Below, piece by piece: positions 1-64,000 of a stretch of DNA of 64,000 bases. Under the pieces are notes generated by a model. It ran no database searches. It worked only from the letters and a program-made list of their open reading frames with translations, and was not told the DNA's origin. Source of the DNA: an uncultured Gemmatimonadales bacterium (GTDB lineage Bacteria; Gemmatimonadota; Gemmatimonadetes; Gemmatimonadales; GWC2-71-9); assembly GCA_963730185.1 (NCBI GenBank), contig CAVSQW010000008.1:96001-160000 (forward strand). Direction: 5' to 3'. The position numbers and the translations under genes were made by a program. How positions within the stretch are numbered: position 1 is the stretch's first letter; each line of letters opens with the position of its first letter.

Positions 1-532
1 TCCATCGGCCCTCGGGGCTCCAGGTGGCCGCCATGCTGCTCCGGGTACTGTCGGTCAGTTGACGGTAGCTGTTTCCATCGCTACTGACGACGAAGAGAAG
101 CTCAACAATCGACGCCCGCACGAATCGTCCTTGGAAGACGATCTGCCGACCGTCCGGCGAGAATCGGGGATTGTAGAATGTCCCGGAGTCCGATCCATGC
201 ACCCGTCGCACGCCGGAACCATCGGCGTGCATGACATAGATATCCGAGTGCCCATCGCGATCGGACGAGAACGCGATCTCTTTCCCATCCGAGGACCAAG
301 AAGCGGTCTCGTTGTTGGCGGTGTCGACGGTCAGGCGCTGGAGTCCGGTACCGTCGAGGCGGACAGTGTAGAGCGAGTACTTCCCGTCGCGGGTCGACTC
401 GAAGAGCAATCGCTTGCCATCGGGAGACCAGGAGGAATTGTAGTATCGTGCCGGCTTGGGGGCGTTCTGGGCGACGACGGCGCTGGCCAGGGCCAGCCAG
501 CAGCTGAGCGGGACGATCGTTCTCGACCACAT
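1..532 (-). CDS. TolB/PD40-repeat beta-propeller protein, exported; truncated by window edge
   Basis: Read by hand as the antisense of ORF 59..748: MWSRTIVPLSCWLALASAVVAQ signal, then SWSPDGKRLLFES, SWSSDGKEIAFSSDRDGHSDIYVM and PRFSPDGRQIVF repeats. Frame stays open upstream to ATG 790, so the start is uncertain. Confidence 0.85.
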   Translation of the reverse strand, partial: MWSRTIVPLSCWLALASAVVAQNAPKPARYYNSSWSPDGKRLLFESTRDGKYSLYTVRLDGTGLQRLTVDTANNETASWSSDGKEIAFSSDRDGHSDIYVMHADGSGVRRVHGSDSGTFYNPRFSPDGRQIVFQGRFVRASIVELLFVVSSDGNSYRQLTDSTRSSMAATWSPEGRW

Positions 533-927
533 CCCCCGGCTCAACCACTCGATCGCGGCTCGCTGCAGGTCCCACACCGGTTCCGCGACGCGGACCTTGG
601 GGCCCGAGGCTTTGATCTCCGCTGCCGCCCGCTTCGCCAGCAGCGGTCTCGGACGCGAGAGCTCCGGCAGGGAGGATTCGTCCCTCGTTTCGTACCACTC
701 CTGGGGCCGGTAGAGGTCTGCTCTCTTCGACGTCTTGGCCAACTCTAACGGCCCAACCTCCGTCTGGGTCACCTTCTCCCGCGTCGGCATGTTCCTGCCC
801 CCCTAGCTGCGAAGTTCAGAAGCCAGTAACCTCTGCATCGGCATCGCCCGCGTGGGCCAAGACGCCCGCGTCCAGGCGGGCGACGATGAGAGGTGCTGAG
901 ACTAGAAACCGCCAAGATGGCTTGCGG

Positions 928-1600
928 TCAATCCGGCATTCTCTCACGCAAGCGCCGCAACATCTCGCGGGCGCTCGAACTCGCTGGGTCTACCTGCAAA
1001 GCCCTCTCGTACGCGGCGATCGCGTCGGCGCGGTCACCGGCGACGACGTACGCTTCGCCCAACGATTCGAACACGCCATTCACGGCCGGGAACAGCTCCG
1101 CGTTGAACCGAAGGATGGCCACCGCGTCGGTCCGTCGGTCGCGCGACAATAGGACGTGACCGAGCGCATCCAGTTGCCCAGGGCCAAAGTTGAAAGCCGT
1201 CGGCTGTGTCGCCCGGAGGGCGCGGTAGACCCCCAAGGCTGTCGCGACGCCGTGCTGGTCCAGTGTTCGGGCGACCGTGTCGGCGACGGAAGGAGGCGTA
1301 CGTCCGGCAAAGGTCCGATTCTGGTAGCCGGGTCGCTCGGCGTATAGGTCGAGCTCGATGTCGACGGTGTCGGCCAAGAGCGTGAGCGCCGGGTTGTAAC
1401 TCGGATTGAATTTGTTGGTGCCAGCAATGCCGAAATCCTGTCGACTCAACTTCAAGGACCCCTGAAATGCCGTCCGTACCGTGCCGCTGGCGGGACTCGC
1501 ATTCGGCGCGAGGATGACATCGAACGGAATCTCGACTTGCCGAGTGACTCCGTGCATCGAGAGCTGGCCAACCGCCACGAAGAGGACGCCGCGGTATCTC
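928..1600 (-). pseudogene. YceI-like C-terminal half fused to TPR; N-terminal half of YceI not recognisable
   Basis: GQLSMHGVTRQVEIPF...SLKLSRQDFGI...DTVDIELDL resembles the YceI C-half, followed by TPR (ESLGEAYVVAGDRADAIAAYERALQVDP). I found no YceI-like sequence upstream of about 1600. Confidence 0.6.
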
Positions 1601-2180
1601 GACCGGCGAGGGCAAGGTATGGATCTTGCCGCCCGGTCCGATTCGACTGCCAGCCGGGCGAGATTGGATGGCCACGGTCCCTGTCGCGCTGCGGGACCGA
1701 GAATCCCAGCGAACCGATCGCCGGCCATGTCCCATCGCGCTTGAGCTCAGGCGAGCTCGCGACCCGCCGATTCTGCGACCCTCGTGGCGCCAGGACGGCG
1801 TCGAACCGGCTGTTGCGCTTGTCGGTGCGCCCGATTAGGGAGCCGTCGGGAGCCACGTTGGGCACCGCGCCGTAAGCGGGCGACTGTCGAGCGAAGAGCG
1901 CTTGGGCGCCCGGCACCACGACCCAGCTCAATCTGAACGGCAGCCGCAGGTGGCGGTGCATGTGACGTCCGACCCGAAGAGGGCGGTGAAGGGACTGGCA
2001 GCAGCACCCTGAAGCTCGCGCGAGCCGGCCGACGACGCGAGGCGCGCGCAGCCGACAGGCGAGGCGACGCAGCCAATGGCCGGATCGGCATGGTGAGCGC
2101 CCGTCTCCGGACGCCCATCCGCCGGCTGGGGAGGAATCGCGCGCCACACCCGCCACCAACGCTCACCCCCCGGGTCGAAG

Positions 2181-2234
2181 CTCAATACCCTTGGGGGCAA
2201 CCCCGTCCGGGTTCGAGCCCCGGCCCGAGCACCT
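2181..2234 (+). other. 3' half of a tRNA-Leu-like gene (att-site-like remnant)
   Basis: CTCAATA, long variable arm GGGG-GCAA-CCCC, T-arm CCGGG-TTCGAGC-CCCGG, acceptor 3' strand CCCGAGC-A. No matching 5' half or D-arm. Confidence 0.7.
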
Positions 2235-2239
2235 CCAAT

Positions 2240-2389
2240 TCTGCCGCGGTGCTCCCGGTGGCCATGTCTTCAGGCGGGCTTTCGATCGGCGTGGAGGTCG
2301 TCGCGAAGCCATGGCGCGAAGACGTCGTCGTTGGGATCGCAAGCGAGGTCGAGCGCCGCTTCGGAGATTGGCACCAGCCGCCCGGCTGA
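2240..2389 (+). pseudogene. amidase-signature family C-terminal fragment
   Basis: AAVLPVAMSSGGLSIGVEVVAKPWREDVVVGIASEVERRFG matches the typical amidase C-terminus. No N-terminal part is present. Confidence 0.6.
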
Positions 2390-2547
2390 CCGGCCCCGCC
2401 GCGCCGGACTCCCGGCCGGAATGATCGGCCGCCTCAACGTCCAAACGGCCGAGCTCTTGTTCACCTTGACACGAGTGCCCTCGCCGCGGCCGGAGACAGC
2501 GGGCAACGAACACGGCCCAGACGGGCCCGCAAAGCCCTCGGAACAAG

Positions 2548-2590
2548 TGGGGTTCAGGGGTCGCGGGTTCGAATCCCGGCGTCCCGACTA
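2548..2590 (+). other. 3' half of a tRNA-Pro(GGG)-like gene (att-site-like remnant)
   Basis: TGGGGT-TCAGG-GGTC-GCGGG-TTCGAAT-CCCGG-CGTCCCG-ACTA runs from anticodon loop to acceptor end. The 5' half is absent. Confidence 0.7.
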
Positions 2591-2663
2591 GCGTAAGATG
2601 AACAAAGAAACGAACATAGGGAGCGAGGCCCGTTCAACCGTAATGAGGATAGGTCGACGCACC

Positions 2664-4514
2664 ATGTCCGACCCGCTCCGCGATCCTGCCTGCCTCTTTG
2701 CGCCACCGGCCGTAGCGGTCGAGCGCCGCCCCGACGGCTGCGTGGTGCTCCGGTCGCCCCAAGCGCTCGCGCCCTATCCGCGGGCCATCGGCGAGTACCT
2801 GGTACAGTGGGCGGCGCGCGCCCCCGACCGGCCCTTCCTGCAGGAGCGCGGCCCCGACGGCCGGTGGCGGGGGCCGACCTACGCCGAGGCACTTCGGGCC
2901 GTGCAGCGGATCGCGACCGGCCTGATTCGGCTCGGGCTTTCGGCCGAGCGTCCGGTCATGATCCTGTCCGACAACGGCGTCGACCATGGGCTGCTCACGC
3001 TGGCGGCGCTCCACGTGGGGGTGCCCGCCGTCCCGGTGTCGCCGGCCTACTCGCTGCTCTCCCGGGATTTCCAGAAGCTCCGGCGGATCGTCGAGCTCAC
3101 CGATCCGGGGCTGGTGTACGTGGCGGATCGGACCCGTTTCGCCGCCGCGGTGGGCGCCATTCGAGACCTGTACCGGGGCGCGGTGCTCTCGAGCGGCGCC
3201 GCCGGAGATGGGGGGACGACGCTGGATGAGCTGGCCTCGGACCTCGACGAGCCGGCCGTGGCCGAGCGATTCCGGTCGGTCACGGCCGATACGGTGGCGA
3301 AGCTGCTGTTCACCTCCGGATCCACCGGCGAGCCCAAGGGGGTGGTCAACACCCAGCGGATGCTGGGTGTCGGCCAGCAGGCCCGCACCCAGATCTGGCC
3401 GTTTCTGGCCGAGGAACCGCCCGTGATCGTCGATTGGCTCCCCTGGTCTCATACCTTCGGCGCCAACCACAACTTCAACCTGGTGCTGCGGCACGGCGGC
3501 ACCCTGTATATCGACGGCGGCCGCCCGGTCCCCGGGCTGTTCGAGACGACTCTGGCGAACCTTCGCGATGTCGCCCCCACCATCTACTTCAACGTGCCGC
3601 GGGGGTACGACCTGCTGGTGACGGCGCTTCGGAAAGACCCGCAGCTCCGCCGAAGCTTCTTCCGCCGGCTGCGAGTGATCTTCTACGGCGCCGCCGCACT
3701 GCCGCAGCATCTCTGGGATGCGCTGCTGGAGCTGGCCGAGGCAACCGTCGGCTCGCCGGTTCCGGTGGTGGCCGGCTGGGGCTCCACCGAGACCGCGCCC
3801 CTCGCCGCCGACTGCCACTTCCAGGCCCGCCGGGCCGGCGTGATCGGCCTCCCCGTCCCCGGGACCGAGCTCAAGCTGGTGCCGGCCGGGCCCAAGCTGG
3901 AGGTTCGGGTCCGGGGGCCCAACGTGACGCCCGGATACTGGAAGCGGCCCGATCTCACCGCGGCGAGCTTCGATGAGGAGGGCTTCTATCGGATCGGGGA
4001 CGCGGTCCGGTTCGTGGATCCGGAGCAGCCGGCCGAGGGGCTCCTCTTCGACGGCCGGGTGGCGGAGGATTTCAAGCTGGACAGCGGCACCTGGGTGAGC
4101 GTCGGGATGCTGCGGGTGAACGCGATCGCCGCGCTCGCGCCCGTGGCCCAGGACGTGGTGGTGACGGGTCAGGACCGGCCCGAGATCGGCTTCCTGATCT
4201 TCCCCAACCTGGCGGCGTGCCGGTCGGTCGCGGCGGACCTCGCCCCGGACGCGCCCACCGAGGAGCTCCTGGCGGATCCGGCGGTCCGCGCCGCCGTGGC
4301 ACGGGGTCTGGCGAAGCTCCGCGAGGCCGGAGGCGGGTCCTCGAGCTACGCCACCCGGGCACTGCTGCTCGCGGAGCCGCCGTCGATCGATCGGGGGGAG
4401 ATCACCGACAAGGGGTACCTCAACCAGCGAGCCGTCCTGACCAACCGGACCGCGCTCGTCGCGGCCGTCGACGAGGGCCGCGACGAGGCGGGGATCATCC
4501 GGATCGCAACTTGA
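2664..4514 (+). CDS. fcs: feruloyl-CoA synthetase-type acyl-CoA ligase
   Basis: AMP-binding motif [52 protein letters not shown] and [15 protein letters not shown] are characteristic of Fcs. Confidence 0.85.
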
Positions 4515-6081
4515 AGCGCTGGATCTTGCCCGTTGCGGTCTTCGGCAGCTCGGCGAGGACCTCGATCCAGCGGGGGTATTTCCAAGGCCCGGCCGTCTCT
4601 TTGACGTGGGCCCGGAGCTCCTCGAAGAGCGGCTCGGCCGGCTCGTAACCCGCGTTCAGGACCACGAAGGCCTTCGGCTTGATGAGGCCCTCCTCGTCCT
4701 CCTGACCCACGACCGCGGCTTCGAGCACCGCGGGATGGGAGACCAGCGCCGACTCCACTTCGAACGGCGCCACCCAGATTCCGCTCGACCTTGAACATGT
4801 CGTCGGTGCGCCCGCGTACCGGTAGTAGCCGTCGTCGTCCACCCAGTACTTGTCGCCGGTGCGGATCCACTCGCCCAGGAAGGTGCGCGGCTCCGCTCCC
4901 GCCGGTTCCAGTACCTTCCGCCGCGGTCGGTCCCTTGATCAACAGCTCGCCCATGGTCGCCGGGGGCCACGGGCGCGCCGGCTTCGTCCACGATCCGCAG
5001 CTCGTACCCCGGCACCGGCTTGCCGGTGGTTCCGTGGCGCACGTCGCCGGGGCGGTTGGTGATGAACATGTGGAGCATCTCGGTGGAGCCGATGCCGTCG
5101 AGGATGTCGATCGCCCACCGGTCCCGCCACGAGGCCGACGCCGCCGGCAGGGCCTCTCCGGCCGAGAGGCAGACCCGGAGCCGGGCCGAGCCGGCGCCCC
5201 GACCCAGTGCCGGCGCGGCCAGCAGGGCGGCGTAGAGCGTGGGCACTCCGCAGAACACGGTCGGCTGGTGGCGTGCCATCGTCGCCAGCACGGTCTCGGG
5301 CGTCGGCCGCTCGACCAGGAGCGCCGTCGTGGCGCCGACCGCCAGGGGGAAGGACATCCCGTTGCCAAGCCCGTAGGCGAAGAAGAGCTTGGCCGCGGAG
5401 AAGACGACGTCGTCCTCCCGGATGCCGACCACGCCGCGGCCGAAGAGCTCCGCCGTGGCGACGGGACTGGCGTGAACGTGGCGGGCGCCCTTCGGGATGG
5501 CCGGTCGAGCCCGAGGTGTAGAGCCAGAAGGCGACCTCGTCCGCGTGGGTGTCGGCCCCGGGTGGCTCGGCCGGCCCCGCCGCAACGACCCGGTCGAAGT
5601 CGAGCACCGTCCGGCCGTCTCCCGCGCCGCCCGCTGCGACGACGATGAGCCCGCGGGCCTCGTGCAAACGGGCCAGCATCGGACCGGCCCGCTCCAGGAG
5701 CTCGGCCGAGATCACCACGGCGGCCGCCCGGCTGTCCTCGATCATGTACTGCCACTGATCGGGCGAGAGGAGCGTGTTGATGGGGACGGCGACGACGCCC
5801 GCCTTGATCGCTCCCCAGAACGCCACCGGAAAATCCACGGTGTCGAGGAGCAGGAGCACGACCCGGTCTTCGCGGCGAAGCCCGAGCCCCCGGAGCGCGT
5901 TGGCGAACCGGTCGGTCCGCTCGGCCAGCGCGGCATAGCTGAGCTCGCGGCGGGGGTCGACGAACGCCGCCTTCCGGCCCCGCCCGGCGGGCAGGTGGCG
6001 GTCGACCAGATCCGCCCCCGCGTTGTAGCGACCGGTCGGGGGCGTCCAGGTGTCGGGCAGGTCGTTCGCGAGGTTCTCCAT
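4495..6081 (-). CDS. benzoate-CoA ligase family protein (several frameshifts)
   Basis: Pieces in different frames: [71 protein letters not shown]. Shifts near 5490, 4930 and 4790-4815. Confidence 0.85.
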
Positions 6082-6237
6082 ATGCGCCGCCGTCTGCTCT
6101 GGATCGAACGCGGGCCGGCCGGGCGTCGCCCGAAGCTATCTCACTCCCCGGGTGGGCGAAACCTGACCCAGCCGTCCTGGTTGCGGTCGGAGCGCCGGGC
6201 GACCCGGGTGGCGCGCCGGGATCGCCACAGGTATCTT

Positions 6238-6255
6238 TTTGAACAATGGTTCAAA
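6238..6255. promoter_or_regulatory. palindromic operator TTTGAAC-AATG-GTTCAAA overlapping the TetR start codon
   Basis: Perfect 7-bp inverted repeat in an AT-rich patch. -10-like TATCTT at 6232-6237 lies 8 nt before ATG 6246. Confidence 0.65.
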
Positions 6256-6892
6256 TTACTAGCAGCCGCCCGCGGCGGCCCCGGCGCTCCCACGGCGACC
6301 GGAAGACCGAAATCCTCCGGCAGGCTGCCGACGCCTTCCGCACGCACGGCTTCCACGGAGTCGGGATGCGGGAGATCGCGAAGACACTCGGCATGACGCC
6401 GGGAAGTCTCTATTACTACTTCGAGAGCAAGGACGATCTCCTCTACGTCTGTCAAAAGACGGCGCTGACGACCCTGCTCGCGGCGGCCCGGCGAGCCGTG
6501 CGATCGACGGCGTCGCCGGAGGCCAAGATCCGGGCGATCGTCGTGGCCCATCTCCACTGCCTTCTGGAAGAGACGGGTGGCAGCGCCGCGCACCTCGAGT
6601 TCCGGGCTCTTCCGGGCGCCCGCCGGGCCGAAATCGCCCGGCAGCGCGACGCCTACGAGCGGCTGATCGGCCGGATCATCGGGGACGGCATCGCGGTTGG
6701 GGCGTTTCGGCCGGCCGACCCCGACTCGCCACCCTGGCGATGCTCGGGACCCTCAATTCCACCGTCGTCTGGTGGCGACCGGACGGGCCGAGGCCGGTCG
6801 CCGAGGTCGCCGATGCGTTCGCGTCTTTCATTCTCGGAGGACTGGTCGGATGTCCCACGCAATCCACGCCACGCCGGAGCCAGGCGTGCTGA
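6246..6892 (+). CDS. TetR/AcrR family regulator (one frameshift near 6725)
   Basis: ILRQAADAFRTHGFHGVGMREIAKTLGMTPGSLYYYFESKDDLL helix-turn-helix; C-terminus LNSTVVWWRPDG continues in a shifted frame to TGA 6890-6892. Confidence 0.85.
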
Positions 6893-7401
6893 CCAAGGTC
6901 CACGCCGCCTTTCAGGTCAACGGCGAGAGGGCTGAGACGGCCTTTGCCCCGACCAGACGCTGCTCGAGGTTCTGCGCGAAGATCTGGGCCTCACCGGCAC
7001 CAAGCATGGCTGCGAGCTCGGCGAGTGCGGGGCCTGCGCCGTGCTTCTCGACGGCGAGCCGGTGCTCTCCTGTCTGGTGCTCGGCCTCGAGTGCGAGGGC
7101 CGCGATCGACGACGGTCGAGGGGCTCGCCGCAGCGACGGCCGCCTGCATCCGCTCCAGGACGGCCTTCGCGGACCTGGGCGCGGCGCAGTGCGGCTACTG
7201 CACGCCGGGCATCCTGGTGCACGGCGAAGGCGTTGCTCGACCGCGAGCCGGCCCCGCCGCGCAGAGATCCGGGAGGCGCTCGCCGGCAACCTGTGCCGCT
7301 GCACCGGCTACCTGCAGATCTTCGAAGCCGTCGAGGAGGCCGCCGGCGGGCCGGAGGCGAGCCGCGCCTGGCGGGCGCCAGCGACGAGGAGCCACCGATG
7401 A
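6850..7401 (+). CDS. hcrC: (2Fe-2S) subunit of a xanthine-dehydrogenase-family enzyme, HcrC-like (frameshifted)
   Basis: GTKHGCELGECGACAVLLDG, AQCGYCTPG and GNLCRCTGY motifs spread over shifted frames; ATGA overlap with the next gene. Confidence 0.75.
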   Translation: MSHAIHATPEPGVLTKVHAAFQVNGERAETAFAPTRRCSRFCAKIWASPAPSMAASSASAGPAPCFSTASRCSPVWCSASSARAAIDDGRGARRSDGRLHPLQDGLRGPGRGAVRLLHAGHPGARRRRCSTASRPRRAEIREALAGNLCRCTGYLQIFEAVEEAAGGPEASRAWRAPATRSHR

Positions 7402-9841
7402 CGGCCAGAAGACCTCCGGCGTCATCGGCCGCGCCCGGCGGCGGGTGGACGGGCTGGCCAAGGCGACCGGCCAGACGCGGTTCGCGGACGACCTCGTGCT
7501 GCCGCGCATGCTGCACTGAAGCTGCTGCGCTCGCCCGTGCCCCACGCGCGGATCCGCGCGATCGACACCTCCGGGCCGAGCGCGGATGCCCGGCGTGTCG
7601 CCCGTCCTCACGGGCGACGAGTTCCCGATCCCGTACGGCATGCTGCCGGTGAGGCAGGACGAGCACGCCGCTCTGCCTCGACAGGGTCCGCTTCGTCGGC
7701 GATCCGGTGGCGGCCGTCGTGGCGCTCGACGAGGAGACGGCGTCGACGGCCCTGGACTGATCGAGGTCGAGTACGAGCCGCTGCGGCGATCGCCTCGCCC
7801 GAGGAGAGCCTCGCGAACCCCGAGCCGCGGATCCACGACTACGCCGACGAAGGCAACATGCCACAAGAGGTGTCGCCTCGCAGTTCGGCGACGTCGACGC
7901 GGCGCTCGCCGCGCGCCGACGAGTCTTCGAGGACGTGTTCTTCTTCCAGGGCAACACCCACCTGCCCGATCGAGCAGCACGCCACGCTCGCGTGGCGGGA
8001 CCCCGACGGCAAGCTCACGATCTGGTCGAGCACCCAGACGCCGCACTACCTGCACCGGGCCGCTGGCCAAGGTGCTCGGCCTGCCGCCGTCCGCGGATCC
8101 GCGTCATGGCCACGCCGAACGGCGGCGGCTTCGGCGGCAAGAGCGACCCCTTCAACCACGAGATCGTCGTCGCCAAGCGGCGCTGGTCACCGATCGGCCG
8201 GTCAAGATCTGCCTGACGCGCGAGGAGGTCTTCTACTGCCATCGCGGCCGGCATCCGGTGCTGATGCGCTTCCAGACGGGGGTGACGCAAAGACGGCGCC
8301 ATCACCGGCATGCACTGCCGAGACGCTGCTCGACGGCGGCGCCTACGGGTCGTACGGCGTGGCGAGCACCTTCTATACCGGCGCGCTCCAGACGGTGACC
8401 TACCGCATCCCGCGCTACCGATTCCACGGCTGCCGCTGCTTCACCAACAAGCCGCCCTGCGGACCCAAGCGCGGCCACGGCACGCCGCAGCCGCGGTTCG
8501 GCCAGGAGGTGCAGCTCGACAAGATCGCGGACGCGGCTCGGGCTCGATCCGGCCGAGCTGCGGCTCGCGCATCATCGCGCCGCCCGACTCGCCTGACGGC
8601 CAACTTCCTGCGGGTCGGCACGATCGGCCTCGGCGAGTGCATCGCACAAGGTGGTCGAGGGCTCCGGCTGGAGGGAGCGTCACGGCAAGCTGCCGCCGCG
8701 GCCGGGGGCTGGGCCTGGCCTGCTCGTCGTACCTGTCGGGCGCCGGGCTGCCGATCTACTGGAACACCTGCCCCACTCGGGCGTCCAGCTCAAGCTCGAT
8801 CGCAGCGGCGGGGTCACGGCCTTCTGCGGCGCCACCGAGATCGGCCAGGGCTCCGACGACGTGCTCGCGGCCTGCGTGCGCCGAGGTGCTCGGCATCGAG
8901 CCGCTCGACATCCACGTGGTCACCGGGGACACCGACCTGACGCCGGTCGACCTCGGCTCGTACTCGAGCCGGGTCACGCTGATGATGGGCAACGCCGCCA
9001 TCCAGGCGGCGGAGCGGGCCCGCGATCTCATCGCGGGGGCCGTCGCCGAGAAGATGGGGGTCCCGGAAGAGCGCCTCGCCTTTGCCGCAGGGCGGGTCTT
9101 CGACGTCGAGCGCCCCGACGATCCGACAGCGGGCCTTCCGTTCGCCGAGGCCGCGGTGCTGGCCGAGGCCAAGTTCGGGACGATAGGCACGGTCGGCAGC
9201 TACACCCCTCCGCCGTCGCCGGGCCGGTTCAGCGGCGCCGGCGTCGGACCCTCGCCCGCCTACTCCTACAGCGCCGCCGTGGTGGAGGTCGCGGTCGTCG
9301 GAAGAGACCGGGATCGTCGACGCGCGGAAGATCTGGATCGGCCACGACCTCGGCCAGACGCATTCACCGAGCCCTCGCGATCGGCCAGATCGAGGGCGGG
9401 GTGTACATGGGCCTCAGCGAGGCGCTGATGGAGGAGCATGAGCCTACCGGCGCCAATCGGTTCGGCGTGCACAAGATGCCGTCGATGCTCGAATACAAGA
9501 GCCTGACGACCCTCGAAATGCCCGAGATCGAGACCTATCTGATCGAGGACCCCGATCGCAATGGGCCGTTCGGCGCGAAGGAGGCGGGGCAGGGTCCGCT
9601 GCTGCCGATCATGCCGGCCGTGGCCAACGCGGTCTACGATGCCATCGGCGTGCGGGTCGACGAGGTGCCGATCACCCCCGAGAAGGTGCTCCGCGCCCTC
9701 GCCGCCAAGGACCGCCGCTACGGGCCCGGCTCCTTCCCCGACATCGCCATGCCGCCGGCCACTCGAGTGCCCACGCCGTTCGAGGGAGGAACCGGCCGGG
9801 CGGTCGAGCATGAGACGGCGGCAGGAGGGGTTCGGTCATGA
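7398..9841 (+). CDS. hcrA: molybdopterin-binding subunit, HcrA-like (heavily frameshifted)
   Basis: Fragments RVDGLAKATG, SSTQTPHYLHR, GGGFGGK, CGPKRGHGTPQ, EIGQGSD, DLGSYSSRVT, GQIEGG, GPFGAKEAGQG. Confidence 0.75.
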
Positions 9842-10830
9842 TGCGGCTCCCGGCGTTTCGCTACCTCGCACCGACCTCGATGGTCGAAGCGATCGACGTC
9901 CTGGCGGGTGAGGGCCCGGCCGCCGCGGTGGTGGCCGGCGGCACCGATCTCTATCCCAACATGAAGCGGCGCCACCAGACACCGGGCACCGTGATCGGAC
10001 TGCGCCGGGTCGGCGAGGTCCACGGGGTGACGGCAACGCCCGACGGGGGAGTCCGAATCGGCCCTGCCACGACCCTCACGGCGCTCGAGCGGCACGGCAG
10101 CCTCGCCGCCTCGTATCCGGCTCTGGTCGCCGCGGTCCGCTCGATCTCGACGCCGCTGCTCCGCAACATGGGCACGATCGGCGGTAACGTGCTGCTCGAC
10201 ACCCGATGCAACTACTACAACCAGAGCTACGAGTGGCGCCGCGCGATCAACTTCTGCCTCAAGTGCGAGGGGGACACCTGCTGGGTGGCACCCGGGAGCG
10301 ACCGGTGCTGGGCCGTGAACTCCAGCGATACCGCGCCCGTCCTGATCGCCCTCGAAGCCCGGGTCCGACTGGCGAGCCGCCGAGGGATCCGGGAAGTCCC
10401 GATCGAGGCGCTCTACCGGAACGACGGGATATCATGGCTCGCCAAGGAGCCCGACGAGATCCTGACCGACATCGTGCTCCCGCCGCCGGACGGGACCCGC
10501 TCGTCCTATGCCAAGCTCAGGCGCCGCGGATCCTTCGACTTCCCCGTCCTCGGCGTGGCAACCAGCGTCCGGCTCGACGGCGACCAGGTCGGAGCGGTCA
10601 GGATCGTGTTGAACGGCGTGGGATCTCATCCGGTCCGCGCCGCGGAAGCCGAGGCGTTCCTGCTGGGCAAGCGGCTGGGGGACGAGGAGGTGATCCGAAC
10701 GGCCGCCGAGCTGGCCTCCCGGCCCGCCAAGCCTCTGGACAACACCGATCTCGAGCATTCGTACCGGAAAAAGATGGCTCGGGTCTACGTCCGGGACGGG
10801 CTCCGCGCCGTGGGAGGCGTCACCCCATGA
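9838..10830 (+). CDS. hcrB: FAD-binding subunit with 4Fe-4S insertion, HcrB-like
   Basis: AGGTDL and RNMGTIGGN, plus the insertion DTRCNYYNQSYEWR..FCLKCEGDTC..SDRC typical of 4-hydroxybenzoyl-CoA reductase beta subunit. Confidence 0.8.
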   Translation: MMRLPAFRYLAPTSMVEAIDVLAGEGPAAAVVAGGTDLYPNMKRRHQTPGTVIGLRRVGEVHGVTATPDGGVRIGPATTLTALERHGSLAASYPALVAAVRSISTPLLRNMGTIGGNVLLDTRCNYYNQSYEWRRAINFCLKCEGDTCWVAPGSDRCWAVNSSDTAPVLIALEARVRLASRRGIREVPIEALYRNDGISWLAKEPDEILTDIVLPPPDGTRSSYAKLRRRGSFDFPVLGVATSVRLDGDQVGAVRIVLNGVGSHPVRAAEAEAFLLGKRLGDEEVIRTAAELASRPAKPLDNTDLEHSYRKKMARVYVRDGLRAVGGVTP

Positions 10831-11938
10831 CCCGAGTGCCCGGTTGCCCCCCTTCTCGGGCCGATCATATCGGCAGCTTGCTGCGCCCGACGACGCTGCG
10901 ACAGGCGTTTCGCGAGTTTCACCGCCAAGAGATCGACGGCGCGACCTTTCGCGCCATTCAAGACGAGGCCATCCGTGCCGTCGTCAGGTTGCAGGAAGAC
11001 GTCGGGTTAGGGATCGTCAACGACGGCGAGTATCGGCGCGGATCGTACTGGAGCCGGTTCGTCGAGCTGACCGACGGTCTGGGGGTCGGGGAAGCGATGT
11101 TCACGTTCCATGACGATCACGGTAATGAGCTCGATTTCACGGCGCCCTACGTCGACGCGACGGTCCGCCGCGGGCGGCCGATCGCCGTCGACGAGGTAAC
11201 GTTTACGCGGGCGCTCACCGATGCGGCGGTGAAAGTCACCCTGCCCGCGCCGTCCACGATGCACTTCTGGCGGGGGCGCCGGTATGCCGCCCCGGGGCTC
11301 TACGCTACGCCGGCCGCAATTCTTTGCGGACCTTGGGAAAGGTGTACCAGGCAGAAATCGCCGACCTCGCCAAAGCGGGGGCGCAATACGTGCAACTCGA
11401 TGAGGTCGCGCTCGCCATGCTGTGCGATCCATCCGCGCGCGAGAAGGTGAAGGCCGACGGCCAAGATCCGGAGGAGCTGGTCGATCTCTATGTCGAGGCC
11501 ATCAATCGCGCGGTCGAGCAGCGACCGCCACACCTGGTGGTCGGGATCCACATGTGCCGCGGCAATTTCAAGGGCAAGTATCTGGCCGCGGGTGGTTACG
11601 ACTCGATCGCGGAGAAGTTGTTCCAGCGCGCGAACGTGAATCACTTCTTGCTCGAGTACGACACCCCGCGCGCCGGGGACTTTGCCCCGCTGCGTTTCAT
11701 CCCCAAGAACAAAGGAGTGGTGCTCGGGCTGGTCAGCTCCAAGGTCCCGGCGCTGGAGCCGATGGACCTGCTGAAGGGCAGAGTCGACGAGGCGTCGAAA
11801 TACGTCGACGCCGACCGACTCGCCATCAGCCCTCAATGCGGGTTCGCCAGTACCGTTGCCGGGAACCCGATCACGGAGGCGGATATGCGAGCGAAGCTGC
11901 AGCTCGTGGTCGACGCCGCGCGGGCCATCTGGGGCTAA
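10827..11938 (+). CDS. cobalamin-independent methionine synthase II family protein (frameshift near 11320-11340)
   Basis: ADHIGSLLRP, DGEYRRGSY, zinc ligands HMCRGN, LEYD, SPQCGFAS; ATGA-coupled to hcrB. Confidence 0.85.
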
Positions 11939-12018
11939 CGAACCCGGCCCCGTGACTTCTCCGGCCTAACCGGCCCGCCAGACGGAAAGTCGCCAGGCGG
12001 ATTCCGTCCCCCTTCGGG

Positions 12019-13854
12019 TCAGGGAACGAGGCGGTTCCGCTCGGCCGACACAACCGGCAGCTCGAGCACGCTCGCGTGAGTCGGGTCGTGATAGAGCGTG
12101 ACGTGCGCCGTCCGGGCGTCCGCACCGCTTTCGAGGGCCACGGCGTGGCCCGAATTGTAGTTCTTCTCCCAGGCCATCGAGTTGGGCGACCGGAGGATCA
12201 GCCGAAGGCGGCTTCCTTCTTGGATCTGCCGCGAAAAGAAGGTGAACTGGTCGAACACGAATCGGGTGATCTCACCTGGGGTCACCAGATGGGCCTCCCT
12301 GGGCGAGTCGCGGTACCGGGCGCGCAGCGCATCGTCGGCGAGATAGATCGCGCTTCCGTCAGGACGGACTTCGTAGAGCGCGACTTCGAAGTCGGTGTCC
12401 GGCACGTCCAGGCTGAGCCAGACGGTCAGCTTCGGCGTTCCAGTGATCTCGACGGCCTTGGGGAAGGGCGCACTGTGGTAGATCAGCCCATTCCCCATGA
12501 GATTGAAGGCCGACGTCTGCTCCTCGAGATAGGCGGCGGGCTGCGGCTGCATCTCGAGCGCGGCCGGGCGGGTGTCGAGGGGATCGTAGAGGTAGCGATC
12601 GGGTGGGCTCACCGTCTTGACGGGTGCCGTCGTGAGCAGGCCGGAGTGGAGCACGTCGTTGGCGCCGTCCCGCGAGTCGAGGTGCAACCGGAGCGTCGAG
12701 TCCGAGATGCTCTCCACGTCGTCGGCGTACTTCCACTCGTTGGCGCCGATCACCCAGTACGCCACCCGCTTCTTGAGAAAGGCCGGCTTGGGGCCCTGCT
12801 TCGTGGTCCAGTCGTACCACGCCAGGTTCAGGGCGTTCATGTCCAGGACGCTGGCGGCGCCGAAATGGAGCCCACCGAGGTCGGCGACCGGCGTCCGGGT
12901 ACCCGGATGGTCCCACGGCCCGACGATCAGATAGTGCTGCGCGCGGGCGTGGGCGGTCGCGTAGCGCTGGTGGCGCCGGTAATAGGTCAAGGCGCCGATC
13001 TGGTCAGCGTCGAAGTATCCCGTCACCGTCAAGATCGGGAGATCGATCTTGGCGTACTCTTCGGGCGTTGGGGTCATCCGGTCCCAATACCCGTCGGCGA
13101 TCGGGTGCTGCATCCAGGTCGGGTAGATCGTGGTAAGATTCCCGGCAATCGTGTCCAGGGACGCGAAGGGTAGGTGCCCCAGGTACATCTCCTGGTACTT
13201 CTCGACCCAGAACGTCGGATCGCCGAACAGGTTCGTCTGCGGGGTAACCCCGCTGGTGAAGGTGGCCCACTGGATCGCGTAGGATTGGAAGATGTTCCGG
13301 AGCTGCGGAAAGTCGACCCCGGGATACCCTGAGGCCACGGGTAGCATGCTCACCAGATGCGGCGGCGGATCCTTGGCGATTGCCCATTGGAAGAAGCCGC
13401 CGTACGAACCGCCCCAGAACGTGACTTTGCCGTTGGAAAATGGTTGCCGGGCGAGCCATTCGACCAGATCGTGGCCGTCCTGAGCCTCGTTGACGAACGG
13501 TTCGAACCGACCCTCGGAGTTGCCGCGGCCCCGGGTATCCACCAAGGCGAAGACGTAGCCGTGCCGAGCGAAGTACATCGCCCGTGCATGCGACATGTCG
13601 GCGATATAGGGTGTGAGCCAGAGGACGACGGGCAGCGGCTCCCGCTGACCTTTGGGCTGGTAGATGGTGGCGTTGAGGTGGATCCCATCGGGCATGGGAA
13701 CCTTCACGCCGAAGGTGAGCTTGACTGCGCCGGTGTCGGGGGGACTCTGGGCGCCGGCGTGCGAAATACCCCCCGCGAACGTCAGGCCGGCGACGAGCGC
13801 CCCTCGAGTCAGGAGAGAACCCACTCGGACTGGTCTTCCCGATAGGGAGCTCAC
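12019..13854 (-). CDS. CocE/NonD family hydrolase, exported
   Basis: DTRGRGNSEG, GGSYGG nucleophile, GYFD, GPWDH; GTGA overlap with upstream stop (start uncertain). Confidence 0.9.
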   Translation of the reverse strand: MSSLSGRPVRVGSLLTRGALVAGLTFAGGISHAGAQSPPDTGAVKLTFGVKVPMPDGIHLNATIYQPKGQREPLPVVLWLTPYIADMSHARAMYFARHGYVFALVDTRGRGNSEGRFEPFVNEAQDGHDLVEWLARQPFSNGKVTFWGGSYGGFFQWAIAKDPPPHLVSMLPVASGYPGVDFPQLRNIFQSYAIQWATFTSGVTPQTNLFGDPTFWVEKYQEMYLGHLPFASLDTIAGNLTTIYPTWMQHPIADGYWDRMTPTPEEYAKIDLPILTVTGYFDADQIGALTYYRRHQRYATAHARAQHYLIVGPWDHPGTRTPVADLGGLHFGAASVLDMNALNLAWYDWTTKQGPKPAFLKKRVAYWVIGANEWKYADDVESISDSTLRLHLDSRDGANDVLHSGLLTTAPVKTVSPPDRYLYDPLDTRPAALEMQPQPAAYLEEQTSAFNLMGNGLIYHSAPFPKAVEITGTPKLTVWLSLDVPDTDFEVALYEVRPDGSAIYLADDALRARYRDSPREAHLVTPGEITRFVFDQFTFFSRQIQEGSRLRLILRSPNSMAWEKNYNSGHAVALESGADARTAHVTLYHDPTHASVLELPVVSAERNRLVP

Positions 13855-15575
13855 CGGCCGGTCGAGGGTGAGTGCCACGCCGGCCCCCGCACGATCCGCC
13901 CCGGCTTCTCTCCCGTCACTTGCCCATCCCGTACCACCGCGGTCCCATTCACCAGCACCCACTTCACCCCAACCGACAGCTGGTGGGGCTTCTCGTAGGT
14001 CGCCCGGTCGATGATCGTGTTCGGGTCGAAGATCATCACGTCGGCGAACGCGCCCTCGCGGAGCACCCCGCGGTCCGGAATCGACAGCCGCTCGGCGACG
14101 GCCGACGTCATCTTTCGGACGGCGTCCTCGAGCGTGAGCACGTGCTGCTCGCGAACGAACCGGCCGAGAATCCGGGGATAGGTGCCGTAGGCGCGCGGAT
14201 GGGTCGACTTCTTCGCCGTGGCCGGATCGAACGCCTCGGCGTCGGTGCCGAACTTCATCCACGGCTGGCTGATCTGCATGGCGACGTTGGAATCCGACGC
14301 GATGAAGATCACTTGCTCGAGGCCGTTCTTCTCGAGGAGCGTGAGGTCGATGAGCGCGTCGGGCCAGGACTCATGCCGGGCCGCGGCGATCTCGGTGAGC
14401 CGCTTGCCCTCGTACTTCTTCAGCGAGTCCGCCTTGAAGCCGACGACCTCGACGCCCTGAGGCGTTGCCGCGAGGCAGAGGCTCTCCCAGTCGGGCGACT
14501 CGGTCGCGATGTCCTTCTCGAGCTTGGCGCGCAAGGACGGATCGCGGAGGCGCTCGAGCAGCTTGCCGTCGGCCTGGGCCCAGGGCGGGATGCAGGACGA
14601 GAGGTTGTTCTGCCCGGCGACGTACGGATACTGGTCGGCCGCGACGTCCTCCCCGACCGCGCGGGCCGAGTCGATCTTGGCGACGACCAGCCGGGCCTTG
14701 GGCCAGTTCTTCACGCCGGCGGCCTTGAGATGATAGATCTCGACCGGAACGCCGCCCTCGCGGCCGATCTTGATCGCCTCGTCGACCGCCTCGAGGAGCC
14801 GGTCGCCCTCCGACCGCATGTGGGTGATATACACGCCGCCGTAGGGCGCCATCGCCTTGGCTTCCTCGATCAGCTCCGCGGTCGAGGCGTAGCTGCCCGG
14901 CGGATAAATCAGCGCGCTGGCCACCCCGAACGCGCCGTCGACCATCGCGTTCCGGACCACGCTGCGCATGGTATCGATCTCGGCCGGGGTGGCCGGCCCT
15001 TCGGCCATACCCTTGGCATAGGCGCGGACCGTGCCGGCGCCCACGAACGAGCCGACGTTGACGCCGATCTTGTGGGCCTCCATGGCCCTGAGCCAGGCGT
15101 CGAAGCCGTGGGGCCCGCGCCAGCCCTCCATGAGCCGGATCCGCGCCGTGTCGACGGCCAGCGCCTTGGCGGCCTCGATGACGCCGTCGTTGGCCGGCGC
15201 GAAGGTGTCGCCCTCGCCGAGGATCATGGTCGTGATCCCCTGGGTGACCATGCTGACGACGCGGCTGTCGCCGGTGAGGAGCTGGTCGTACGACTGGGCC
15301 TGGATGTCGATGGCGCCCGGAGCGACGACCAGCCGGCTCGCGTCGATCCGCTCCTTGGCGGTCGCGTCCTCGAGCATGCCGGGCGGCGTGATCCGGGCGA
15401 TGTGGTCGCCGGTGATGCCGACGTCGCCGTAATGCCAGGCGTTGCCGGTGCCGTCGACGATGCGGCCGTTGGCAATGACGATGTCGTATGCGCCGGAGGC
15501 GGGAGCCGCGGCGGTGCCCGGGGTGCGGGCGCAGCCGGCGGCGAGCGCCAGCGAGATCAGCAGTCGAGTGTTCAT
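13851..15575 (-). CDS. N-acyl-D-amino-acid deacylase family, lipoprotein-like signal
   Basis: DGTGN, HMRSEG, HLKAAG, HPRAYGTYPRILG, AVRKMTS; LAAGC lipobox-like sequence. Confidence 0.9.
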   Translation of the reverse strand: MNTRLLISLALAAGCARTPGTAAAPASGAYDIVIANGRIVDGTGNAWHYGDVGITGDHIARITPPGMLEDATAKERIDASRLVVAPGAIDIQAQSYDQLLTGDSRVVSMVTQGITTMILGEGDTFAPANDGVIEAAKALAVDTARIRLMEGWRGPHGFDAWLRAMEAHKIGVNVGSFVGAGTVRAYAKGMAEGPATPAEIDTMRSVVRNAMVDGAFGVASALIYPPGSYASTAELIEEAKAMAPYGGVYITHMRSEGDRLLEAVDEAIKIGREGGVPVEIYHLKAAGVKNWPKARLVVAKIDSARAVGEDVAADQYPYVAGQNNLSSCIPPWAQADGKLLERLRDPSLRAKLEKDIATESPDWESLCLAATPQGVEVVGFKADSLKKYEGKRLTEIAAARHESWPDALIDLTLLEKNGLEQVIFIASDSNVAMQISQPWMKFGTDAEAFDPATAKKSTHPRAYGTYPRILGRFVREQHVLTLEDAVRKMTSAVAERLSIPDRGVLREGAFADVMIFDPNTIIDRATYEKPHQLSVGVKWVLVNGTAVVRDGQVTGEKPGRIVRGPAWHSPSTGR

Positions 15576-15603
15576 GGGATGTCCTTCTCGGTGGTGGCCT
15601 GCT

Positions 15604-16816
15604 CTAGTACGGTTCATGGTGGTGCCGGAGCGGTTCCCCGGCTTCAAGCGACGCCAGCAAGTCCAGAAGACCGGCTGCCTCCCACGACTGGTTCCTTCGT
15701 GCGCGCGAGAGCGGCAGCAACACGCCGGCGTCCTGCAATTGGGCCAGCGCGTCGTACACCGGACCCCTTGACCGGCTCGTTGCGGCGGCGGCGACCGGCC
15801 CGGTGATGATCGGATGGGCGGGCAGAACCTCGATCACCGCCCAGGCCGTTGCGTCCGCCCTGGGGGCCGACGCCTCCGTCAGGCGCCGCCGCCAATCCGC
15901 CATGAGGTCGTGCACGGCGCCGAGATAGTCGTTGGCGAGGTTGGCGGAGCGGGCCGCGGTGGCTGCGAAGTGCTCGATCCACTCGACGACGCCGTCTCCG
16001 CGAAACCGGGTCAGGCCCTGGATGTAGCGGTCTGCGTGAGGCGGCCAGGACAACGCTCACGGGCGGAACGTAGGCGGGTGCCAGGTCTCGGCGGCGGAGG
16101 ACGACATGAACCAGCGCGCGCCCGGTTCGGCCGTTCCCATCGCCGAACGGGTGGATCGTCTCGAACTGAGCGTGCACCAAGGCGGCCTGGACGAGCGGCG
16201 GAAGAAGATCGCTGGCGATCGCACCGCAGAGATCGTCCAGGAGCCTGGGGACGTCCTCCACCGGCGGCGGTACGAAATCCGCGCCGCACGGGTTGTAGTC
16301 GTTGCCACCGATCCAGTTCTGATCGGTTCGGAACCTGCCGGCGATCTGCCGTCGGGTGTCCTGTTCCATCAGGCGTCGATGGATGACGAGAATCTCCGCT
16401 TGGCCGAAGGTCGCGGCCCCAGCCGCCTCGGTAATCGCCGTCTCCATGGCGGCCACGTTGGCCAAGATGTCGGCCGCCGTTTGACTTCGCCGCCCCCCGG
16501 TTTCCATGCGGACCTCGGCCCGGGCCAGGTCTCGAGCGTCCATCTGGAGGCCCTCGACTTTCGACGAGGCGATGGACTCGGTTCGGAGCAGGAGGCGGGC
16601 AAGAGGGGCCAAGGCCGGCTGAGCGGCCGCGTTGAGCTTGCGGATGGCCGCTTCGGCGTCCGAAACCAGACCGGCCGTTGTCGCCGGCAGGTTGACGTCC
16701 AAGGACGCCAACTCCTCGGGGACAAACGCTTGGTAGCTGCAGGCCCGCTTGTATTTGGCCGGCGCGTCGATGGTGGGGTCGAACTGCCAGACCTTGGATA
16801 GGTAGTGTCCTGGCAT
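15604..16816 (-). CDS. Fic family protein with C-terminal HTH-like region (frameshift near 16045)
   Basis: HPFGDGNGRTGR Fic motif; SSKVEG inhibitory motif; C-terminus continues in ORF 15604..16053. Confidence 0.9.
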
Positions 16817-16833
16817 CTCGAGCTTGAACCCCA

Positions 16834-16888
16834 GTGTAAGTATGACTTACACAATAAACCATACTTTGAAAGGAGCAAGGTATGGTTT
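16834..16888. promoter_or_regulatory. two adjacent AT-rich inverted repeats upstream of fic
   Basis: GTGTAAGT-ATG-ACTTACAC (16834-16852) and AAACCATACTTTG-N7-CAAGGTATGGTTT (16856-16888). Confidence 0.55.
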
Positions 16889-16896
16889 GCGCGGCC

Positions 16897-18318
16897 CTAC
16901 TTCCGCCGGGTCGCCGTCAGCCGCCGGGTGCCCAGCTCGAGCACGAGATGGTCAATCCGCCCGCCGTCGCCCTCGAAGGTGACCGTCATGCCGCCGCCCC
17001 GGGGGACGAACCGGGTCGGGGTTTCCGCCAGCAGCTCGTTCACCGCCGGCTGGCCGTTCTGCTGGATCGCGAGCGCGCGACCCACCCGGCTGATCACGAA
17101 GCTTCCTCGGCCCAGGTCGTAGGTGCCGACATAGCTGTCGAGCACCTTGTCGTCCACGGCGATGCCCTTCCGCTCCGGCGGGAGGACGTAGTTCTCACCG
17201 CGCAACAGCTTGAGCGCCGCGCTCGAAAGCTCCGAGGGCGGGACCGCGTCCGGCAGGAAGTCGGAGTTGGTCATGTAGTAGACGCCGACCTTGGCGTCGA
17301 GATCGCCGATCAGGAATGCCCGCTGCCCGGCGATGGCGCCACCGTGGTGGATCAGGGTGTGGCCGGTGGCGCTGTCGTGGATCATCCAGAACCCGAACCC
17401 GTAGTCGCCGCCGAAGCGGGGCTCGTGCATCGCCTTGACCGACTCCTCGGACAGGATCCGGTGCCCGTTGAAGACACCGCCGTTGAGCTGGGCGCCGAGG
17501 TACCGGGCCATGTCCTCGGCCCGGAGCCAGATGTCGCCGGCGGGGTAGACGTCGAAGTGCACCTGGGCCACGGGCTCGGGCTTGCCGAGGGAGCCGCCCG
17601 CCGCGTAGGGCAGGGACATCACCTCGACCATCTCGGGCGAGGGATAGACCGGATGGGGCGTGGTGACGCCGAGCGGCTGGAGAATGTTCTCGACCATGTA
17701 CTTCTCGTACTCGACACCGGAGATCTTCTGGACCAGCAGACCCGCGGTGCCGTAGGCGAAGTTGTTGTACTCCCACTTGGTCTCGGGCGCCCGGATCGAG
17801 TAGAGCTTGGAGGTGAACTCCTCCAGCGTCTTCGGGAGCTTCCGGCTCCAGATCGGCTCGGTCTCCGCCCCACTGATCAGCCCGGACCAGTGCGAGAGGA
17901 TGTGGGTGAAGGTCACCGGCTTCTCGCTCTGGAGCCGGTCCTGCACCTGGTCGTCGCCCAGGTAGCGGTTGATCGGGTCGTCCAGCTTGAGCTTGCCCTG
18001 CTCGGCGAGCTGCATGATGGCGGTGGCGGTGACCGACTTGAACGACGATCCGGTGCTGTAGAGCGTCTCGGTGGTGGCGGGCGTCTTGGTCCGCATGTTG
18101 GCGTAGCCGAAGGCCGCCTTCCAGACGATCGAGTCGCCCCGAACCAGCGCGATCGACATCGACGGAATCCCGTTGTCGGCGAGGGTTCGCTCGATGAGGC
18201 TGGTGAGCACCGTCTTCGTCTTGGCGAGGTCGAATCGTCCAGCTTGCGCGGTCGCGGCGGATCGGGGCAGAACGAGGAGCACCAGCAGACCGGACAGGCG
18301 AAGATACCGACGGATCAT
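16897..18318 (-). CDS. serine hydrolase (class C beta-lactamase-like) with small C-terminal domain, exported
   Basis: SSFK (SxxK), YNN, HGG motifs; LSHWSG; signal peptide. Confidence 0.85.
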   Translation of the reverse strand: MIRRYLRLSGLLVLLVLPRSAATAQAGRFDLAKTKTVLTSLIERTLADNGIPSMSIALVRGDSIVWKAAFGYANMRTKTPATTETLYSTGSSFKSVTATAIMQLAEQGKLKLDDPINRYLGDDQVQDRLQSEKPVTFTHILSHWSGLISGAETEPIWSRKLPKTLEEFTSKLYSIRAPETKWEYNNFAYGTAGLLVQKISGVEYEKYMVENILQPLGVTTPHPVYPSPEMVEVMSLPYAAGGSLGKPEPVAQVHFDVYPAGDIWLRAEDMARYLGAQLNGGVFNGHRILSEESVKAMHEPRFGGDYGFGFWMIHDSATGHTLIHHGGAIAGQRAFLIGDLDAKVGVYYMTNSDFLPDAVPPSELSSAALKLLRGENYVLPPERKGIAVDDKVLDSYVGTYDLGRGSFVISRVGRALAIQQNGQPAVNELLAETPTRFVPRGGGMTVTFEGDGGRIDHLVLELGTRRLTATRRK

Positions 18319-18488
18319 GGTTGTTCCGGGAGCAGAGTAGAGGAGGGGGCGCCGACGGTTGAAGCTACCGCACCCCGGGATCACCGGCAAGCAAACGCCG
18401 GACCCAGCCTCGGGGGTAGTGATCTGGGGGGAGGCTCACGCCGTCGGCCCGGTCGGCGCCGACGGCGGAGCACGCTGGAGCGAGCGCG

Positions 18489-19070
18489 CTAGCGACTCAC
18501 GGGCCGAAATCCGGTGCGGGCCAGCTTGGCCAGCGTCGCCTTGGCCGTCGGCTCCTTGACCGACCCCTCGGCCCGAAGGGTACGCAGGGCCTGTTTGCCG
18601 TCCGCGCCGAGGTCGCACAGTCGCTGGACGGCGAGCTGCTGGACCGGCTCGGCGAGGTAGTCGCCCGGCCGCGCCGCCACGGCCGCGGCCGCGGCCGGCT
18701 CCTGGGCGACTTCGGTCAGAAACGCGGTCGCTTCCCGGGTCTCGGCTTGAATTCCCATCAAGTCGACGATCAGGGTCCGGACCCGGGACTCGGTCGACTG
18801 GTGATAGATCCGCACCAGCCGGGCGACGATGCCCGGAACGGACAGGCAGTCGTCGCACTTTCGCCCATAGTGCATCGTCATGAAGCCCGGCGCATAGAGA
18901 CGTTCGTCCAGCCGAGGGGCGGTGAGTGCGGACTGCTCGAGCCGGTCGAGCTCCCGCGTCACCGTTTCGTCCGAGGCCGGTCCCCCCTGGGCCCAGGCGA
19001 CCGGCGCGGCCGGAGTCCGGGCAGCGAGGATGATGATGGTTGCAGTCGCGAATCGGGTGATCGAACGCAT
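18489..19070 (-). CDS. hypothetical exported protein with CxxC and helical-repeat-like C-terminus
   Basis: Signal-like MRSITRFATATIIILAA..AWAQ; KCDDC; no family recognised. Confidence 0.5.
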   Translation of the reverse strand: MRSITRFATATIIILAARTPAAPVAWAQGGPASDETVTRELDRLEQSALTAPRLDERLYAPGFMTMHYGRKCDDCLSVPGIVARLVRIYHQSTESRVRTLIVDLMGIQAETREATAFLTEVAQEPAAAAAVAARPGDYLAEPVQQLAVQRLCDLGADGKQALRTLRAEGSVKEPTAKATLAKLARTGFRPVSR

Positions 19071-19187
19071 GGGATGCCTCGGTTGCAGGTTGCGCCTCGA
19101 AGCGATCGCCTCCGATGGCTTCAGCCTCGAGCAATGCAACGTCTGCGCCGGGACGGGGCGCTCAGCTATGCGCAGAAAGTGGCAGCT

Positions 19188-20843
<1,656 letters not shown>

Positions 20844-21017
20844 CAACCTACGGCAGAGTGGGCCTCCTCGTCCATTGGGGAGGTCAGGAAGCCCGCTCGG
20901 GCTGTTGCTCGGGTCGGGAAGCGGCTGGCGGAGCCTGGCCATGGAAGGTCGGGCCCGTGGCGCCCGACGGGCAGGGCGGTTAGTAGTTCGACAATCGCCG
21001 GCCCCTCGGGAGGCCCC

Positions 21018-21380
21018 ATGGTCGAGATCAGCGTACACGGTGACCGCCTCCGCCTCGAGGTCCAGGGCTGGGACCAGCTCTGGGCCCTGAAGAGCGAGCT
21101 CGAATTCCCCCTCGCCCACATCCGAAGCGTGCGCCAGGACCCCGAACCCGCGCTCGGCTGGTGGCATGGGTTCCGCCTCCCGGGAACCGACATCCCCGGG
21201 ATCCTCACCGCCGGCACCTTCTATCGGCACGACGGCGCGGTCTTCTACGACGTACACGATCCCGAACGGACGATCGTGTTCGAGCTGGAGCACGAGCACT
21301 ATCAACGGCTGGTGGTCGAGGTGAAGGACCCGGCCGCCGCGGTGGCTCGGGTGAGGGAGGCGCTGGCCCAGCGGGCGTGA
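21018..21380 (+). CDS. conserved hypothetical protein (possibly PH-like)
   Basis: GGAGG RBS; MVEISVHGDRL..RLPGTDIPGILTAGTFY..YQRLVVEV. Confidence 0.75.
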   Translation: MVEISVHGDRLRLEVQGWDQLWALKSELEFPLAHIRSVRQDPEPALGWWHGFRLPGTDIPGILTAGTFYRHDGAVFYDVHDPERTIVFELEHEHYQRLVVEVKDPAAAVARVREALAQRA

Positions 21381-21454
21381 CGGCCGAGCCCGGCGCGACC
21401 CGCCCCGCACCAAGGCGCTTGTCCGCCCCGACCACCGGAGCTATCGTGGCACCC

Positions 21455-23050
21455 ATGTCTCACTATTTCCTGAAGCTCGTGCCGGCGTTCGTCCTGCCGT
21501 GCGCGCTGGCCGCGCAGACGCGGGCCGCGGCACCGGCCCAGGCCGCCGCCCAGGCCCCGGCCGCGACCACCAGCGACGTCAAGCCCACCGCGACGCCCTC
21601 GTCGGGAACCGTGCGCACCGCGGCCGGCGTGGTCGCGTACGACGCGGTAACCGGCACGATGGTGGTCCACCCGAAGGGGTGGGACGACGCCGCGCCGCCC
21701 GACACATCGAAGCCGAACGCCGTCGCGACGATGTCGTACGTGGCGTACTTCAAGACCGGCGCGGACGCGGCGAAGCGGCCGCTCACCTTCCTGTTCAATG
21801 GCGGCCCCGGGTCGGCGACGCTCTGGCTGCACATGGGCGCCTTCGGTCCCCGGCGCGTGGTCGTGAACGATCACACCCACACGCCCGGCGCACCGTACCA
21901 GGTGGTCGAGAACGACCAGAGCCTGCTCGACGTGAGCGACCTCGTCTTCGTGGACATGCCCGGCACCGGGTTCGGCCGCCTCAGCGGCAAGGACAAAGAG
22001 AAGGCGTTCTACGGGGTGGACCAGGACATCCACGCGTTCACGGTCTTCATCCGCGACTTCCTGACGAAGTACCACCGCTGGAACTCGCCCAAGTACGTCT
22101 TCGGCGAGAGCTACGGCACGATGCGGGGGGCGGGGCTGGCGCTGGCCCTGCAGGGGGCGAGCATCGACCTCAACGGCCTGATGCTGCTGTCGTGTATCCT
22201 CAACTGGGACACGATGCCCGACGATCCGCAGCTGAATCCGTCGATCGACGAGCCCTACATCGTGAGCCTGCCGACCTACGCGGCCACGGCCTGGTACCAC
22301 CACAAGCTGCCGACGGGGCCGGCCGCGCTGGAGCCGTTCCTGGCCGAGGTCGAGCGCTTCGCGACCAACGAGTACCCGCTCGCGCTCCTCCAGGGCAACG
22401 CCCTCGCGGAGGGGCAACGTCAGGCGATCGCGGCGAAGCTGCACGAGTACACCGGCCTGTCCGTCGGGTACCTGCTCAAGACCAACCTCCGGATCGAGTA
22501 CGGGGCGTTCCAGAAGGAGCTGTTCGGCGAGGAGGCGATGACGACGGGCACGCTCGACACCCGCTTCGTCGGCCCGACGCTCGACCCGCTGAGCAAGGTC
22601 AGCGCCTACGACCCGCAGGACGTGGCGATCGGCGCGGCCTACGTCGCGGCCTTCAACACCTACGTGGCGCAGTCGCTCGCGTATGACGGTCCCTTTCCGT
22701 ACCGGACCAGCGCCGGCGTGTACGAGAGCTGGGACTACCGGCACCAGGCGCCCGGCGCGCACCGTCCGCTGATCGCGCTCCCGAACGTCCTGCCGGACCT
22801 GGCGGCGGCGATGAAGACGAACCCCACCATGCGGGTGCTCGTGCTCGGTGGCTACTACGATGTCTCGACGCCCTACTTCGAGGGCCGGTTCGAGCTGCGG
22901 CACCTGCCGATTCCGGCGGCGCTGGAGAAGAATATCGAGTACCGGTACTACGAGTCGGGGCACATGGTGTACGTGAACGTGCCGGCGCTGAAGAAGCTGC
23001 ACGACGACGTGGCGGCGTTCATCCAAGGCGGCGCCGGGTCAGGCAAGTAG
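21455..23050 (+). CDS. peptidase S10 family serine carboxypeptidase, exported
   Basis: FNGGPGS, GESYGT, GYYD, YESGHMVY. Confidence 0.9.
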   Translation: MSHYFLKLVPAFVLPCALAAQTRAAAPAQAAAQAPAATTSDVKPTATPSSGTVRTAAGVVAYDAVTGTMVVHPKGWDDAAPPDTSKPNAVATMSYVAYFKTGADAAKRPLTFLFNGGPGSATLWLHMGAFGPRRVVVNDHTHTPGAPYQVVENDQSLLDVSDLVFVDMPGTGFGRLSGKDKEKAFYGVDQDIHAFTVFIRDFLTKYHRWNSPKYVFGESYGTMRGAGLALALQGASIDLNGLMLLSCILNWDTMPDDPQLNPSIDEPYIVSLPTYAATAWYHHKLPTGPAALEPFLAEVERFATNEYPLALLQGNALAEGQRQAIAAKLHEYTGLSVGYLLKTNLRIEYGAFQKELFGEEAMTTGTLDTRFVGPTLDPLSKVSAYDPQDVAIGAAYVAAFNTYVAQSLAYDGPFPYRTSAGVYESWDYRHQAPGAHRPLIALPNVLPDLAAAMKTNPTMRVLVLGGYYDVSTPYFEGRFELRHLPIPAALEKNIEYRYYESGHMVYVNVPALKKLHDDVAAFIQGGAGSGK

Positions 23051-23397
23051 CTCGGGCTGTTGCTCGGGCAGGTTCCCCACCAAACTGCTCGTCGTCCCGG
23101 GTCCTGAGTGAGGTCCGAGGTCACGGGCAATCCGGTCCGGGCCGCGACCCGGTTGGCGACCCCGGAACGATCGCATCATCCTTTCGAACTAGCTCCGAGC
23201 CCGCTCTATCGACGAATGGGTTCGCGGCCGCGCTCCGGGTACGTTACTCGGCAGGGTCATGATGGGAGTGGCCCCCGATGACCGCCGCACCGAGAGCGAG
23301 CGGGACGCCGGGGGCACTCAGCCAGGAGCGGATCACATGATGGACAGTGGCTGTGCCTGACGATGGCTACGTTCACCGCAGACGAAAGGTGGCACCA

Positions 23398-24069
23398 ATG
23401 ACGTTCAAGCCAGTTCACGGCCGGCTTCTGGCCATGGGCCTCGTTCTCCTGGCCGGTTGCTCCAAGGGCCAAGCGACGAAGAGCCCGGGCGATGCCGTCG
23501 AGGGGACGGGCGGTGCCGGTTCGGGCGCCGCACCGACGAGCTACACGCTCTCCGTAGGTACGCTGATCGACGCGGCGATCGCCAGCACCATCAGTTCGCG
23601 CAGCGCGAAGGCGGGCGACGCCTTCACGGCCACCGTGGTCCAGGACGTCAAGAGTTCGGGGGGCTCCGTGGTGATTCCGGCCGGTTCGACCGTGCAGGGG
23701 AGCATCCTGGACGTGCAAGCCGCCCCCAACAGCCGCTCTGCGGGCACCCTTACCCTGGCGGTGGTGAGCGTGACGGTGCACGGGAAGGCCTATGACCTCA
23801 ACGCCACGGTCGATTCCCTCGATACGATCAACAAGGGGCGTGGGATCGAGGCCGTGGACGTCGCCCGTTCGGCCGGTGGCGCGGCCGCGGGCGCGATCCT
23901 GGGAAAGGTCATCGGGAAGAACACCAAAGGGACACTGATCGGGGCCGTGATCGGCGCCGGGGCCGGCGCGGTCGTCTCCGAGGTCATGAAGGACGTCGAT
24001 ATCGTCCTGCCGGCCGGGTCCCGCCTGCTTCTGACGTTGCAGCAGCGGTTGACCGTGGCCGCCGAATGA
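23398..24069 (+). CDS. lipoprotein with glycine-zipper region
   Basis: LLAGC lipobox; GGAAAGAILG..GTLIGAVIGAGAG. Confidence 0.75.
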   Translation: MTFKPVHGRLLAMGLVLLAGCSKGQATKSPGDAVEGTGGAGSGAAPTSYTLSVGTLIDAAIASTISSRSAKAGDAFTATVVQDVKSSGGSVVIPAGSTVQGSILDVQAAPNSRSAGTLTLAVVSVTVHGKAYDLNATVDSLDTINKGRGIEAVDVARSAGGAAAGAILGKVIGKNTKGTLIGAVIGAGAGAVVSEVMKDVDIVLPAGSRLLLTLQQRLTVAAE

Positions 24070-24102
24070 CCGGCCGGTTACTTCACTGAGAGGAGAGGGA
24101 CT

Positions 24103-24252
24103 ATGCTCTGGACAATCGCCCTGATCCTGATCGTTCTGTGGGCCCTCGGTCTGGCCACGTCGTACACCATGGGCGGGTTCATTCACCTGCTCTTGGTCAT
24201 CGCGATCGTGGTGGTCCTGATTCGGGTCATTCAAGGCCGGAAGGTGCTGTAG
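24103..24252 (+). CDS. lmo0937-family small membrane protein (49 aa, below ORF-track cutoff)
   Basis: GAGGAGAGG RBS; MLWTIALILIVLWALGLATSYTMGGFIHLLLVIAIVVVLIRVIQGRKVL. Confidence 0.85.
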   Translation: MLWTIALILIVLWALGLATSYTMGGFIHLLLVIAIVVVLIRVIQGRKVL

Positions 24253-24289
24253 ACACGAGTCTCACGGGCCACTTACTGGAGGAGCCACC

Positions 24290-24664
24290 ATGTCGAAACG
24301 CCTCACGTCCTCGATCGTCGCCGCGGTTGCCGCCATCAGCCTTGCGGCCCCACTCCACGCCCAGGGTCGGACGGTCGTCGGCACCGCGGAGCTCGATGCG
24401 TCGGTCGCGGCCCGACCGGCGACCAGCCGGGAGACGGTACGCAACCTCCTTCTGACCGATCAGGCGCGGCAAGCGGCCAGCCGGATGGGCGTCAGCCCGT
24501 CGGACCTGTCGGCCCGGGTGGCCACCCTCGACTCGGCGACGCTGAACCGGATCGTCGAACGGACTGGGGCAAGTGACCCGGCCCTCGCAGGCGGCGCCAC
24601 GATCGTCATCGGGACGACGGTCCTGATCGTGGCCTTGCTGGTCGTCATCATCCTGCTTGCCTAG
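24290..24664 (+). CDS. PA2779-like small exported/membrane protein
   Basis: GGAGG RBS, signal peptide, MGVSPSDLSARVATL, LAGG and a hydrophobic C-terminal tail. Confidence 0.7.
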   Translation: MSKRLTSSIVAAVAAISLAAPLHAQGRTVVGTAELDASVAARPATSRETVRNLLLTDQARQAASRMGVSPSDLSARVATLDSATLNRIVERTGASDPALAGGATIVIGTTVLIVALLVVIILLA

Positions 24665-24838
24665 CGCACCCGTCCAGGCCGATTGGGTGCGGGTCATCCA
24701 GGCGGCGCTGGAGGTCCTCCGTCCATCGGGGCGGTGACCTTTGGCGCCCGACCCTGGTCTTTGAGGTTGGAGTACCCACCGCTGCTCGTGCCGCGATGAG
24801 ATCGCCAGCGGCGCTCGTCCCCAGGCGTCCCGAGGACT

Positions 24839-25030
24839 CTCTTCGGGAGCGCCTTCAACCGCGGATGAGACCTGCTCTCCGAGACCCGGTTCGCGCCGGA
24901 CGACTTTCGTGACATAACCCACCTCTGGTTCTCCCACGAGCACCCGGACCACTTCTCCCCGCCGGTGCTCGGCCGGATCCCCCGGGAGGTCGCTCAGGGG
25001 ATCACGGTGCTGTTCCAGGAGACTCGCGAC
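24839..25030 (+). pseudogene. MBL-fold metallo-hydrolase fragment with internal TGA
   Basis: LFGSAFNRG*DLLSET..THLWFSHEHPDHFSP; HxHxDH at 24935-24952, stop at 24866-24868, no start. Confidence 0.65.
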
Positions 25031-25261
25031 GTCGGGATCTCGGCGTGTTTTCTGGGTGGTCAACCGGGGGGATACGAGCTGACCCTCTCGAACGTGGTCC
25101 GGTCCGTCAGGGAGGTTGGTATGCAGCCGCGCCGGATTGGGTGCGGTTTAGCGAGGACGACATCTGGCAGCGCCCTGTCGGCCGCGACCGGGGGCCGTTC
25201 GGATCCGAGGAACACGAGGAAACGATTGCCCGGCTCCGTCGTGACGGTGCGGTCTGACGGG

Positions 25262-26698
25262 TCACCTCGACCCGCTATCGACCCGGACCTCCGCCGGCGG
25301 ACCGAGGGGGCCCGCGACGTCGAATCCGAAGAGATTCGGCTCCTGCCCGATCACCGCCGCCGCGATCACCCGGAGCACGTAGTTCTGGGTCTCCGCCGGG
25401 ACCCGGTCCCGGTGCCTGGCGAGCAGCGCCCAGTAGTTCCGGTCGACGGGCGACTCCGGCAGCGACCGAAGCAGCCCCCGGAGCCGAGTGTCCCCCATGT
25501 TGTACGACGCCAGCACCAGGAGGCCCGACGCCTGCGCATCGGTCGAGTAGAGGTCCTCCAGGTACCGCGCGGCCGCCTCGGTCGCCTTGGCCGGGTCATG
25601 ACGCTCGTCCTGGGGATCGAAGGTCCGCTCACCCTGCAGCGGACCGAGCCGGAGCCCATAGGCCTCGGCCGTCGACGGGATCAGCTGCCAGAGACCCTTC
25701 GGCACCCCGAAGCTCCCTGACGGCCCGACCGCCCGGGGGTCGAACTTGCTCTCCTGGAGCGCAATGTAGAAGAGCTCGCGGGGGAGGTGGTGCCGGCGGA
25801 AGATGTCGGTCACCAAGGGCCCGAGCCCGTCGGCCTCGGCCCGGGCGAAGGCGGTCTCGATATCGGCGCTCCGCCACTGCCTGATGGTTCGCTGGATCTC
25901 CCTGATGAAGCCGCTTGGCACCGTGGCCTCCGACTCGCCGAGCCGGTGGATCGTCCGGTAGATGAGTCGGACGCCGGCGGGGGTCCGATCGCTGTAGATG
26001 CCGAGCGTCTTGATCAGGTCGTCGTACTGGGCCGCGAGCCGGGCCCGGCGCTCCTGGATCGTTCGGTCGGGACCGGCGGTGGCTTCGAGGCGGCGGAAGT
26101 CGAGGTCGAGCGACTTCATGGTGGTGAAGATGGTGCCCGCGGTCGCCCGGAGGGCCCGAACCCGCCGCGCCTGCCAGACCGCCGCCGTCCCTGCCGCCGC
26201 GGCCGCCAGGACCGCGAGGACGACCACCACCCGCAGGGAGCGGATCCGTTGGCGCCACGAGCGCGTGGTATCGTCGTGGTGGGCGCGAAAGGCCGCCCGG
26301 ATCATCGCGGTTCGGCTCGACATGTTCTCGGGGTCGTCGTCCGAGAAGTAGCGCCCAGCGATGTCCGTGGCGAAGGCCAGTGGGGTCCACCCCTTGGTGG
26401 AGTGGCGCGGGATCGCGAGCCGGAGCTCAGGCCCCTCCGGCCCCAACCGAACGGCCAGGTGGCCCCGCACGGGGGCGCGGGTAACCCGCTCGCCACCGAC
26501 GAACGTGCCGTGCTCGCTGCCCAGGTCGACGATTTCCCAGTCCGTGCCCTCGCGGCGGAGCTCGAGGTGCTCGGCGCTCACTTGGTCGTGGTCGACCACG
26601 ACCCCATTGGAGGCGGCCCGGCCGACGCGCACCGTCTCGGTGAAACGGCGAACCTCGGGACTGGCGCTCGAGGCGACCTGGATCTCGTTGGACGACAT
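25262..26698 (-). CDS. FHA domain + TM + SLT lytic transglycosylase fusion
   Basis: VGRA..VSAEH..DLGSEHGTF (FHA); ALQESKF, GLWQLIPSTA, ASYNMG, ETQNYV (SLT, MltD-like). Confidence 0.85.
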   Translation of the reverse strand: MSSNEIQVASSASPEVRRFTETVRVGRAASNGVVVDHDQVSAEHLELRREGTDWEIVDLGSEHGTFVGGERVTRAPVRGHLAVRLGPEGPELRLAIPRHSTKGWTPLAFATDIAGRYFSDDDPENMSSRTAMIRAAFRAHHDDTTRSWRQRIRSLRVVVVLAVLAAAAAGTAAVWQARRVRALRATAGTIFTTMKSLDLDFRRLEATAGPDRTIQERRARLAAQYDDLIKTLGIYSDRTPAGVRLIYRTIHRLGESEATVPSGFIREIQRTIRQWRSADIETAFARAEADGLGPLVTDIFRRHHLPRELFYIALQESKFDPRAVGPSGSFGVPKGLWQLIPSTAEAYGLRLGPLQGERTFDPQDERHDPAKATEAAARYLEDLYSTDAQASGLLVLASYNMGDTRLRGLLRSLPESPVDRNYWALLARHRDRVPAETQNYVLRVIAAAVIGQEPNLFGFDVAGPLGPPAEVRVDSGSR

Positions 26699-26726
26699 GG
26701 GGTCCCGACCGTCGGGGCCGCTCCAG

Positions 26727-27158
26727 TCAGCGGGTGATCCGGATCACGGTGCCGTCCGAGTCGCCGTCGGGATCGTGGTTGGCCGACTTGTCGTATTCCA
26801 TGTCCTCACCTTCCACGGTTCGGATCCTGAGCACCATCTGGAGCCCCTGCTCGTTCGGGTATGCCTTCCGGGTCTGGAGGGTGCAGAACCCGTCGTGATC
26901 GGTCTCGCACCGGGCCGTCCCGGACACGCCGCCTGACCATAGGGCCTGCACCCGGGCGTGGTAGACGCCGCGGTGGTCCGGTCCGTGGACCCAGACGCCG
27001 ACCGTGGGGGTGATCGTGCCGCCTCCCGTGCTCGGATCGGTCTGGTCGTCGAGATCCCCGATGTGAACCGCGATGGCGTCCGAGGCCGGCGCCGGACGAA
27101 CGGTGGTACCGGTCATCAACGGCAGGGGCAGGAGCAGGGGCCAGAGGGATCGGAGCAT
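26727..27158 (-). CDS. hypothetical exported beta-rich (Ig-like) protein
   Basis: GGAAGGAAG RBS; signal peptide; Cys pair; HDPDGDSDGT tail. Confidence 0.65.
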   Translation of the reverse strand: MLRSLWPLLLPLPLMTGTTVRPAPASDAIAVHIGDLDDQTDPSTGGGTITPTVGVWVHGPDHRGVYHARVQALWSGGVSGTARCETDHDGFCTLQTRKAYPNEQGLQMVLRIRTVEGEDMEYDKSANHDPDGDSDGTVIRITR

Positions 27159-27440
27159 GGCGTCTTCCTTCCGGGCTCGGTCGGCCCGCGGCGGATGGGA
27201 TGTTCGAGAGGAGATTGGTCCGGCGTTCCTGCCAGGATAGCTCCGGGGCGTTCCCGGGGCCAGCCGGGGGCGCGCCCCTGGCGCGTCGGTTGGACCTCCC
27301 ACCGGCCGAGTCACCGGGCCGATCCAGGCAGCCCGTTGTCCACTGCCCTCGGTGAGACGCTTGCCCCCCGGCTCCGTGCTCCGATTGCGGGGCGGCACGC
27401 GAGCCCCCGCCTGAGTACGGACCAGCTCCGGAGGGAGGGC

Positions 27441-28163
27441 ATGATGAGCAGCGCCACCTGCACCGAGTCGTTCCAGGACGCCGGTGGGGGAGGGGTGCTG
27501 GGGCTGACGGTGACGCCCGATGCCGGCAGCACCCTCGTGTCCTGGTCCGGGTGCTCGGCCGCAGCCGGGGCTGGCTGTCAGCTCCGGTTCGACTACGGGC
27601 CCGATACGACGTTCAACGTGACCGTCACCCTGGAGGCGGCCTCGGGGCCGGTTCCCACCGGCGAGAATCTCCTGGTGGATCCCGACTTCGAGACGCTCCC
27701 TTACCACACCGGCACCTTGCCCGTGACCCCGAACGCCGTTGGCTTCTGGAAGGGCGACTCGGGCCAGGTGGTGAACGGGTCCGAGAACGGAATCAGGCCC
27801 GACAGCGGCTCCCGGATGCTGCGCTGCGACGCCACCGGTCCTTGGAGCGGCGCCGAAGGCTACACGGGCTGCGAGGCCTATCAGCTGCTCGACGTGAGCC
27901 TCTACTCGGAGCTGATCGACCAGGGGAGCTCGGCCGCACTGGCGACGGTCACGGTCAAGGTGAATCGGGTGCTCGGCGACGCCCAGACCGATCGCAAATT
28001 CAGCCTGGTGCTCTATGCCCTGGCGGAGCCGCCCTCGGCGGCACCCACCCCTCGCCAACGCGCTGGCTTCCTGGAACGTGGACCTGGTCACCGACGGCGA
28101 TCCACCGGAGAGTTCGACGGGCACTACTTCGACCATGCCTGGCTCAGCTTGATCGAACGGTGA
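27441..28163 (+). CDS. hypothetical protein or fragment with surface-repeat-like (TPDAGSTLVSWSGC) and CBM-like (NLLVDPDFE) segments
   Basis: GGAGGGAGG before ATG 27441; no signal peptide; end looks frameshifted or truncated. Confidence 0.5.
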   Translation: MMSSATCTESFQDAGGGGVLGLTVTPDAGSTLVSWSGCSAAAGAGCQLRFDYGPDTTFNVTVTLEAASGPVPTGENLLVDPDFETLPYHTGTLPVTPNAVGFWKGDSGQVVNGSENGIRPDSGSRMLRCDATGPWSGAEGYTGCEAYQLLDVSLYSELIDQGSSAALATVTVKVNRVLGDAQTDRKFSLVLYALAEPPSAAPTPRQRAGFLERGPGHRRRSTGEFDGHYFDHAWLSLIER

Positions 28164-28483
28164 CCCCGGCGCGGGTGGACCCCGGTCGGGGGCCAGGTGT
28201 GAGCTTCGATGGAGATGGCGTCCGCGATGCCGGCGTCGAGGGCTCGGCGGAGCAAGGTGACCGCGTCGTCGGGATGCCGGGCCCGATAGGCAACCACCCC
28301 GGCCTCGAGGAGGAGGAGGCGGCCGGCCGAGGGCTGCCGAGCCCGAGGAGCGAGGGCGGCCCAGGCGGAGTCGATCCGGCCGCGCTCGACCGCTCCCTCC
28401 ACCGCACGCTCCACCGCGGCGACGGTGTCGGGCGCGGGCGCAGGCGCGGCGACCTGGAGGGCGAGGAGGAGCACCGGGACCAT
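28144..28483 (-). CDS. short hypothetical protein or TPR-like fragment
   Basis: MVPVLLLALQVAAPAP signal followed by a helical segment; the 3' end is uncertain. Confidence 0.35.
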
Positions 28484-28666
28484 TGCCGAACGTATCCTCC
28501 GGACGGGTGGCCGGCCACGGGCACCATCGGCAGCCGGCCGCGATGCCCCCGGCCGCCAGGGCGGCAGCGGGGCCGAGACCGGTGAAACCGCGTGACCGCC
28601 GCGACGTTGGGAGAGAAGCCCGAGTCGCACCGCGGCTCTCGTCACTCCACCTTCGACCTCATCGTG

Positions 28667-30061
28667 ATGAATCCCATCCGCATGCCCCGCCGCCACCGCC
28701 GGATCAGGGCCGTCACCGGCTGGCTGACCGCCGCTCTGCTTGCCTGGGTCCCCGTCGTCCCGGCGCAGCAAGGGCCCTGGGACGTCGCCATCACCATCGA
28801 CGATGTCCCGATGACGGGTGGGGCGGGCTGTCGGCCCGACCAGATCGTGCGGGTGAACCAGGCGCTCCTCGACGCCTTTCGCGACCACGGCGTCCGCGCC
28901 ACGGCGTTCGTGATTCCGGGCACCCCCTGCCAGGGGCCGGGTGAGGCGTCGCCCCAGGCGCTGGTGGCTCGGTGGCGGGCCGCGGGGCACGACGTCGGCA
29001 ACCACAGCTACAGTCACCCGGACTACAACGGGCTCACCGTCGACCAGTACCTTGAGGACGCCGACCGGGCTCAACGGTTTCTGGAGCCGTTGCTGACGGC
29101 GGCCCGTCAGTCCGATCGCTGGTTTCGCCCGCCGCTCCTCCACACCGGGACGACCGCCGCCCGCCGGGACGCCCTGGACCGGTGGCTGGCTCGGCGTCAC
29201 ACCCGGATGGGCGTGGTCACGATCGACAACCAGGAGTGGGTCTACGCCGCGGCCTACGCGCGGGCGACGGCCCGGGGCGACGCCCCGCTGAGCGCGGCGC
29301 TGGTGGCGGCCTACGTCGACCATCTCCGCCGCTCGGTCGACTACTACCGGGATCTCTCGGCGAGGGTGTTTGGCCGCGACGTCGCGCAGGTGCTGCTGCT
29401 CCACGCCAATCTGCTGAATGGCGACCACATCGACCGGGTGCTCGACGCGCTGGAAGCGGCCGGCGCCCGGTTCGTCCCGCTCGGCGAGGCGGTGTCCGAC
29501 TCGGCCTACCGGCTGAAGGCGCCGTACCTCGGGCCCCGCGGGCTCTCGTGGCTCCAGCGCTGGGCGCTCGTCCGAGGGGTGACGCCGCCACCGGAGCCCC
29601 GGGAAGCCGACTGGGTCGGGTATGCCGCGAGCGCCGAGCCGGAGCTGCCGGCCGGGCTGGACTCGGTCCTGACCCGGGCGAACGACGATTTCAGCCGAGC
29701 CTGGGTGGCGGGAGAGGTGGCGAGGATCGTGGCGGCCTACAGCGACGATGCGGTGATCCATCCGCCGGCGGGCGGCGTGCTCGCGACCCCCGCGGCCGTC
29801 CGGGGCTTCTGGAGCGGGCTCCCGGATCGCCGGGGGCAGGGCGAGCACCGGCTCGAGCCGACCCTCCGCCGGCTCCTGGCCCCGACCACGGTGCTCGAGC
29901 TGGGCCGCTGGCACACCGGCGTGATCCGAAACGGCGCACTGGTCCGGGAGACCGGATGCTATACCCTGATCTGGCGGGAGACCGACGAGGGCCGGTGGCG
30001 GATCGGGTACGACGCGTGGTCCGCGCCGAACCCGGCGTCGTGGGCCTGCCGGCCCCGTTAG
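28667..30061 (+). CDS. polysaccharide deacetylase fused to a SnoaL/DUF4440-like domain
   Basis: ITIDD, GNHSYSH, FRPP, LLH (NodB motifs); C-terminal AYSDDAVIHPP..YTLIWRE..GRWRI. Confidence 0.85.
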   Translation: MNPIRMPRRHRRIRAVTGWLTAALLAWVPVVPAQQGPWDVAITIDDVPMTGGAGCRPDQIVRVNQALLDAFRDHGVRATAFVIPGTPCQGPGEASPQALVARWRAAGHDVGNHSYSHPDYNGLTVDQYLEDADRAQRFLEPLLTAARQSDRWFRPPLLHTGTTAARRDALDRWLARRHTRMGVVTIDNQEWVYAAAYARATARGDAPLSAALVAAYVDHLRRSVDYYRDLSARVFGRDVAQVLLLHANLLNGDHIDRVLDALEAAGARFVPLGEAVSDSAYRLKAPYLGPRGLSWLQRWALVRGVTPPPEPREADWVGYAASAEPELPAGLDSVLTRANDDFSRAWVAGEVARIVAAYSDDAVIHPPAGGVLATPAAVRGFWSGLPDRRGQGEHRLEPTLRRLLAPTTVLELGRWHTGVIRNGALVRETGCYTLIWRETDEGRWRIGYDAWSAPNPASWACRPR

Positions 30062-30190
30062 GCACCCGGTGGGGTCGGGGCCTGTTGCCCCGGCGCCCCG
30101 ATCGAACGACGGCGAGCAACCAGCGGTGGGCGTCGGCTCGCCCCGCCGGCCCGCCCCTGGCTAGCTTCGACCGACGCCAGCGAGGTTGCC

Positions 30191-31270
30191 ATGACCCTCT
30201 TCGGGGCCCTGCCGTCGGGCGAGCCCGTCCATCAGTTCACCCTCGTCAACCGCCACGGAGCCGAGCTCCGCGCGATTGACTACGGCGCCATCGTAGTGTC
30301 GCTCGCGACCCCTGACCGCGACGGCGTGCCGGGCGACATCGTGCTTGGTTTCGACTCCCTGGCCGGGTATCTCGGCGGGTCGTCCTACGTCGGCGCGGTC
30401 GTGGGCCGGTACGCGAATCGGATCGCCAACGGTCGGTTCACGCTGGACGGTACCACCTACCAGCTGCAGCCCAACAACGGACCGAACGCCCTGCACGGGG
30501 GGCCCGGCGGCTTCGACCGGCGGCTCTGGCGGGCCGAGCCCAAGGCGGATGCGACCGGGGCGGGCGTGGTGTTCCGCTACACCAGCCCCGACGGGGAGGA
30601 AGGCTACCCGGGCACCGTCGACGTCGAGGTGAGCTACACCCTCACGGAGCGGAGCGAGTGGATCGTCGACTACCGGGCCACGACCGATCGGCCGACCCCG
30701 ATCAACCTGACCCAGCACAGCTACTTCAACCTGGCCGGCCAAGCCTCGGGCGACGTGCTCCGGCAGGGTCGTGACGATCGATGCCGACCGCTACCTGCCG
30801 GTGGACCGGGCCCTGATCCCGGACCGGGGGCTTCCAGCCGGTGGCCGGGACGCCGTTCGATTTCACGTGAGGGTAGCGTGATCGGCGAGCGGATCGAGGA
30901 GCGAAACGAGCAGCTGGAGCTCGGCCGGGGGTACGACCACGCCTTCGTGCTGAACCGGCGCGGCCCCGGCCTGGCGCCCGCGGCCCGGGTGGAGGACCCG
31001 GCGAGCGGACGAACGCTCGAGGTGGAGACGACCGAGCCGGGGCTCCAGCTCTACACCGGCAACTTCCTGGCGGGCTCGCTGCCGGGCAAAGGTGGCCGGG
31101 TCTATCGGCCTCGGGACGGCTTCTGCCTCGAGACGGGACACTTTCCGGACTCCCCCAACCAGCCTGCCTTCCCGTCGACCATCCTCCGCCCCGGCCGGAC
31201 CTTCCGGAGCCGCACCGTCTACCGATTCGGGGTCGCCGGGACGGATACCTCGCCGAAGACGGCGGGCTAG
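30191..31270 (+). CDS. galM: aldose 1-epimerase (compensating frameshifts about 30765-30865)
   Basis: GRYANRI, LHGG, NLTQHSYFNL, GYDH, QLYTGN, FCLET. Confidence 0.9.
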   Translation: MTLFGALPSGEPVHQFTLVNRHGAELRAIDYGAIVVSLATPDRDGVPGDIVLGFDSLAGYLGGSSYVGAVVGRYANRIANGRFTLDGTTYQLQPNNGPNALHGGPGGFDRRLWRAEPKADATGAGVVFRYTSPDGEEGYPGTVDVEVSYTLTERSEWIVDYRATTDRPTPINLTQHSYFNLAGQASGDVLRQGRDDRCRPLPAGGPGPDPGPGASSRWPGRRSISREGSVIGERIEERNEQLELGRGYDHAFVLNRRGPGLAPAARVEDPASGRTLEVETTEPGLQLYTGNFLAGSLPGKGGRVYRPRDGFCLETGHFPDSPNQPAFPSTILRPGRTFRSRTVYRFGVAGTDTSPKTAG

Positions 31271-32353
31271 GATCCTCGGGCGGCCAGCTCCAGCAGCTCC
31301 GGCGCGAGCTGAAAGTGATCGGCGCCCACTCCCTGGTTCATCACGACCACGACCGTGATCCCGGTGTCCGGGTCGAAGAGCAGCAGACTGCTGCCGAACT
31401 GCGAGCCGCCGCTGTGCCCGTACTGGGTCCGGCCGAGGTAGTGATAGCTCCGGATGCCGAGTCCGGCCCCGGACTCGCCGGGGATGTTGCCGGCCGCCGG
31501 GACGAGGGTTCGCATCGCGGCCTCCGAGGCCGGCGTCAGGACCGAGCCCGCGAACAGCGCCCGACCCCATCGGGCGATGTCCCGCGCCGTCGCCAGCATC
31601 CCGAAGGCCGTATTGGCGCCGGTCAGGATCGCGGGATAGTCGAGGGGGTCGACCACGCCGAACGTCGTCGACGCGGTCGCTACCGGTCCAGGAGGAGTGG
31701 TGGTGGTCGGAAACCAGACCTCGGTCAGGCCGACCTCGTGCCAGAGCTCGTCGTAGAGCGCCTCGATCGGCCGGCCGGCGGCGCGCTCCGCGACGAGGCC
31801 GAGCAGGATGAACCCGGTGTTGGAGTAGCGGGTCTCCTCGCCGGGCGGGAAGTCCGGTGGCCCGACGAAGGTCAGGATCTCGTCCCGGGTAAAGCGGTGG
31901 CCGAGATCGGCCCCGACCGCGGCCTGGAAGGCGGGGTTGGCGGTGTAGTTCGCGACCCCGCTGGTGTGGTTGAGCAGCTGCCGGACGGTGATCCCGGGGT
32001 CGATGTTGGGGTGCGGCTCGATCCAACGGGCGATCGCGTCGTCGAGCGAGAGCCCGCCCGACTCGGCCAGCCGGAGCACGAGGGCGCCGGTCATGGTCTT
32101 GGTGATGCTCGCGATCGCCATCAGGTGCTCGGGGCGGAGAGCCTCCGCGCCCGCCTGGCCCGCGGTGCCCGACCACTGGGTGCCGTCGGCCAGAACGATC
32201 GAGGCGCTGACCCCGTAGTGGCTCGACCCGCCGGCCCACCGATCGAGCGCCGCTTGGAACGCCGCCGGCCCCGCCGGCGCCACCGGGGGAGGCAGCGAAC
32301 AGCCGGGGGAAGCAAGCCACGCCGAGGAGGAGCAGGTGTTGGGCTCGGGGCAT
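31267..32353 (-). CDS. serine hydrolase / D-Ala-D-Ala peptidase-like (frameshift in signal region)
   Basis: SITK, LLNHTSG, YSN, HSG. Confidence 0.85.
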
Positions 32354-32418
32354 GGTGAACGATAATCGCCGGCCAGGGGGCCGGGGGATCAGGCCGGTGT
32401 GAGGACGCCCGGTGGGCG

Positions 32419-34446
32419 TCAGTGCCCGTGGAGCCAGTCCCACTGTGCGGCGGCGCCCGCCACGGCCCGGTCAACGTCCTCGTCCAGCAGCATCCGGCGC
32501 GCGACCAGGTCCCGGGCGACTCGCCGAGCCCGGTCCAGGTAAGCCGCTCGGCTGGGGTAGAGTGCCGCGAGGGTCGGGCGGGGATCGCCGGTCGCTCGTC
32601 GCTCGGCCTCGGTCCGGGGGAGCGGCAGATAGGTGCCGAGAATCCGCACCAGCTCACCGGTGTCGCCCGGCAAGCCCTTCCGGAGATTCCACGGTAGATA
32701 GGTGGCGAGTGGTGCCTCGAGCTCCATCGTCCGGATCCCGCCCAGCTCGTTGCCCAGGCTGTCGACCTGCGGGACCAGCGCGGGGTAGGGCTGGCCTACG
32801 CCCGGGGGTTCGCGGTCGATGATGCCCTCGCTCCAGCGGGGCCCGAAGTCCAGCCGGTCGGCATGGTGCACCACCGCCGGCCGGCCGAGATCGGGGATGG
32901 CGGGTAGCGCCAGGCGCTCGATCGGCACCAGGGTGCCGCGATCGATCCGCGGATAGGCGGAAGGCGGCGGCTCGGTCCCGTCCTTGACCCAGCCCAGGAG
33001 GCTCCCCAACAGGGCCCGGAGCGGAAGCCGGTAGTCGAGCGGATTCCCCCGATAGGCCCGCGAATCCGGCATCCGGCTGGACTCCGGCGGCGGGAAGGGG
33101 GCGCCCACGTGCTGGCCCCCGGCCAGGTGGTAGATCCGCTCGGTGGCCGGCGGGTCGACGTCGCGGGTGCCGTCGACCGAGGTGTGGATCAGCGACGCCG
33201 CCCGGCCCCAGTACTCGTAGCCGGTGTTGACCTGGAACACCTTCGGAAGGTCGGCCGGGTCGAATTGGTGGGCGTAGAGGCCGTCGGTGACGCCGGTGAC
33301 CGGATCGGTCTGGGTGACGCTCGAGAAGGGGAAGACGTCGGTCGGGTAGAAGAAGGTGTCGTAGCGGTGCGCGTCGCGCGACGGCTGCGCGAACCGGTGG
33401 TTGAAGCTGCCTCGGCCCCCGCCCGCGACGTGGATCAGGAGACCGTCGAAGACCTTCCGGCCTCGCTCGTCGGTGTTGAATCCCTGATAGACGAAGTGAC
33501 GGAGCAGCCGGCCGGTCTGCGAGATGCCGTAGCCGACCGCGTACCGGGCGTGGAACGGACTGGCCGGATCGTACTTGGCGGCGCTCATGGCGTCGCGGAT
33601 GGCCGCGAGGCCCAGTCCCGAGACCCGGGGGTTCGAGCTCCGGTACACCAGCTCGTAGATCTTCCCGGGCTCGAATCCGCCCGGGCGATAGATCCAGCGA
33701 GGGTCGTCGACCGGCCGGCCGTCCAGCTCCCGCGCGAAGCGCCAGGTCTCGCGCGGCACCACCCGCCGAGGCGCGTACCGGCCGTCGCGCACCGTCAGCA
33801 CGTTGTCCGGCGAGGCCGGATCGAGAACGGGATAGGCGACGTGGCTCCCGTGAGCGAGCGACAGCGCTCGGACGGGACCCGGGATGACCCAATCGGCGCG
33901 AACCAGACCCGTGATCGTTTGGCCATCCGGCTCCCGGGCGATCGGCGCGTCCAGGCCGAACCGGTCGGGATCGTCGGGCGGGACGTCGTACTGCCAGCCG
34001 ACCCAGACCATGGTGAGGCCCTGTCGGAGGAGCCACCCGTCGCCGAAGTCTTCGGGCTTGGAGGGGTGGGCCGCCATCGCCGCGAAGTCGAGGATGAACG
34101 GTGCGTAGCGGAGGCCCCGGTTCGAGACCTCGAAGAAAGCGATGTTGTCCTTCGACGGATGCTTGGGACGGAGGGCGGCGAAGTCGGCCCACGCCTCCAC
34201 TCGGCCGGCGGTGTTCCGGGGAGCCAGGGCAAGGTCGACGATCCGGCCGTTGTAGCGATTGGCGGGGTCGAAGGCGAAGAGGATGCGGCCCTCGATCAGC
34301 TCGTACGGTCCGGCCGCGCCGAAGGCCCGTCCCCCGAGCACGTCGGTGCGGTGGTGGATCTCGACTCGGACGACCTCGGCCGAGGCGGGTCGGGAAGCCG
34401 CAGCCGCGGCGAACAGGGCGAGCGCCAACACGCAGGGACGCGACAT
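32419..34446 (-). CDS. exported alpha/beta-hydrolase-domain protein
   Basis: Signal peptide; GISQTG nucleophile elbow; EYWGRAASL, GGQH, VDSLGNE. Confidence 0.8.
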   Translation of the reverse strand: MSRPCVLALALFAAAAASRPASAEVVRVEIHHRTDVLGGRAFGAAGPYELIEGRILFAFDPANRYNGRIVDLALAPRNTAGRVEAWADFAALRPKHPSKDNIAFFEVSNRGLRYAPFILDFAAMAAHPSKPEDFGDGWLLRQGLTMVWVGWQYDVPPDDPDRFGLDAPIAREPDGQTITGLVRADWVIPGPVRALSLAHGSHVAYPVLDPASPDNVLTVRDGRYAPRRVVPRETWRFARELDGRPVDDPRWIYRPGGFEPGKIYELVYRSSNPRVSGLGLAAIRDAMSAAKYDPASPFHARYAVGYGISQTGRLLRHFVYQGFNTDERGRKVFDGLLIHVAGGGRGSFNHRFAQPSRDAHRYDTFFYPTDVFPFSSVTQTDPVTGVTDGLYAHQFDPADLPKVFQVNTGYEYWGRAASLIHTSVDGTRDVDPPATERIYHLAGGQHVGAPFPPPESSRMPDSRAYRGNPLDYRLPLRALLGSLLGWVKDGTEPPPSAYPRIDRGTLVPIERLALPAIPDLGRPAVVHHADRLDFGPRWSEGIIDREPPGVGQPYPALVPQVDSLGNELGGIRTMELEAPLATYLPWNLRKGLPGDTGELVRILGTYLPLPRTEAERRATGDPRPTLAALYPSRAAYLDRARRVARDLVARRMLLDEDVDRAVAGAAAQWDWLHGH

Positions 34447-34575
34447 GGACGGCTCCGGAGGGAATCCAGGGAAGATAGCCTCCGCCCGGGCGCCGAGCTC
34501 GAGTGGCGGATCTCGGGACGAAACCACGTTGAGTGAGGGGGACCGACGCAGCTTCACCCCAATCCGGAGGCCCGC

Positions 34576-35037
34576 ATGCCCGCCCGCTCCCTCGCTCGCC
34601 TGACCCTCATCTCGGCCGCCGGCTGCCTGATCGCCGCCGCCTCCCCCCCGACCCGGCATCCGGGGGGCGATCCTCCCGGCCTCTCCGTCCGCTTCGAAGA
34701 GACGCCGTTCGGGTGCCGGGTCAGCGCGAAAGCCACCAACGGCGGGAGCTACCGGCTGGCGATTTCCCGCGACAGCCAGGTCAAGAGCGGCGCCGGGCAG
34801 ATCCTCGGGGTTTGGCGGAAGCTCGGTAAGTCGGTCTGGGTGAACCCCCACGGGTCGGCCCAATGGACCTACGACCTGGCGTTCGGCTGCAACATGAACC
34901 GGACCTACCGCTTCCAGGTCAAGAAGTTCGATGCCAACGACAAGCAGCTGGGCGACTACTGGTACTACTTCCCGTCGACCACCGGCGTCAGCCACGAGAC
35001 CGCGTTCTCGCTCGGCGATCTCAACCGGTTCTTCTGA
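34576..35037 (+). CDS. hypothetical exported protein
   Basis: GGAGG RBS, signal peptide, beta-rich body with two Cys. Confidence 0.7.
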   Translation: MPARSLARLTLISAAGCLIAAASPPTRHPGGDPPGLSVRFEETPFGCRVSAKATNGGSYRLAISRDSQVKSGAGQILGVWRKLGKSVWVNPHGSAQWTYDLAFGCNMNRTYRFQVKKFDANDKQLGDYWYYFPSTTGVSHETAFSLGDLNRFF

Positions 35038-35101
35038 GGTCCCCCGGAGTGGCAGGGGCTGATTCCGGATCGGAGCGCGGCGCCGGAGTGGCTGGGGCGG
35101 C

Positions 35102-35130
35102 TTGCCGCGGCCGGTCCGTTCCGCTAGGTT
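35102..35130 (+). promoter_or_regulatory. sigma70-like promoter TTGCCG-N17-TAGGTT
   Basis: 17-bp spacer; the -10 ends 8 nt before ATG 35139 and there is no Shine-Dalgarno, consistent with leaderless initiation. Confidence 0.6.
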
Positions 35131-35138
35131 CGCTGGCG

Positions 35139-35234
35139 ATGTCATTCACGGTCTGTATGGCTTGCTGTTGTTGCTGTTGTCGCCCGATGTGTTCGGGGGA
35201 CGGCGGCGCCACTGGGGCTACGGATCGAGGATAG
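35139..35234 (+). CDS. poly-cysteine leader peptide (31 aa, 8 Cys), candidate attenuator peptide
   Basis: MSFTVCMACCCCCCRPMCSGDGGATGATDRG*; six consecutive Cys codons at 35163-35180; directly upstream of a terminator and a sulfur operon. Confidence 0.8.
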   Translation: MSFTVCMACCCCCCRPMCSGDGGATGATDRG

Positions 35235-35279
35235 ACGCCTGACGCGGGCCCGACGCCCGCCAGCATCCGAACCCACTCA

Positions 35280-35318
35280 GCGGCCGCGAGTCCCCACGAC
35301 TCGCGGCCGTTTCGCTTT
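35280..35318 (+). terminator. intrinsic terminator (attenuator) before the ATP-grasp gene
   Basis: GCGGCCGCGAGTC-CCCAC-GACTCGCGGCCGT 13-bp stem followed by TTCGCTTT, ending about 20 nt before ATG 35341. Confidence 0.8.
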
Positions 35319-35340
35319 CCGGACCGTGAAGGAATCGCTG

Positions 35341-36327
35341 ATGTCGAAGTCCCGAGCCGACTTGCCGATCGCCGTCTACTACGAGCACCCGGACTGGTTC
35401 CGGCCCCTCTTTGCCGAGCTCCACCGCCGGGGGCTGGCCTGGACGCCGATCGACGCCGGATCCCATTGGTACGACCCCACTGATCCGGAGCCGCCCTACT
35501 CACTGGTGGTGAACCGGGCCAGCCCGTCCGCGTATCTCCGCGGTCACGTGCAGTCCACCTTCCATACGCTCGACTGGCTCCGCTACCTCGACCGGGTCGG
35601 CGTGCCCGTCGTGAACGGTGCCCTGGCCTATGCGGTCGAGATCTCCAAGGCCCACCAGCTGGAGATCCTGGCCGAGCTCGGGATTCCGGCGCCCCGGGCC
35701 CGCGTCATCAACGACCCCGCCCGGGCCGTCGCGGCGGCGACCGGCCTTCGCTACCCGGTGATCGTGAAGGCCAACATCGGCGGGAGCGGCGCCGGTATCA
35801 CCCGCTTCGACACCGAGGCCTCACTGGCCGCGGCCGCCGCCGGTCTCGATCTGGGGATCGATCGAACCGCCCTGGTCCAGGAGCTGGCGCCACTCGGCGG
35901 TGGTCGGATCACCCGGGTCGAGGTGCTGGGCGGAAGGCTCCTCTACGCCATCAACGTCTACCCCTCCGGCGAGACCTTCAATCTCTGCCCGGCCGATCTC
36001 TGCCAGACCACCGACGGCCGGGCCCTGGAACGGACCTTCTGCGCGGTCGACGCGCCTCGGAGCGGGATGCGCGTCGAGCCGGCCGACCCGCCGGCCGAGA
36101 TCGTCGCCTGGGTGGAGCGGATCGCCGAGCGGGTGGGGCTCGACGTCGGGGGGATCGAGTATCTGATCGACGAGCGTGACGGGTTGCCCTACGTCTACGA
36201 CATCAACGCTCTCTCCAACTTTGTGGCCGACGCGCCTCAGGTGATCGGGTTCGATCCGTTTTCCCGGCTGGTGGACTACCTCGAGGCGCGGGCCGGTCGC
36301 CGGGTGCCCGCGGGAGCGGTCGCCTGA
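35341..36327 (+). CDS. RimK/glutathione-synthetase-like ATP-grasp protein
   Basis: YPVIVKANIGGSGAG, LVQE, GGIEYLID, YDINALSNF; GAAGGA RBS. Confidence 0.85.
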   Translation: MSKSRADLPIAVYYEHPDWFRPLFAELHRRGLAWTPIDAGSHWYDPTDPEPPYSLVVNRASPSAYLRGHVQSTFHTLDWLRYLDRVGVPVVNGALAYAVEISKAHQLEILAELGIPAPRARVINDPARAVAAATGLRYPVIVKANIGGSGAGITRFDTEASLAAAAAGLDLGIDRTALVQELAPLGGGRITRVEVLGGRLLYAINVYPSGETFNLCPADLCQTTDGRALERTFCAVDAPRSGMRVEPADPPAEIVAWVERIAERVGLDVGGIEYLIDERDGLPYVYDINALSNFVADAPQVIGFDPFSRLVDYLEARAGRRVPAGAVA

Positions 36328-37412
36328 TGCGATACGGCTATTGGCTTCCGGTCTTCGGCGGCTGGCTCCGGAACGTGCCGGGAGAGGGCATGGAGGCGAC
36401 CTGGGACTACGTGAGCCGGTTGGCGCGCCGGAGCGAGGAGATCGGGTTCGACCTCACCTTGATCGCCGAGCTCTTTCTCAACGACATCAAGGGGATCGAA
36501 GCGCCCTCGCTGGATGCCTGGTCGACGGCGGCCGGGCTCGCGGCCGTGACCCATCGGCTGGAGCTCCTGGTGGCGGTCCGGCCGACGTTTCATAACCCGG
36601 CCATCTTGGCCAAGCAGGCCGCGGCGATCGACCGGATGTCGGGGGGGCGGGTGGCGCTCAACGTGGTGTCGTCCTGGTGGTCGGACGAGGCCCGGCGCTA
36701 TGGGGTCCAGTTCGATCGGCACGACGACCGGTACGCCCGGACCGCCGAATGGCTGGCGGTGGTCGACGGCGTCTGGCGGGAGCCGTCGTTCGACTTTGCC
36801 GGATCGTACTACCAGGTGAGCGCGACGGTGCTCGAGCCCAAGCCGGTCAGGCGTCCCCGGCCACCGATCTACGCCGGCGGCGAATCCGAGGCGGCCAAGC
36901 GGCTCATCGCGGCGACCTGCGACGCCTACGTGATGCACGGCGATGCCCCCGGCGTGATCGGGCCCAAGGTGGCCGATCTGGCCGCCCGCCGGGCCCGGAC
37001 CGGCTTGCCTCCGCTCGAGTTCGGGATGGCGGCCTATGCCGTCGTCCGGCCGACCGAGCGGGAGGCCCGGCGCGAGTTGGAGCGAATCACCAACGTCGCG
37101 CCCGGGTCGGCCGGGTACGCGAACTATCAGGACTGGATCGCCAACACCCAGCTCGAGAGTCGGGTCTCCCTCGAGGACTATTCGGTCTCGAATCGGGGGC
37201 TTCGGGCCGGCTTGGTCGGAACCCCGGAGCAGGTGGCCGACCGGATCGTCGCCTTCGCGGAGGCCGGGGTGGGGTTGCTCCTGCTCCAGTCCAGTCCGCA
37301 GGCCGAAGAGATGGAGCGATTCGCCGAGCAGGTGATGCCGCTGGTGGCGGAGCGGTTGGGACCGACCGCGTCGGTCACCGGCCTGCTCGCAGCGCCCGAC
37401 GGCCGCGGATAG
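36327..37412 (+). CDS. LLM-class flavin-dependent monooxygenase, SfnG/SsuD-like
   Basis: GYWLPVFGG, LIAELFLND, AVRP, NVVSSW, IYAGGES, GLVGTPEQVA; TGATG coupling to the ATP-grasp gene. Confidence 0.85.
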   Translation: MRYGYWLPVFGGWLRNVPGEGMEATWDYVSRLARRSEEIGFDLTLIAELFLNDIKGIEAPSLDAWSTAAGLAAVTHRLELLVAVRPTFHNPAILAKQAAAIDRMSGGRVALNVVSSWWSDEARRYGVQFDRHDDRYARTAEWLAVVDGVWREPSFDFAGSYYQVSATVLEPKPVRRPRPPIYAGGESEAAKRLIAATCDAYVMHGDAPGVIGPKVADLAARRARTGLPPLEFGMAAYAVVRPTEREARRELERITNVAPGSAGYANYQDWIANTQLESRVSLEDYSVSNRGLRAGLVGTPEQVADRIVAFAEAGVGLLLLQSSPQAEEMERFAEQVMPLVAERLGPTASVTGLLAAPDGRG

Positions 37413-37466
37413 TTTTTTGCACCTGCGCGTCCCCCTGTCGCGTCAACCGAAAAGCGAGTGACTCCG

Positions 37467-38546
37467 ATGCCAGAATCCCGAACCACCGCCGGCCGAGGCC
37501 GCCTCTACGACAGCATCGTCGAGACGATCGGCGACACCCCCTGCATCCGCGTCAACCGCCTGGCCCCGGACCAGGTGTCGATCTACGTCAAAGCCGAGTT
37601 CTTCAACCCGGGCGGGTCGGTCAAGGACCGCCTGGCGATCAGCATCATCGAGGAGGCGGAGCGCCGGGGCGATCTGACGCCCGGCCAGACGGTGGTGGAG
37701 GCGACCAGCGGTAACACCGGGATCGGGCTCGCGATGGTCTGCGCGGCGAAGGGCTACCCGCTGGTGGTGACCATGGCCGACAGCTTCTCCATCGAGCGCC
37801 GCCGGCTGATGCGGTTCCTCGGCGCCAGGGTGATCCTGACGCCCCGCGCGGCCAAAGGCTACGGCATGTACGTCAAGGCCAAGGAGCTGGCCGACGCAAA
37901 TGGCTGGTTCCTGGCCCGCCAGTTCGAGACGCCCGACAACGCCCTGATCCACGAGCACACGACGGCCCGCGAGATCCTGGCCGATTTCGACGGCCGGCGG
38001 CTCGACTACTTCGTGACCGGCTACGGGACCGGCGGCACCTTTACCGGCGTGGCCAAGGTGCTCCGGAAGGATCGCCCCAAGACCAGGATCGTGCTGAGCG
38101 AGCCGGCCAATGCCCAGCTGATCGGCAGCGGGGTCGCCCAGGCCCGGGCGGCCGGGCATGCCCCGGCCGGATCACACCCGGCGTGGGAGCCGCATCCGAT
38201 TCAGGGGTGGACGCCCGACTTCATTCCCTACGTGATGCAGGACGCACTCGACCGGAAACATTATGACGAGGTCGTGCCGATCGCGGGACCTGTGGGGATG
38301 GAGTGGTCGCGCAAGCTGGCCCGCCAGGAGGGGATCTTCACCGGGATCTCGGGCGGCTCGACCTTCGCGGCGGCGCGACAGGTCGCGGAGCGAGCCGAGC
38401 CCGGGTCGGTCGTGCTCTGTATGCTGCCCGACACCGGCGAGCGCTACCTGTCGTCACCGCTGTTCGAGGGCATTCCGGAGGGAATGACCGACGAGGAGCG
38501 GGCGTTGTCGCTCTCGACGCCGGGTTTTCACATGGACCCGGCTTAA
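37467..38546 (+). CDS. cysK: cysteine synthase (O-acetylserine sulfhydrylase)
   Basis: NPGGSVKDR (PLP Lys), ATSGNTG, GTGGT, HPIQG, PDTGERYLS. Confidence 0.9.
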   Translation: MPESRTTAGRGRLYDSIVETIGDTPCIRVNRLAPDQVSIYVKAEFFNPGGSVKDRLAISIIEEAERRGDLTPGQTVVEATSGNTGIGLAMVCAAKGYPLVVTMADSFSIERRRLMRFLGARVILTPRAAKGYGMYVKAKELADANGWFLARQFETPDNALIHEHTTAREILADFDGRRLDYFVTGYGTGGTFTGVAKVLRKDRPKTRIVLSEPANAQLIGSGVAQARAAGHAPAGSHPAWEPHPIQGWTPDFIPYVMQDALDRKHYDEVVPIAGPVGMEWSRKLARQEGIFTGISGGSTFAAARQVAERAEPGSVVLCMLPDTGERYLSSPLFEGIPEGMTDEERALSLSTPGFHMDPA

Positions 38547-38691
38547 CCAAGTCGGCTCGGTCCAACCTCGAGATCCCGTCCCGCCGCCGTCGCCCAGCCT
38601 GAAACGCGTACTGGCGACGATCCCACCACTGGTCCCACCAGCGAGGCGTTGCGGTATCGCCACCTGACCCCTCGAAGGGGCCAGGTGGTGG

Positions 38692-39051
38692 TTACCGGCT
38701 GAATCCCGCGGCCGGCTCCAGGTAGGTGGGGCCCAAGCCCGCGAGCGCCGCCTTGATCTCGGCGTTGGGCGAGCCGTAGACGGAGCAGCCGGTCGGCTCC
38801 AGCACCGCCATGAACCGCTCGGCGTACCTCGCGCCGAAGGTGCCGATGTGGATCATCGCCGCCGCGGAGTCGGTGTAGCGCTCGTAGAGATGGCAGACCT
38901 TCCCATCCGGGCTCAGGTTCCACTCGTAGGCGATGGTGCCGGGCTCGTTCGCCTCGGTGGCGGCGACCATCTCCGCCATCAGGGCCCGGAAGGTGTCTCC
39001 CTGACCCTCCCGCACGTTGAGGTCCAGCCGCCAGGCCACGTTGCCGTTCAT
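38692..39051 (-). CDS. antibiotic-biosynthesis-monooxygenase (ABM) family protein
   Basis: EPGTIAYEW..LYERYTDSAAAMIH. Confidence 0.8.
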   Translation of the reverse strand: MNGNVAWRLDLNVREGQGDTFRALMAEMVAATEANEPGTIAYEWNLSPDGKVCHLYERYTDSAAAMIHIGTFGARYAERFMAVLEPTGCSVYGSPNAEIKAALAGLGPTYLEPAAGFSR

Positions 39052-39205
39052 GATGCTCTCGGGTCAGGGTCTCGGTGGGTACGGGGTCGGGGTATCCGGC
39101 CTCGGAGCGAGTGAAGGTACCACCCCGAGTCCGAAGAGCAACGGTCAGGCGGGGAGCCATTCCTCTACCTCGCTGGGAGTCGGGATCGGCGCTAGCTTCC
39201 GCACC

Positions 39206-40123
39206 ATGCCCAGACTCCATGGAAGCACCGGTCTGGCGGCCCTCGCGGCCGCCTCCCTCCTCCTCGCGGTAAGCGCCGTCCCGGACGCCTCCGCCCAAGA
39301 ACCGGCCCGGCCGCGCCCCGGCCAGCCGGTCATGCTGGTGACCGGCGCAACCAGCGGCCTGGGCCGCGAGGTGGCGCTCCGGCTCGCGGCCACAGGCGCC
39401 TTCGTGATCGTTCACGGCCGCGACTCGGCCCGCGGCGCCGAGGTGGTGTCCGAGATCGAGCAGGCGGGGAAGGGCGGGGCTCGGTTCTACGCGGCCGATT
39501 TCGCCACCAACGCGGGTGTTCGCCAGTTGGCCGACGACGTTCTTCGCGACTTCTCGCGGCTGGACGTCCTGGTGAACAACGCCGGCGTCGGCTCGGTGCC
39601 GGCCGACCGGGCCCTGACCGACAACGGGGTCGAGTACCGGATGCAGGTGAACTACCTCTCGGGGTTCCTGCTCACCCGCCTGCTCATGCCGAGGCTCCTG
39701 GCCAGCACTCCATCGCGGGTGGTCAACGTCTCGTCGCTCTCGGCCAGCCCGGTCGACTTCGACGACCCGATGATGGCCAATGGGTTCAGCCCGATGCGGG
39801 CCTACGGGCAGAGCAAGCTGTGCCAGGTAATGTTCACCTTCGACCTGGCGGCCGAGCTCGAAGGGAAGGGCGTCACCGTCAACGCCCTGCACCCGGCCAC
39901 CCTGATGCCGACCGGAATGGTGGCCAGGGCCGGATACAAGCCGCAATCGACCATCGACGAGGGCGCCAAGGCCGTGCTGCATCTGGTGCTCGACCCGGAC
40001 GTCGGTACGGGCCAGTTCTTCATCGGCCTCGAGCCGGGGAAGGCCAATGCCCAGGCCTACGACCCCGACGCCCGGGCTCGGCTCAAGGCCCTGAGCGAGC
40101 GGCTCGTCGCCGAGCGCGAGTGA
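39206..40123 (+). CDS. SDR oxidoreductase with N-terminal signal-like segment
   Basis: TGATSGLG, NNAG, YGQSK. Confidence 0.9.
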   Translation: MPRLHGSTGLAALAAASLLLAVSAVPDASAQEPARPRPGQPVMLVTGATSGLGREVALRLAATGAFVIVHGRDSARGAEVVSEIEQAGKGGARFYAADFATNAGVRQLADDVLRDFSRLDVLVNNAGVGSVPADRALTDNGVEYRMQVNYLSGFLLTRLLMPRLLASTPSRVVNVSSLSASPVDFDDPMMANGFSPMRAYGQSKLCQVMFTFDLAAELEGKGVTVNALHPATLMPTGMVARAGYKPQSTIDEGAKAVLHLVLDPDVGTGQFFIGLEPGKANAQAYDPDARARLKALSERLVAERE

Positions 40124-41616
40124 TCCCGAACCGAATGGCGTCCCACGGAGCGAGCCCTCACCTGACCACCGCGACTCGCGCGCTCGGCGGTTGGGCTCTG
40201 CTCTCCCTCTGGGCGGCGGCGGCGCTCCCGGCCCAGCGGCCCGCCTCGTTCTCGGCCGAGGTCCGCCAGTTCATCGTGGTGGACGAACCGGTGCTCGCGC
40301 TCCGGGGCGTCCGGGTGATCGATGGCACCGGCGCCCAGCCTCGGGACGGTCAGACCATCCTGCTCGAAAACGGCCGGATCCGCGCGGTCGGCGCCACCGG
40401 CCAGGTGACCATCCCCGCCGGTGCCCGGGTGCTCGACCTGGCCGGGCACACCGTCATTCCCGGTTTGGTGGGCGTGCACGACCACATGTTCTACACGACG
40501 CCGCAGGGCACCACGATCCAGATGCCCTTTTCGGCGCCGCGCCTCTATCTCGCCAGCGGAGTCACCACGGTCCGCACGGCCGGGAGCTTCTCGACCTACG
40601 CGGAGCTCAACCTCAAGGCGAGCATCGAGCGGGGTGATGTCCCCGGGCCGCGGATGCACATCACGGCGCCGTACCTGATCTCCCCCGGGCCGAACGCCGG
40701 CTTGAGCGCGATGGGCATGCAGGAGGTCGAGACCCCGGAGGCGGCCCGCCGGACCGTGGCCTACTGGGCGGCGGAAGGGGCGGAGTGGATCAAGGGGTAC
40801 ACTCAGTTGTCGCGGGCGGTCTTCAAGGCGGCGATCGAGGAGGCCCACGCCCACGGCATGAAGGCGACCGGCCACCTCTGCTCCATCAGCTTCACCGAAG
40901 CCGTCGAGCTCGGCATCGACAACATCGAGCACGGTTTCCGGACCAACTCGGACTACGACGCGGGGAAGCAGCCGGACGTCTGTCCCGCCAATCACTTCGC
41001 CCAGCTCGCCCAGCTCGACATGAAGGATCCCCGGATCGCGGAGACGTTCCGGGTGATGATCGCCCATGGGGTGGGGATGAACACCACCACGGTCAACGAG
41101 GAGCTGGCGCCGGGGCGGCCTGGCCCCGACGCCCGGACCCTCGCCGCGATGGCGCCGTGGATCGGCGAGCGCGAGCTCCAGCGCCGGGCCTGGCTCGACG
41201 CGGGGAAGAAGGAAGGCGAGACCTATCCCCACATGGGCGAGATCTATCCCAAGTCGCGGCAGTACGAGCTGGCGTTCGTGCGGGCCGGCGGTCTGCTGGC
41301 GGCCGGCGTCGATCCGGCGTTCGGGACGCTGCCCGGGTTCGGCGACCAGCGGAATCTGGAGCTCCTGGTCGAGGCCGGGTTCACGGTGCCGGAGGCGGTC
41401 CAGATCATCACCGCCAACGGGGCCAAGGTGCTCGGCGTCCTGGACCAGCGCGGCACCGTCGAGGCCGGCAAGCTCGCCGACCTGGTCGTGATCCCGGGTG
41501 ACCTGATGACCGACCCGACCGCGATCCGGCGGACCGTGACGGTATTCAAGGATGGCGTCGGCTACGATTCCGCCAAGCTGATCGCGGCGGTCAAGGGCCA
41601 AGTGGGGATCCAGTAG
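40120..41616 (+). CDS. amidohydrolase family protein, exported
   Basis: PGLVGVHDH, GHL, IEHG, GVD, GKLADLVV; GTGA overlap (alternative start 40135). Confidence 0.9.
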   Translation: MIPNRMASHGASPHLTTATRALGGWALLSLWAAAALPAQRPASFSAEVRQFIVVDEPVLALRGVRVIDGTGAQPRDGQTILLENGRIRAVGATGQVTIPAGARVLDLAGHTVIPGLVGVHDHMFYTTPQGTTIQMPFSAPRLYLASGVTTVRTAGSFSTYAELNLKASIERGDVPGPRMHITAPYLISPGPNAGLSAMGMQEVETPEAARRTVAYWAAEGAEWIKGYTQLSRAVFKAAIEEAHAHGMKATGHLCSISFTEAVELGIDNIEHGFRTNSDYDAGKQPDVCPANHFAQLAQLDMKDPRIAETFRVMIAHGVGMNTTTVNEELAPGRPGPDARTLAAMAPWIGERELQRRAWLDAGKKEGETYPHMGEIYPKSRQYELAFVRAGGLLAAGVDPAFGTLPGFGDQRNLELLVEAGFTVPEAVQIITANGAKVLGVLDQRGTVEAGKLADLVVIPGDLMTDPTAIRRTVTVFKDGVGYDSAKLIAAVKGQVGIQ

Positions 41617-41670
41617 CGGATCCCGTGGGCAGGACGGCCGCGCCGCTCGACGCTGGGTGGCGGGCGGCGG

Positions 41671-43428
41671 CTACGGCTTGGGAACGACTCGCGGCTCGGC
41701 CACGATCGGAAGGGACACGAACGACGCCCGGGCCCCGCTCCGATAGACCGCTTGCCGGGCCACCACCGGCTCGGTCTCGAGCCCGAGATCGCCGCCGGTG
41801 TTGAAGTTGGGCACCAGGAGCGGAAACGCGGCCGACATCACCGAGAGCCGGAGCCGCTCGCCCGGCTTCACCGCCACGCAGGTTCCCCAGAGATCGAGGT
41901 CGTAGCGCTCCACCCGACCCGGGACGAGCGGATCGTTCCGGAAGTTGCCGTGCCGTTCCCGGGCCCGGACCCAGCCCTCCGTGAGCCGTTGCGAGTACCC
42001 GTCGGCGTGGACCAGCGAGAGCCGGGCGAGCCAGTCGGTGTCCCGGGCCGACGAGGCGGCGTTGAGGGTGGCGCGCACCGGGCCGCACACGGTCATCGTG
42101 GTCCGGGGCGACGGCATGGTGTAGACGAGCACGTCGCCGCGGGCCTCGACCGGTCGGTAGTCGTCGGGATTGCCCGAGTCCACGTTGCGCTCCCAGAGGA
42201 ACGGGGTCGGATTGGCGGGATCGTAGGCGTAGCGGTCGGCCGCGGTCGTGTCTCCGGGCCGGGGAACCGCGGACGAGAGTGTCCCGCGGCCGCTCCCATC
42301 TCGATCGAGGTAGTAGGGCACCATCCGAGTGCCGGGAAGGGGCCAGTCGTCGCCGCCGATCCAGCGATTGGCGCCCATCTCGAACACCCTGACCCGGGGC
42401 CAGCCGATCGGTTCGCGGGACCCCTCCCGGAGGTAGTGCTCGAACCAGGCGTTTGCCATCGCGTCCAGGTCCACCCGTGACGCCTCCCCGAAGTCGACGG
42501 CGCCGAGCCGGGTCTTCCGGGAGTCGGTGGCCACCCAGTGCCGCCACGGTCCGACCACCAGGTACTGGTGCTCCCGCGCGCCGGCGGCGCCGCGGGTCCG
42601 CATCGCCGCGAAGTTCTCCAGGCTCCCGCCTAACGTGCCGTCGTACCACCCGCTGACGTGCAGCATCGGGACCCGCGATTCCGGCAGCCGGTCCTGGTAG
42701 CTCCGGGCTTTCCAGTACTCGGCATCCTCGAGATGGTCCAGATATTCGCGCCAGATCGAGGAGCGGGCGCCGATGGCGAGGTCGGCATCCCGGATCGGCC
42801 GGGTGCGGTAGGCGGCCACCAGGTCGAACAGCGCGTACGGCAGGCTCCGGGTGGTCCGTCCCTCGACCACCATCGCCCATTCCAGCATGCCGAACGAGAG
42901 CCCGCCGTGCCGCTGGGGCCAGAAGCCGCCGGGATCCGGCGGGGTGACCGTCGGGATCATGGCCCGAAGGGCCGGGTTGTTGAGCGGGGCGGGGAGCACC
43001 TGGGTCCAGCCGGCGTACGATCCGCCCACGGTCCCGACCCGGCCGTTGGACCACGGTTGCCGGGCGATCCAGCTCTGGGTGTCGAACCCGTCCTGGACTT
43101 CCTGGACGAGGGGATCGAACCGGCCCTCCGAGTCGCCCCGGCCGCGGACATCCTGGATGACGTAGGCATATCCCTGTGCCACCCACCGGAGGCCGGTCGC
43201 GGCGTAGCCTTCGCTGGTGCGGACGTACGGGGTGCGCTCGAGGATGGCGGCGACCGGGGTCGTGCCGGCCGGACGGTAGACGTCGGCGACCAGGGTAACA
43301 CCGTCGCTCATCGTGACCCGGGCGGCGAACTCGCGGACGACCGGTGGGGGCTCCTGCCCGGTGACCGACGTCGTCACCACGGCAAGAAAGCCGACGGTGT
43401 GGAGGCAGTGTCGGACGATACAACCCAT
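41671..43428 (-). CDS. CocE/NonD family hydrolase
   Basis: RTPY, DVRGRGDSEG, GGSYAG, GWYD, GPWRH. Confidence 0.9.
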   Translation of the reverse strand: MGCIVRHCLHTVGFLAVVTTSVTGQEPPPVVREFAARVTMSDGVTLVADVYRPAGTTPVAAILERTPYVRTSEGYAATGLRWVAQGYAYVIQDVRGRGDSEGRFDPLVQEVQDGFDTQSWIARQPWSNGRVGTVGGSYAGWTQVLPAPLNNPALRAMIPTVTPPDPGGFWPQRHGGLSFGMLEWAMVVEGRTTRSLPYALFDLVAAYRTRPIRDADLAIGARSSIWREYLDHLEDAEYWKARSYQDRLPESRVPMLHVSGWYDGTLGGSLENFAAMRTRGAAGAREHQYLVVGPWRHWVATDSRKTRLGAVDFGEASRVDLDAMANAWFEHYLREGSREPIGWPRVRVFEMGANRWIGGDDWPLPGTRMVPYYLDRDGSGRGTLSSAVPRPGDTTAADRYAYDPANPTPFLWERNVDSGNPDDYRPVEARGDVLVYTMPSPRTTMTVCGPVRATLNAASSARDTDWLARLSLVHADGYSQRLTEGWVRARERHGNFRNDPLVPGRVERYDLDLWGTCVAVKPGERLRLSVMSAAFPLLVPNFNTGGDLGLETEPVVARQAVYRSGARASFVSLPIVAEPRVVPKP

Positions 43429-43507
43429 CGGTGGCCTCCTGGGACGGGACCCGCCGACCGCGGGACTCGAACCGCTGCGCGCGGGATGGTCGAGCCAGGG
43501 CGACGAC

Positions 43508-44950
43508 CTACGCTCCGAAGAAGATGCCCGGGCGGCGGCCCGCCCAGGGCGCCGCCTCCTCCAGCTGCCGGCCGATCTGGAGCAACGTCGCCTCGTCGCC
43601 GAGCCGCCCCACGAAGTGCATCCCGATGGGAAGCCCATCCGCCGACTGATGGAGCGGCAGGCTGATGGCGGGCTGACCGGTGGCGTTGAACGGGGCGGTG
43701 AACGGCGCGAGGTCGAGGATGTGCTTGATCCACTCCGCCGCGCCCATCTCCGCCGTCGCGTCCATGACCCCCAGCTTCACCGGCGGCACCGCCATCGTCG
43801 GGGTGAGCCAGAGATCGTAATCGGAAAAGAACGCTCCCATCTGGCGGGCCAGGCCGTTGATCCGGGCGAACGCTCCCCCTAAGTCGAACGCCGTCATCCT
43901 CTTCCCGTACTCGTAGATCGCCAGCGTGGTGGCCTCGAGGTTCTCCCGGCTCGGCACCCGTCCGGTCAGCTGCTGGATCAGGCCGATGCCGTTGCCGAAA
44001 TAGGCCGCGGCCAAGTCGAGGAAGTTGAGGCCCGCCGCCTCATGGTCGAACGTGGGCGACGCCTCCTCCACGACATGGCCGAGGTCGGCGAGGAGCTTGG
44101 CGGTGCGCTCGACGCCGGCCCGGCAGTCGGGGTGCATCGGGGCGGCCCCGTCGGGGCTCCGGAGCGTGAACGCGATCCGAAGCGGCTTGGGCGCCTGCCC
44201 GATCAGCGTGGCGTACGGAGCCGGCGGCGGGGGGAGCATCAGCCGGGCGCCGACGTCGGGCCCGTGGGTGGCGTCGAGCACGGCGGCGGTGTCGCGGACG
44301 GTCCGGCTCACCACCAGCTCGACCCCCATGCCGAAGATCAGGTCGTCACTGTCGGGGCCCGACGGCATCCGGCCCCGCGACGGCTTGAGACCGACCAGGC
44401 CGCAGCACGACGCCGGGATCCGAATGGATCCGCCGCCGTCGTTGGCGTGCGCGAACGGCACCACTCCGGCCGACACCGCCGCCGCGCTCCCGCCCGACGA
44501 GCCTCCGGTGCTGTGAGCCGGATTCCAGGGATTGCGGCTCGGTCCCTTGGACACCGGCTCGGTGGACGCGTTGCAGCCGAACTCCGGCGTGTTGGTCCGC
44601 CCCAAGGTGACCAGGCCGGCCCGCTTGAAGCGGATCGCCAGCTCGGTGTCGTGGGGAAACATGAATCCGGCCGCGAACCGGCTCCCCATCTCGTGCGGGA
44701 CGTTGGCGTAGTGCATCCCGATGTCCTTGATCAGGAACGGCACCCCCGCAAAGGGGCCGTCCTTCGGCCCGCGGGCCAGGGCCTCGTCCGCCACCGCGTC
44801 CAACCGTCCGATCACCGCATTGAGCCTCGGATTGACCTCGTCGATCGCGGCTCGAGCGGTGGCGGCGAGCTCGGCGGGGGTCACCTCACCTCGCGAGACC
44901 AGACCGGCCAGGGCGACGCCATCGAGGGCGGTGTACTCGGAGGGCTTCAT
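43508..44950 (-). CDS. amidase (amidase signature family)
   Basis: GVPFLIKD, GGSSGGSAAAV, DGGGSIRIPAS. Confidence 0.92.
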   Translation of the reverse strand: MKPSEYTALDGVALAGLVSRGEVTPAELAATARAAIDEVNPRLNAVIGRLDAVADEALARGPKDGPFAGVPFLIKDIGMHYANVPHEMGSRFAAGFMFPHDTELAIRFKRAGLVTLGRTNTPEFGCNASTEPVSKGPSRNPWNPAHSTGGSSGGSAAAVSAGVVPFAHANDGGGSIRIPASCCGLVGLKPSRGRMPSGPDSDDLIFGMGVELVVSRTVRDTAAVLDATHGPDVGARLMLPPPPAPYATLIGQAPKPLRIAFTLRSPDGAAPMHPDCRAGVERTAKLLADLGHVVEEASPTFDHEAAGLNFLDLAAAYFGNGIGLIQQLTGRVPSRENLEATTLAIYEYGKRMTAFDLGGAFARINGLARQMGAFFSDYDLWLTPTMAVPPVKLGVMDATAEMGAAEWIKHILDLAPFTAPFNATGQPAISLPLHQSADGLPIGMHFVGRLGDEATLLQIGRQLEEAAPWAGRRPGIFFGA

Positions 44951-45093
44951 CGGAATCTCTCGGCAGAGTGGAATGGAGCTATGGGGTCGCCCAGAGTGTA
45001 CGGCTCGCGCCGGATGGCCGCCAGCGGCCGGAGTTGCTCGGAGGACCCGAAGGGGAGAACTTCGCCGAGTCGATCAAAGGCCAGGGGTTCCGC

Positions 45094-45645
45094 GTGAACA
45101 AGATCCAGATCCAAGGGACGCATCACATCACCATCGTCGGCTCGACCCGACGGAGCGCCATCGATTTTTGGGAAGGCCTGCTGGGCATGCCGTTCGTCTT
45201 CGAGCAGCCCAACCTCGGCAACCCCGAGGAGAACCACCTCTACTTCGATCCCGGCGATGGCCGCCTGCTCACCGTCTTTACCAACGAGGCCAGGACCGAC
45301 GCGGGCCGCCGGGCGCCGCGCGAGGTCGGGTGCATCGACCACCTGGCGTTCAACGTCTCCCGCGCCACCTTCCTCCAGGCGCCGGCCCGCCTGCAAGAGC
45401 GCGGCGTGGAGTTCTACGAGCGCGACCGCGGCTTCATGAATTCGATCTACCTCAGAGATCCGAACGGGATGACGGTCGAGCTGGCCTGCTACAAGTTCGA
45501 GCCGCCGGCGGGCTTCAGCGCGGTGGACGTCCTGATGAAGGCCCACCGGCTCCGAACCGAGCGCCAGGACCATCACATCGACGAAGGGCACCTGGCCGAC
45601 GCGATCGCGGCCCTGATGGAGACGCGGGACCGACTCGAGCGCTGA
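45094..45645 (+). CDS. VOC/glyoxalase family protein
   Basis: GTHHITI, DHLAF, SIYLRDPNGMTVEL. Confidence 0.85.
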   Translation: MNKIQIQGTHHITIVGSTRRSAIDFWEGLLGMPFVFEQPNLGNPEENHLYFDPGDGRLLTVFTNEARTDAGRRAPREVGCIDHLAFNVSRATFLQAPARLQERGVEFYERDRGFMNSIYLRDPNGMTVELACYKFEPPAGFSAVDVLMKAHRLRTERQDHHIDEGHLADAIAALMETRDRLER

Positions 45646-45662
45646 CGCCCCCCCCGGGCGCT

Positions 45663-45734
45663 CCCATCGCCTATCGATGGGGCTTGACGGCCGAAGGGCC
45701 GAAGGTAATCTTCGTCCCATCGATAGACGATGGG
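45663..45734. promoter_or_regulatory. two CCCATCG-N5-CGATGGG operators flanking a TTGACG-N16-TAATCT promoter
   Basis: Palindromes at 45663-45681 and 45716-45734; -35 at 45684, -10 at 45706. Confidence 0.75.
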
Positions 45735-45741
45735 AAAGGCC

Positions 45742-46077
45742 ATGCCGCCTCGAAAGTCGCCCGACCTGCTCCCGGGCACGCTCGACCTCCTGGTTCTCAA
45801 AGCCGCCGCGGTCGGACGAATGCACGGCTACGGCATCGCTCAGCACCTCAAGGCCGTCACCGACGACGTGCTGGAGGTAGGCGAGAGCTCCCTCTATCCG
45901 GCCCTGCAGCGCCTGCTCCTGAATGGCTACCTCGAGTCGGAGTGGGGGCTCTCGGAGAACAACCGGCGAGCGCGCTACTACACGTTGACGGCCGCCGGGC
46001 GAAAGCACCTGGCGGCCGAGCGGGCGGAGTTCGAGCGGATGATGGTCGCGATCCAACGGGTGCTTGCCACCGGGTGA
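45742..46077 (+). CDS. PadR family regulator (acidobacterial type)
   Basis: GTLDLLVLK, HGYGIA, SLYPALQRL, SENNRRARYY. Alternative start 45730. Confidence 0.92.
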   Translation: MPPRKSPDLLPGTLDLLVLKAAAVGRMHGYGIAQHLKAVTDDVLEVGESSLYPALQRLLLNGYLESEWGLSENNRRARYYTLTAAGRKHLAAERAEFERMMVAIQRVLATG

Positions 46078-46084
46078 GGGTGCC

Positions 46085-48721
46085 ATGAGACTGCTGCGAC
46101 GGCTGGGCTGGTGGCTCCGGCGGCGGACCCGCGAGGCGGAGCTGGCCGAGGAGATGGCGCTGCACGAGGAGCTGAAGGAGCGGGAGCTGGCCGCGCGCGG
46201 GCTCGGGCCGGACCAGGTTCGGGCGGCCCGGCGGCGGGCAATGGGGAACGCCACCGCCATGGCGGAGGAGGCCCGGGGCATCTGGGTCTGGCCGTGGCTC
46301 GATCGGCTGGTCCAGGACCTTCGCTACGCCTTCCGGTCGGCCCGGAAGAATCCGACCTTCTCGCTGGGGGTGATCGGGATCACGGCGTTAGGGGTCGGCG
46401 CCACCACCACCATCTTCAGCGTGGTCGACGGCGTGGTCCTCCACCCGCTGCCCTATCCCGCCGCCGACCGTCTGGTCTTCTTCGACTGGGGGTCGCACTC
46501 ACCGCCCCGGTTCCGGGATTGGCAGCGGAGAATGCCGTTCATCGAGCGGTGGGCGGCCGCGTGGCCCGAGGAGCAGGATCTCGCGGGCGAAGGCCGGCCC
46601 GAGCGCCTCGGCACCGCCAAGATCTCGCCCGATTTCTTTGCGGTCTTCGGGGTCCGCCCCATCCTGGGCCGGGCGTTCACGGCCGGCGACTATGCCGAAC
46701 GCACGCCCGTGGTGATCCTGGGCGAGCGGCTCTGGCGGCGGCGCTTCGGCGCCGACTCGTCGATCGTCGGTCGGACCCTGGACTTGAGCGGCCGGCGTCT
46801 GACGGTGGTCGGGGTCGCCAGCGACCTGGGCGAGCTGCCGCGTGTCCTCCGGACCAGGACGGAGGTGTGGGAGCCGCTCACCTTCTCGCCCCAGCTGGCC
46901 GCGGACTTTCACTACTCCATCCTCTCCATCGTCGGGCGCCTGAAGCCGGGGGTGACCGTCGATCAGGCCCGGGCCGAGCTCCGGACCCTGGCGCCGCGCC
47001 TGGCTCGGGAGGATCCCCAGGTCAATGGCGAGGACGACGGGAAGCCCTTTCCGATTCCCATCGTGCCGCTTCAGAAGGCCATGGTCGCGGAGGTGGACCG
47101 GGCTCTGTTCACCCTCTTCGCCGCCGTCGGTCTGATGCTCCTGATCGCCTGCGCCAACGTCACCAACCTATACCTGGCGCGGAGCACCGACCGGAGCCGC
47201 GAGATGGCGGTCCGGGCGGCGCTCGGCGCCGGCCGCGGGCGCCTGACCCGGCAGCTGGTGACCGAGAGCGCTGCCCTGGGCCTCGTGGCCGGCGTGGTGG
47301 GGGCGGGGCTCGCGGTGCTCGGCGTGGCGGCTCTGGCTTCACGCTATCCCGGCGAGCTGCCCCGGGCGGGCGAGATCGCCGTGAACGGCCGAGTCCTCGT
47401 CTTCGCGATGGGCGTTTCCCTGCTCACCGGCCTGATCTTCGGCCTGGTGCCGTCGTTTGCCCTTCGGGAACGGCGGACCCACGAGGCGATCAAGGCGGGC
47501 GCCGCCGGGCAAGGCAGGCCGCGGAGCCGCCTCCGCGGAGGGCTGGTGATCGCCGAGATCGCGCTGGCGCTGGTGCTCCTGGTGGGGTCGGGGCTGCTCT
47601 TCCACTCGTTTCTCCAGATCGTCCGGGTCGATCCCGGCTTCGACCCCGCCGGGCTGGTGGTGGCCAAGCTGGCGCTGCGCCGGCCGATGACCATGGACAC
47701 GACGGTCCGCCGGCAGGACGCGGCCTGGCGGGTGACGTTCGCCAACACGATCGCGGACCGACTCCGCGCCATCCCCGGTGTAACCGACGCGACCTACGGG
47801 GTGGTGGCCCCGATGGCGCGCACCGGCACCGGTCGCTGCTGCTGGGGCGAGCGCGAGGTCAAGGCTGAAGACGGAACGGTGGTGCAAGGCCGGATTCTGC
47901 TCCATCCCGTGGGGCCGGGGTACTTCGAGACGATCCGGGCGCAGCTCGCGGGGCAGGGCTTCCTGGCCGGCGAGCGCTTCGGCCCGCCGGATCCGGTCGT
48001 GATCTCGGGCGAGCTGGCGACCCGACTCTATGGGGCGACCAATCCCATCGGCAAGAAGGTGATCACCGGGCACGACCAGTACGTGGTCCGGGGCGTGGTC
48101 ACCGGGCTCCACCAATGGGGGCTCGACCAGGAAACCGGGCTCGAGATCTTCGTGCCCTACGACGCCCTGGGCGGGGACTTCGACGCCCTTGACCTGACCG
48201 TGCGCACCACGGGAGACGGCGCCGCACTGGTGCCGGCGATCCGCCGCGCGGTCTGGGATCTCGAGCCGACCCTCCCGGCCGACGACATCCATCCGATGGC
48301 CGAGCTGATCGACACCTCGCTGGCCGGGCCGCGGTTCTACAGCACCTTGATGGGTGCGTTCGCGGGGTTGGCGCTGTTGCTGGCCGCCGCGGGGATCTAC
48401 GCCTCGATGCTGTACTCGGTCCGGCAGCGGACCCGGGAGCTCGGGATCCGGGTCGCGATGGGGGCCCAGACCGCGGACATCTCCCGGATGGTGGTGGGCG
48501 ACGCGAGCCGGCTCGCGCTCGTCGGGGTCGGGCTCGGCCTGGTGGGCGCGGTCGGGTTGGCGCGAGCGCTCGCCGCCTTCCTCTTCGGGATCGGGCCCGG
48601 CGATCCGCTCACCTTCGGCGGAGCGGCGGCGGCGCTCGCGGCGACCGTGCTGGTCGCGGCCTATCTCCCCGCCCGGCGGGCGGCGCGAGCCAACCCGTTG
48701 ACGGTGCTCCGGGCCGAGTGA
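46085..48721 (+). CDS. ADOP-type duplicated ABC permease (MacB/FtsX-like), no ATPase nearby
   Basis: QDLRYAFR, LLIACANV, REMAVRAALGA, RELGIRVAMGA, PARRAARANP. Confidence 0.92.
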   Translation: MRLLRRLGWWLRRRTREAELAEEMALHEELKERELAARGLGPDQVRAARRRAMGNATAMAEEARGIWVWPWLDRLVQDLRYAFRSARKNPTFSLGVIGITALGVGATTTIFSVVDGVVLHPLPYPAADRLVFFDWGSHSPPRFRDWQRRMPFIERWAAAWPEEQDLAGEGRPERLGTAKISPDFFAVFGVRPILGRAFTAGDYAERTPVVILGERLWRRRFGADSSIVGRTLDLSGRRLTVVGVASDLGELPRVLRTRTEVWEPLTFSPQLAADFHYSILSIVGRLKPGVTVDQARAELRTLAPRLAREDPQVNGEDDGKPFPIPIVPLQKAMVAEVDRALFTLFAAVGLMLLIACANVTNLYLARSTDRSREMAVRAALGAGRGRLTRQLVTESAALGLVAGVVGAGLAVLGVAALASRYPGELPRAGEIAVNGRVLVFAMGVSLLTGLIFGLVPSFALRERRTHEAIKAGAAGQGRPRSRLRGGLVIAEIALALVLLVGSGLLFHSFLQIVRVDPGFDPAGLVVAKLALRRPMTMDTTVRRQDAAWRVTFANTIADRLRAIPGVTDATYGVVAPMARTGTGRCCWGEREVKAEDGTVVQGRILLHPVGPGYFETIRAQLAGQGFLAGERFGPPDPVVISGELATRLYGATNPIGKKVITGHDQYVVRGVVTGLHQWGLDQETGLEIFVPYDALGGDFDALDLTVRTTGDGAALVPAIRRAVWDLEPTLPADDIHPMAELIDTSLAGPRFYSTLMGAFAGLALLLAAAGIYASMLYSVRQRTRELGIRVAMGAQTADISRMVVGDASRLALVGVGLGLVGAVGLARALAAFLFGIGPGDPLTFGGAAAALAATVLVAAYLPARRAARANPLTVLRAE

Positions 48722-48750
48722 TCGGTGGTCCGGCGGCCGGGCCGGGCGCC

Positions 48751-49668
48751 TCAGTGGTGATGGTGCCGGTCGTCCTCGCCTAACGCGATCGCGCGCTCGC
48801 GGGCCAGCTGGGTCCGGAGGGTCGGCGTGGGCGCGGCGGCCGCGTCGAGGCGCGCCAGGGCCTCTCCCTCCGCGATTGCCCGGTCGGCGAGCGCCCGGGC
48901 CCGGGCTCGGTTCCCGGCCCGCTCGGCCGCCGCGAGCTGAGGTACCAGCCGGGCGAGCCGGCCGCGATGATCGGCCAGGGAATCGGCGAGGCCTCGCATT
49001 CTCGCCAGGTGCTCGACCAGCCGGGCGTAGGGGAGCCGGGCGCCGTACGACTCACCCAGGGCCAGGCCGAGCGCGCGGGTCCGATGGGCCCGGGCCGGGG
49101 TGGAGAGGTCGGCCGGGGTCGGGAGGGGGAGGCCGGTGACCCAATAGGGGAGGGCGACGTTGTCGTGGGCGAACGGGCCCTCCGGGTTGGGGATGGTCCA
49201 GACGTGCACCATCGCGATCTCCGGCGGTCTCGGATAGCCTCCCCGCGCCTTGCAGTCGTCCCCGCCGTCGGCCAGCACGTCGCCCTCGCCGGGGACGAAG
49301 GCGCAGGGCTGGTGGAGGTGCCAGGGCGTCGCCACCCCGCCGAGCTCGGTCGGCATCAGCGAGTCGGGGCCGATCCGCCGGCTGTAGGCCAGGCCCGCCT
49401 GCTTCCAGGTCCCCTGCACCGGCGCGAACATCACGAAGCTCGGCGAGTCGAGGTCGGGCGAGCCGCCGGCCACCCGCCAGCGGTGGAGCCAGTGCTGCCC
49501 CTGGAACGGGGTCAGGTCGGTGGCGCCCCGGAGGGCCAGCGGGCCGAAGCCCTCGCGCCGGGCCGCCCCGGTGTCGGCCAGCGCGGCGGCCGCTCGCCGC
49601 GCCTCGGCCACGACGCTGTCGGGCGACTGGAGGGCCGCGAGGAGCAAGAGCGGGGCGAACGGAATCAT
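48751..49668 (-). CDS. hypothetical exported His-rich protein
   Basis: Signal peptide; GQHW, WHLH, MVHVW..NPEGPFAHDN; ends HHHH. Confidence 0.7.
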   Translation of the reverse strand: MIPFAPLLLLAALQSPDSVVAEARRAAAALADTGAARREGFGPLALRGATDLTPFQGQHWLHRWRVAGGSPDLDSPSFVMFAPVQGTWKQAGLAYSRRIGPDSLMPTELGGVATPWHLHQPCAFVPGEGDVLADGGDDCKARGGYPRPPEIAMVHVWTIPNPEGPFAHDNVALPYWVTGLPLPTPADLSTPARAHRTRALGLALGESYGARLPYARLVEHLARMRGLADSLADHRGRLARLVPQLAAAERAGNRARARALADRAIAEGEALARLDAAAAPTPTLRTQLARERAIALGEDDRHHHH

Positions 49669-50010
49669 GGCGTCCGGGCCAGGGCCTGTCTGGTCTCCCG
49701 GTCCAACAGCGGCCCGCGATCGCCTCGGGACCAGTCGGTGAGGATCCGCCGGGACGCCACGTCCAGGGCTGGCTCGGCCCGGGCGCTCGAGATCAGGAGC
49801 CCCGAGAGGGCGAGCCCCGCGCGGAGGGCCGTGGTGCGCTGAGACAAGGGCGAGTCTCCCGGGAGGCGGTGTACCCCAAAGATGCCTCGGAGCGGGGCCT
49901 GGTTGCGAGTCCTGCGGCTGGGGCAGCCGGGCGGCCCGGCCCTCGCCGGCTCCGCCTCGACCGGGAGGCGAGCCGGCGGTAGGTTCCGGCATCCCCTCCA
50001 TGGAGATCGC

Positions 50011-51036
50011 ATGTCTCGCCTTGCGGCCCGATCGGCCGCGGTCACGATGGCCGTCCTCGGCCTGGTTGCGTGCCGCCCGAAGGAGGCTCCCCCCGCGGCG
50101 ACCCAGACCGAATGGACCGATCCCGCCTCGCACACCAGCGGCTTCGTCACGGTCAACGGCGTCCGGCTCAACTATCTCGACTGGGGCGGGACCGGGCCCT
50201 TCCTGATTCTGATCCACGGCTATGGCGACAACCCCCACGCCTTCGACGATCTGGCACCGGCCTTCACCGACCGGTTCCACGTGATCGGCTACGCCCGGCG
50301 CGGTCACGGGCGCTCGGAGTCCAAGGGGCCCTACGATGTCGCGACGCTGACGGAGGATCTCCGCCAGCTGATGGACAGCTTGAAGATTTCCAAGGCGGAC
50401 CTGGCCGGATGGTCGATGGGGGGCGACGAGGTGACGGCCATGGCGGGAACCCACCCCGACCGGGTCGGCAAGATCGTGTATCTGGATGCCGGGTACGATT
50501 GGGCCGACCCCGCCAACGTCGTCGCCTTCGACTCGATCCCGGCCGACCTCACTCCTCCGCCATCGGCGATGAAGTCGTACCAGTCGTACCGGGCCAGCCA
50601 CCTCGCCACCTGGTTCCCGGCCCTCGACGACCCCGGCCGGGTCGAGGCCTACATCCGCGACCTGGTGGACGTCCAGGCCGACGGCAGCGTCCTTCCCGCG
50701 ATGGACGACAGCGCCGGCGTCGCGCTCTATCACACCCTGCTCAACGACCGCCGCGACTACCCCAAGGTCAAGGCGCCGGCCCTCGCGATCTATGCCGAGA
50801 CCTTCTTCGACACCGTCCACGGCGATTCCGCCCAGCGGGTCAAGAACCTGGCCTGGGAGCGGAAGTTCTTCGCGCCCTTCCGCGAGGCGTCGATCGCCCG
50901 GATCCGGAAGGAGCTGCCGCAGGTCGAGGTGGTGCGGGTGCCGGGCACCCACGCCGACTTCCTCTTCGTGGCGCGCGACCAGGTCGTCGCCGCGATGCGA
51001 CGGTTCCTGGCGGACTCGGCCGAGGCCGGCCGATAG
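50011..51036 (+). CDS. alpha/beta hydrolase, lipoprotein-like
   Basis: LVAC lipobox, IHG, RRGHGRS, GWSMGG, GTH. Confidence 0.9.
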   Translation: MSRLAARSAAVTMAVLGLVACRPKEAPPAATQTEWTDPASHTSGFVTVNGVRLNYLDWGGTGPFLILIHGYGDNPHAFDDLAPAFTDRFHVIGYARRGHGRSESKGPYDVATLTEDLRQLMDSLKISKADLAGWSMGGDEVTAMAGTHPDRVGKIVYLDAGYDWADPANVVAFDSIPADLTPPPSAMKSYQSYRASHLATWFPALDDPGRVEAYIRDLVDVQADGSVLPAMDDSAGVALYHTLLNDRRDYPKVKAPALAIYAETFFDTVHGDSAQRVKNLAWERKFFAPFREASIARIRKELPQVEVVRVPGTHADFLFVARDQVVAAMRRFLADSAEAGR

Positions 51037-51129
51037 GGGTCGGATCTCAGGGGTTGGCTTCCATTCAGCACGAGGAACGCGAAGAGCGGAGGATGGCCGC
51101 CCGGCGCTACACCGGGCCCGCCCGGCTGC

Positions 51130-51435
51130 CTAGCCCGGCGGCGCCTGGTCGGTCCGGGCCGCCTCGCGGAGCTGCACGATGGTCCGTTCCAGGAAGTCGA
51201 CCCGCTCTTGCGCCTCGGAGAGCGCCTCGCGTTGCTGCTGGAGCTCATCGACGAGGAGCATGAGGTCCTCGCGCAAGGAGCCGATGGCGTCCTGCGTGTC
51301 GCCGGCGCCGCCCTGCTCGTTCGGAAGGAGACCGGGGCGGGCCAGTAGCAGGCAGCGCGGGCTGCAGAAGCGATACTCTCCGAGCCGATGGCCCCCGAAG
51401 AGGATCGTTCTGTTGCAGCTGGCGCAGCGTGCCAT
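51130..51435 (-). CDS. small protein with CxxC..CxxxC and coiled-coil tail
   Basis: MARCASCNRT..FCSPRC..DELQQQREALSEAQERVDFLER. Confidence 0.65.
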   Translation of the reverse strand: MARCASCNRTILFGGHRLGEYRFCSPRCLLLARPGLLPNEQGGAGDTQDAIGSLREDLMLLVDELQQQREALSEAQERVDFLERTIVQLREAARTDQAPPG

Positions 51436-51639
51436 CGTCGTTCCCGAGTGAGTAGCCGCCCGACGTCCCGATCCTCCAACCAAGGGGGCGCCCCACAGCT
51501 TACCAATCAATGGCGGAGCCGAGCAAGGCCAGTATCGGCGTCGGGCAAAGGCGTTGTCAAACTCCGTTTGCGCCGGCTGGGCAGGTCTCCGTTCAGCCGT
51601 CCCCCAATCCGGTGCGGAGATCGCGACCTCCACGCCCGA

Positions 51640-52990
51640 TCAGGGGAAAGGCCGGGGCCGCGGCGCCGGCCAGGGCCACGGATCCAGGCCCCGATGTCCC
51701 GCGATCCCCCGGATTGCCGCCTCACGCACCTTCGGATCTTTGGACTCGAGCAGCTCGGTGAGCCGGTCGGACCGCTCACCCGAGTGGATCAACGCCCGCA
51801 CTTCGGCCCGCCGGGCGTCCGAATCCTGCTCCCGCGCGAGCGCCGTCCGCAGGGCGGGGATCGCCGCCTCGTCGCCGATCTGGGAGAGCGCCCAGGCGGC
51901 GGTGAGCCGGAGATGGTCGTCGTCGGCCTTGCAGCGCGTCGATCAGCCCGCGAGGGGCTTCCTTGAGATCGAGCTGACCCAGGGCCCAGGCGGCCGTGGC
52001 CCGAACCGCCGGGCTCTGATCCGATTCGAGCAGCTGCCCGAGGCCGCCGGCCACGGAGCGATCGCCGTGCTGGCCGAGGGCCCAGACCGCGGTCTCGCGA
52101 ACGTCCTCGTCGCGATCGGTGCGGGCGGCGGTCAGGAGAGCGCTGCTCTCCCCCCGCGATCGCGAGTTGCCCAGCGCCCAGGCGCTCATCTCCCGGACGC
52201 CGGCGTCCTGGTCCTTCGCGAGCGTCTCCGCCAGATCGGGCACCGCCTCGGTCGTTCCCAGCTGGCCCAGGGCCCAGGCCGCGGTCCGGCGGACCGAGGC
52301 GACCGGGTCGTCGTGGAGGATCCGGACCAGCGCGGGGATCGCCCGGGTCGAGTCCAGATGGCCGAGCGCCCCGGCGGCGGCTTCCCGCACCAGGGGCGAC
52401 CGGTCGGCGAGCGCGCCGGTGACGGGTCGAAGGGCCCGGCCGTCACCGATCCTGCCTAACGCCCAGACCACGTTGGCCCGGGCCTCGACCGCGGCGTCGC
52501 GCACCGCCTCGATCAGCGCCTCCACCGCCCGTCTCGGCTCCGCCAGCCCGAGGCCAAGCGCGGCCACGCTCCGCAGAGACGAGTCGGGCGACGCCAACCG
52601 CTCGACCAGGCCGGTCGCCGCCTCGTCGTCGCCGGTTCGGGCCACCAGCCGCACCGCCAATTCGCGCGCGCAGGGATCGGGCGTTGCCAGCGACTGAAGC
52701 AGGAACCGCACTTCGTCGGGCGTGAGCGATTCGCGGCGGCCATGGCGGTCGCGCCCCGACGTCAACCGGGGGAGCGGCGTTGCCGGGGCATCGCCCCAGC
52801 CACCCCAACCGTAGTTGCCCACCGCCTGAGCGGCGAGGCCGCAAACGGCCGGCGGAGCGCCCCGGGCGGCGGCGATCAGGTCCCGGACGTCGACCGACGA
52901 GGCCGGAGCGGGGCTGGGGTTCGGCGCCGACGGCGTCTCGACCGCCAGCAGGGCGAGGGTGGTTACGGTGAATCCGATGAGGCGCAGCAT
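51640..52990 (-). CDS. exported HEAT-repeat protein (frameshift near 51925)
   Basis: Repeated VR..AAWALG units; shifted C-terminus ends DPWPWPAPRPRPFP* at 51640. Confidence 0.85.
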
Positions 52991-53013
52991 GAGGGCTCCC
53001 GGTTCGAAACGTT

Positions 53014-53031
53014 GTGCTGAAATTTCAACAT
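53014..53031. promoter_or_regulatory. candidate BlaI-type operator GTGCTGAAATTTCAACAT
   Basis: Near-copy of the palindromes upstream of the blaI-like gene. Confidence 0.7.
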
Positions 53032-53102
53032 ATCGAGATGGTCCGGTTCGGCGTCGCGCGACCCGAGCGGGCTACGCGACGTCGGGAGGACCGGTCAGCA
53101 AA

Positions 53103-55121
53103 TCAGGGAAACGGCCTGGGCTCCGGACGGGGCCACGGCCAGGGGCCCGTCCCGCCGCCGGCCAAGGCGGCCACCGCGGTCCGGCGGACCTCGGGGTTCG
53201 CCGAGGTCAAGAGGGTCTGGAGGGCCTCGATCGCCCCGTCGCCCATCGCGCCCAGGGCCCGGACCAGGCCCTGCTGCACGTCCGGGTCGGTCTCCCGCTT
53301 GAACGCGGTCGCGATCGCGGGGGCGGCGTCGGGGTCGCCGATCTGGTAGAGAGCCCAGGCGGCCGAGAGGCGCACGTTGGGGTTCGAATCCGCGAGGACC
53401 TCGACCAGCTCGGTCGGGGCCTGGTCCGGCTCGCACGACCCGATCGACCAGGCCGCCCTCGAGCGCACCTCGGCGTCGCCGTTGCCGAGCGCCGCGCGCA
53501 GGGCCACCACGGACGCCGGGTCACCGATCTCCCCGGCCGCCCAGACCGCGGTCCTCACCACCTCGGGGCTCCGGCTGTTGACGATGATCCCGGAGAGCGC
53601 GGTGGTGACGGCCGAGCCGGGCCGGGCGCCGGCGAGGGCCCAGACCGCCATCTCCCGGACCGCCAGGTCGCTGTCCTTGGTGGCGGCTTCGATCAAGGCG
53701 CCTTCGGCCACGGGGGCCTCGGCGTACCGGGCCAGTCCCCACGCGGCGACCCGTCGGACCTTGGCGTCGGCATCGCCGTGCAGGGTGCGGGCGAGCGCCT
53801 CGGCCCGGTCGTCCAGCGGCCGCGGGTTACCGGACCCGTCGGTGGCCGGCAGCGTCCGATCGGCCGGCTGGGAGGCGTGCTCGGGCTGGGCCGGCGGCTC
53901 CGCTGCCCGCCGGTCTATCCGAGGCGCCACCGGCGCCGCGACGGATTGCCGGGTGGCGACGTCGGCCGAGTCGTGGAAGGTGGCGGGGGCTTCCACGACC
54001 GGGTTGGGACGGGGCGACCCGGCGGTCTTCGACACCCGGGCCACGGGCGCGGCCGCGCCGAGGAGGAGGGCCAGCCCGGCCACCGAGCCGACCAGCGAGG
54101 CCGTCTCCAGTTTGCCGGGGCCGCGCCGGCGGAGCTCCGGATTCAAAATGGCGAGCATCCGTCCCTCGAATTCCTTTCGGTGGGCCATCGCGAGCGCGGT
54201 CGCCGGAGTCCGGTGATCGCGGACGCAGGTCACGATGTCCAGCAAGTGCTCGGCGTAGTCGCTGGGACGGGCGCCGAAGACCAGGGCGAGATCGTCGCAG
54301 GCCCGCTCGCTCTCCGAGCGGAGCCGGCGGGCGGCGGTCCAGACCAGCGGGTGGAACCAGTAGAAGGCGCAGGCAATCCGGCTCAAGGTGTGACCGACCA
54401 AGTCGCGGCGGCGGACGTGGCCCAGCTCATGGATCAGGACGGCGCTCCGCCGGTCGGCGCTCCAACCCTCGCTGTCGGCCGGCAGCACCACCTTGGGCGA
54501 GAAGAACCCGGCCGCGAAGGGCATCCGAACCTCGTCGCTCTGGAGCAGGGCGGGTGCGGTGTCGAGGCCGAGCCGGTCGGCGATCTCGTACAGCGGGGTC
54601 TGCCAGGCGGGCTCCTCGAGGCGTCGGGCCCGGCGGACGATCCGGCGGACCGACCACGCGCCGTACCCCAGCCGGCCGATCAAGGCGATCGCGATCAGCG
54701 CCCAACCCGCGAGCAGCAGGCGGCCGAGATCCCACGAAGCGGCCGGGCCGGCGGGGACGGCCGCCGCCGAACCGGTCCAGGCGGCGGCGGTCGGCTCCGC
54801 CGGGAGGTTCGTCCGCCCCTCGGCCGGCGCCGGCAGGCGGGAGCCGACCGACGCCTCGCTGGTAACCGCGACCAGCCGCTCCGGCAGGATCCCGAGCTTC
54901 AGCGGACTCCAGGCCGCGAGGGCCGGCAACGCCAGCAACGCGGTCAGGGCCACCAGCCAGACGAGGTGACGGGAGCCGGCCGGGGCCCGCTGCATGATCC
55001 GGGTCGCGGCCAGCGCCGCCACCAGGAGGAAGGTGATCTTGAGCAACAGGGCCAGCGCGGCCAGCGCGCCCGGGAAGGCGGTGAACACGGGCGCCAGCGG
55101 CTCGATGAGTGGGGTGAGCAT
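53103..55121 (-). CDS. M56 (BlaR1/MecR1-type) metallopeptidase with C-terminal HEAT repeats
   Basis: HELGH, YWFHPLVW, ERACDD; HEAT repeats in place of a penicillin-binding sensor. Confidence 0.9.
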   Translation of the reverse strand: MLTPLIEPLAPVFTAFPGALAALALLLKITFLLVAALAATRIMQRAPAGSRHLVWLVALTALLALPALAAWSPLKLGILPERLVAVTSEASVGSRLPAPAEGRTNLPAEPTAAAWTGSAAAVPAGPAASWDLGRLLLAGWALIAIALIGRLGYGAWSVRRIVRRARRLEEPAWQTPLYEIADRLGLDTAPALLQSDEVRMPFAAGFFSPKVVLPADSEGWSADRRSAVLIHELGHVRRRDLVGHTLSRIACAFYWFHPLVWTAARRLRSESERACDDLALVFGARPSDYAEHLLDIVTCVRDHRTPATALAMAHRKEFEGRMLAILNPELRRRGPGKLETASLVGSVAGLALLLGAAAPVARVSKTAGSPRPNPVVEAPATFHDSADVATRQSVAAPVAPRIDRRAAEPPAQPEHASQPADRTLPATDGSGNPRPLDDRAEALARTLHGDADAKVRRVAAWGLARYAEAPVAEGALIEAATKDSDLAVREMAVWALAGARPGSAVTTALSGIIVNSRSPEVVRTAVWAAGEIGDPASVVALRAALGNGDAEVRSRAAWSIGSCEPDQAPTELVEVLADSNPNVRLSAAWALYQIGDPDAAPAIATAFKRETDPDVQQGLVRALGAMGDGAIEALQTLLTSANPEVRRTAVAALAGGGTGPWPWPRPEPRPFP

Positions 55122-55130
55122 GTCGGCCTC

Positions 55131-55526
55131 CTAGCGTCCGCTGAGGCGGGCGTCGCGGATCTTCTCGCGGAGCCGCGCCAGCTCGGCGTTGTCGACGTCG
55201 ACCTCGGACAGGCGGAGCAGGGCGGTGACGGCCTGCTCCGTGGACCCGGCGAAGTAGGTCTGGACCACGTGGGCCAGCACGTCGTCGCCGGCCTTGTCGG
55301 TCGGCTTGGCCGGGAAGTAGACGTAGCGCGGGCCGTCCTCCTTGTGAGCGATCAGCTGCTTCTCGCCCAGGATCCGGAGGATCGATCGGACCGCTGAGTA
55401 GGTCGGCGGATCGGGGAGCGCCGTCATGATCTCGGCCACGGTCGACTCACCCTGGCGGTGGAGGATCTCCATCACCTGCCGCTCGCGGCGGCTCAGGTCC
55501 TCGGTGGGGGGGCGGCGTTTGGTCAT
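55131..55526 (-). CDS. BlaI/MecI/CopY family repressor
   Basis: LSRRERQVMEIL, PTYSAVRSILRIL, YFAGS. Confidence 0.92.
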   Translation of the reverse strand: MTKRRPPTEDLSRRERQVMEILHRQGESTVAEIMTALPDPPTYSAVRSILRILGEKQLIAHKEDGPRYVYFPAKPTDKAGDDVLAHVVQTYFAGSTEQAVTALLRLSEVDVDNAELARLREKIRDARLSGR

Positions 55527-55564
55527 GGCGCGGTTCCTGGCTCCCGATCCGGTGAATCCAGCAT

Positions 55565-55599
55565 GTGCTGAAATGTCAGCACTGCTGATAATTCAACAC
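55565..55599. promoter_or_regulatory. tandem candidate BlaI-type operators
   Basis: Perfect GTGCTGA-AATG-TCAGCAC (55565-55582) followed by CTGCTGATAATTCAACAC (55582-55599). Confidence 0.75.
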
Positions 55600-55636
55600 C
55601 GGGCCGGGATTGTCAAGACCCCGTGGGCCCCGCGCC

Positions 55637-57184
55637 TCAGGCCAGGGAGTAGAAGAAGTCGACGTACGACTGCACCGCGCCGTCGAGCCCGGCGACCTTG
55701 GGGTGGGACGACTCGATCACGTAGTACTCGTCCGGGGCATGGGCGCCGCCCCCGTGCCCGAGGCCGAACTGGCCGGCCGGCAGGTGGAGCGGCGCCCCGG
55801 TGAAGGTCACCCCGGGCCAGGAGCCGGCCAGCCGGGGCCAGAGGAGCGGGTCGACCCCCGACTTCCGGTAGGTCGCGGCCATGGCGGCGACCAGCTTCGA
55901 GTCGGGATCGGTCTGGGTGGGGTCGTACCCGCCGGACATGTTCACCTCGATGTCGCCGAACCCGTGTTTGGCGAGATGGGCTCTCAGGAGCTCGAGGGTG
56001 CCCTTGGCGGTCATGTCGGGGACGAGCCGCATGTCGATCTTGGCGACCGCGCGGTGGGGCAGGATGGTCTTGCCGCCGGGGCCGGTGTAGCCGCCGACCA
56101 GGCCCTCGATGTTGATGGTGGGCTGGGTGACGAGCCGGACCTGGGAATCGTGCCAGGACTCGTCGCCAAACCAGCGCTCCACGCCTAACGCCTTCTGGGC
56201 GTTGGCTTCGCTCTTCTTGAGGATCGAGGCCTCGAGGATCTGCCGCTGGCGGGCGCTGAGCGGCTTGACCTGGTCGAAGAATCCCTCGACGGCGGGGGTG
56301 TGTCCGTCGGTTTTGACGAGGGTGTTCAGCGCCTGCACCAGGTGCCAGACCGGGCTGTCGATCGAGGCCTCGTAGCTCGAATGGACGTCGAGCTTGGGGC
56401 CGCGGCCCCACCGCTCCCCGGTGGACACCAGCTCCAGCTCCACCACGCCCTTGGCGCCGAGGTTGAGCTCGACCGAGCCGTCGGGCGACTGGGAGCCGAG
56501 GGGGATGATGATGCCGACCGACTTCCGGAGGGCGGCCTCGACCTCGGGCTGGAAGACGATCTGGCGGAAGTTGGGCGAGCCGATCTCCTCTTCGCCCTCC
56601 ACGACCATGACGAGGTTGACGGGGAGCTTCTTGCCGGCGGCCTTGAAGGCGTGCATGGCCGCCAGGAAGGCGGTCTGCGGTCCCTTGGTGTTGGTCGCGC
56701 CCCGCCCGACGATCACCTTGCCGAACCCGGGCTTGTCGACCAGCCGTCCCTCGAGCGGCGGCGAGCTCCACTCCGATGGATCGTACTGCTTCACGTCGTA
56801 CATGAAGTAGACGGCCAGCGTGCTCGCGGCGCCGGCATCGAGGGTGGCGAAGACGCCGGGCTTGCCGGCGGTGGGGACCAGGGCGACGTGGTCGAAGCCG
56901 GCGTCCCGCGCCAGCTGAGCCATGTACTCGGCCCCCTGGGGGTAGTTCCGGTTCTCGGCGGCGATCGACGGCAGCGCGATCCAGTCCTGGAGCCGCTTGA
57001 CCGTGAGGTCGTGCCGCTTGGCGATCTGGGCGACGACCGCGTCCCGGTCGGGGCCCTGGAGCGCGAAGGCGGCCCGATCACCGAGGGCGAGGGCGGCCGC
57101 TCCGGCGGCGGCGCCCTGGAGGAAGGTCCGCCGCTCGATCTCGCGCGCGGCGGGGACGTGCGGCTCGTTCGGGTCCGGCTTCAC
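55637..57184 (-). CDS. M20/M25/M40 family metallo-hydrolase with Tat signal
   Basis: ERRTFLQG Tat motif; GRGATNTKG, EGEEEIGS, AHAPDE. Confidence 0.9.
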   Translation of the reverse strand: MKPDPNEPHVPAAREIERRTFLQGAAAGAAALALGDRAAFALQGPDRDAVVAQIAKRHDLTVKRLQDWIALPSIAAENRNYPQGAEYMAQLARDAGFDHVALVPTAGKPGVFATLDAGAASTLAVYFMYDVKQYDPSEWSSPPLEGRLVDKPGFGKVIVGRGATNTKGPQTAFLAAMHAFKAAGKKLPVNLVMVVEGEEEIGSPNFRQIVFQPEVEAALRKSVGIIIPLGSQSPDGSVELNLGAKGVVELELVSTGERWGRGPKLDVHSSYEASIDSPVWHLVQALNTLVKTDGHTPAVEGFFDQVKPLSARQRQILEASILKKSEANAQKALGVERWFGDESWHDSQVRLVTQPTINIEGLVGGYTGPGGKTILPHRAVAKIDMRLVPDMTAKGTLELLRAHLAKHGFGDIEVNMSGGYDPTQTDPDSKLVAAMAATYRKSGVDPLLWPRLAGSWPGVTFTGAPLHLPAGQFGLGHGGGAHAPDEYYVIESSHPKVAGLDGAVQSYVDFFYSLA

Positions 57185-57285
57185 GGGCGCCTCCGAGGAC
57201 TCTGGGTTGTGGGTCTGAGCGCAGTCCCGGCTCGGGCTGCTCACCAAAGGTACGGCCCGGCACACCAGCCTGGAAGCAGGCGCGT

Positions 57286-57660
57286 CTACCGGCGATCGGC
57301 CGGCGGCGCGAGCATCTCCTCGAGGGCGGCGAGTCGGAGCTGGATCTCACCCAGCGTGGCGGTCCGCATCCGGAGGAAGATGCCGACCGTGCCGAGCGTC
57401 GCGACCAAGAGGGCGACGACGCCCAGGACGACGACCAGCGGCAGGGCCGCGCCGGCCACGCTCAGCCAGGGGGCCGCGCCCACCGCGGCCAATCGAACGG
57501 TGTCCGCCACCGACAGACCGACGACCAGGCCCAAGACCAGGACCAGCCCAAGGGTGATCGTCCAGGCGGTGACGGTGATTCGCCGGAGGGTCCGGTCCCG
57601 CCGCTTGTCCGCGTCGATGGCGGCCCACACCTTGGTGGCTCCTTCGTGATGCTGGGTCAT
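57286..57660 (-). CDS. two-TM membrane protein, probable anti-sigma partner
   Basis: ATGA-coupled to the ECF sigma gene; two hydrophobic helices. Confidence 0.7.
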   Translation of the reverse strand: MTQHHEGATKVWAAIDADKRRDRTLRRITVTAWTITLGLVLVLGLVVGLSVADTVRLAAVGAAPWLSVAGAALPLVVVLGVVALLVATLGTVGIFLRMRTATLGEIQLRLAALEEMLAPPADRR

Positions 57661-58208
57661 GAACGTTCTCCCGTGAGGATCTCGCGTAGGTGTTGCTTGG
57701 CGTGATGGATTCGGGTCTTGACGGTGCCGACCGGACGGCCGACGACCAGCGCGATCTCGGCGAGGCTCAGGTCGTCCCGGTAGCGGAGCAGCAGGACCTC
57801 GCGATGGATCGGGGCGAGTCGGGCGAGCATCGAGTCGAGCCGGTCCAGGTCGGCGGAATCGTCGTCCTGGTCGGCCTCGATCGGCAGCTCCACCGCGGCG
57901 TCCGCGAGCAGCTCCTGCTCTCGCCGGCGCCGGCGGAGCCGATCGATGGCTCGGCGCCGGGTGGTGCTGAAGAGCCAGGTGCGGAAGGCCCGGGGATTGG
58001 CCAGCGTCGCGACGGCCCGGTAGACCGTCAGCCACACCTCCTGCTGCACGTCCTCGGCGTCGTCGCCCACCAGGCCGGTCAGATAGCGGAGGGTGCGGGG
58101 CCCGAACGCCTCGAACAGCCGGCCGAACGCGGCCTCGTCGCCCGCCTGGCACCGGAGCACCAGCAGAGAGAGGCCGAGGTCGTTGGGCGGCGTGGCGCCG
58201 GGGGTCAT
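57657..58208 (-). CDS. ECF sigma-70 factor
   Basis: AEDVQQEVW, FRTWL, LSLAEIA..GTVKTRIH. Confidence 0.9.
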   Translation of the reverse strand: MTPGATPPNDLGLSLLVLRCQAGDEAAFGRLFEAFGPRTLRYLTGLVGDDAEDVQQEVWLTVYRAVATLANPRAFRTWLFSTTRRRAIDRLRRRRREQELLADAAVELPIEADQDDDSADLDRLDSMLARLAPIHREVLLLRYRDDLSLAEIALVVGRPVGTVKTRIHHAKQHLREILTGERS

Positions 58209-58352
58209 GGTGGCTCCGCATGCGATGTCCCGAGGTCGTACCGAGCTAGTGACGACCGGGCGGGCCGAAAGGTTCACGGCCCCGGCCCGTCGGCTGGCGC
58301 CCGCTCGCCCGACGGTCCATTATTCCGGGGCAATACCTCTCGCGAGTCGCCC

Positions 58353-60731
58353 CTGCCAGCAGACTGGTTGTCCTCCCTCGTCACCGCCCTCGCCGACCGG
58401 TTCACTTTCGTTCGTGAGCTGGGCCAGGGAGGCATGGCGACGGTGTACCTCGCGGAAGACAGGAAGCTCAATCGGCCAGTGGCCGTCAAGTTGCTGCGGC
58501 CCGAGATCGCCGCCGCGCTCGGGGCCCGCCGGTTCCTGCAGGAGATCGAGATCGCCGCCCGGCTCTCCCACCCGCACATCCTGCCGCTGCACGACTCCGG
58601 GGAAGCCGGCGGGACGCTCTACTACGTGATGCCGTACGTCGAAGGGGAGACTTTGCGCCAGCGGCTCGATCGTGAAGGGCCCTTGCCCATCGAGGTCGCC
58701 TTGGCGATCACCGGCGAAGTGGCGAGCGCCCTCGACTATGCCCATGGTCGCGGGGTCGTGCACCGGGACATCAAGCCGGAGAACATCCTGCTTCAGACCG
58801 GCCAGGCCGTGGTGGGCGACTTCGGGGTGGCCCGGGCCATCGACGCCGCGGCGACCGACACCGCCCGCGGGCCGGCGATCACGGACGCGGGCGTGATGGT
58901 CGGCACCCCGCTCTACATGAGTCCCGAGCAGATCACCGGCGACCCGGTCGACGCCCGCTCCGACGTCTACGCGCTCGGCTGCGTGCTCTACGAGATGCTC
59001 GCGGGCGAGCCTCCCTACACCGGCCCGACCGCCGCGGCGGTCCTGGCTCGCCACACGCTGGCGCCGGCCCCGCCGGTGCGCGCCGTCCGGCCGGAGGTGT
59101 CCGAGGGTCTCGAGCGGGCGGTGACCCGAGCCCTTGCCAAGACCCCGGCCGACCGGTTCGCCTCGGCGAGCGAGTTTCGAGCGGCGCTCACCGAGCCGGC
59201 CGCCCCGCGACGACGGGCCGGACCCTGGCGACTCGGGCGCCTGGCCGGGGTCGCGGTGGGCGTCGCGGCGGTGCTGGCCGCGGGGTGGGGAATCTGGCGA
59301 GCCGTTCGGCCCCCCGGCCCGGAGGTGCCGCCGTCGCTGGCGGTGCTGCCGTTCCTGAGCCTGAGCGCGAGTCCCGACGACCAATACCTGGCCGATGCGT
59401 TCACCGATGAGGTCATCAACGCACTGGCCAGGGTCCCGGGTGTCCGGGTGCTGGGGCGGACCTCGACCTTCGCCCTCCAGGGCACCCGCCTCGACAGCAA
59501 GACGCTCGGGGCGCGGCTCGGCGCCAAGATGCTGCTGGAGAGCTCGGTGCAACGGGCGGGGCCCGACCTCCGGGTGGCGACCCAGCTGGTCGACGCGGCC
59601 AGCGGCGTCGCGGTGTGGTCCGACACCTATCGCCGCCAGGCGAAGGACCTGATCGGGGTCGAGGACGAGATCTCTCGCGCGATCGTGGGAGCCCTGCGAG
59701 TCCGGCTGGCTGGCAACGAGGGACCGTTGGTCCAGCGGGGCACGGGCAGCGCCGAGGCCTACGACCTCTACCTCAAGGGCCGTTACTTCGTGAACCGGCG
59801 TGGCACCGGACGGGCCACTCTGGTTCGGGCCATCGATTTCTACCGGCAGGCGTTGCGGGTCGATTCGACCTACGCCCGGGCCTGGGCGGGTCTGGCCGAG
59901 GCCTACGGGTTCCTGGCCGGGTTCGGTGACACGCCGCCGGCCGACGCCTTCGGGCAGGCCAAGGCGGCCGCGGTCCGCGCCGCGGCCCTGGACAGCAATC
60001 TCGCGCTAGCCCACACCTCCCTCGGCTTCATCGCCATCTTCCACGACTGGGACTGGGACGCCGCCGGACGGGAGCTCGACCGGGCGATCGCGCTCGACTC
60101 GACCGAGCCCACGACCCACCTGTATCGAGCCTGGTACCTCCGGTGCCAGGGTCGCCTGGAGGAAGCCGTGGCCGAGATGCGGACGGCCCAGCGCCTCGAT
60201 CCCCTGAACCGGATCTTCAACGCCCGGGTCGGGACCCTGCTCGAGACGGTGGGGCGATATCGGGAGGCCGAAGCCGAGCTCCGGCAGGCCATCGATCTCG
60301 ACCCCGACAACGACCAGGCGAAGTCCGACCTGGTCGTCACCTTGGTCCTGGAGGGGCGCTACCAAGAGGCCATCGACGCCTCGCCGGCCGACACGACCGA
60401 CGCCATTCCCTTCACCCTGAGCGGCGGCCTGGGGTACGCGTATGCCAGGGCCGGTCGGCGCGAGGATGCGCTTCGGATCCTGCACCGGCTGGAACGCCGC
60501 CGGGCCCGGGAACGCTACATCACGCCCGAAGCCATCGCGATGATCGACGTCGGCCTGGGAGACACCGCCCAGGCGCTCGACTGGCTCGAACAGGGATATC
60601 GCGAGCGATCGTTCTATCTCTGGGTGATCGGGGCCGACCCCGTCTTCTATCCGCTCCGGAGCGATCCGCGCTTTCAGAAGATCGTCGCCGAGGTCGGGAT
60701 TGCGCTGTCCCCGATCTTCCGCCCCACCTGA
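58353..60731 (+). CDS. Ser/Thr kinase + TM + TolB-N-like + TPR protein
   Basis: GQGGMA, HRDIKPEN, DFG, SLAVLPF, AYDLYLKG, LRSDPRF. No ATG seen; CTG 58353 or TTG 58368 are possible starts. Confidence 0.9.
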   Translation: MPADWLSSLVTALADRFTFVRELGQGGMATVYLAEDRKLNRPVAVKLLRPEIAAALGARRFLQEIEIAARLSHPHILPLHDSGEAGGTLYYVMPYVEGETLRQRLDREGPLPIEVALAITGEVASALDYAHGRGVVHRDIKPENILLQTGQAVVGDFGVARAIDAAATDTARGPAITDAGVMVGTPLYMSPEQITGDPVDARSDVYALGCVLYEMLAGEPPYTGPTAAAVLARHTLAPAPPVRAVRPEVSEGLERAVTRALAKTPADRFASASEFRAALTEPAAPRRRAGPWRLGRLAGVAVGVAAVLAAGWGIWRAVRPPGPEVPPSLAVLPFLSLSASPDDQYLADAFTDEVINALARVPGVRVLGRTSTFALQGTRLDSKTLGARLGAKMLLESSVQRAGPDLRVATQLVDAASGVAVWSDTYRRQAKDLIGVEDEISRAIVGALRVRLAGNEGPLVQRGTGSAEAYDLYLKGRYFVNRRGTGRATLVRAIDFYRQALRVDSTYARAWAGLAEAYGFLAGFGDTPPADAFGQAKAAAVRAAALDSNLALAHTSLGFIAIFHDWDWDAAGRELDRAIALDSTEPTTHLYRAWYLRCQGRLEEAVAEMRTAQRLDPLNRIFNARVGTLLETVGRYREAEAELRQAIDLDPDNDQAKSDLVVTLVLEGRYQEAIDASPADTTDAIPFTLSGGLGYAYARAGRREDALRILHRLERRRARERYITPEAIAMIDVGLGDTAQALDWLEQGYRERSFYLWVIGADPVFYPLRSDPRFQKIVAEVGIALSPIFRPT

Positions 60732-60741
60732 GCGGTCGAGC

Positions 60742-61242
60742 CTACCGAAACACCAATCCGACGTGCAGGCCGTACATTCCGGCGGGGTCCCGGTAGAGGG
60801 CGACGGTCTCGAGCAGGGTCGCCGTGACCTGGAGCGTGGCGCTCGGGGAGAGCGGCTTCTCGAAGCCCAGGACCGGGCCGCCCAGGAGGCCGATGAACGG
60901 ATCGTCGCCGCCCCGGTCGCCGCCGCCGAAGACGCCGGCCCGGAGCCCCGCGAGCGGACGGAGCGCGGGAGTGTTCCAGACCCTCTTGGCCTCGAGATAG
61001 AGCGATCCGTGGTTGGGGATCCCGGGGTAGGTCACGTAGCGGAAGCCGACACCCAGACCGAATCCGCCCCGGGAACGCCACTCGGGCTGGACCTCGAACC
61101 CGATCCCGACCGGTCTCCTTGGCGCCACCTCGGCCAGCGACGAGACCAGGCCGGCGCCGAACGTGACCCGGAACCCGGCCGGCTTGCCCTGGGCGTGGAC
61201 CGACCCGGCGACGCCGAACGCCAGGGTCGCCGCCAGCGCCAC
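60742..61242 (-). CDS. hypothetical exported beta-strand-rich (outer-membrane-like) protein
   Basis: Signal peptide, alternating hydrophobic strands, C-terminal GLHVGLVFR. Confidence 0.6.
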   Translation of the reverse strand: MALAATLAFGVAGSVHAQGKPAGFRVTFGAGLVSSLAEVAPRRPVGIGFEVQPEWRSRGGFGLGVGFRYVTYPGIPNHGSLYLEAKRVWNTPALRPLAGLRAGVFGGGDRGGDDPFIGLLGGPVLGFEKPLSPSATLQVTATLLETVALYRDPAGMYGLHVGLVFR

Positions 61243-61264
61243 CCGCGGAAGATCGTCCTCAATA

Positions 61265-62533
61265 TCAGGGCGCGGCCTCGCGGGCCCACGATCGGTCCCG
61301 GAATCGCCAGCCGAGCGCCAGCGGGATCGTGGCGACCAGCGCCACCGCGCCGCCCATGGTGGCGTAGCCCACCGCCGCGAACACCACGCCCGACAGGAGA
61401 CTCCCGACCGCCGACGCGCCCGTCAGCAGGGAGTCGTTGATCCCTTGCACCCGGGACCGTTCCACCTGGCTGAGCCGGTCCGACAGCAGGGTGGAGCCGC
61501 CGACGTAGCAGAGGTTCCAGCCCAGGCCGAGGAGCAGGAGCACCGCGGCCATCGGGAGGAGAGCGATCGACCAGATCGCCCCGATCCCGGCGACGATGAG
61601 GATCCCGGCCCCGGTGGCGATCAGCCGGGCGCGGCCCCAGCGATCGGCCAACCGGCCGGTCACCATCGAGAAGGCGTACATCCCGATCACGTGGCTCGAC
61701 ATCACGGCCGAGATGTGCCCGAGCGAGTGATGGTGGCCCTTCATGTGGAGCGAGCTGATCACCATCAGCATCGACATCACTCCCTGGGCCAGGAGCATCG
61801 AGAGCATGGCGACCTGCACCCAGCGGTCGCGGAGGATCTCGCCCACGCTGCGCGCGGGATGAGGCGCGGCGGTGGGCTCGGCCTCGACCCGAGCCCGTTC
61901 CATGGCGAGCGCCAGGTCGCGGGGCTCGGGTCGGAGCAGGGAGGTGACGACGACGGCCCCCAAGGCGAAGAAGACCAGACTGACCACATACGGACCCAAC
62001 AGCTCGGGAAGGGCCAGCGACTGGGCCCGTTGTGCCGCCGGGGAGACCAGGAGCGGTCCCAGGATCCCGCCCACCGTGCCCCCCATCACCACCGTCGCGA
62101 TGGCCCGTCCCCGCTCGGCTTGCGGGTGCACCTCGGCCGCCACGAACCGGCCCAGCTGCACCGCCGTGTTGGCGCCGCCCATCAGGATCAGGCCGCCGGT
62201 GAAGCTCCAGAAGCGGCCGGCCCGGATCGAGAGCGCGGCGATGGTGGCCCCGAGAATCCCGATGCTGAGGCCGATCGCCATGGTGCGGCGCCGGCCGATC
62301 AGGTCCATCAAGCGTCCCCAGAGGACGGCGCAGGCCGCCCCGCCGCTCCAGTAGAAGAACGCCGGCACCCCGGCCCAGCTCGGCCGGCCCGACAGCGCCG
62401 CCCCGACGATCGGCGTGACGGTGGAGGAGATGAGAAAGCCCGCCGACCCTAACGACTGGGTGGCGAAGAGGGTCCACTTGATCCGGTGGCGTTGGCTGGA
62501 CGAGGTCGCGGCCGTGAGGGGGGAAGGCCCCAT
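61265..62533 (-). CDS. MFS transporter
   Basis: About 12 TM helices; GRLMDLIGRR and GRLADRWGRA motif A. Confidence 0.9.
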   Translation of the reverse strand: MGPSPLTAATSSSQRHRIKWTLFATQSLGSAGFLISSTVTPIVGAALSGRPSWAGVPAFFYWSGGAACAVLWGRLMDLIGRRRTMAIGLSIGILGATIAALSIRAGRFWSFTGGLILMGGANTAVQLGRFVAAEVHPQAERGRAIATVVMGGTVGGILGPLLVSPAAQRAQSLALPELLGPYVVSLVFFALGAVVVTSLLRPEPRDLALAMERARVEAEPTAAPHPARSVGEILRDRWVQVAMLSMLLAQGVMSMLMVISSLHMKGHHHSLGHISAVMSSHVIGMYAFSMVTGRLADRWGRARLIATGAGILIVAGIGAIWSIALLPMAAVLLLLGLGWNLCYVGGSTLLSDRLSQVERSRVQGINDSLLTGASAVGSLLSGVVFAAVGYATMGGAVALVATIPLALGWRFRDRSWAREAAP

Positions 62534-64000
62534 CAGCCACCTCCCGGCGGCGTGCCGCCAACCAGCACGAGGTCGAGCCGAGCCACGGTGCCGGCCCGGG
62601 TCCGCCGGTTCACGAACGGCAGGGTCGGGCGACTCACCCGGAAGTGGTCGAAGGTCCGGACCGTCCCGGGGTCGGGCGTGTCGCCGGTCTGGCGGACCAG
62701 CAGGAGATACGGGCGGGTCGTGACCTGGCTCGTGTCGGCCAGGCGGTCGAGGTAGCGCGGTGGCCGCCGGAGCCCGAAGTCCAACCCCGCGAACTGCTGG
62801 TCCCTCGGCACGATCACGGCGACGTCCGGATAGCGCTCGTTGATGTACTCCGCCGCCCGCCGGCCCCCGTCGTACCAGAGGAGGGTGGGGAAGATCCCCC
62901 GTTCCAGGTAGAGGTTCAGGGCGACGGCCGTGAGCACGGAGGCCAGCAGTAGCTTGACGGCCCGATCCCGGGCGGCCCGCCAGGCAAGTGGCACCGATGC
63001 CACCAGGGCGAGCGCGACCGCGGTCGGTCCGAGGGCTCCGTCCGGGCGAGCCAGGACGCCGAGGGTGGCGCCGACCGCCACCAACAGGGCGAGCAAGCCG
63101 ACCTGGACCCGGCTCAGGAGGGCGAATCTCCCCCCGCTCGTCCGGGCGTGCAGCTCCCCGGCGGTGACGATCGCGAGGAACGGGAAGACGATGTTGAGGT
63201 AGTAGGGCAACTGGAACTTCGACGCCGAGAAGACCAGGAACATCGCTGCCGCCCCGGAGATGGTGTACCACTCGACCGAGTCGCGCGGGCCCCGCCAGAG
63301 CAGCCGAGCCCGGCGACCCACGGCGAGCACCAGGGCGAACGACCAGGGCAGGAACGCCCAGAGCACGGTGTGGAAGTAGTAGAACGGGCTCCACTCCTCC
63401 TGGCGGATCGGCCCGGTGCCGAGGAACCGACCGAACTGGCTGTCCCAGAGGAAGAACCGGATGCCCGAGACCCCGGTCCGGCCGAAGACGACCTTCTCGG
63501 GGTGGCGGTCGAACTGGAAGTAGAGTGCGCCAAGCTCCGGGGTAATGCCGAGTACCGTGACGAGGGCCACCAGTGCCCAGCGGCCCCAGGCGATCCGGGG
63601 GCGGCCCCGGACGAGCCAATGACCGCCCAGCGCCCCCGCGATCGGGATGACCGTGAAGATCCCCTTGGTCATCACGGCCGCGGCGGCGAAAAGCCCGCCC
63701 GCCACCGCCGGACCGAGCCAGCGCTCGTCCTCGGCGACCCGAATCAGGTACCACGTGGCCGCCACCACGAAGCAGGTGAGATACGGCTCGGCCCGGACGT
63801 CGGCGCTGGAAAGGACGATGTGCTGGGCCGTGAGGAGGATGGTGGCGGACCAGAGTCCGATCGTCCGGCTGGTGTATCGAGCGGCCAACCGGTAGGTGTA
63901 GTAGCCGGCGGCGACGATCGCGAGAAAGGCCGGAAGCCGGTAGGCCCACACCGTGACGCCGAAGAGACGGAACGAGGCGGCCGTGAGCCAGAACGGGAGG
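62533..64000 (-). CDS. ArnT/PMT (GT39/GT83-like) membrane glycosyltransferase; 5' end outside window
   Basis: WAYRLP, DVRAE, MTKG, FLPWS, SKFQLPYY. Confidence 0.85.
   Translation of the reverse strand, partial: LPFWLTAASFRLFGVTVWAYRLPAFLAIVAAGYYTYRLAARYTSRTIGLWSATILLTAQHIVLSSADVRAEPYLTCFVVAATWYLIRVAEDERWLGPAVAGGLFAAAAVMTKGIFTVIPIAGALGGHWLVRGRPRIAWGRWALVALVTVLGITPELGALYFQFDRHPEKVVFGRTGVSGIRFFLWDSQFGRFLGTGPIRQEEWSPFYYFHTVLWAFLPWSFALVLAVGRRARLLWRGPRDSVEWYTISGAAAMFLVFSASKFQLPYYLNIVFPFLAIVTAGELHARTSGGRFALLSRVQVGLLALLVAVGATLGVLARPDGALGPTAVALALVASVPLAWRAARDRAVKLLLASVLTAVALNLYLERGIFPTLLWYDGGRRAAEYINERYPDVAVIVPRDQQFAGLDFGLRRPPRYLDRLADTSQVTTRPYLLLVRQTGDTPDPGTVRTFDHFRVSRPTLPFVNRRTRAGTVARLDLVLVGGTPPGGG

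Follow-up and report, generated by a model that had tools for sequence, protein, structure and literature searches.

Leader peptides and cysteine sensing

Amino-acid operons of the trp, his, leu, thr, pheA and ilv type are controlled by classical leader-peptide attenuators. The leader analysed here, found in a window of 64,000 nucleotides (the whole stretch of DNA under study, numbered from its first letter) from an uncultured Gemmatimonadales bacterium, resembles them in its short open reading frame (ORF) with a run of codons for the amino acid presumably sensed, in its predicted alternative 1:2, 2:3 and 3:4 pairings, and in a terminator just before the first structural gene. As in the classical cases the terminator is more stable than the predicted antiterminator, and therefore control would be kinetic. 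It differs from them in the proposed signal, which is cysteine, in the phylum, Gemmatimonadota, in a mini-ORF that is seemingly leaderless (8 nt separate the -10 box from the AUG, with no Shine-Dalgarno sequence), and in the genes that follow, an ATP-grasp/sulfonate-monooxygenase pair and cysK rather than a canonical biosynthetic operon.

In mycobacteria, pausing at the Cys codons of polycysteine leaderless small ORFs (Ms5788A and others) relieves repression, according to the accessible part of the report by Canestrari et al. (bioRxiv 10.1101/834739). The mechanism proven there for Ms5788A is translational, with a duplex that hides the ribosome-binding site, and for the other mycobacterial poly-Cys loci the authors leave undecided whether control is exerted on transcription or translation. 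As far as that text goes, the Gemmatimonadota leader shares with these elements a short, seemingly leaderless ORF with consecutive Cys codons before sulfur/cysteine genes; it differs in its strong intrinsic terminator and predicted antiterminator, in a ribosome-binding site that pairs at chance level, in belonging to Gemmatimonadota and not to Actinobacteria, and in showing no apparent peptide similarity past the Cys run. The uORFC-8-2 motif, which in Rhodobacterales precedes cysS and has its Cys codons near positions 14-15 (Brewer et al. 2021, PMC8632094), is likewise, in the available portion of its description, a predicted ribosome-mediated attenuator, with tandem Cys codons in a stem and, after them, a terminator that carries a U run. 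Its Cys codons number two, whereas the Gemmatimonadota leader has six to eight, and it controls cysS instead of an ATP-grasp/monooxygenase/cysK operon; it belongs to the Alphaproteobacteria, and that portion of the paper reports no leaderless start for it. For Mycobacterium, Propionibacterium acnes and Bifidobacterium longum, leader peptides with Cys runs were also proposed ahead of cys/cbs operons (Seliverstov et al. 2005, PMC1262725). In the accessible sections of that paper they are candidate peptides with Cys codon runs near the stop, ahead of cysteine genes, as here, but conserved terminator hairpins are absent and Rho is suggested, whereas the Gemmatimonadota terminator is strong and covarying. 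Finally, the SAM-II riboswitch (RF00521) precedes the orthologous ATP-grasp/monooxygenase pair in some relatives and also reports the sulfur amino-acid pool; unlike a leader peptide it binds a metabolite and needs no ORF, and it has no match at the Gemmatimonadota leader.

A Cys-sensing attenuator in Gemmatimonadota was not found in the literature searched; this is consistent with the preliminary description of the locus, whose author knew of no such element in the lineage. The attenuator principle is textbook knowledge, and the searched literature has no description of this version of it for Gemmatimonadota. To our knowledge, gene regulation in this phylum is almost unstudied. We consider it likely that the poly-Cys leader senses charged tRNA-Cys as a transcription attenuator of the ribosome-mediated, leader-peptide kind. 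Cysteine-sensing leader peptides would thereby be extended past Actinobacteria and Alphaproteobacteria to Gemmatimonadota, in a leader that joins a seemingly leaderless poly-Cys ORF of the mycobacterial type with a probable terminator/antiterminator switch of the classical kind.

A poly-Cys leader and its operon

The features of the locus are as follows.

35102..35107, + strand: -35 box TTGCCG (from the sequence; TTGC kept at the equivalent place in 7/7 same-genus leaders)
35125..35130, + strand: -10 box TAGGTT, after a 17-nt spacer from the -35 box and 8 nt before the ATG
35139..35234, + strand: leader mini-ORF of 31 codons, MSFTVCMACCCCCCRPMCSGDGGATGATDRG and stop (from the sequence and homologous peptides)
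35163..35180, + strand: six Cys codons, TGC TGT TGT TGC TGT TGT, the proposed stalling site
35172..35187, + strand: segment 1, which overlaps the last Cys codons and Arg-Pro-Met and forms the 5' side of hairpin 1:2
35193..35209, + strand: segment 2, which forms the 3' side of hairpin 1:2 and would supply the 5' strand of the putative antiterminator (from folding)
35244..35260, + strand: spacer hairpin GCGGGC-CCGAC-GCCCGC, enclosed by the 2:3 helix in the constrained fold
35280..35295, + strand: segment 3, terminator 5' arm (35280-35292) and first loop bases, also pairing with segment 2
35298..35310, + strand: segment 4, terminator 3' arm (from folding and covariation)
35311..35319, + strand: U-rich tail TTCGCTTTC, after the closing T of the stem (from the sequence)
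35329..35333, + strand: Shine-Dalgarno-like AAGGA, 7 nt 5' of the ATP-grasp ATG
35341..36327, + strand: ATP-grasp ligase (RimK-like), uncharacterised (from sequence comparison)
36327..37412, + strand: luciferase-like flavin monooxygenase of the alkanesulfonate/dimethylsulfone monooxygenase group
37458..38546, + strand: CysK-like PLP enzyme (cysteine synthase family)

All six features of the preliminary description are present in the sequence, and of these the 2:3 pairing alone had to be revised. Two of them can be read off without folding: the promoter TTGCCG-N17-TAGGTT with an ATG 8 nt further on and no Shine-Dalgarno sequence, and the 31-codon ORF at 35139-35234 with eight Cys, six of them consecutive. 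The 8 nt between the -10 box and the ATG at 35139, CGCTGGCG, hold no Shine-Dalgarno-like purine run, and the promoter spacing suggests a leaderless or near-leaderless start. A full promoter ending 5-9 nt before the start was present in 18 of 48 leaders from the wider set of loci analysed below, against 5 of 510 other ATG/GTG codons. A strict consensus scan for promoters and terminators lists neither the promoter of the source leader nor the terminator at 35280-35310, its criteria being too strict for this GC-rich element.

The Cys run occupies codons 9-14, with Met7 and Met17 on either side, and is longer than the minimum of two consecutive Cys codons that marks the mycobacterial elements before cysteine/sulfur genes. 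Cys makes up 0.53% of codons in the long ORFs of the genome and 8 of 31 in the mini-ORF; TGT accounts for 6 of these 8 Cys codons, against 16.7% in the long ORFs. One gene for tRNA-Cys(GCA) is present in the genome, which is assembled in 17 contigs and 81.8% complete.

The series of sulfur genes ending in cysK noted earlier is present downstream as an ATP-grasp gene, a luciferase-like monooxygenase gene and a gene for a CysK-like PLP enzyme. The monooxygenase matches PDB 8vw6, named alkanesulfonate monooxygenase, with an E value of 2.6e-109, and with 343.7 bits the PLP enzyme narrowly misses the cut-off of the cysK model, 350.95. Both the CysK-like and the sulfonate-monooxygenase-like enzymes fit cysteine/sulfur supply. 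The cysK-like gene lies on the same strand after a 46-nt gap and is probably co-transcribed with the monooxygenase gene. While the monooxygenase gene directly follows the ATP-grasp gene in 60 of the 67 relatives with room to show it, none of 67 with room for cysK has that gene downstream of the operon, and the cysK linkage appears confined to the source genome among the relatives compared. There is no space for a promoter of the operon's own, because the terminator tail ends only 22 nt ahead of the ATP-grasp ATG.

Conservation of the leader and its predicted alternative pairings

An ATP-grasp ortholog was identified in 9 of 21 same-genus genomes, and all nine have a Cys-rich mini-ORF upstream. 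Six of these are homologous to the source mini-ORF, the peptides being 30-33 residues long. The mini-ORF, the promoter spacing, the 1:2 hairpin and the terminator are kept in 7/7 same-genus leaders of the homologous type, all with the promoter layout TTGC..-N17-TAnnnT-N7/8-ATG. The make-up of the Cys cluster differs among relatives (CCWC, CSCC, CSWC, CCCC, or seven C) between fixed flanks. Among metagenome contigs, no closer relative above 73% identity was found, and two soil-metagenome DNA runs contain small shares of the window (0.07 and 0.05).

High-GC DNA yields many spurious ORFs and stable folds, and the remaining long TGY runs in the genome are (TTG/TGT)n microsatellites, so a chance ORF in GC-rich intergenic DNA, followed by the terminator of the upstream gene, has to be weighed. 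This reading is very unlikely, indeed hardly credible: the homologous mini-ORFs in six same-genus genomes retain frame, start, stop and promoter spacing; the poly-Cys leader is the only intergenic Cys/Met-rich short ORF with a strong terminator in the 5.27-Mb genome; and the hairpin lies about 245 nt past the stop of the upstream gene (35037) and 22 nt before the ATP-grasp ATG.

The leader as a whole folds with a z score of -4.07, and none of 200 shuffles was equally stable. Hairpin 1:2, which the preliminary description had drawn, appears in the unconstrained leader fold; folded alone it has 15 pairs (35172-35187 with 35193-35208) and -26.6 kcal/mol. The pairing of segment 2 with the upstream ORF beats 996 of 1,000 dinucleotide shuffles (z -3.12). 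In the seven same-genus sequences 92.4% of the cells of this helix are paired, with one compensatory pair. The pairing overlaps the regulatory codons, so that a stall there would free segment 2. The spacer hairpin recurs with other sequences in L163, L166, L167 and L175, and is absent in L164 and L165.

An intrinsic terminator follows the leader ORF, ahead of the first structural gene. Its stem has the 13 pairs previously described (35280-35292 with 35298-35310; -27.8 kcal/mol); the T-rich tail, TTTCGCTTTC, is moderately U-rich and weaker than the runs of 5-8 T in relatives. The terminator helix covaries. In 14 Gemmatimonadota leaders it is 94.8% paired, with 7 of 11 pairs altered on both sides, a level reached by 0 of 500 shuffles. 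The MAFFT alignment used (A3) places segment 2 of different families out of register, and therefore only the terminator was counted on it. Covarying stems had been named beforehand as a check, and the terminator shows such covariation. In the genus alignment the 2:3 helix is 84.6% paired, has one pair that holds at the source locus only, and shows no both-sided changes and hence no covariation support; the helix hardly varies within the genus.

The putative antiterminator was examined by folding. The preliminary description had paired GCGGC..CTGGG with CTCAG..GCCGC. When the ribosome footprint is masked, the GCGGC/GCCGC half forms (35203-07 with 35283-87), whereas the CTGGG/CTCAG half does not, and GGGGAC (35196-35201) pairs with GUCCCC (35290-35295) instead. 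If the footprint is masked and the RNA ends before the 3' arm, 7/7 same-genus leaders pair 9-10 of the 13 nucleotides of the 5' arm, and the partner segment lies 17-29 nt 3' of the last Cys codon in all seven. In a swap test the source locus's own segment on its own 5' arm gives -26.0 kcal/mol, while segments of other families on the same arm average -16.7 (sd 4.2), with 0 of 41 as good (z -2.23); across nine families the mean z is below zero in all nine. Taken alone, the GC-rich source leader does not surpass its shuffles in 2:3 pairing (z -1.05, p 0.16). With the mask, the full-length minimum-energy fold retains the terminator at -62.6 kcal/mol, while the antiterminated form reaches about -48.8 kcal/mol, and therefore the switch would have to be kinetic, as in classical attenuators.

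From these features we infer a transcription start, leader translation, ribosome stalling and a cysteine response of the following kind. Transcription would begin on the AUG at 35139 or a few bases from it, as the promoter spacing suggests, and a ribosome would load at the 5' end and translate the 31-codon leader. With ample Cys-tRNA it would reach the stop codon at 35232, segment 1 (35172-35187) would re-pair with segment 2 (35193-35209), the terminator at 35280-35310 and its U-rich tail would form, and most transcripts would stop 22 nt before the ATP-grasp gene. With scarce Cys-tRNA the ribosome would stall at the six Cys codons (35163-35180) and its footprint would hide segment 1; the freed segment 2 would take the emerging 5' arm of the terminator, 35196-35201 pairing with 35290-35295 and 35203-35209 with 35280-35287. 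The terminator being blocked, RNA polymerase would enter the ATP-grasp, sulfonate-monooxygenase-like and cysK-like genes. This scheme of stalling, release of segment 2 and read-through, proposed at the outset, is the best supported reading, given the elements conserved in 7/7 leaders, the masked pairing and the recurrence across phyla. The leader most likely serves to switch on a sulfur-scavenging and cysteine-synthesis operon at cysteine shortage.

Control could instead be mainly translational, as in mycobacterial Ms5788A. The seemingly leaderless poly-Cys ORF is like the mycobacterial elements in the accessible part of their description (bioRxiv 10.1101/834739), and the unconstrained fold pairs 35139-35153 with 35322-35337, adjoining AAGGA. 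The region of the ribosome-binding site (35319-35343), however, pairs at chance level (z -0.09; 418 of 1,000 shuffles as good), the pairing between 5' end and ribosome-binding site is not retained in L001, and a strong covarying intrinsic terminator is there instead. Given the chance-level pairing, we reject the idea that the leader masks the ATP-grasp ribosome-binding site, and we judge mainly translational control decidedly improbable.

Leaders and riboswitches at related loci

The preliminary description had suggested collecting the upstream regions of ATP-grasp homologs. Among 154 ligase loci with sufficient upstream DNA, a Cys/Met-rich mini-ORF was found upstream on the sense strand in 47 and on the antisense strand in one; among the first 80 loci, 22 had it on the sense strand and none on the antisense strand, with 0.06% of shuffles at the threshold. 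These counts overstate independence, because the loci are related and some are duplicated (L007/L098, L136/L137). The same layout precedes orthologous operons in other families and phyla. An intrinsic terminator follows the Cys cluster in 43 of 48 leaders, the exceptions by the criteria used being L031, L032, L058, L060 and L080, and the best partner of the terminator 5' arm starts 0-21 nt after the cluster in 42 of these 43.

Some clusters for ribosomally synthesized and post-translationally modified peptides (RiPPs) have a short precursor ORF, a read-through terminator and an ATP-grasp ligase. The locus shows this layout with a Cys-rich ORF, and ORF and ligase co-occur at many loci. The product of the mini-ORF might then have a function of its own, as a Cys-rich RiPP precursor acted on by the ATP-grasp enzyme or as a Cys-rich peptide with metal or redox activity, and the terminator would only set the ratio of peptide to enzyme mRNA. 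About two thirds of the ATP-grasp/monooxygenase loci lack the ORF at the threshold used, and some have SAM-II instead. Between families the leader peptides have only Cys/Met codons in common, and those of L058 and L060 stop right at the Cys run. A RiPP precursor would accompany its enzyme regularly and have a conserved leader or core, whereas the ORF is present at 47 of 154 loci with peptides unrelated between families. The ATP-grasp protein has only weak matches to RimK, LysX and cyanophycin-synthetase-type ligases. Moreover, the source genome has a His-rich leader (HHHGHHRH) of identical design before hisG-hisD-hisC. A functional peptide is, on this evidence, quite unlikely.

At the position equivalent to the leader, eight relatives have a SAM-II riboswitch (RF00521) at Rfam's own threshold: L006, L024, L035, L038, L048, L049, L050 and L159. 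Metabolite-binding RNA is thus in use at this place, and residues 3' of the Cys run are conserved because they encode the RNA pairing strands, so that RNA constraints shape the "peptide". Both points speak for a regulated or leaky terminator under a protein, a small-molecule-binding RNA or Rho, with the Cys-rich ORF as a by-product of constraints on the RNA. We hold this to be unlikely. A search of 33000-40000 against Rfam found nothing even at E<=1, which leaves no SAM-II there, and the same-genus loci have no Rfam match either. Unrelated leader families share a Cys/Met codon cluster within an ORF that runs from start to stop, on the sense strand in 47 cases against one; TGC/TGT usage and the make-up of the Cys cluster vary between fixed flanks; and the promoter is placed so that the AUG would fall at the 5' end.

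The attenuator reading also bears on the ATP-grasp ligase, an uncharacterised and very widespread enzyme with at least 7,997 relatives at E<=0.001, for which it offers a functional clue. As its gene, tightly paired with the sulfonate-monooxygenase-like gene, is found under Cys/Met leaders or SAM-II riboswitches, it very probably serves sulfur amino-acid supply.

Cys/Met leaders and SAM-II riboswitches appear to be interchangeable and sometimes stand in tandem (L049, L159). In leaders picked on Cys alone, Met accounts for 69 of 538 non-Cys residues near the cluster, compared with 1.6% in the ORFs of the source genome. We suggest only tentatively that the leader may be one of a class of sulfur-status sensors, spread across phyla, that respond to Met codons as well as Cys codons. 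If so, the two kinds of switch would mark the ATP-grasp/sulfonate-monooxygenase pair as a pathway for sulfur starvation that is conserved across Gemmatimonadota, Acidobacteriota and Bacteroidota.

Within the source genome, a cysteine regulon of such leaders was considered and rejected, since 25 of the 26 Cys/Met-rich short ORFs are off-frame in genes or terminator-less. Other long TGY runs were likewise discarded as leaders, being plain microsatellites, and the candidate at C6:402179 proved to be a direct repeat. When the whole genome was searched for a leaderless promoter, a short ORF and a terminator in combination, three hits came out: the poly-Cys leader at 35139-35234, the His-rich leader, and a leader before the gene for an ArgE/DapE-type deacylase and asd.

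Architecture of the leader and its operon

The element preceding the ATP-grasp gene is very probably a genuine leader-peptide attenuator of transcription that would respond to cysteine, with a mini-ORF that is leaderless as judged from promoter spacing. The mechanistic class is already known, and the element adds a member to it.

Features of the leader and operon in the window
35102-35107, +, -35-like box TTGCCG, read from the sequence
35125-35130, +, -10-like box TAGGTT, 17 nt after TTGCCG
35139-35234, +, leader mini-ORF MSFTVCMACCCCCCRPMCSGDGGATGATDRG*, ATG at 35139, 8 nt past TAGGTT
35172-35187 with 35193-35208, +, hairpin 1:2, -26.6 kcal/mol folded alone
35280-35292 with 35298-35310, +, terminator (3:4), -27.8 kcal/mol folded alone
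35341-36327, +, RimK-like ATP-grasp ligase, first gene downstream
36327-37412, +, luciferase-like monooxygenase (structure and family matches), second gene
37458-38546, +, PLP enzyme, cysK-like, third gene, 343.7 bits on the cysK model

The promoter boxes, their spacing and the adjacent ATG reported in the preliminary description were confirmed, with no Shine-Dalgarno-like sequence between TAGGTT and that ATG, as was the poly-Cys ORF, which has 8 Cys, six of them consecutive at 35163-35180. Folded freely, 35137-35345 (-104 kcal/mol, z -4.07) is more stable than 200 of 200 shuffles and contains both hairpins described earlier, hairpin 1:2 and the 13-bp terminator; the pairing of segment 2 with the upstream ORF beats 996 of 1000 shuffles. 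The U content of the terminator tail, TTTCGCTTTC, is no more than moderate, and a strict consensus scan for terminators left the site unlisted. Only 22 nt lie between this tail and the ATP-grasp ATG (35341), which has AAGGA 7 nt before it, so transcription of the operon has to pass the terminator hairpin.

The downstream genes had been described as sulfur genes ending in cysK, and their assignments agree. The closest solved structures to the monooxygenase are 3rao and 8vw6 (named alkanesulfonate monooxygenase, E 2.6e-109), followed by dimethylsulfone monooxygenase (E 8e-50), and the PLP enzyme scores just below the cysK cut-off of 350.95 bits. Among the 67 loci with room to show the neighbouring genes, the monooxygenase gene lies directly 3' of the ATP-grasp gene in 60, and cysK lies downstream in none, so that the cysK linkage is particular to the window genome. 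The ligase and the sulfonate-monooxygenase-like gene (window 35341-37412; fetched loci L001-L160) form a tightly conserved pair in several phyla. The named ATP-grasp homologs are nearly all from Gemmatimonadota, in line with the assignment of the window genome to this phylum, and no characterised close relative was found among the matches of the ligase; three of its Cys (C216, C221 and C234) are invariant in an alignment of 20 homologs.

Related systems appear in several sources. According to Canestrari et al. (bioRxiv 10.1101/834739), mycobacterial leaderless poly-Cys sORFs relieve repression at low cysteine, Ms5788A through disruption of a duplex in which the ribosome-binding site is hidden, and the mechanism at the other loci is left open there. 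Seliverstov et al. (2005, PMC1262725) describe leader peptides with Cys runs, lacking terminators, from Mycobacterium, P. acnes and B. longum; Brewer et al. (2021, PMC8632094) give the uORFC-8-2 motif of Rhodobacterales, in which two Cys codons and a terminator stand upstream of cysS. Regulatory cysteine codons of M. tuberculosis leaders are cited in a passage of PMC13236596, and excerpts of PMC8079986 and PMC2965389 contain no cysteine leader. Literature searches on leaderless starts, leader peptides and terminators in Gemmatimonadota turned up nothing relevant, in agreement with the earlier statement that no such element is known from this lineage.

Proposed antiterminator pairing

A ribosome halted at the final Cys codons would cover the mRNA to about 35186-35193, and segment 2 would then pair with the terminator 5' arm. 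This was modelled by masking the mRNA to 35186 or 35193 and omitting the terminator 3' arm as untranscribed. In the minimum-energy fold, 35196-35201 (GGGGAC) pairs with 35290-35295 (GUCCCC) and 35203-35209 with 35280-35287; the GCGGC/GCCGC half of the 2:3 helix proposed earlier is thus retained, but its CTGGG/CTCAG half does not form. The same masked fold in seven of seven same-genus leaders pairs 9-10 of the 13 bases of the 5' arm with the segment 17-29 nt past the last Cys codon, with small register shifts. The full-length masked fold favours the terminator (-62.6 against about -48.8 kcal/mol for the antiterminated form), and any switch must therefore be kinetic. Kinetic control is accepted for classical attenuators.

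The window 2:3 duplex (-26.0 kcal/mol) is unexceptional against shuffles of its own GC-rich leader (z -1.05, p 0.16). When segments were swapped, the window segment paired best on its own arm compared with 41 segments of other families (mean -16.7, sd 4.2, z -2.23), and the mean z was below 0 in nine of nine leader families.

An acidobacterial leader family, ..QMCACFCCCxPxxERTDVYVT* (L063, L073, L075, L143-L145, L148, L153, L157 and L160), sits about 60-270 nt before the ATP-grasp start. Its conserved 'ERT(D)' is encoded by GAGCGGAC, which pairs with GGCCGCTC in the terminator 5' arm, so that conservation of this peptide reflects the antiterminator strand.

Leaders before related ATP-grasp genes

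The ATP-grasp ortholog (E<1e-100) is present in nine of 21 same-genus genomes; a wider tally, the only one that includes the unpublished genome G035, gives any ATP-grasp match in 58 of 61. A Cys-rich mini-ORF precedes all nine same-genus orthologs, six being homologous to that of the window (L164 is identical in DNA to L001).

Leader peptides homologous to the window peptide
L163, MIRSVPMARCCWCRPNSSGDSSAFGSGNRD
L164, MTSPSPVMALCCCCRPMSSGDGHAYGTGDPG
L165, MMSSSPLMAMCCCCRPMSSGDGHAYGTGDRG
L166, MRTSTCMAMCSCCRPMMSGDGRAHGRGDRG
L167, MRTSICMAMCSWCRPMMSGDGRAHGRGDRG
L175, MIRSLSMAMCCCCCCCRPNSSGDSSAFGSGNRD

The remaining three (L168-L170) are of a second type, ending CCCC(R). Together with L002 they read M..GHQGCCCC(R), about 60-160 nt before the ATP-grasp start, and have a strong hairpin immediately 5' of UGU-rich Cys codons, which may double as the U-rich tail of a terminator.

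All seven leaders of the window type have TTGC..-N17-TAnnnT-N7/8-ATG with divergent intervening bases, so conservation extends to the promoter spacing, which would place the AUG at the 5' end. The make-up of the Cys cluster varies (CCWC, CSCC, CSWC, CCCC, six C, seven C) and its flanks are fixed. In the seven-sequence alignment, helices 1:2 and 3:4 taken together reach 91.3% pairing, one pair being compensatory; helix 2:3, 84.6% paired, is almost invariant and thus without covariation support.

Upstream regions of 160 ATP-grasp loci were collected, 80 from genomes (via the alignment of 20 homologs) and 80 from metagenomes; six with <200 nt upstream were dropped, and 154 were scored by the maximum Cys+Met in any 10 residues, requiring at least 2 Cys. 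Scores of at least 5 occurred on the sense strand of 47 loci against 1 antisense, and of at least 6 in 29 against 0, counts that are not independent events as the loci are related and a few of them are duplicated. For the first 80 loci, score 5 gave 22 sense against 0 antisense, and 0.06% of mononucleotide shuffles reached 5. The 24 positives among these 80 comprise 17 Gemmatimonadota, three Pyrinomonadaceae, one Vicinamibacterales, two Pontibacter and one Pirellula, the last doubtful because it has no terminator. Antisense Cys-rich short ORFs in the 500 nt preceding the ATP-grasp match (at 4001) of L012 (..LASTCCCACCGS..) and L062 (..SDRCCC*) might be leaders of divergent genes.

Adding the window to the 47 positives gives 48 leaders. 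A terminator (<= -12 kcal/mol, U-rich tail) follows the cluster in 43, and by this definition none was found in L031, L032, L058, L060 and L080. In 42 of the 43 (all but L122), the terminator 5' arm has its best partner in a stretch starting 0-21 nt past the cluster; against shuffles, their 2:3 pairing has a mean z of -1.57, with p<0.05 in 14. When 14 Gemmatimonadota leaders from three peptide families are aligned, pairing in the terminator helix is 94.8%, with both sides changed in seven of 11 pairs, a level matched by 0 of 500 shuffles. In 18 of the 48 leaders a full promoter ends 5-9 nt upstream of the mini-ORF start; the same holds for five of 510 other ATG/GTG in these regions.

Across 1288 long high-GC3 ORFs of the genome, 0.53% of codons specify Cys and 1.6% Met, and 16.7% of the Cys codons are TGT. 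TGT accounts for six of the eight Cys codons of the window leader (binomial probability about 5e-4), and in leaders of loci whose G+C is 60% or more, TGT occurs 56 times and TGC 50 times. A single tRNA-Cys(GCA) gene is present in the genome. The use of TGT may reflect slow decoding by wobble, or else G-U pairing within helix 1:2. The Cys run of the window peptide is flanked by Met7 and Met17; when 62 loci, some with doubtful frames, were selected on Cys only (at least 3 in 10 residues), Met accounted for 69 of the 538 non-Cys residues at positions -3 to +3 relative to the cluster. Dual Cys/Met sensing by the leaders is possible.

SAM-II riboswitches in relatives and similar leader designs in the genome

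SAM-II riboswitches (RF00521) were identified above the Rfam threshold before the ATP-grasp gene in four of 16 loci scanned (L006, L024, L035 and L038) and in four of 17 loci of a second scan (L048, L049, L050 and L159). A profile from the first four matches 15 of 156 upstream regions, seven of them below Rfam's score. The SAM-II-bearing loci are of Gemmatimonadota type, upstream of the orthologous ATP-grasp/monooxygenase pair, and the monooxygenase pairing and these riboswitches provide context supporting a sulfur signal. At L049:3655-3726 and L159:431-506, SAM-II is followed by a leader ORF rich in Cys/Met that has a terminator of its own, a putative tandem two-input arrangement.

The whole genome (5.27 Mb, 69.5% G+C) was searched, as an internal control, for TTGNNN-N16-18-TANNNT-N5-9-start followed in order by an 8-50-codon ORF and a terminator. 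Promoter plus start matched 140 times and the complete pattern three times, one being the window leader.

The other two matches
L192:2950-3120 (source genome contig C6, about 230550-230720), -, His leader MNGSLHHHGHHRHGLSGRGRERGRG*, directly before hisG, hisD and hisC
L193:2860-3060 (contig C14, about 261160-261360), -, third leaderless short ORF MNRVTSTTPHVVTDGLKAGGTSKAMPKRTGRGGVRAS*, terminator follows

The His leader has TTGACC-N17-TAGCTT-N8-ATG, the short ORF, and a terminator CCGGCCCGTCC..GGACGGGCC plus TTTCGTTTTC; as it fits the complete pattern, the genome appears to use the leaderless leader-peptide design for histidine too. The leader-peptide control logic for histidine is textbook. 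The third leader is followed by an ArgE/DapE-type deacylase gene and asd.

Poly-Cys frames at C2:175300-175700, C7:290100-290450, C15:83700-84050 and C6:441550-441850 of the source genome are not leaders; these intergenic elements are (GTT/TGT/GGT)n microsatellites enclosed by an inverted repeat (TACCGCAGAGGACGCAGAGG ... CCTCTGCG..CTGCGGTAA). A false Cys/Met ORF at L161:290-345 (C6, about 402190-402245) is a tandem direct repeat, CCGGTGTATGATA(A/G)TGC twice, intergenic and operator-like in appearance.
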